Shown here: positions 1 to 4,211 of the stretch, piece by piece
Numbering within the stretch: position 1 is the stretch's first letter
Layout of the letters: each line of letters starts with the position of its first letter
Virus record (IMG/VR): IMGVR_UViG_2671180637_000009
DNA: 4,211 nucleotides
Strand: one strand, 5' to 3'
Source: a virus
Taxonomy: Duplodnaviria > Heunggongvirae > Uroviricota > Caudoviricetes
The notes under the pieces: generated by a model
Databases searched by the model: none
Told to the model about the DNA's origin: nothing
Seen by the model: only the letters and a program-made list of their open reading frames with translations
Position numbers and translations under genes: made by a program

Positions 1-1661
1 GCAACGCCGTCAGGAACACGGCTCACTTTCACCTTCACGCCGTCGGTGACGGACTGGACCTCCACGCTGACCGGATTACCCTCACCGTCAACCAGGCTTA
101 TCAGCGTGGTGCCGGAGGATGGCAGCGTGATTTCACGGTCGAGCGTCAGCGTCCGGGTCTGGCTGTTTACCGCCAGCACGCGCCCGCCGATGCTGATACC
201 GGCATAGTCATCATCACAGATTTCAATGACATCGCCCGGCACATGGCGAAGCCCTTCTGCGCCCACGCTGAAGTCCACGGTCTGCGTTTCCAGCAGTTCT
301 GTTTTAATCAGCCACAGCCCGGCGCGGTGTGCCTGCCCCCGGCTGGTACAGCCAAAGGCATCCATCTTCGTGACGTTACGACCGTAACGGGCAATGGCCT
401 GCGTGTCCTCCACAAGCTCTGTCGCCGTCTCCCAGCCGTTGTTCGGGTCAATCCAGTTCACCTCAACGGCATTATGGCGGTCCTTCAGGGCGCTGAAGCT
501 GTAGCGGAACGGCGCGCCATCATCCGGCATCACCACATTACTGCGGTTATAGGTCCACACCTTATCTGACTGTCGGTCCTGCACGAACGTCAGCGTCTGC
601 CCGTTCCATACCGGCATACAGCGCATCGCCGAGCAGAAATCACTGAGCACATCCCACGCCTTGCGCTGTGTGGTCAGGTACGCATTACAGGTAATGCGCG
701 GCTCCGTGCCGCCAAAGCCGTCCGGCACCGACTGGTCGCAGTACTGGCCGATGACATACAGCGCCCATTTGTCCACATCCGCCGCACCAAGACGTTTCCC
801 CATGCCGTAGCGTGGATGGGTCAGCATATCCCACAGACACCAGGCCATGTTGTTGCTGTATGCCGGTTTAAACGTTCCGTCCCAGATACCGCTGTATTGC
901 CGCGTCTGCGGGTTATAGTTCGACGGCACCTGCAGAATACGCCCGCGCAGATGATAATTACGGCTCACCTGCTGGCTGCCGAACTGCTCCGAATCCACCT
1001 GTACGCCGACCAGTGCCGTGTTCGGGTAGCACTGTTTCACATCGATGATTTCGGTGTATGACGACCAGAGCGTTTTGTTCTGCAGCTGGTCTGTGGTGCT
1101 GTCCGGCGTCATCCTGCGCATCCGGATATTGAACGGGCGCGGCGGCAGGTTATCCACCACCACCGAGGCCAGATACTGTGAAGTGGTTTTACCCTTAATG
1201 GTGATGTCTTTTTCCGTCACCCAGCCACCGTTACGCTGTATCTGAACCAGCAGGCGGACTTCCGACGGATTCCGGTCCCCCTTTGAGGTGGTTTCCACCA
1301 GTGCCTGCACACCGAAGGTAAAGCGCAGACGGTCGATGTTTGCAGACGTGATGGTCCGGGTGATCGGCGTGTCATATTTCACTTCCGTACCCAGCACCGT
1401 CTCGGAACCGGAGGATTCAAATCCCTCCGGCGGAGTCTGCTCCTGCTCACCGGCCCGGAACACCACCGTGACGCCGGAGATATTGGTATTCCCCTCACTG
1501 TCCAGCACCGGCGTACTGTTCAGCAGCACGCTTTTTAACCCATCCACCGGACCTTCAATCGGCCCTTCGCTGATGGCATCGATCACACTCAGCAACTGCG
1601 TGGACTTCAGGTTGTCCTTCGCTTCGCGAGGGGTATGCCCCTTACTGCTGCCTTTACCCAT
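1..1661 (-). CDS. J: Tail tip / host-specificity protein J (central tail fibre), N-terminal ~553 codons; 3' end lies beyond position 1
   Basis: Minus-strand ATG at 1661..1659 (plus-strand 'cat'). Translation begins MGKGSSKGHTPREAKDNLKSTQLLSVIDAISEGPIEGPVDGLKSV... and stays open to the window edge, matching the lambda gpJ N-terminus as I recall it. No stop in this frame, so the track did not list it. GGAG Shine-Dalgarno 8 nt upstream. Confidence 0.93.
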   Translation of the reverse strand, partial: MGKGSSKGHTPREAKDNLKSTQLLSVIDAISEGPIEGPVDGLKSVLLNSTPVLDSEGNTNISGVTVVFRAGEQEQTPPEGFESSGSETVLGTEVKYDTPITRTITSANIDRLRFTFGVQALVETTSKGDRNPSEVRLLVQIQRNGGWVTEKDITIKGKTTSQYLASVVVDNLPPRPFNIRMRRMTPDSTTDQLQNKTLWSSYTEIIDVKQCYPNTALVGVQVDSEQFGSQQVSRNYHLRGRILQVPSNYNPQTRQYSGIWDGTFKPAYSNNMAWCLWDMLTHPRYGMGKRLGAADVDKWALYVIGQYCDQSVPDGFGGTEPRITCNAYLTTQRKAWDVLSDFCSAMRCMPVWNGQTLTFVQDRQSDKVWTYNRSNVVMPDDGAPFRYSFSALKDRHNAVEVNWIDPNNGWETATELVEDTQAIARYGRNVTKMDAFGCTSRGQAHRAGLWLIKTELLETQTVDFSVGAEGLRHVPGDVIEICDDDYAGISIGGRVLAVNSQTRTLTLDREITLPSSGTTLISLVDGEGNPVSVEVQSVTDGVKVKVSRVPDGV

Positions 1662-1669
1662 TCCTCACG

Positions 1670-1673
1670 CTCC
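1670..1673 (-). promoter_or_regulatory. Shine-Dalgarno (GGAG) for J, 8-nt spacer; a second GAGGA sits immediately before the ATG
   Basis: Minus strand reads ...TTTATGGAGCGTGAGGAATGGGTAAA...; the GGAG is plus-strand 'ctcc' at 1670-1673. Confidence 0.6.
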
Positions 1674-1703
1674 ATAAACGACAAAACCGCCCGCAGGCGG
1701 TTT
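1671..1703 (-). terminator. Intrinsic-terminator-like hairpin in the I-J intergenic region (perfect 8-bp stem, 4-nt loop, then a U-rich tract on the coding strand)
   Basis: Plus strand 1684-1703 is aaaccgcc-cgca-ggcggttt, a perfect inverted repeat. On the minus (sense) strand it reads AAACCGCC UGCG GGCGGUUU followed by UGUCGUUUAU. Lies 19 nt after the I stop and ends ~10 nt before the J ATG. Confidence 0.5.
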
Positions 1704-1721
1704 CACATAAAACATTTTGCA

Positions 1722-2363
1722 TCAGCGACCAATCACCACAACCTGACCACCGTCCCCTTCGTCTGCCGTGCTGATCTCCTGAGAAACCACCCGCGACCCC
1801 ACGCGCATTTCACCGTACAGAACGGGCAGAACATTGCCCTGGGCAACCATGTTATCCAGAGAGGAGAAATAGGTGTTCTGCTTACCGTTATCCGTGGTAC
1901 TGGCTGTTGCTGTGCTGGCTTTCGGTGCCAGCATCTGTGCAACACCACCAAGTGTCATCGCCGCGCCCATTGAAAAGAGAATGTCACTGAAAGCGATACT
2001 GATTCCTGGCATCCAGATTGCCGTAGCAATCAACGCCGCACCCAACACCGCCTGAAAAACACCGCTACTTTTGGCTCCCGCAAGACGCGGAACGATGTGG
2101 ATCACTGCACCATTTGCCAGCGGCTCACTAAGACGGGATGATAATTCGTTTTCGCCTGCATCATGCCCGGCAATGCGTACCTGGTACCAGCCGTCGCTCA
2201 GTTTCTGACGAAACGCCGGAAGCTGTGTGGCCAGCGCCCGGATGGCTTCAGCACCCGTTTTCACACGAAGGTCGATGCGGCGGCCAAATCGTTGTAAATC
2301 CCCGTAAAGGCAGATGCGTGCCATGCCCGGTGACGCCAGAGGGAGTGTGTGCGTCGCTGCCAT
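1722..2363 (-). CDS. I: Tail tip assembly protein I (213 aa): N-terminal ubiquitin-like domain, central hydrophobic Gly/Ala-rich segment
   Basis: Track ORF 1722..2363 (-). Begins MAATHTLPLASPGMARICLYGDLQRFGRRIDLRVKTGAEAIRALATQLPAFRQKLSDGWYQVRIAG and ends ...EISTADEGDGGQVVVIGR, as I recall for lambda gpI. Start ATG at 2363..2361 lies inside the 3' end of K. Stop TGA at 1724..1722. Confidence 0.9.
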   Translation of the reverse strand: MAATHTLPLASPGMARICLYGDLQRFGRRIDLRVKTGAEAIRALATQLPAFRQKLSDGWYQVRIAGHDAGENELSSRLSEPLANGAVIHIVPRLAGAKSSGVFQAVLGAALIATAIWMPGISIAFSDILFSMGAAMTLGGVAQMLAPKASTATASTTDNGKQNTYFSSLDNMVAQGNVLPVLYGEMRVGSRVVSQEISTADEGDGGQVVVIGR

Positions 2364-3004
2364 TTGTCGGTATACCTCTCTCGTTTGCTCAGTTGTTCAG
2401 GAATATGGTGCAACAGCTCGCCGTCACCACAGTAAATGGCGGCATGATTCGGCACCGATGAACCAAAACAGCACAGCAGCACATCGCCCGGCTGCGCCGC
2501 TGACAACGGCACCTGATACAGCCCCGTTGCCTCCAGATTATCCAGATAGAGATTCTGACCGTTACGCCACCAGTCATCCTCACGATGAAAATCCGGCATC
2601 TCAATCCCCGCCAGATGGTAAGCGTCCCGGAACAGCGTGTAACAGTCCGTCACCCCGTGCTCAAAGCGCCGCCCGGTAAGATGCGGCACACAGCGGAACT
2701 TGTGAATCGCCCCCCGGCAGACCAGCCACCACGGCAAATCACTCTGCACCTGCAGCCGCCGGTCAGCCTCACTCAGCCAGGGCAGACCACCGGGATGACT
2801 GTGGACCAGCGCCACAATCTCACCCTGCATTTCTGCCTGCAGCCAGTCCTCCGGAGCCATCCGGAAATAATCCTCCGGCTCACCGGAAATATTCACGCAG
2901 GGAAAATATCTTTCCCCCTCCGGCGTTCTCACCACGAAGCCGCACGACTCCGCTGGCGCACATCGCCGGGCGTGCGCCAGAATCGCTGATTCTGTCTCTG
3001 TCAT
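2261..3004 (-). CDS. K: Tail tip assembly protein K, 247-aa form (JAB/MPN metalloprotease-like N-domain plus NlpC/P60-like C-domain); the classical lambda annotation starts internally at 2860 (199 aa)
   Basis: Track ORF 2261..3079 (-). I place the start at the ATG at 3004..3002 (MTETESAILAHARRCAPAESCGFVV...), 4 nt after the L stop. JAMM motif HSHPGGLPWLSEAD (HxH-x7-S-x2-D) at residues 68-81, with the candidate catalytic Glu at residue 19 (PAESCG). NlpC/P60-like Cys (TDCYT) and His (NHAAIY, LLHHIP) in the C-terminal half. The internal ATG at 2860 (MAPEDWLQ...) has GGAGGA 10 nt upstream. Confidence 0.85.
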   Translation of the reverse strand: MTETESAILAHARRCAPAESCGFVVRTPEGERYFPCVNISGEPEDYFRMAPEDWLQAEMQGEIVALVHSHPGGLPWLSEADRRLQVQSDLPWWLVCRGAIHKFRCVPHLTGRRFEHGVTDCYTLFRDAYHLAGIEMPDFHREDDWWRNGQNLYLDNLEATGLYQVPLSAAQPGDVLLCCFGSSVPNHAAIYCGDGELLHHIPEQLSKRERYTDKWQRRTHSLWRHRAWHASAFTGIYNDLAAASTFV

Positions 3005-3008
3005 GGGA

Positions 3009-3707
3009 TTACTGCGAAAGTTTGTTAATGGAAAGGAAGCCGCCAAAGTTGCCGACGTTATTGCGGAACTTACAGCCACTCAGGCATTTGCTGCATTTAT
3101 CCTTCGTGATATCGGACGTCGGCTGGTCATATTCATCCGCGACAGCCGGACCGCTATAACCGCACTCGTCACCGCGATAGGTCCAGGTGCAGGTGTTGGC
3201 CAGCATGATACGTCCCGGAAAAACAGCGCCATCCGTTTCCGTCGGCGTGGACAGTACAAAGGAGGCACTCACCGCGCTCAGTTCGCTGCACTGCTCGATG
3301 CGCCAGCGGCTGATCACCTCCTGCTCCGGATCGGCGTCACTGTTTCCGTTGACGAAGTTCACCGCATCCAGAAAACGGGCGTAAACCTTACGCCGGACCA
3401 CCGTTCCGCCGACCAGACTCTGCAGATCTTCCGCCATCCCGGTGACCATACCGTACAGGTTAGAAACCGTCAGCGTGGGGCGCGTACTGGTGCCTTTGCC
3501 ATTCAGTTCAAAACCGCTCCCCTGAATGGGATACGGCTGATACTGTCGCCCCTGCCAGGTGACCGGCTCACCTTTTTCGTTCTGCTCATTACAGAAAAAA
3601 TAACGTTCTCCACCGACCTCTGTCAGGTCGATTTCCCAGAGCACCACGCTGGCCGACTGCTCCGCACGGGTGCATTCATTCAGTGTTTCCTGCCGGATAT
3701 CCTGCAT
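3009..3707 (-). CDS. L: Tail tip protein L (232 aa) with a C-terminal cysteine cluster
   Basis: Track ORF 3009..3707 (-). MQDIRQETLNECTRAEQSASVVLWEIDLTEVGGERYFFCNEQ...SINKLSQ matches lambda gpL as I recall it. Its ATG (3707..3705) overlaps the M stop TGA (3709..3707) as TGATG. Stop TAA at 3011..3009. Confidence 0.95.
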   Translation of the reverse strand: MQDIRQETLNECTRAEQSASVVLWEIDLTEVGGERYFFCNEQNEKGEPVTWQGRQYQPYPIQGSGFELNGKGTSTRPTLTVSNLYGMVTGMAEDLQSLVGGTVVRRKVYARFLDAVNFVNGNSDADPEQEVISRWRIEQCSELSAVSASFVLSTPTETDGAVFPGRIMLANTCTWTYRGDECGYSGPAVADEYDQPTSDITKDKCSKCLSGCKFRNNVGNFGGFLSINKLSQ

Positions 3708-4036
3708 CAGTTCACCACCTGTTCAAACTCTGCGCTGAACTCAACACGCAGCATACTGACCCGCGACGACCATTTTGCGCAGGTCACCTTTATCTGCCTG
3801 TAACCATAAGGCGGCGTCCACAGAAAGGCCTTCCAGCCCCCGTGCTCAGCCAGAAACGACTCCAGTACCGTGGCCTCCTCACGGGGGACAGAAAGCGTCA
3901 CGCTGTACGTTTTCAGGTTGGCATTCAGCCCGGCAGGCGCTCGCTGGGAATAGCCATCACCAAAGCGCACCTTTCTTACAGAAGGGACCGAAGCCACATC
4001 CATACCGGGTTTCACTTTCCAGCGGAAGGTCTTCAT
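3707..4036 (-). CDS. M: Tail tip protein M (109 aa)
   Basis: Track ORF 3707..4036 (-). MKTFRWKVKPGMDVASVPSVRKVRFGDGYSQRAPAGLNANLKTYSVTLSVPREEATVLESFLAEHGGWKAFLWTPPYGYRQIKVTCAKWSSRVSMLRVEFSAEFEQVVN matches lambda gpM as I recall it. Its ATG (4036..4034) overlaps the H stop TGA (4035..4033) as ATGA. Confidence 0.95.
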   Translation of the reverse strand: MKTFRWKVKPGMDVASVPSVRKVRFGDGYSQRAPAGLNANLKTYSVTLSVPREEATVLESFLAEHGGWKAFLWTPPYGYRQIKVTCAKWSSRVSMLRVEFSAEFEQVVN

Positions 4037-4211
4037 CGTCCACCTCCGGAGAACAGGCCACCATCACGCATCTGTGTCTGAATTTCATCACGGGCACCCT
4101 TGCGGGCCATGTCATACACCGCCTTCAGAGCAGCCGGACCTATCTGCCCGTTCGTGCCGTCGTTGTTAATCACCACATGGTTATTCTGCTCAAACGTCCC
4201 GGACGCCTGCG
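4033..4211 (-). CDS. H: Tail tape-measure protein H, C-terminal 58 codons plus stop; 5' end lies beyond the window
   Basis: Hand translation of the minus strand in the frame beginning at 4209: QASGTFEQNNHVVINNDGTNGQIGPAALKAVYDMARKGARDEIQTQMRDGGLFSGGGR, then TGA at 4035..4033. Matches the lambda gpH C-terminus as I recall it. Not in the track because no start lies within the window. Confidence 0.88.
   Translation of the reverse strand, partial: QASGTFEQNNHVVINNDGTNGQIGPAALKAVYDMARKGARDEIQTQMRDGGLFSGGGR
4043..4047 (-). promoter_or_regulatory. Shine-Dalgarno (GGAGG) for M, 6-nt spacer, embedded in the last codons of H
   Basis: Minus strand reads ...TCCGGAGGTGGACGATGAAG...; plus-strand 'cctcc' at 4043-4047. 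Confidence 0.7.

Follow-up and report, generated by a model that had tools for sequence, protein, structure and literature searches.

A conserved terminator-like hairpin between tail genes I and J of lambda-type phages

Introduction

The late operon of bacteriophage lambda is the textbook case of processive antitermination. Q-type modification makes RNA polymerase resistant to intrinsic terminators across the whole of this pR' late operon, to which the tail-module genes I and J belong. The terminators inside the operon that Q-modified polymerase must overcome have hardly been catalogued. Stem-loops between cistrons can also stabilise the upstream mRNA, as the REP element between malE and malF does. 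Terminators internal to late operons do exist in lambdoid phages, where they have been proposed either to terminate partially or to stop transcription that is not antiterminated, and published commentary calls the roles of such intra-operon terminators unknown (PMC8022706). The same source cites Yin et al. (2019) for the read-through of intrinsic terminators by Q-modified polymerase. Morons, on the other side, are defined as bearing their own promoter and terminator (PMC3594210), and those of HK97 and HK022 are flanked by terminators (Juhala et al. 2000, as summarised in PMC3594210). Intra-operon phage terminators and moron-flanking terminators are both, then, recognised kinds of element. The junction between I and J is not discussed in the lysogeny transcriptomics paper or in the StxS Term-seq paper, and the paper that reuses lambda ribosome-profiling data gives no per-gene values.

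Here we analyse a stretch of viral DNA of 4,211 nucleotides (IMGVR_UViG_2671180637_000009), called the window throughout, in which a hairpin separates I from J. To what is known of these kinds of element, our analysis adds that lambda's I-J site is under selection, that it has counterparts in no fewer than five other J-bearing clades, that cargo genes recur next to it and that it is one of five terminator-type sites in the lambda late operon. The recurrent cargo slot and the membership in this set of five were absent from an earlier annotation made from the nucleotide sequence alone, hereafter the sequence-only reading.

Results

The I-J spacer in a lambda-type tail module

A six-frame ORF list and a Pfam scan identified the window as a lambda-type tail module, H'-M-L-K-I-J', with all genes on the minus strand (Table 1). 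Megablast matched it to lambda 12925-17165 with 96.7% identity over 95% of the window length, and the uncovered part is a mosaic patch inside I, away from the I-J junction. Within this patch (approximately 1953-2164) identity to lambda is 0.41-0.70 and a 30-nt indel is present, with flanks at 0.96-0.99; as a result, I has 213 residues in the window and 223 in lambda. We considered and rejected the possibility that the hairpin described below marks a mosaic boundary, since the patch inside I is the sole divergent one between the window and lambda and the spacer itself is 0.96-0.99 identical. K and I overlap at 2261-2363 in different frames, an arrangement also found in lambda, and the K frame read from the ATG at 3004 encodes 247 residues with JAB and NlpC/P60 domains, where the original lambda record gives K 199.

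J starts with the ATG at 1659-1661 and is represented by its first 553 codons, after which the window ends (lambda J begins at 15505). The gap between I and J is exactly 1662-1721, 60 nt long and equivalent to lambda 15445-15504. It is indeed, as the sequence-only reading had it, the only sizeable intergenic gap: in the ORF list every other junction overlaps or leaves at most 4 nt. Apart from the J ribosome-binding site, no feature is annotated at this gap in the classic lambda record, the lambda imm434 record or RefSeq E. coli genomes. The six-frame listing gave no ORF in the 60-nt spacer, the promoter scan no promoter-like site in or near 1662-1721, and the Rfam 15 covariance models no match to the window at E <= 1; on the loci of six relatives Rfam returned just two sub-threshold chance hits (L132 and L030). 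No match to the hairpin outside prophage contexts appeared in the searches run, and it is much shorter than a REP element.

Lambda-like sequence also occurs under other names. MW057783.1, 'Campylobacter phage CJLB-4', matches the window at 12844-17085 with the same identity and coverage as lambda and is probably lambda, not a Campylobacter phage; MG065670, 'Campylobacter phage A121', has a coliphage-like J. Short, low-coverage contigs labelled Bacillota, Streptomyces, Shewanella, Bradyrhizobium, Corynebacterium and others carry a J 98-100% identical to that of lambda (loci L006, L011-L022, L024, L025, L027, L030, L033-L048 and others). A lambda-like J on assemblies of unrelated bacteria is almost certainly contamination with lambda control DNA.

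Table 1. Coordinates of genes and junction elements in the window, and of sense-strand hairpins in lambda (lambda positions refer to J02459, survey locus L344)
Feature	Position	Strand	Basis or remarks
End of gene H		(-)	overlaps M by 4 nt
M	3707-4036	(-)	PF05939; M/L overlap 1 nt
L	3009-3707	(-)	PF05100; L/K gap 4 nt
K	2261-3004	(-)	JAB + NlpC/P60; K/I overlap 103 nt
I, tail tip assembly protein I, 213 aa	1722-2363	(-)	PF06805 Lambda_tail_I, E = 5.4e-23; lambda homologue 14773-15444
I stop codon TGA	1722-1724	(-)	ORF list
J, 5' part, tip attachment / host specificity protein	1-1661	(-)	PF24801 FNIII-A_GpJ, PF13550
A/U-rich 5' part of spacer, UGCAAAAUGUUUUAU	1707-1721	(-)	varies within the lambda clade, unrelated between clades (39 distinct 60-nt spacers; alignments)
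Hairpin	1681-1706	(-)	inverted repeat, fold, RNAalifold
Perfect 8-bp stem, AAACCGCC / GGCGGUUU	1696-1703 / 1684-1691	(-)	100% complementary, arms 4 nt apart
Loop UGCG	1692-1695	(-)	
GC core of hairpin	1687-1700	(-)	
Three flanking G.U/U.G pairs, extending the stem to 11 pairs	1704-1706 with 1681-1683	(-)	
Interrupted U-rich tail, UGUCGUUUAU	1674-1683	(-)	sequence; nT = 3.81, d = 18.6
J Shine-Dalgarno GGAG, 8 nt before ATG	1670-1673	(-)	sequence; lambda RBS annotation
Lambda D-E hairpin, sense, with T tail	6101-6114		
Lambda E-FI hairpin, sense, with T tail	7164-7179		
Lambda I-J hairpin, sense, with T tail	15466-15479		
Lambda J-lom hairpin, sense, with T tail	18920-18935		
Lambda lom-stf hairpin, sense, with T tail	19613-19632		

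A stable sense-strand hairpin next to the J ribosome-binding site

Read as sense (minus-strand) RNA, the J-proximal part of the spacer has the order GUG-AAACCGCC-UGCG-GGCGGUUU-UGUCGUUUAU-GGAG-CGUGAGGA-AUG. A CCGCC/GGCGG stem core is extended by A-U and G.U pairs, closed by a UGCG loop of the UNCG type and followed by a U-rich tract, which reads UUUUGUCGUUUAU when the stem's own UUU is included. The hairpin measures 20-26 nt and its stem begins 16-21 nt past the I stop codon. The perfect 8-bp inverted repeat, its UGCG loop and the tail that follows were described correctly in the sequence-only reading; one detail has to be amended, in that the U-tract had been said to overlap the J Shine-Dalgarno sequence and in fact abuts it. 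The equivalent bases in lambda, 15493-15496, are annotated as a ribosome_binding_site in the lambda imm434 record OM418626. Folding gave a stable structure both for the 35-nt core (-15.2 kcal/mol, z = -3.55, with 1 of 200 shuffles as stable) and for the full gap of 60 nt (-21 kcal/mol, z = -3.17, with none of 200 shuffles as stable). The antisense RNA reaches -12 kcal/mol and ends merely in UUUCACAU, without a U tail, which agrees with the poorer U-tract originally ascribed to that strand.

The minimum free energy structure of the 60-nt spacer also contains an extended lower stem, in which spacer nucleotides 7-16 pair with 46-55 so that GGAG would be masked, and the mean unpaired probability of the Shine-Dalgarno window is just 0.17-0.21 (window and lambda). 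Control of J translation by such masking, one form that the modulation of J initiation proposed in the sequence-only reading could take, is nevertheless very improbable in our view. The lower stem is rich in G.U pairs, lambda-clade variation breaks its pairs without compensation (A.C in 9 spacers, U.C in 6, C.A in 5), and in other clades the 5' flanks are unrelated and the Shine-Dalgarno windows are 0.46-0.68 unpaired. These observations weakly contradict a structure that modulates J initiation; as a general mechanism we rejected masking, since the lower stem has neither compensatory changes nor a counterpart in other clades.

Terminator scoring calibrated on lambda

The rule-based terminator scan omits the I-J site, which we attribute to the G.U extension of the stem, leaving 4 T in the 8-nt tail window. 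We therefore used a length-normalised score instead, calibrated on lambda, that combines hairpin energy per length with weighted T in the manner of d'Aubenton-Carafa. By this score, whose formula may depart in detail from the published scheme, the I-J site with its tract UUUU-G-U-CG-UUU-A-U reaches d = +18.6, and no other place on the two strands of the window scores positive as a terminator-type site. Terminator prediction, to which the sequence-only reading had looked for a check, thus favours the site on the normalised score and passes over it in the rule-based scan.

Applied to lambda 1-19,700, the same score gave six positive sites in the sense orientation and none in antisense. Five of the six occupy the gaps of 40 nt or longer, of which there are five (D-E, E-FI, I-J, J-lom and lom-stf), together 1.4% of the sequence scanned (binomial P ~3.5e-9); the sixth, at 4487-4502, lies inside gene C (19.7 kb scanned). 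Over the whole lambda genome 17 sites were found, 17 of 17 co-oriented with local transcription. Several stand at positions that we take to be those of tR2 (d = 25), t_oop (29.6), tL1 (22.4), t_imm (19) and tL3 (8.3), and the I-J score lies within the range of 8-30 spanned by the sites matching known lambda terminators; bulged terminators, for example tR' and tI, are missed by the scan. The I-J hairpin therefore belongs to a small group of terminator-type elements within the late operon of lambda, and its score is typical of working lambda terminators.

Conservation of the stem and of the U-rich tail

Public phage records, IMG/VR contigs and GTDB genomes supplied the I-J junctions; as the spacer we took the interval between the I-type ORF and the J start, with boundaries set by an ORF-length heuristic. 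The element is common: it was found in 4,181 of 5,426 complete E. coli genomes (~77%), in 8,206 copies, with a median of two per positive genome. Among 39 distinct 60-nt spacers of the lambda clade, variable columns amount to 2 of 20 in the stem versus 19 of 40 outside it (Fisher p = 0.004). Both stem changes preserve pairing, one turning C-G into U.G and the other U.G into U-A, and the loop occurs in four variants (UCCG, UGCG, UCAG and UGUG). Prophages of the lambda, Gifsy-2 and Citrobacter types have unrelated 5' flanks and keep the core ACCGCC-loop-GGCGGU together with the tail. RNAalifold, run on a 50-sequence alignment of these three types, returned the same 11-pair stem; pairing held in 92.7% of cells, and in no more than 63% once the partner was slid. 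Four pairs have changed on both sides, for instance from A-U to G-C, and locus L216 shows a double change from CCGCC/GGCGG to CCACC/GGUGG. The covariation score was reached by none of 500 shuffles, a comparison which, like the other shuffle statistics, does not amount to a probability, the surveyed sequences being related and recombining; covariation of the stem, another check proposed in the sequence-only reading, is present. Each T position of the tail is either invariant or conserved to 90% or more, and the intervening G, C and A vary. Two defective prophage copies in which gene I is disrupted have decayed stems. Judged from these substitution patterns, the stem is under purifying selection. 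Support for the rho-independent terminator architecture first seen on the sense strand comes from several sides: the fold, the strand bias, the conservation with its compensatory changes, and a score in the range of sites that match known lambda terminators.

In seven Citrobacter-type variants a T-to-C change produces a perfect 11-bp stem and spoils the U-tract (d < 0), which looks like selection on the stem, not on termination. Such variants, trading the U-tract for a longer perfect stem, fit the main rival to a terminator, namely a purely mRNA-stability or processing element: the stem would block 3'-to-5' exonucleases after endonucleolytic cuts and so protect the upstream tail segment or cap the 5' end of the J segment, and termination would be irrelevant. 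The stability and conservation of the stem suit this explanation equally, and the lambda D-E and E-FI hairpins follow the most abundantly made head proteins, as differential stability would have it. Moreover, Q-modified polymerase should ignore a terminator, so that any role in the lytic phase would have to be post-transcriptional. An exonuclease barrier, on the contrary, has no need of a tail conserved at its T positions or of the canonical T6-T9 tracts of HK022-type, T1-like and ES18-type phages; all sites are strictly sense-oriented and score among known terminators; and I and J are low-copy products without evident need for differential stability. We regard a stabilising element as rather unlikely and still as a live rival: the 3' stabilising stem of the sequence-only reading gains from the variants with a longer stem and a spoiled U-tract, and loses from the conserved T tail.

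Terminator-type sites before J in other clades

A sense-strand hairpin followed by a T-tract precedes J also in HK022/HK97-type, Stx, T1-like and some ES18-type phages. Across seven clades, 127 of 136 distinct I-J spacers of 40-100 nt carry a sense-strand site and 1 of 136 an antisense one, with none expected from shuffles. The distance to J is generally 15-25 nt, and ~41-56 nt in Stx and T1-like phages. The HK022/HK97-type phages, whose J N-terminus is ~35% identical to that of the window, have GGCCACC-UUCG-GGUGGC and then 6-9 U's at 15-18 nt before J in 50 of 53 distinct spacers, and most HK022-type relatives have just a 52-54-nt spacer bearing the hairpin. Stx-phage relatives carry a strong ACAGGCACCC/GGGUGCCUGU hairpin with UGUUUUU, 41-50 nt before J, and T1-like lytic phages a canonical terminator-type site in 14 of 15 spacers. 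The ES18 clade is polymorphic: the I-J junction is 9 nt long and hairpin-less in 73 of 80 loci, and all five distinct spacers of 43-45 nt have canonical terminator-type sites 19-20 nt before J, built on two unrelated stems. Canonical T6-T9 tracts were found in HK022/HK97-type, T1-like and some ES18-type spacers. Erwinia phage Midgardsormr38 and Salmonella phage Kenya-K19 have no I-J spacer. Taken over these clades, a spacer at the I-J junction almost always comes with a sense-oriented, terminator-type hairpin. Since most ES18-type loci have a hairpin-less junction, the hairpin is not needed to express J.

These junctions also bear on the proposal, made in the sequence-only reading, of an attenuator that sets the dosage of J during lytic growth. 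A fraction of Q-modified polymerases would stop at the hairpin, leaving J, lom and stf mRNA below the level of M-L-K-I. Lytic T1-like phages, in which we know of no Q-type antitermination, have a strong terminator-type site in the same gap, as an attenuator would predict. However, J and the tip proteins of the upstream genes are needed in equal copy number, and Q modification confers resistance to intrinsic terminators over the late operon. Furthermore, spacer and hairpin are both missing from those 73 of 80 ES18-type loci, so that a lower J dosage cannot be a general requirement. Terminator architecture is present at the site, and partial termination is among the roles proposed for intra-operon terminators (PMC8022706); we nonetheless think a lytic attenuator improbable, and a role in J dosage finds no support where most phages of the ES18 type make J from a 9-nt junction.

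Several Stx relatives (L003 963-1202, L004, L243, L251, L255 and L263) have I-J inserts of 235-245 nt, in which a hairpin with an antisense T-run stands right after I and a strong sense terminator-type site 41-50 nt before J. No convincing ORF or Rfam match was found in these inserts, which could be an undescribed small RNA gene. The EHEC prophage sRNAs of Tree et al. (2014) were considered as candidates and rejected, since they map to the PR' moron site and not to I-J. Likewise, a terminator-promoter pair in the T1-like phage SH6, with TATAAT 3' of the terminator, is not claimed, as the promoter scan calls nothing there.

A recurrent cargo slot upstream of the hairpin

Long I-J spacers, of 198-879 nt, are low-GC inserts (0.33-0.51 versus 0.49-0.60 in the flanking genes), and relatives with spacers of 318-879 nt bear extra genes in the I-J slot. 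The cargo includes the gene for a periplasmic Cu/Zn superoxide dismutase, sodC (PF00080), on the opposite strand and in two J clades, lipoprotein-like ORFs on either strand, and in HK022 the genes 22 and 23, annotated by its authors as moron gene products; loci L063 and L112 have a 477-nt insert in the slot. The sodC loci (L196, L228, L245 and L258) have I-J spacers of 691-851 nt, and the Stx-clade sodC versions have lost the pre-J hairpin. Despite upstream cargo, be it sodC, lipoprotein genes or HK022 22/23, the hairpin mostly stays on the J side of the spacer, and in most cases cargo gives way to conserved sequence at the 5' base of the stem. In L172 and L173 (318-nt spacer) the boundary lies elsewhere: in the 45 nt that precede J, unrelated sequence has taken the place of the 5' arm and the 3' arm and tail stay, in the arrangement GGTTCACTTCA-TTCG-GGCGGTTTTGTTG, which suggests a recombination joint inside the hairpin.

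Compared with a moron, the spacer of the window contains no extra gene and no promoter of its own, and it has a terminator-type site at its downstream end; the hairpin stands where HK022 and the lipoprotein-cargo variants have their moron-distal terminator. With a terminator-type site and neither gene nor promoter, it is best described as an empty slot, not as a moron.

A cargo hot spot invites the view that the hairpin has no present function, being either what remains of the terminator of a cargo gene since lost, or a DNA-level recombination joint for cargo exchange. The cargo boundary at its 5' base, and inside it in L172/L173, agrees with this view, as do the presence/absence polymorphism and the two unrelated hairpin sequences of the ES18 clade. 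Yet the stem is under purifying selection when compared with the remainder of its spacer (p = 0.004), and the substitutions in it leave the pairs intact. In defective prophages it has decayed, and strict sense orientation with a T tail is the signature of an RNA- or transcription-level element and not of a DNA-level one. Given this signal of selection on the stem, a neutral relic is unlikely, and we consider a functionless relic or DNA-level feature quite improbable overall.

The same boundaries could mean instead that the hairpin has been selected as an 'insulated docking site', that is, a standing terminator before J, at the downstream edge of the cargo slot in many siphovirus lineages, which would let captured genes (sodC, lipoproteins, exclusion genes) be expressed in the lysogen without transcribing J. 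It would perhaps also promote capture through recombination at or within the hairpin, and the junctions at the 5' stem base, and inside the stem in L172/L173, hint at this last part. We rate selection as a docking site as unlikely.

Discussion

The reading that we favour, with confidence about evenly divided for and against, is that the element is an intra-operon intrinsic terminator of the rho-independent type, directly upstream of the J ribosome-binding site, which would stop polymerase lacking the Q modification and be read through by Q-modified polymerase. A role at the level of transcription is suggested by the sense orientation, the conserved T tail, the canonical T runs of sister clades and the placement downstream of cargo. 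Polymerase without Q modification might arrive by leak past tR', from spurious starts or, in a prophage, from the promoters of cargo genes. The hairpin would then form in the exit channel and the transcript be released at the U-tract, keeping J and the genes downstream silent outside the lytic programme. During lytic growth Q-modified polymerase would pass and the site be nearly silent. Where polymerase reads through, the stem probably remains in the mRNA as a barrier to 3' exonucleases, which would be a secondary role. The element would act as an accessory 'punctuation mark', dispensable for making J.

On translated late mRNA, a closely trailing ribosome may suppress termination further, so that the site would act preferentially on untranslated transcripts. 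Lambda tR2, studied with reporters, had an efficiency of 0.12-0.8 when placed 17-18 nt from the stop codon, and its full activity needs more than 27-30 nt (PMC4824070). As the I-J stem begins 16-21 nt past the I stop codon, this effect of distance suggests that a ribosome finishing I may damp the site in the same manner.

Several observations weigh against a terminator. Moron-free lambda offers no obvious source of unmodified polymerase on which the site could act; the T's might be conserved for the sake of the ribosome-binding region of J instead; the U-tract is interrupted and the rule-based scan rejects the site; and the seven Citrobacter-type variants spoil the U-tract. The element is widespread and maintained and coincides with a hot spot for fitness and virulence cargo such as sodC. 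As an insulator, it would explain how cargo is expressed from within a silent tail operon, and it would offer phage engineering a compact, natural and Q-bypassable terminator. If inactive, it would be a well-controlled case of a hairpin whose conservation has to be explained in some other way.

The closest described elements are the terminators inside the late operons of phage L and P22-like phages (PMC8022706), which are likewise predicted and lie between co-transcribed virion genes served by a single, Q/gp23-antiterminated promoter. The same roles, partial termination or the stopping of transcription without antitermination, have been proposed for the phage L site as are considered here, and both sites are predictions. 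They differ in place: the phage L site ends the procapsid module of a podovirus, whereas that of the window belongs to the tail-tip module of siphoviruses. For the window site, unlike the phage L site as described, we find conservation in several clades and a position at a cargo slot.

The I-J slot of HK022 has the layout of the window, with morons 22/23 followed by AGCCACC-TTCG-GGTGGCT-TTTTTTATGG 17 nt before J. HK022 has in addition a second hairpin after moron 20, just before its I homologue (L138 315-334), AAACCACC-TACG-GGTGGTTT-TTTTATGG, with the tail also given as TTTTATGGGG; in RNA form, AAACCACC-UACG-GGUGGUUU-UUUUAUGG, it nearly duplicates the lambda I-J layout and stem. In contrast to HK022, the window and lambda have the terminator-type hairpin with no gene or promoter in the slot. 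Most HK022-type relatives carry a hairpin-only spacer as well, which argues that the hairpin is the default state and not just part of a moron.

The lambda terminators tR2, t_oop, tL1, t_imm and tL3, their names presumably matching the coordinates, resemble the I-J site in having a short stem rich in GC, a small loop and a T-rich tail, and in being co-oriented with transcription. Their activity has been measured, and they stand within or at the end of early transcripts, whereas the I-J site is predicted and its tail is interrupted after four U's. A REP element is, like the I-J hairpin, a stable hairpin between cistrons of one transcript that could block 3' exonucleases. REP sequences, however, are longer, form a host-wide repeat family and require no U-tract, whereas the I-J hairpin is 20-26 nt long, phage-specific and followed by a conserved T-rich tail.

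Follow-up and report, generated by a model that had tools for sequence, protein, structure and literature searches.

Gene K of a phage lambda relative very probably encodes a 247-residue protein with JAB/MPN and NlpC/P60 domains, and a sequence error most likely underlies the shorter K of the lambda reference record

The closest described counterpart of the protein studied here is gpK of phage lambda, which is needed for tail assembly and absent from virions, also according to virion mass spectrometry. A two-domain architecture with a JAB and an NlpC/P60 domain was already published for this protein under the name TAPK, and processing of TAPI by TAPK was predicted (Iyer, Burroughs and Aravind 2006; PMC1779556). 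[quoted passage not shown] In the reference record of lambda (NC_001416/J02459) K has 199 aa and is separated from L by a gap of 148 nt (L end 14127, K start 14276). A review of 2020 recognized only a peptidase domain, residues 52-182 of 199, in K. This single domain illustrates the effect of a truncated record.

The window, meaning the whole analysed stretch of 4,211 nucleotides, originates from a 97%-identical relative of lambda and not from lambda itself. Its open reading frames follow the order M, L, K, I, J, in agreement with the order H-M-L-K-I-J of lambda, and the nucleotide identity to lambda is 97%. K is located between L and I-J, directly adjacent to the ubiquitin-like TAPI. By this position in the tail-tip module it is orthologous to lambda gpK (TAPK), with the same JAB and NlpC/P60 architecture. 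The predicted protein would differ from true lambda K in seven amino acids (positions 2, 26, 27, 45, 50, 99 and 229) and in one further residue at 241. The window has an intact K frame; in the reference lambda record the frame is shifted, because one G is missing.

All features are encoded on the minus strand. Gene L (3009..3707), identified as minor tail protein L with 232 aa by the ORF list, PGAP on a homologous E. coli locus and the lambda annotation, ends with TAA at 3011..3009. The spacer TCCC (3008..3005) separates this stop from an ATG at 3004, which gives a K of 247 aa plus TGA (2261..3004; 28.3 kDa) and is supported by Pfam matches, the AF2 model and existing database entries. The ATG at 2860 (Met49, MAPEDW...; 2858..2860) corresponds to lambda position 14276, the classical start, gives 199 aa and encodes an internal methionine here. 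Read from the window, the frame contains no stop between 3079 and the TGA at 2263..2261 (272 codons). The positions of this frame, of the L stop and of both ATG codons given in the initial annotation were all confirmed. The stretch 3008..2861 comprises 148 nt, the same length as the L-K gap of NC_001416, and contains the 48 codons (2861..3004) absent from classical K.

The long form of K has been known before. The protein of the window is identical to RefSeq WP_139947174.1 (247 aa), and PGAP annotates a CDS of 744 nt, 4 nt past L, in the homologous E. coli locus; the same applies to phage 21 and PV340536. The 247-aa K is a re-discovery of this PGAP/RefSeq call.

On the 247-aa form, Pfam Prok-JAB (PF14464, cut-off 25 bits) reached 53.1 bits, and the match spanned positions 4-103 of the 114-position profile. 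The 199-aa form remained sub-threshold with 23.0 bits and covered positions 63-103 only, so that the profile search expected to find a full JAB domain in the long form alone gave exactly this result. The 48 N-terminal codons matched profile positions 3-51 on their own (E=3e-5); in the AF2 model (pLDDT 97 for the 247-aa K) they form helix 1 (residues 3-15) and the strands 21-27 and 30-36 of the JAB fold. A phmmer match to the solved JAB protein 2KKS extended over residues 7-105, and the NCBIfam desampylase model matched residues 3-114 of the long form only. With Foldseek the N-terminal half was assigned to JAMM1 of P. furiosus (5LD9; target TM 0.65, rmsd 2.8 A), 2KKS, Rpn11, CSN5 and AMSH with probability 1.00.

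The JAMM motif E-x(n)-H-S/T-H-x7-S-x2-D (PMC300881) is complete in K. The metal-binding part H68-S69-H70-x7-S78-x2-D81 (HSHPGGLPWLSEAD, 2803..2762) is located just past ATG 2860, and E19, the putative general-base Glu, lies in CAPAESCGF (2948..2950), where it aligns with the PNEACG motif of 2KKS. It precedes Met49 by exactly 30 codons, in agreement with the approximate distance proposed for the residue completing the active site. These results support residues 1 to approximately 105 as a putative complete JAB/MPN (JAMM) metalloprotease domain with E19, H68-S-H70, S78 and D81; motif, profile and modelled MPN fold would all place K among the JAB/MPN+ (JAMM) proteins. The prokaryotic JAMM/MPN+ enzymes (5LD9/5LDA, the desampylase of Haloferax and 2KKS) have the canonical motif and the fold (target TM 0.65, rmsd 2.7-2.8 A) in common with K. 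In contrast to these enzymes, the JAB domain of K is joined to an NlpC/P60 domain. The desampylase model scored 28.7 compared with its 130-bit cut-off, therefore K is not an equivalog of desampylase.

The presence of an NlpC/P60 domain in the 247-aa form, also suggested by the initial annotation, was verified with PF00877 (49.2 bits, cut-off 23 bits, profile positions 1-105 of 105). Profile and conserved Cys-His-His residues indicate that residues 111-224 (2333..2674) are a probable papain-like peptidase of the C40 type. Catalytic candidates are C121 (2644..2642), conserved in at least 90% of the K homologues, and the invariant H187 (2446..2444) and H199 (2410..2408). The C-terminal half matched MepS/Spr in the Foldseek search. 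E. coli MepS/Spr-type C40 peptidases share the full-length PF00877 match, the conserved Cys-His-His and the fold with K, but a signal peptide or cell-wall-binding module was not noted in K. A second gpI-processing activity instead of peptidoglycan hydrolysis was speculated for this domain (Iyer et al. 2006, PMC1779556).

The openness of the 48 codons alone is not significant, because 32% of the 48-codon windows on the K-coding strand of the window also lack stops; the significance of the extension arises from the domain match and conservation. Among 100 near-full-length cluster representatives (at most 66% identity) every alignment started at or before query residue 20, and the N-termini were mostly found at -5 to +7 residues from Met1. 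The residues H11 (83), P17 (89), E19 (98), C21 (93), G22 (100), N38 (100) and F47 (96) were conserved in the given number of these 100 distant homologues; E19, G22, N38 and F47 thus reach 96-100%, which answers the conservation check proposed for residues 1-48. For the metal-binding motif 100/100 (H68 and D81), 99/100 (H70), 95/100 (S69) and 92/100 (S78) were obtained. Column entropy was equal for residues 1-48 and 49-105 (2.54 and 2.42 bits). The dN/dS of codons 2-48 ranged from 0.12 to 0.65; compared with Citrobacter loci it was 0.41-0.48, versus about 0.15 in the NlpC/P60 half, and the higher value reflects the variable residues 1-6 and 26-32.

Frame-disrupting indels, named beforehand as an argument against the extension, are not the rule. 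The 247-codon frame starting at the equivalent of ATG 3004 was kept in 106 of 117 lambda-like loci; it is missing from the lambda reference, and the remaining losses concern contig ends, MAGs of low quality and pseudogenes in cryptic prophages. By a profile search of genome contigs with a 12-sequence K alignment, the K ATG was found within about 11 nt of an L-like stop in loci of Budvicia, Pasteurellaceae, Aeromonadaceae, Edwardsiella and Paraburkholderia. In several of these distant loci the K frame opens just 1-3 codons before the ATG. Sequence comparison therefore supports ATG 3004 as the putative family-wide start of K. In general, K is with high probability one 247-aa tail-assembly enzyme with JAB/MPN and NlpC/P60 domains, reaching from ATG 3004 to TGA 2263..2261.

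In the classical model K consists of 199 aa, and the 148 nt past L are a non-coding spacer or remnant. The annotations of J02459/NC_001416, UniProt TIPK_LAMBD, DE3 and lambda imm21 follow it, and 199 aa were still used in a review of 2020, but there is next to no probability that it is correct. The JAB profile recognizes the 48 codons on their own; they contain invariant residues including the catalytic Glu, show dN/dS below 1 and stay in frame in the 106 of 117 loci, in line with the earlier proposal that the gap is coding; the 199-aa form falls below the Pfam JAB threshold, and a gap of 148 nt would be anomalous where neighbouring genes of the operon abut or overlap. The classical annotation had been understood as the mere choice of a late ATG. 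This part did not hold, since in reference lambda the upstream frame does not stay open. In NC_001416/J02459 one G is absent after 14266, and the K frame is closed 6 codons before Met49. The alignment places this loss at codon 45 of the window (GAT, 2870..2872), with GCG read as GC in the reference. In 1982 the missing G would have closed the frame, and annotators would have taken the next ATG, Met49. An error in the sequence is thus the most likely origin of the 199-aa lambda K and of the 148-nt gap. If, on the other hand, the reference is correct, laboratory lambda would truly carry a 1-nt deletion in K, with separate frames of 76 and 199 codons or a product rejoined by frameshifting. Two more records, OR474059 and OR974322, read GGAGGC-TATTTCC at the site as NC_001416 and J02459 do, and a PHROG family of 76 positions matches K residues 1-76, which shows that fragments of this kind occur as annotated entries in phage records. 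Laboratory lambda does carry a 1-nt deletion in stf. For K such a deletion is very improbable: over 13300-15600, 10 independent laboratory lambda contigs departed from the reference by nothing but the additional G, and this was equally true of DE3, KT232076, lambda imm21, PV340536 and LC730321 (48,503 bp). Altogether the G was present in EU078592 (DE3), KT232076, OM418625, PV340536, LC730321 and the 10 independent contaminant contigs, as in every lambda sequenced independently. At this site a dinucleotide was counted in 111 of 112 loci, and a single base in NC_001416 only. Of the two supporting records one is UNVERIFIED and an engineered strain and the other has the exact coordinates of the reference; we infer that both are reference-derived.

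Alternatively, K might yield two products: the full 247-aa form from ATG 3004 and a 199-aa isoform from ATG 2860 with only the NlpC/P60 domain and a separate role. The observations on initiation sites which had led to this idea were reproduced: a GGAGG (2876..2872) lies 10-11 nt upstream of ATG 2860, with an anti-SD pairing energy of -9.5 kcal/mol, and ATG 3004 is without Shine-Dalgarno (0 kcal/mol). Of the 16 relatives with at least 95% identity, 15 have retained Met49, and an RBS with a 199-aa CDS is annotated in several curated records. Nevertheless, two isoforms did not receive comparative support. The 33 relatives with 85-95% identity are split between Met49 (17) and Ile at this position (16); Ile, Leu or Val replaced it in 31 of 53 relatives at 66-85%; and in the 100 distant homologues Met occurred in 12 and Ile in 65. 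Hence these three residues occupy the position in about half of the relatives at 66-95% and in about 88% of the distant ones, and, with Met49 varying, a short isoform lacks conservation even within the prophages of E. coli. The GGAGG is located within the codons of Pro43-Glu44-Asp45 and is dictated by Glu-Pro-Glu coding, and its spacing of 10-11 nt exceeds the optimum. Furthermore, the 199-aa start is inside the JAB fold, past strand 30-36, and would leave a half-domain of 57 residues, and the RBS annotations stem from the faulty reference model. Two products are thus improbable, and a functional internal-start isoform limited to the lambda clade would be less likely than an unreported omission in the reference record.

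For the preferred 247-aa K, initiation at ATG 3004 may be explained by its distance to L. In the lambda late operon H and M overlap by ATGA, M and L by TGATG; coupled translation of L and K fits these stop/start overlaps. The three gene pairs have a stop and start within few nucleotides and a weak or absent downstream SD in common, but L/K has a spacer of 4-5 nt (ATCCC in 82 lambda-like loci, TCCC in 27) where the others overlap. Spacing and missing SD (3005..3008, 0 kcal/mol) are as expected for a putative translational coupling. Ribosomes ending L would most likely reinitiate at ATG 3004, and since this ATG is without SD, efficient initiation of K may depend on coupling to L.

The cleavage site of prokaryotic JAMM deubiquitinase-like enzymes is the C-terminal Gly of a ubiquitin-like protein with beta-grasp fold. 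For K, the presumed substrate is encoded in cis, as a ubiquitin-like domain joined to a tail-tip plug protein; K would hence hydrolyse a peptide bond inside gpI, unlike these enzymes with their isopeptide conjugate. Gene I (1722..2324) is the probable source of this substrate, with a ubiquitin-like N-terminal domain ending ...PRLAG, according to Pfam Lambda_tail_I, homologues and the literature (Iyer et al. 2006, PMC1779556; PMC12908700). Based on these reports, the JAB domain of K is predicted to remove this domain at or near the ...PRLAG end. Processing of gpI is proposed to occur during tail-tip assembly, with K not retained in the virion; gpI is modelled in the virion with residues 135-223 only. 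The Lambda_tail_I profile begins at the Met of ATG 2324, and in diverse relatives the homologous ATG is found 55-64 nt before the K stop. ATG 2324, overlapping K by 64 nt, is likely the true start of gene I; ATG 2363 and GTG 2264 are the alternative candidates.

In the full-text literature covered, which did not extend to the main lambda reviews or the paper comparing HK97 and HK022, no text was found to say outright that position 14266 or the annotated start of lambda K is in error; the papers on MutaMouse lambda-gt10 and on the lambda interactome contained nothing on K. Groups using lambda DNA as sequencing control probably know the variant with the additional G. It is possible, but rather doubtful, that a single base omission, unreported and not formally corrected, has left J02459/NC_001416 and the derived entries (NP_040598, UniProt TIPK_LAMBD, DE3 and lambda-hybrid annotations) with a gpK that is truncated and catalytically incomplete for over 40 years. 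K cloned, modelled or mutated from the reference record or UniProt P03729 is without the catalytic Glu and one-third of the JAB fold, and Y2H or structural screens on the reference ORFeome are likewise affected. The value of these results lies mainly in database curation: fixing the reference sequence and the K model, probably also the I start, would halt the spread of the error.

Across phage records K is annotated with 199, 211, 223 or 247 aa. The starts GTG 2932 (223 aa, RefSeq ev243) and GTG 2896 (211 aa, KT232076) were rejected as gene-caller choices which cut the JAB domain past the catalytic Glu. GTG 3079 and TTG 3046 were also rejected: both are located inside L, and other loci have a frame that is closed 7 codons before the ATG. 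The part of the open frame that precedes ATG 3004 (3079..3005), which runs over the end of L, thus lacks conservation.

In order, the minus strand of the window encodes the end of H, then M at 4036..3707 and L at 3707..3009, then K and I, and lastly the first part of J. It represents a lambda-like prophage, lambda itself being excluded. Many lambdoid phages are 97-98% identical to its K region, which was matched in 4375 of 5426 complete E. coli genomes. The coordinates of K in the initial annotation were all confirmed. No stop interrupts the frame between 3079 and its TGA at 2263..2261. L terminates with TAA (3011..3009), after which come TCCC and directly the ATG at 3004, giving 247 aa (28.3 kDa); the classical start, ATG 2860, is Met49 and gives 199 aa (22.9 kDa). 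The glutamate expected about 30 codons upstream of Met49 is E19 (2950..2948), exactly 30 codons away. The JAMM metal-binding motif H68-S-H70-x7-S78-x2-D81 (2803..2762) agrees letter for letter with its definition (PMC300881). The supposed gap of 148 nt (3008..2861) is as long as the one between L (to 14127) and K (from 14276) in NC_001416. Since 32% of the 48-codon windows on this strand are free of stops, the open frame by itself is little proof.

Domain, conservation, codon signal and frame with spacing, four concordant lines, agree that codons 1-48 are coding. The proposal that they are needed for a complete JAB domain was examined with profiles of both forms. Pfam Prok-JAB matched the 247-aa protein with 53.1 bits (profile 4-103 of 114); the 199-aa form reached 23.0 bits, under the 25-bit cut-off, with profile 63-103 only. 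Residues 1-48 by themselves match profile 3-51 (Pfam). With phmmer against the PDB, residues 7-105 were aligned to the JAB protein 2KKS, CAPAESCG standing opposite LPNEACG. The AlphaFold model (pLDDT 97, input of 66 homologues) places a helix at 3-15 and strands at 21-27 and 30-36. Foldseek matched the N-terminal half to P. furiosus JAMM1, 2KKS, Rpn11, CSN5 and AMSH, and the C-terminal half to NlpC/P60 enzymes of the MepS/Spr type. K joins a complete JAMM domain to an NlpC/P60 domain that is intact (C121, H187, H199).

The homologue search returned 2751 matches among 1.84 billion cluster representatives. In 100 near-full-length homologues of at most 66% identity, the conservation predicted for residues 1-48 was found: the alignments of all 100 begin no later than query residue 20, and their N-termini lie mostly -5 to +7 residues from Met1. 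G22 and N38 are invariant, followed by E19 (98%), F47 (96%), C21 (93%), P17 (89%) and H11 (83%). Mean column entropy is at one level for residues 1-48 (2.54 bits) and 49-105 (2.42 bits). Pairwise dN/dS of codons 2-48 was below 1 for all pairs (E. albertii 0.12, Citrobacter 0.41-0.48, Budvicia and Chania 0.20-0.28), and above that of the NlpC/P60 half. Exactly 247 codons follow from the K ATG in 106 of 117 lambda-like loci; the remainder are reference lambda, loci at contig ends, MAGs of poor quality and three pseudogenes in cryptic prophages. The K ATG of distant relatives (Budvicia, Limnobaculum, Pasteurellaceae, Aeromonadaceae, Edwardsiella, Paraburkholderia) is at most about 11 nt from the stop of an L-like ORF; in several of them the frame begins just 1-3 codons before that ATG, so that no alternative start is available. 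Decaying K genes with the same L/K junction were seen in cryptic prophages of E. coli ECMA0423 (loci L134 and L135) and S. flexneri SFBU1023 (L136), their frames stopping after 98, 35 and 113 codons.

As described before, ATG 3004 has no pairing with the anti-Shine-Dalgarno sequence, and GGAGG lies 10-11 nt upstream of ATG 2860. The suggestion of a second, 199-aa isoform from this internal start was not borne out, and a functional short form is very improbable. Met49 is kept in 15 of 16 relatives of at least 95% identity, but at 85-95% it is replaced by Ile in 16 of 33 and at 66-85% by Ile, Leu or Val in 31 of 53; among the 100 distant homologues, 12 have Met at this position and 65 have Ile. 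Furthermore, the short product would start within the JAB fold, and GGAGG is a by-product of coding for the conserved Glu-Pro-Glu. A terminator-like scan flagged a 7-bp stem, TTTCCGGTGAGCCGGAGG (2872..2889, minus strand), ending at this GGAGG; it is a consensus match only, of a frequency expected by chance. If formed in the mRNA, it would sequester GGAGG, a further argument against internal initiation. For the 247-aa K, encoded directly after L without a Shine-Dalgarno sequence, the junctions ATGA (H/M) and TGATG (M/L) suggest that initiation would proceed by termination-reinitiation coupled to L.

Upstream of 14276, the K frame of NC_001416 is open only as far back as 14258. The ATG of this record at 14133, 5 nt after the L stop, lies 143 nt (not 144) before 14276 and meets a stop after 76 codons. 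In NC_001416 the sequence is GGAGGC-TATTTCCGTATG, with one base instead of the two that relatives carry at this site; 111 of 112 loci with this context carry the dinucleotide, the single base occurring in NC_001416 only. Laboratory lambda DNA was found as short contaminant contigs of about 1x coverage in published assemblies of unrelated organisms, including Neobacillus, Pseudoxanthomonas, Shewanella, Bradyrhizobium, Enterococcus, Leeuwenhoekiella, Kitasatospora and Vibrio, and was used as independent re-sequencing. Between 13300 and 15600, ten such contigs differ from NC_001416 solely by an additional G after 14266. DE3 (EU078592), KT232076, lambda imm21 (OM418625), the 2025 lambda record PV340536 and LC730321 (48,503 bp) likewise have this G as their sole difference. 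Only two records repeat the reference reading: an engineered strain marked UNVERIFIED and a 'cloacal swab isolate', the latter with exactly the lambda reference coordinates. Thus, the 1982 sequence very probably dropped a G in the GGCG run, which gave the 199-aa K; the cause of this omission is inferred. The frameshift leaves a 76-codon ORF 5 nt after L (14133-14363; 834-1064 of the reference locus L001). The match of PHROG phrog_7305, exactly 76 positions long, to K residues 1-76 suggests that a separate family of 'unknown function' was seeded by K fragments from artefacts or pseudogenes.

Since then K has come to be annotated with different lengths: with 199 aa in lambda, DE3 and lambda imm21, with 211 aa in KT232076, with 223 aa in RefSeq ev243 and with 247 aa in phage 21, PV340536 and PGAP E. 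coli. WP_139947174.1 ('C40 family peptidase') is exactly the protein of the window, and the true lambda K, of 247 aa, occurs on at least 1000 contigs, under names including 'Predicted metal-dependent protease of the PAD1/JAB1 superfamily'. Database clusters are mostly of 247 aa with precomputed PF14464 and PF00877; the two-domain architecture and predicted function date from 2003-2006. The 247-aa K was therefore already known in substance. The result on its start is correct and of curation value, and no surprise for a lambda tail specialist. UniProt and RefSeq still use the truncated K, as does a 2020 review, which gives 199 residues with a peptidase at 52-182. The one-base error may be unwritten so far; no published statement of it was found within the limited literature searched.

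Processing of TAPI by TAPK was predicted by Iyer et al. [quoted passage not shown] Cryo-EM models contain residues 135-223 of gpI only, and virions lack gpK. For the window, Pfam places the end of Lambda_tail_I at ...PRLAG-A, residue 97 of the 213-aa ORF, likely the cleavage region.

Annotations of gene I disagree on its start as much as those of K do, with candidates at 2363, 2324 and 2264 (minus strand) around the K stop (relatives L118, L119, L121 and L126). Diverse relatives have the I ATG (M-A-T/I-V-R-F/L-Y-G-D-L) 55-64 nt before the K stop, and in several the frame opens just one codon before it. The corresponding Met in the window, ATG 2324 (MARICLYGDL), is where Lambda_tail_I starts. 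Starting at ATG 2363, the counterpart of the classical lambda start, adds 13 unconserved residues; the GTGA-coupled GTG 2264 of PGAP reduces the ubiquitin-like domain to profile 26-83. An overlap of K and I in two frames, about 55-64 nt long, is kept family-wide. Between the I stop and the J start, at about 1706..1677 (minus strand), a GC-rich hairpin that was not among the matches of the consensus terminator scan is followed by a T-rich tail, AAACCGCC-TGCG-GGCGGTTTTGTCGTTT, and looks like an intrinsic terminator.

What the first reader, a model, noticed from the sequence alone, without database searches (positions are those of the whole stretch)
1722..2363. gpI is 213 aa here, possibly about 10 codons shorter than the lambda reference
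From memory the lambda I gene encodes 223 aa, and I also recall its central segment as differing in sequence from this one. The N-terminal third (ubiquitin-like beta-grasp region) and the C-terminal third match my recollection closely. The I-J spacing and the K-I overlap have the lambda lengths, so the difference is internal, in or near the Gly/Ala-rich hydrophobic stretch GVFQAVLGAALIATAIWMPGISIAFSDILFSMGAAMTLGGVAQMLAP (about 1926..2063). That would be a small mosaic or deletion patch in an otherwise near-identical module. My recollection of the reference length is not certain.
Basis: partly seen in the sequence, partly recalled or inferred. Interest (0 to 1): 0.4.

Follow-up and report, generated by a model that had tools for sequence, protein, structure and literature searches.

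The report
Short common allele of lambda gene I
The tail-tip gene I in this lambda-like prophage is 10 codons shorter than in phage lambda because its middle third is a different, anciently diverged, common allele swapped in by recombination, which is ordinary for these mosaic phages.

Summary
The ORF at 1722..2363 (minus strand) encodes 213 aa. Lambda gene I (NC_001416 14773..15444) encodes 223 aa. The two proteins are identical over residues 1-66 and over the last 57 residues, and they differ by a single 10-residue gap. The K-I overlap (103 nt) and the I-J spacer (60 nt) equal lambda's.

It is not a deletion in a lambda-type gene. A 270-nt patch (window 1896..2165, codons 67-156) is saturated at synonymous sites against lambda (pS 0.78). 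The flanks have pS 0.12-0.15 and no amino-acid change. The patch is therefore an old alternative allele placed by homologous recombination.

[quoted passage not shown] This spacer is 31-47 residues across the family. The window has 37, which is mid-range, and lambda has 47, the long extreme.

The same allele, with one residue different, sits in complete E. coli chromosomes. Window-type patches occur in 695 of 5426 E. coli genomes. Sequenced phages carry 213- and 215-codon forms. All family-invariant residues are kept.

Verdict: real, already known in kind, low interest.

The parts
1722..2363 (-). Gene I (tail tip assembly / tip plug protein), 213 aa from the lambda-type start; an alternative ATG at 2324 (Met14) would give 200 aa
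   Evidence: ORF list. Pfam Lambda_tail_I PF06805, E 5.4e-23, residues 14-97. Collinear with PDB 8iyk chain I, lambda gpI, E 3.5e-104.
1896..2165 (-). Diverged mosaic patch, codons 67-156 (lambda codons 67-166). It covers the last third of the ubiquitin-like domain, the Gly junction, H1, the H1-H2 connection, H2 and the first residues of the plug loop.
   Evidence: DNA alignment. Identity profile. pS 0.78 and dN 0.39 in the patch, against pS 0.12-0.15 and dN 0 in the flanks. Translation.
1923..2063 (-). Hydrophobic Gly/Ala-rich segment, codons 101-147 (GVFQAVLGAALIATAIWMPGISIAFSDILFSMGAAMTLGGVAQMLAP), with two hydrophobic stretches corresponding to lambda helices H1 and H2
   Evidence: Translation. 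Kyte-Doolittle 19-residue peaks of 1.9 (centre 114) and 1.6 (centre 137). H1/H2 are described for lambda in PMC11101478.
1992..1997 (-). Approximate site of the 30-nt length difference (between codons 123 and 124; lambda residues 124-133, AAWGAAIGAG, have no counterpart)
   Evidence: BLASTP and phmmer alignments. The MAFFT DNA alignment places the gap in the same place.
2064..2066 (-). Codon 100 is Ser where lambda and most relatives have Gly (KSSG instead of KSGG). The invariant Gly101 that follows is kept.
   Evidence: Census of 120 close homologues: SGG 106, RGG 9, SSG 2, HGG 2, NGG 1. G101 invariant, G100 90% or more.
2261..2363 (-). K-I overlap, 103 nt, same length as in lambda
1662..1721 (-). 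I-J spacer, 60 nt, same length as in lambda and 59/60 identical; contains the hairpin AAACCGCCTGCGGGCGGTTT
2261..3004 (-). Gene K, 247 aa, Prok-JAB plus NlpC/P60 peptidase domains; the predicted processing partner of gpI
   Evidence: Pfam PF14464 (residues 4-98) and PF00877 (111-224). Prediction by Iyer et al. 2006 (PMC1779556).
1..1661 (-). 5' part of gene J (central tail fibre / tip attachment protein), running off the window
   Evidence: Pfam FNIII-A_GpJ and Phage-tail_3. About 97% identical to lambda.

Best explanation
This is an intact gene I of a lambda-like prophage tail-tip module (H end, M, L, K, I, J start). Its middle third is a different natural allele from the one in phage lambda.

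Homologous recombination between lambdoid prophages, using the near-identical flanks, replaced about 300 nt of lambda-type sequence with about 270 nt of a long-diverged version. The 10-codon difference is one feature of that allele, not a recent deletion.

By homology with lambda gpI, the protein has four parts:
- an N-terminal ubiquitin-like domain that is absent or disordered in the mature tail and is probably clipped off at the conserved glycine (Gly101 here), possibly by the JAB peptidase of gpK;
- a plug loop;
- beta strands woven into gpJ.

The missing 10 residues lie in the H1-H2 connection, which is the length-variable part of the whole family. The short form should therefore work the same way, with a tighter helical hairpin.

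Shown here: lengths, alignment, patch boundaries, saturation of synonymous sites, occurrence of the allele elsewhere, conservation of the invariant residues. Inferred: the recombination mechanism, the processing, and the membrane role.
For: Lengths and collinearity are. The sharp drop in identity is confined to 1896..2165, inside a window about 97% identical to lambda. Patch pS is 0.78 and dN 0.39; flank pS is 0.12-0.15 and dN 0.

The same I allele with one residue changed (S79N) lies in the E. coli EC12 prophage, which is about 100% identical to the window from about 2512 to 250. The exact protein is on two ENA metagenome contigs. Many 213-aa proteins, or 200-aa ones from Met14, are in the protein collection. 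The window-type patch covers at least 80% of the query in 695 of 5426 E. coli genomes, and the lambda-type in 2816. Phages PhiR49_1 and Evi have 213- and 215-codon forms.

Length classes of 60, 62, 63, 64, 70 and 72 residues for the IHIVP..QMLAP segment all differ in the H1-H2 connection. Among representatives of distant clusters, the G101-to-G139 spacer is 31-47 residues. The window has 37 and lambda 47. Every invariant column of the close-family alignment is kept.

Structure and function of lambda gpI come from three papers. PMC11101478: residues 101 onward are resolved in the closed state; H1/H2 are predicted transmembrane; the plug is 159-175. PMC10721106 and PMC12617516: residues 134/135-223 form a trimeric plug under the tape-measure C-terminal helices. 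[quoted passage not shown] The JAB cleavage prediction is in PMC1779556.
Against: - No experiment or solved structure exists for this allele.
- My AlphaFold2 model was too poor to show the hairpin (mean pLDDT 47).
- The second hydrophobic peak is lower than lambda's (KD 1.6 against 1.8), and H2 contains Asp127.
- The patch also changes 5 of 9 residues at the start of the plug loop (ASTATAST against ARTPRIQT) and Gly100 to Ser next to the presumed cleavage site, so full functional equivalence is assumed, not shown.
- The recombination event is inferred from a pattern; no donor with identical patch and different flanks was identified.
Confidence: 0.9

Rival explanations
1. A simple in-frame 30-nt deletion in a lambda-type I gene, within the Gly/Ala-rich stretch.
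For: A single 10-residue gap in the protein alignment. The low-complexity Gly/Ala codons could favour slippage. Weak 10-15 nt direct repeats exist in the lambda segment.
Against: The 270 nt around the gap are only about 41-70% identical to lambda, with saturated synonymous sites. Thirty-eight of the 90 aligned codons change the amino acid. The repeats are short enough to be chance. Across the family, lambda is the long form.
Confidence: 0.02
2. An assembly or sequencing artefact: a chimeric join of two prophage copies, or a collapsed repeat, that creates a false short gene.
For: E. coli genomes carry a median of 3 and up to 14 copies of this module, which invites chimeric assembly. The window itself switches nearest relative between about 3100 and 2500.
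Against: The I allele with its flanks from K to J is 99-100% identical to complete chromosomes of three unrelated E. coli strains. The exact protein recurs on two independent ENA contigs. The reading frame is intact and all invariant residues are present.
Confidence: 0.02
3. A functionally distinct allele kept by selection. Under this reading, the different H1-H2 hairpin and plug loop alter outer-membrane insertion, tape-measure release, or sensitivity to host or prophage blocks on DNA injection, so several alleles coexist in E. coli prophages.
For: Several discrete allele classes coexist at high frequency. Sub-segments reassort at fine scale: Evi shares the window's plug loop but has the 215-type hairpin, and P0031 shares the hairpin but not the plug loop. 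The varied part is the one proposed to contact the membrane (PMC11101478).
Against: There is no sign of positive selection; dN is well below the saturated dS. The interacting partners encoded in the window (gpH C-terminus 100% and gpJ N-terminus about 97% identical to lambda) have not co-varied, which suggests the alleles are interchangeable. Neutral mosaicism is the usual state of lambdoid tail genes.
Confidence: 0.06

Closest known systems
Phage lambda gpI (tail tip assembly protein I, NP_040599, 223 aa; PDB 8IYK/8IYL/8K35/8XCG, 9E7M)
   Same: Same gene position between K and J, same 103-nt overlap and 60-nt spacer. Residues 1-66 and the last 57 residues are identical. Same domain order: ubiquitin-like domain, Gly junction, two hydrophobic helices, GGVAQMLAP motif, plug, beta strands.
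   Different: Codons 67-156 belong to a different allele, with 52/90 residues identical. The H1-H2 connection is 10 residues shorter. KSSG replaces KSGG. The plug loop is ASTATAST instead of ARTPRIQT.
E. coli prophage tail assembly protein WP_050583405.1 (strain EC12; annotated 200 aa from Met14), and the 213-aa / 200-aa protein clusters of E. coli, Citrobacter, Klebsiella and Salmonella
   Same: Same allele. The EC12 copy differs by one residue (S79N) and shares KSSG. The other 213-type clusters are 85-90% identical with the same length.
   Different: Upstream of about window 2512 the window is closer to lambda and to the 13E0767 prophage than to EC12. The annotated start codon differs.
215-codon I genes of phages Evi, mEp460 and cdtI, and the 213-codon I gene of PhiR49_1
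   Same: Short forms of I in sequenced phages, 86-89% identical in DNA over the whole gene. Evi shares the window's Ubl tail and plug loop.
   Different: The 215-type has a different hairpin (AWWNPxGWLGAAA...). PhiR49_1 has a lambda-like plug loop.
Pseudomonas F-pyocin tip plug protein PA0640 (PDB 25vf chain 9, 200 aa)
   Same: Distant homologue, E 4.3e-23 over residues 11-199. Only its C-terminal part is seen in the particle, and the N-terminal domain is removed by proteolysis (bioRxiv 10.64898/2026.02.24.707460).
   Different: Low sequence identity, and it belongs to a tailocin rather than a phage.

Membership tests
Lambda tail assembly protein I family (TAPI; Pfam PF06805 Lambda_tail_I) | N-terminal ubiquitin-like beta-grasp domain matching the family profile above its curated cut-off | tested here: met
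   81.6 bits against a cut-off of 23.8, E 5.4e-23, residues 14-97, profile positions 2-83 of 83
Lambda tail assembly protein I family (TAPI; Pfam PF06805 Lambda_tail_I) | Conserved glycine at the C-terminal end of the beta-grasp domain (Iyer et al. 2006) | tested here: met
   G96 and G101 are invariant in the alignment and present here. G100 is Ser here, a position that is 90% or more Gly in close relatives and variable in distant ones.
Lambda tail assembly protein I family (TAPI; Pfam PF06805 Lambda_tail_I) | Gly/Ala-rich hydrophobic linker with two hydrophobic segments ending in GGxxQML | tested here: met
   Kyte-Doolittle peaks of 1.9 and 1.6. The LGGVAQMLAP motif is identical to lambda's. 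No dedicated transmembrane predictor was available.
Lambda tail assembly protein I family (TAPI; Pfam PF06805 Lambda_tail_I) | C-terminal plug / beta-strand domain collinear with the solved part of lambda gpI | tested here: met
   Residues 126-212 align to PDB 9e7m chains (lambda 134-223), E 4.8e-44. Residues 157-213 are identical to lambda.
Lambda tail assembly protein I family (TAPI; Pfam PF06805 Lambda_tail_I) | Gene lies between K (JAB + NlpC/P60) and J in a tail-tip operon | tested here: met
   K has Prok-JAB and NLPC_P60. L, M and J carry their Pfam families, in lambda order.
Lambda tail assembly protein I family (TAPI; Pfam PF06805 Lambda_tail_I) | Forms the trimeric plug in the tail-tip lumen; N-terminal domain removed or disordered in the mature tail | not testable with these tools
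   Known for lambda and F-pyocin from cryo-EM and mass spectrometry (PMC10721106, PMC11101478, PMC12617516, bioRxiv 10.64898/2026.02.24.707460). The AF2 monomer model here was uninformative.
Lambda-type allele of gene I (223-225 codons) | Central segment SFFTAGATLAAWGAAIGAGGMTGILFSLGASMV, with a 47-residue G101-G139 spacer | tested here: not met
   The window has AIWMPGISIAFSDILFSMGAAMT and a 37-residue spacer. DNA identity in the patch is 41-70%.
213-type allele of gene I (AIWMPG hairpin class) | 60-residue IHIVP..QMLAP segment with an xIWMPGxxIxxS[DN] turn | tested here: met
   The identical segment is found in the collection, and most of the 120 closest homologues have 60 residues with this turn.

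The most novel reading that the evidence does not exclude
The coexisting hairpin and plug-loop alleles of gene I (213-, 215- and 223-codon classes) might not be neutral. They could be functionally distinct cassettes that tune how the tip plug leaves the tail and enters the outer membrane, or that let a phage evade injection-blocking exclusion or defence proteins. Under that reading they are kept in E. coli prophage populations by frequency-dependent selection and shuffled by recombination at a scale finer than one gene.
Probability: 0.07. Interest if true: 0.5.

Novelty: already known. Interest (0 to 1): 0.1.

Why it matters
It matters little beyond annotation. It is a clean example of intragenic mosaicism in a lambdoid tail gene whose boundaries ignore domain borders. 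It also shows that the lambda reference is the long outlier for the H1-H2 connection of the tip plug protein. Two practical points follow. The natural range of this connection (31-47 residues) tells structural biologists which part of gpI tolerates change. Gene I is annotated with at least four different start codons in public records, so lengths should not be compared without checking the start.

Tried and rejected
- AlphaFold2 on a 20-sequence alignment gave mean pLDDT 47 and pTM 0.35, with everything after residue 94 below 50. I did not use it and ran no fold search.
- A direct-repeat search, to see whether lambda's extra 10 residues arose by duplication of the GAAAIAG motif, found only 10-15 nt matches at 80-90% identity, which is chance level for Gly/Ala codons. 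The direction of the indel was judged from the family length range instead.
- The terminator scan did not call the I-J hairpin.
- The KSC64 hit with a 94% identical patch is a degraded prophage remnant and was useless as a flank comparator.
- P0164, a 2783-aa protein with 23 matched stretches, is a repetitive spurious hit, not a relative.
- No dedicated transmembrane predictor was available, so Kyte-Doolittle averages and the published TMHMM statement for lambda were used.

Full report
**What the window is.** On the minus strand it carries the end of the tape-measure gene H, then M (4036..3707), L (3707..3009), K (3004..2261), I (2363..1722) and the first 553 codons of J (from 1661). Pfam confirms each assignment:
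- Phage_min_tail for M and Phage_tail_L for L.
- Prok-JAB plus NLPC_P60 for K.
- Lambda_tail_I for I.
- FNIII-A_GpJ and Phage-tail_3 for J.

A global alignment with lambda (NC_001416) shows 54-60 identities per 60-nt bin over most of the window. A few bins dip to 51-53, and one stretch inside I drops to 19-41 per 60 with a 30-nt gap.

**Checking the observation.**
- The ORF 1722..2363 encodes 213 aa. Lambda I is 14773..15444, 223 aa.
- BLASTP gives 175/223 identities and one 10-residue gap. Residues 1-66 and 157-213 are identical. phmmer against the PDB gives the same alignment to lambda gpI, 8iyk chain I.
- The K-I overlap is 103 nt in both, and the I-J spacer is 60 nt in both.
The gap lies within it, between codons 123 and 124.

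Every factual element of the finding holds, including the recalled reference length. The one correction is that the divergence is wider than the hydrophobic stretch. It runs from codon 67, inside the ubiquitin-like domain, to codon 156, at the start of the plug loop. That is window 1896..2165.

**Deletion or mosaic?** I aligned codons and applied Nei-Gojobori counting.

| Region | Synonymous difference (pS) | Amino-acid change |
|---|---|---|
| N-terminal flank, codons 1-66 | 0.135 | none |
| Patch, codons 67-156 | 0.78 (saturated) | dN 0.39; 52/90 residues identical |
| C-terminal flank, codons 157-213 | 0.119 | none |

A recent deletion would leave the neighbouring sequence lambda-like, and it is not. 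The patch is therefore an old alternative allele set between lambda-like flanks. This is the pattern left by homologous recombination among lambdoid prophages.

The window as a whole is such a patchwork. From 4211 to about 3100 it is closest to lambda and to the prophage of E. coli 13E0767, at 95-100% per 100-nt bin. From about 2512 to 250 most 100-nt bins are 99-100% identical to a prophage of E. coli EC12.

**Is the allele real and how common is it?**
- The EC12 prophage has the same I protein with one change (S79N), including the unusual KSSG.
- Three complete chromosomes carry the patch at 99.7% identity.
- The exact 213-aa protein is on two ENA metagenome contigs.
- The protein collection holds many 213-aa proteins, and 200-aa proteins that are the same gene called from Met14, at 85-98% identity. 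They come from E. coli, Citrobacter, Klebsiella and Salmonella, and some clusters have hundreds to thousands of members.
- By megablast, the window-type patch covers at least 80% of the query in 695 of 5426 complete E. coli genomes. The lambda-type patch does so in 2816.
- Sequenced phages carry short forms: PhiR49_1 has 213 codons, and Evi, mEp460 and cdtI have 215.

An assembly artefact is thus excluded for the gene itself.

**Where the length varies in the family.**
- Among the 120 closest homologues, the IHIVP..QMLAP segment comes in classes of 60, 62, 63, 64, 70 and 72 residues. All the difference lies between the two hydrophobic stretches.
- A full HMMER scan of 1.84 billion cluster representatives found 3008 relatives at E of 0.001 or better.
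- In 46 representatives that keep both anchor glycines, the spacer from the Ubl-terminal Gly (G101) to the GG of the GGxxQML motif (G139) ranges from 31 to 47 residues. The window has 37 and lambda 47.

Lambda is the long extreme and this copy is typical. The sub-segments also reassort. Evi shares the window's Ubl tail and plug loop but has the 215-type hairpin. P0031 shares the hairpin but not the plug loop or the C-terminus.

**What the affected part does.** This comes from the literature and was not tested here.
- Iyer et al. 2006 (PMC1779556) described the family as a ubiquitin-like domain, a glycine-rich linker and a C-terminal domain. They predicted that the JAB peptidase of gpK releases the ubiquitin-like domain at its C-terminal glycine.
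- Cryo-EM of lambda shows a gpI trimer plugging the tail-tip lumen under the C-terminal helices of the tape measure protein. Residues 134/135-223 are resolved in two studies (PMC10721106, PMC12617516).
- According to PMC11101478, residues 101 onward are resolved in the closed state. That paper names two helices, H1 and H2, predicted by TMHMM to be transmembrane, and a plug at 159-175. It proposes that H1 and H2 drop into the outer membrane when the tip opens.

Mapped onto this scheme, the missing residues (lambda 124-133, AAWGAAIGAG) lie just before the start of H2. This is the stretch that two of the three lambda structures could not resolve. That fits a flexible, length-tolerant connection, though this is my inference.

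Both hydrophobic stretches survive here, with 19-residue Kyte-Doolittle peaks of 1.9 and 1.6 against 1.8 and 1.8 in lambda. All invariant columns are kept, including G96, G101 and LGGVAQMLAPK. The partners encoded in the window have not co-varied: the gpH C-terminus is 100% and the gpJ N-terminus about 97% identical to lambda. This suggests the alleles are interchangeable.

**Limits.**
- My AlphaFold2 model was too poor to use (pLDDT 47).
- No transmembrane predictor was available.
- No donor for the recombination was pinned down.
- The origin of lambda's extra residues by duplication could not be shown.
- The count of 213 depends on the start codon. Public records start this gene at Met1, at Met14, or further downstream. 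One 213-aa relative (P0034) has Leu at position 14, which favours Met1 in that copy. Distant relatives begin at the Met14 equivalent.

**Verdict.** The feature is an ordinary, already catalogued allele of a well-studied gene. Interest is low.

Noticed in passing
window 2261..3004 (-), especially about 2865-2875; L001 1634..2376: Gene K is an uninterrupted 247-codon ORF here with a complete Prok-JAB domain plus NlpC/P60, as in E. coli prophages. The lambda reference lacks one base (GAGGC-TATTTCC against GAGGATTATTTCC). That splits the ORF into a 76-codon N-terminal ORF and the annotated 199-aa K, which lacks the first half of the JAB domain. I could not tell whether this is a real lambda frameshift or an old sequencing error.
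   Followed up: partly
window 2064..2066 (-), codon 100 of I: Ser replaces the first Gly of the KSGG motif, next to the invariant Gly101 where the ubiquitin-like domain is predicted to be cleaved. Only 2 of 120 close homologues have SSG. The EC12 prophage shares it.
   Followed up: partly
window 1..4211: The window changes nearest relative. From 4211 to about 3100 it is closest to lambda and the 13E0767 prophage (95-100% per 100-nt bin). From about 2512 to 250 most bins are 99-100% identical to the EC12 prophage. There is a less similar zone in K between the two. The best whole-window match among 5426 E. coli genomes is only 97.5%.
   Followed up: partly
window 2324 and 2363 (-); L002 4888, L005 2416, L008 1600: Public records use at least four different start codons for gene I: Met1 in lambda RefSeq, Met14 in EC12 (200 aa), and later starts in 13E0767 (191 aa) and PhiR49_1 (180 aa). 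A GAGG lies 11 nt upstream of the Met1 ATG. Nothing comparable precedes Met14.
   Followed up: partly
window 1684..1703, in the I-J spacer: A GC-rich hairpin, AAACCGCCTGCGGGCGGTTT, followed by TGTCGTTTATGG, sits between I and J and is conserved with lambda. The simple terminator scan did not call it.
   Followed up: no
proteins P0001, P0032, P0042 (335-337 aa), P0030 (305 aa), P0092 (226 aa): Some database proteins fuse NlpC/P60 (K) or a terminase-like Pfam domain to the I domain, or carry a frameshift-like insert in the C-terminal domain. These are probably frameshifted or miscalled prophage genes.
   Followed up: no
protein P0164 (2783 aa): A highly repetitive protein matched residues 10-55 of gpI in 23 stretches. 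Inspection shows a translated tandem repeat (LCFGLRRGNLEIFADTI...), so it is a spurious hit.
   Followed up: yes
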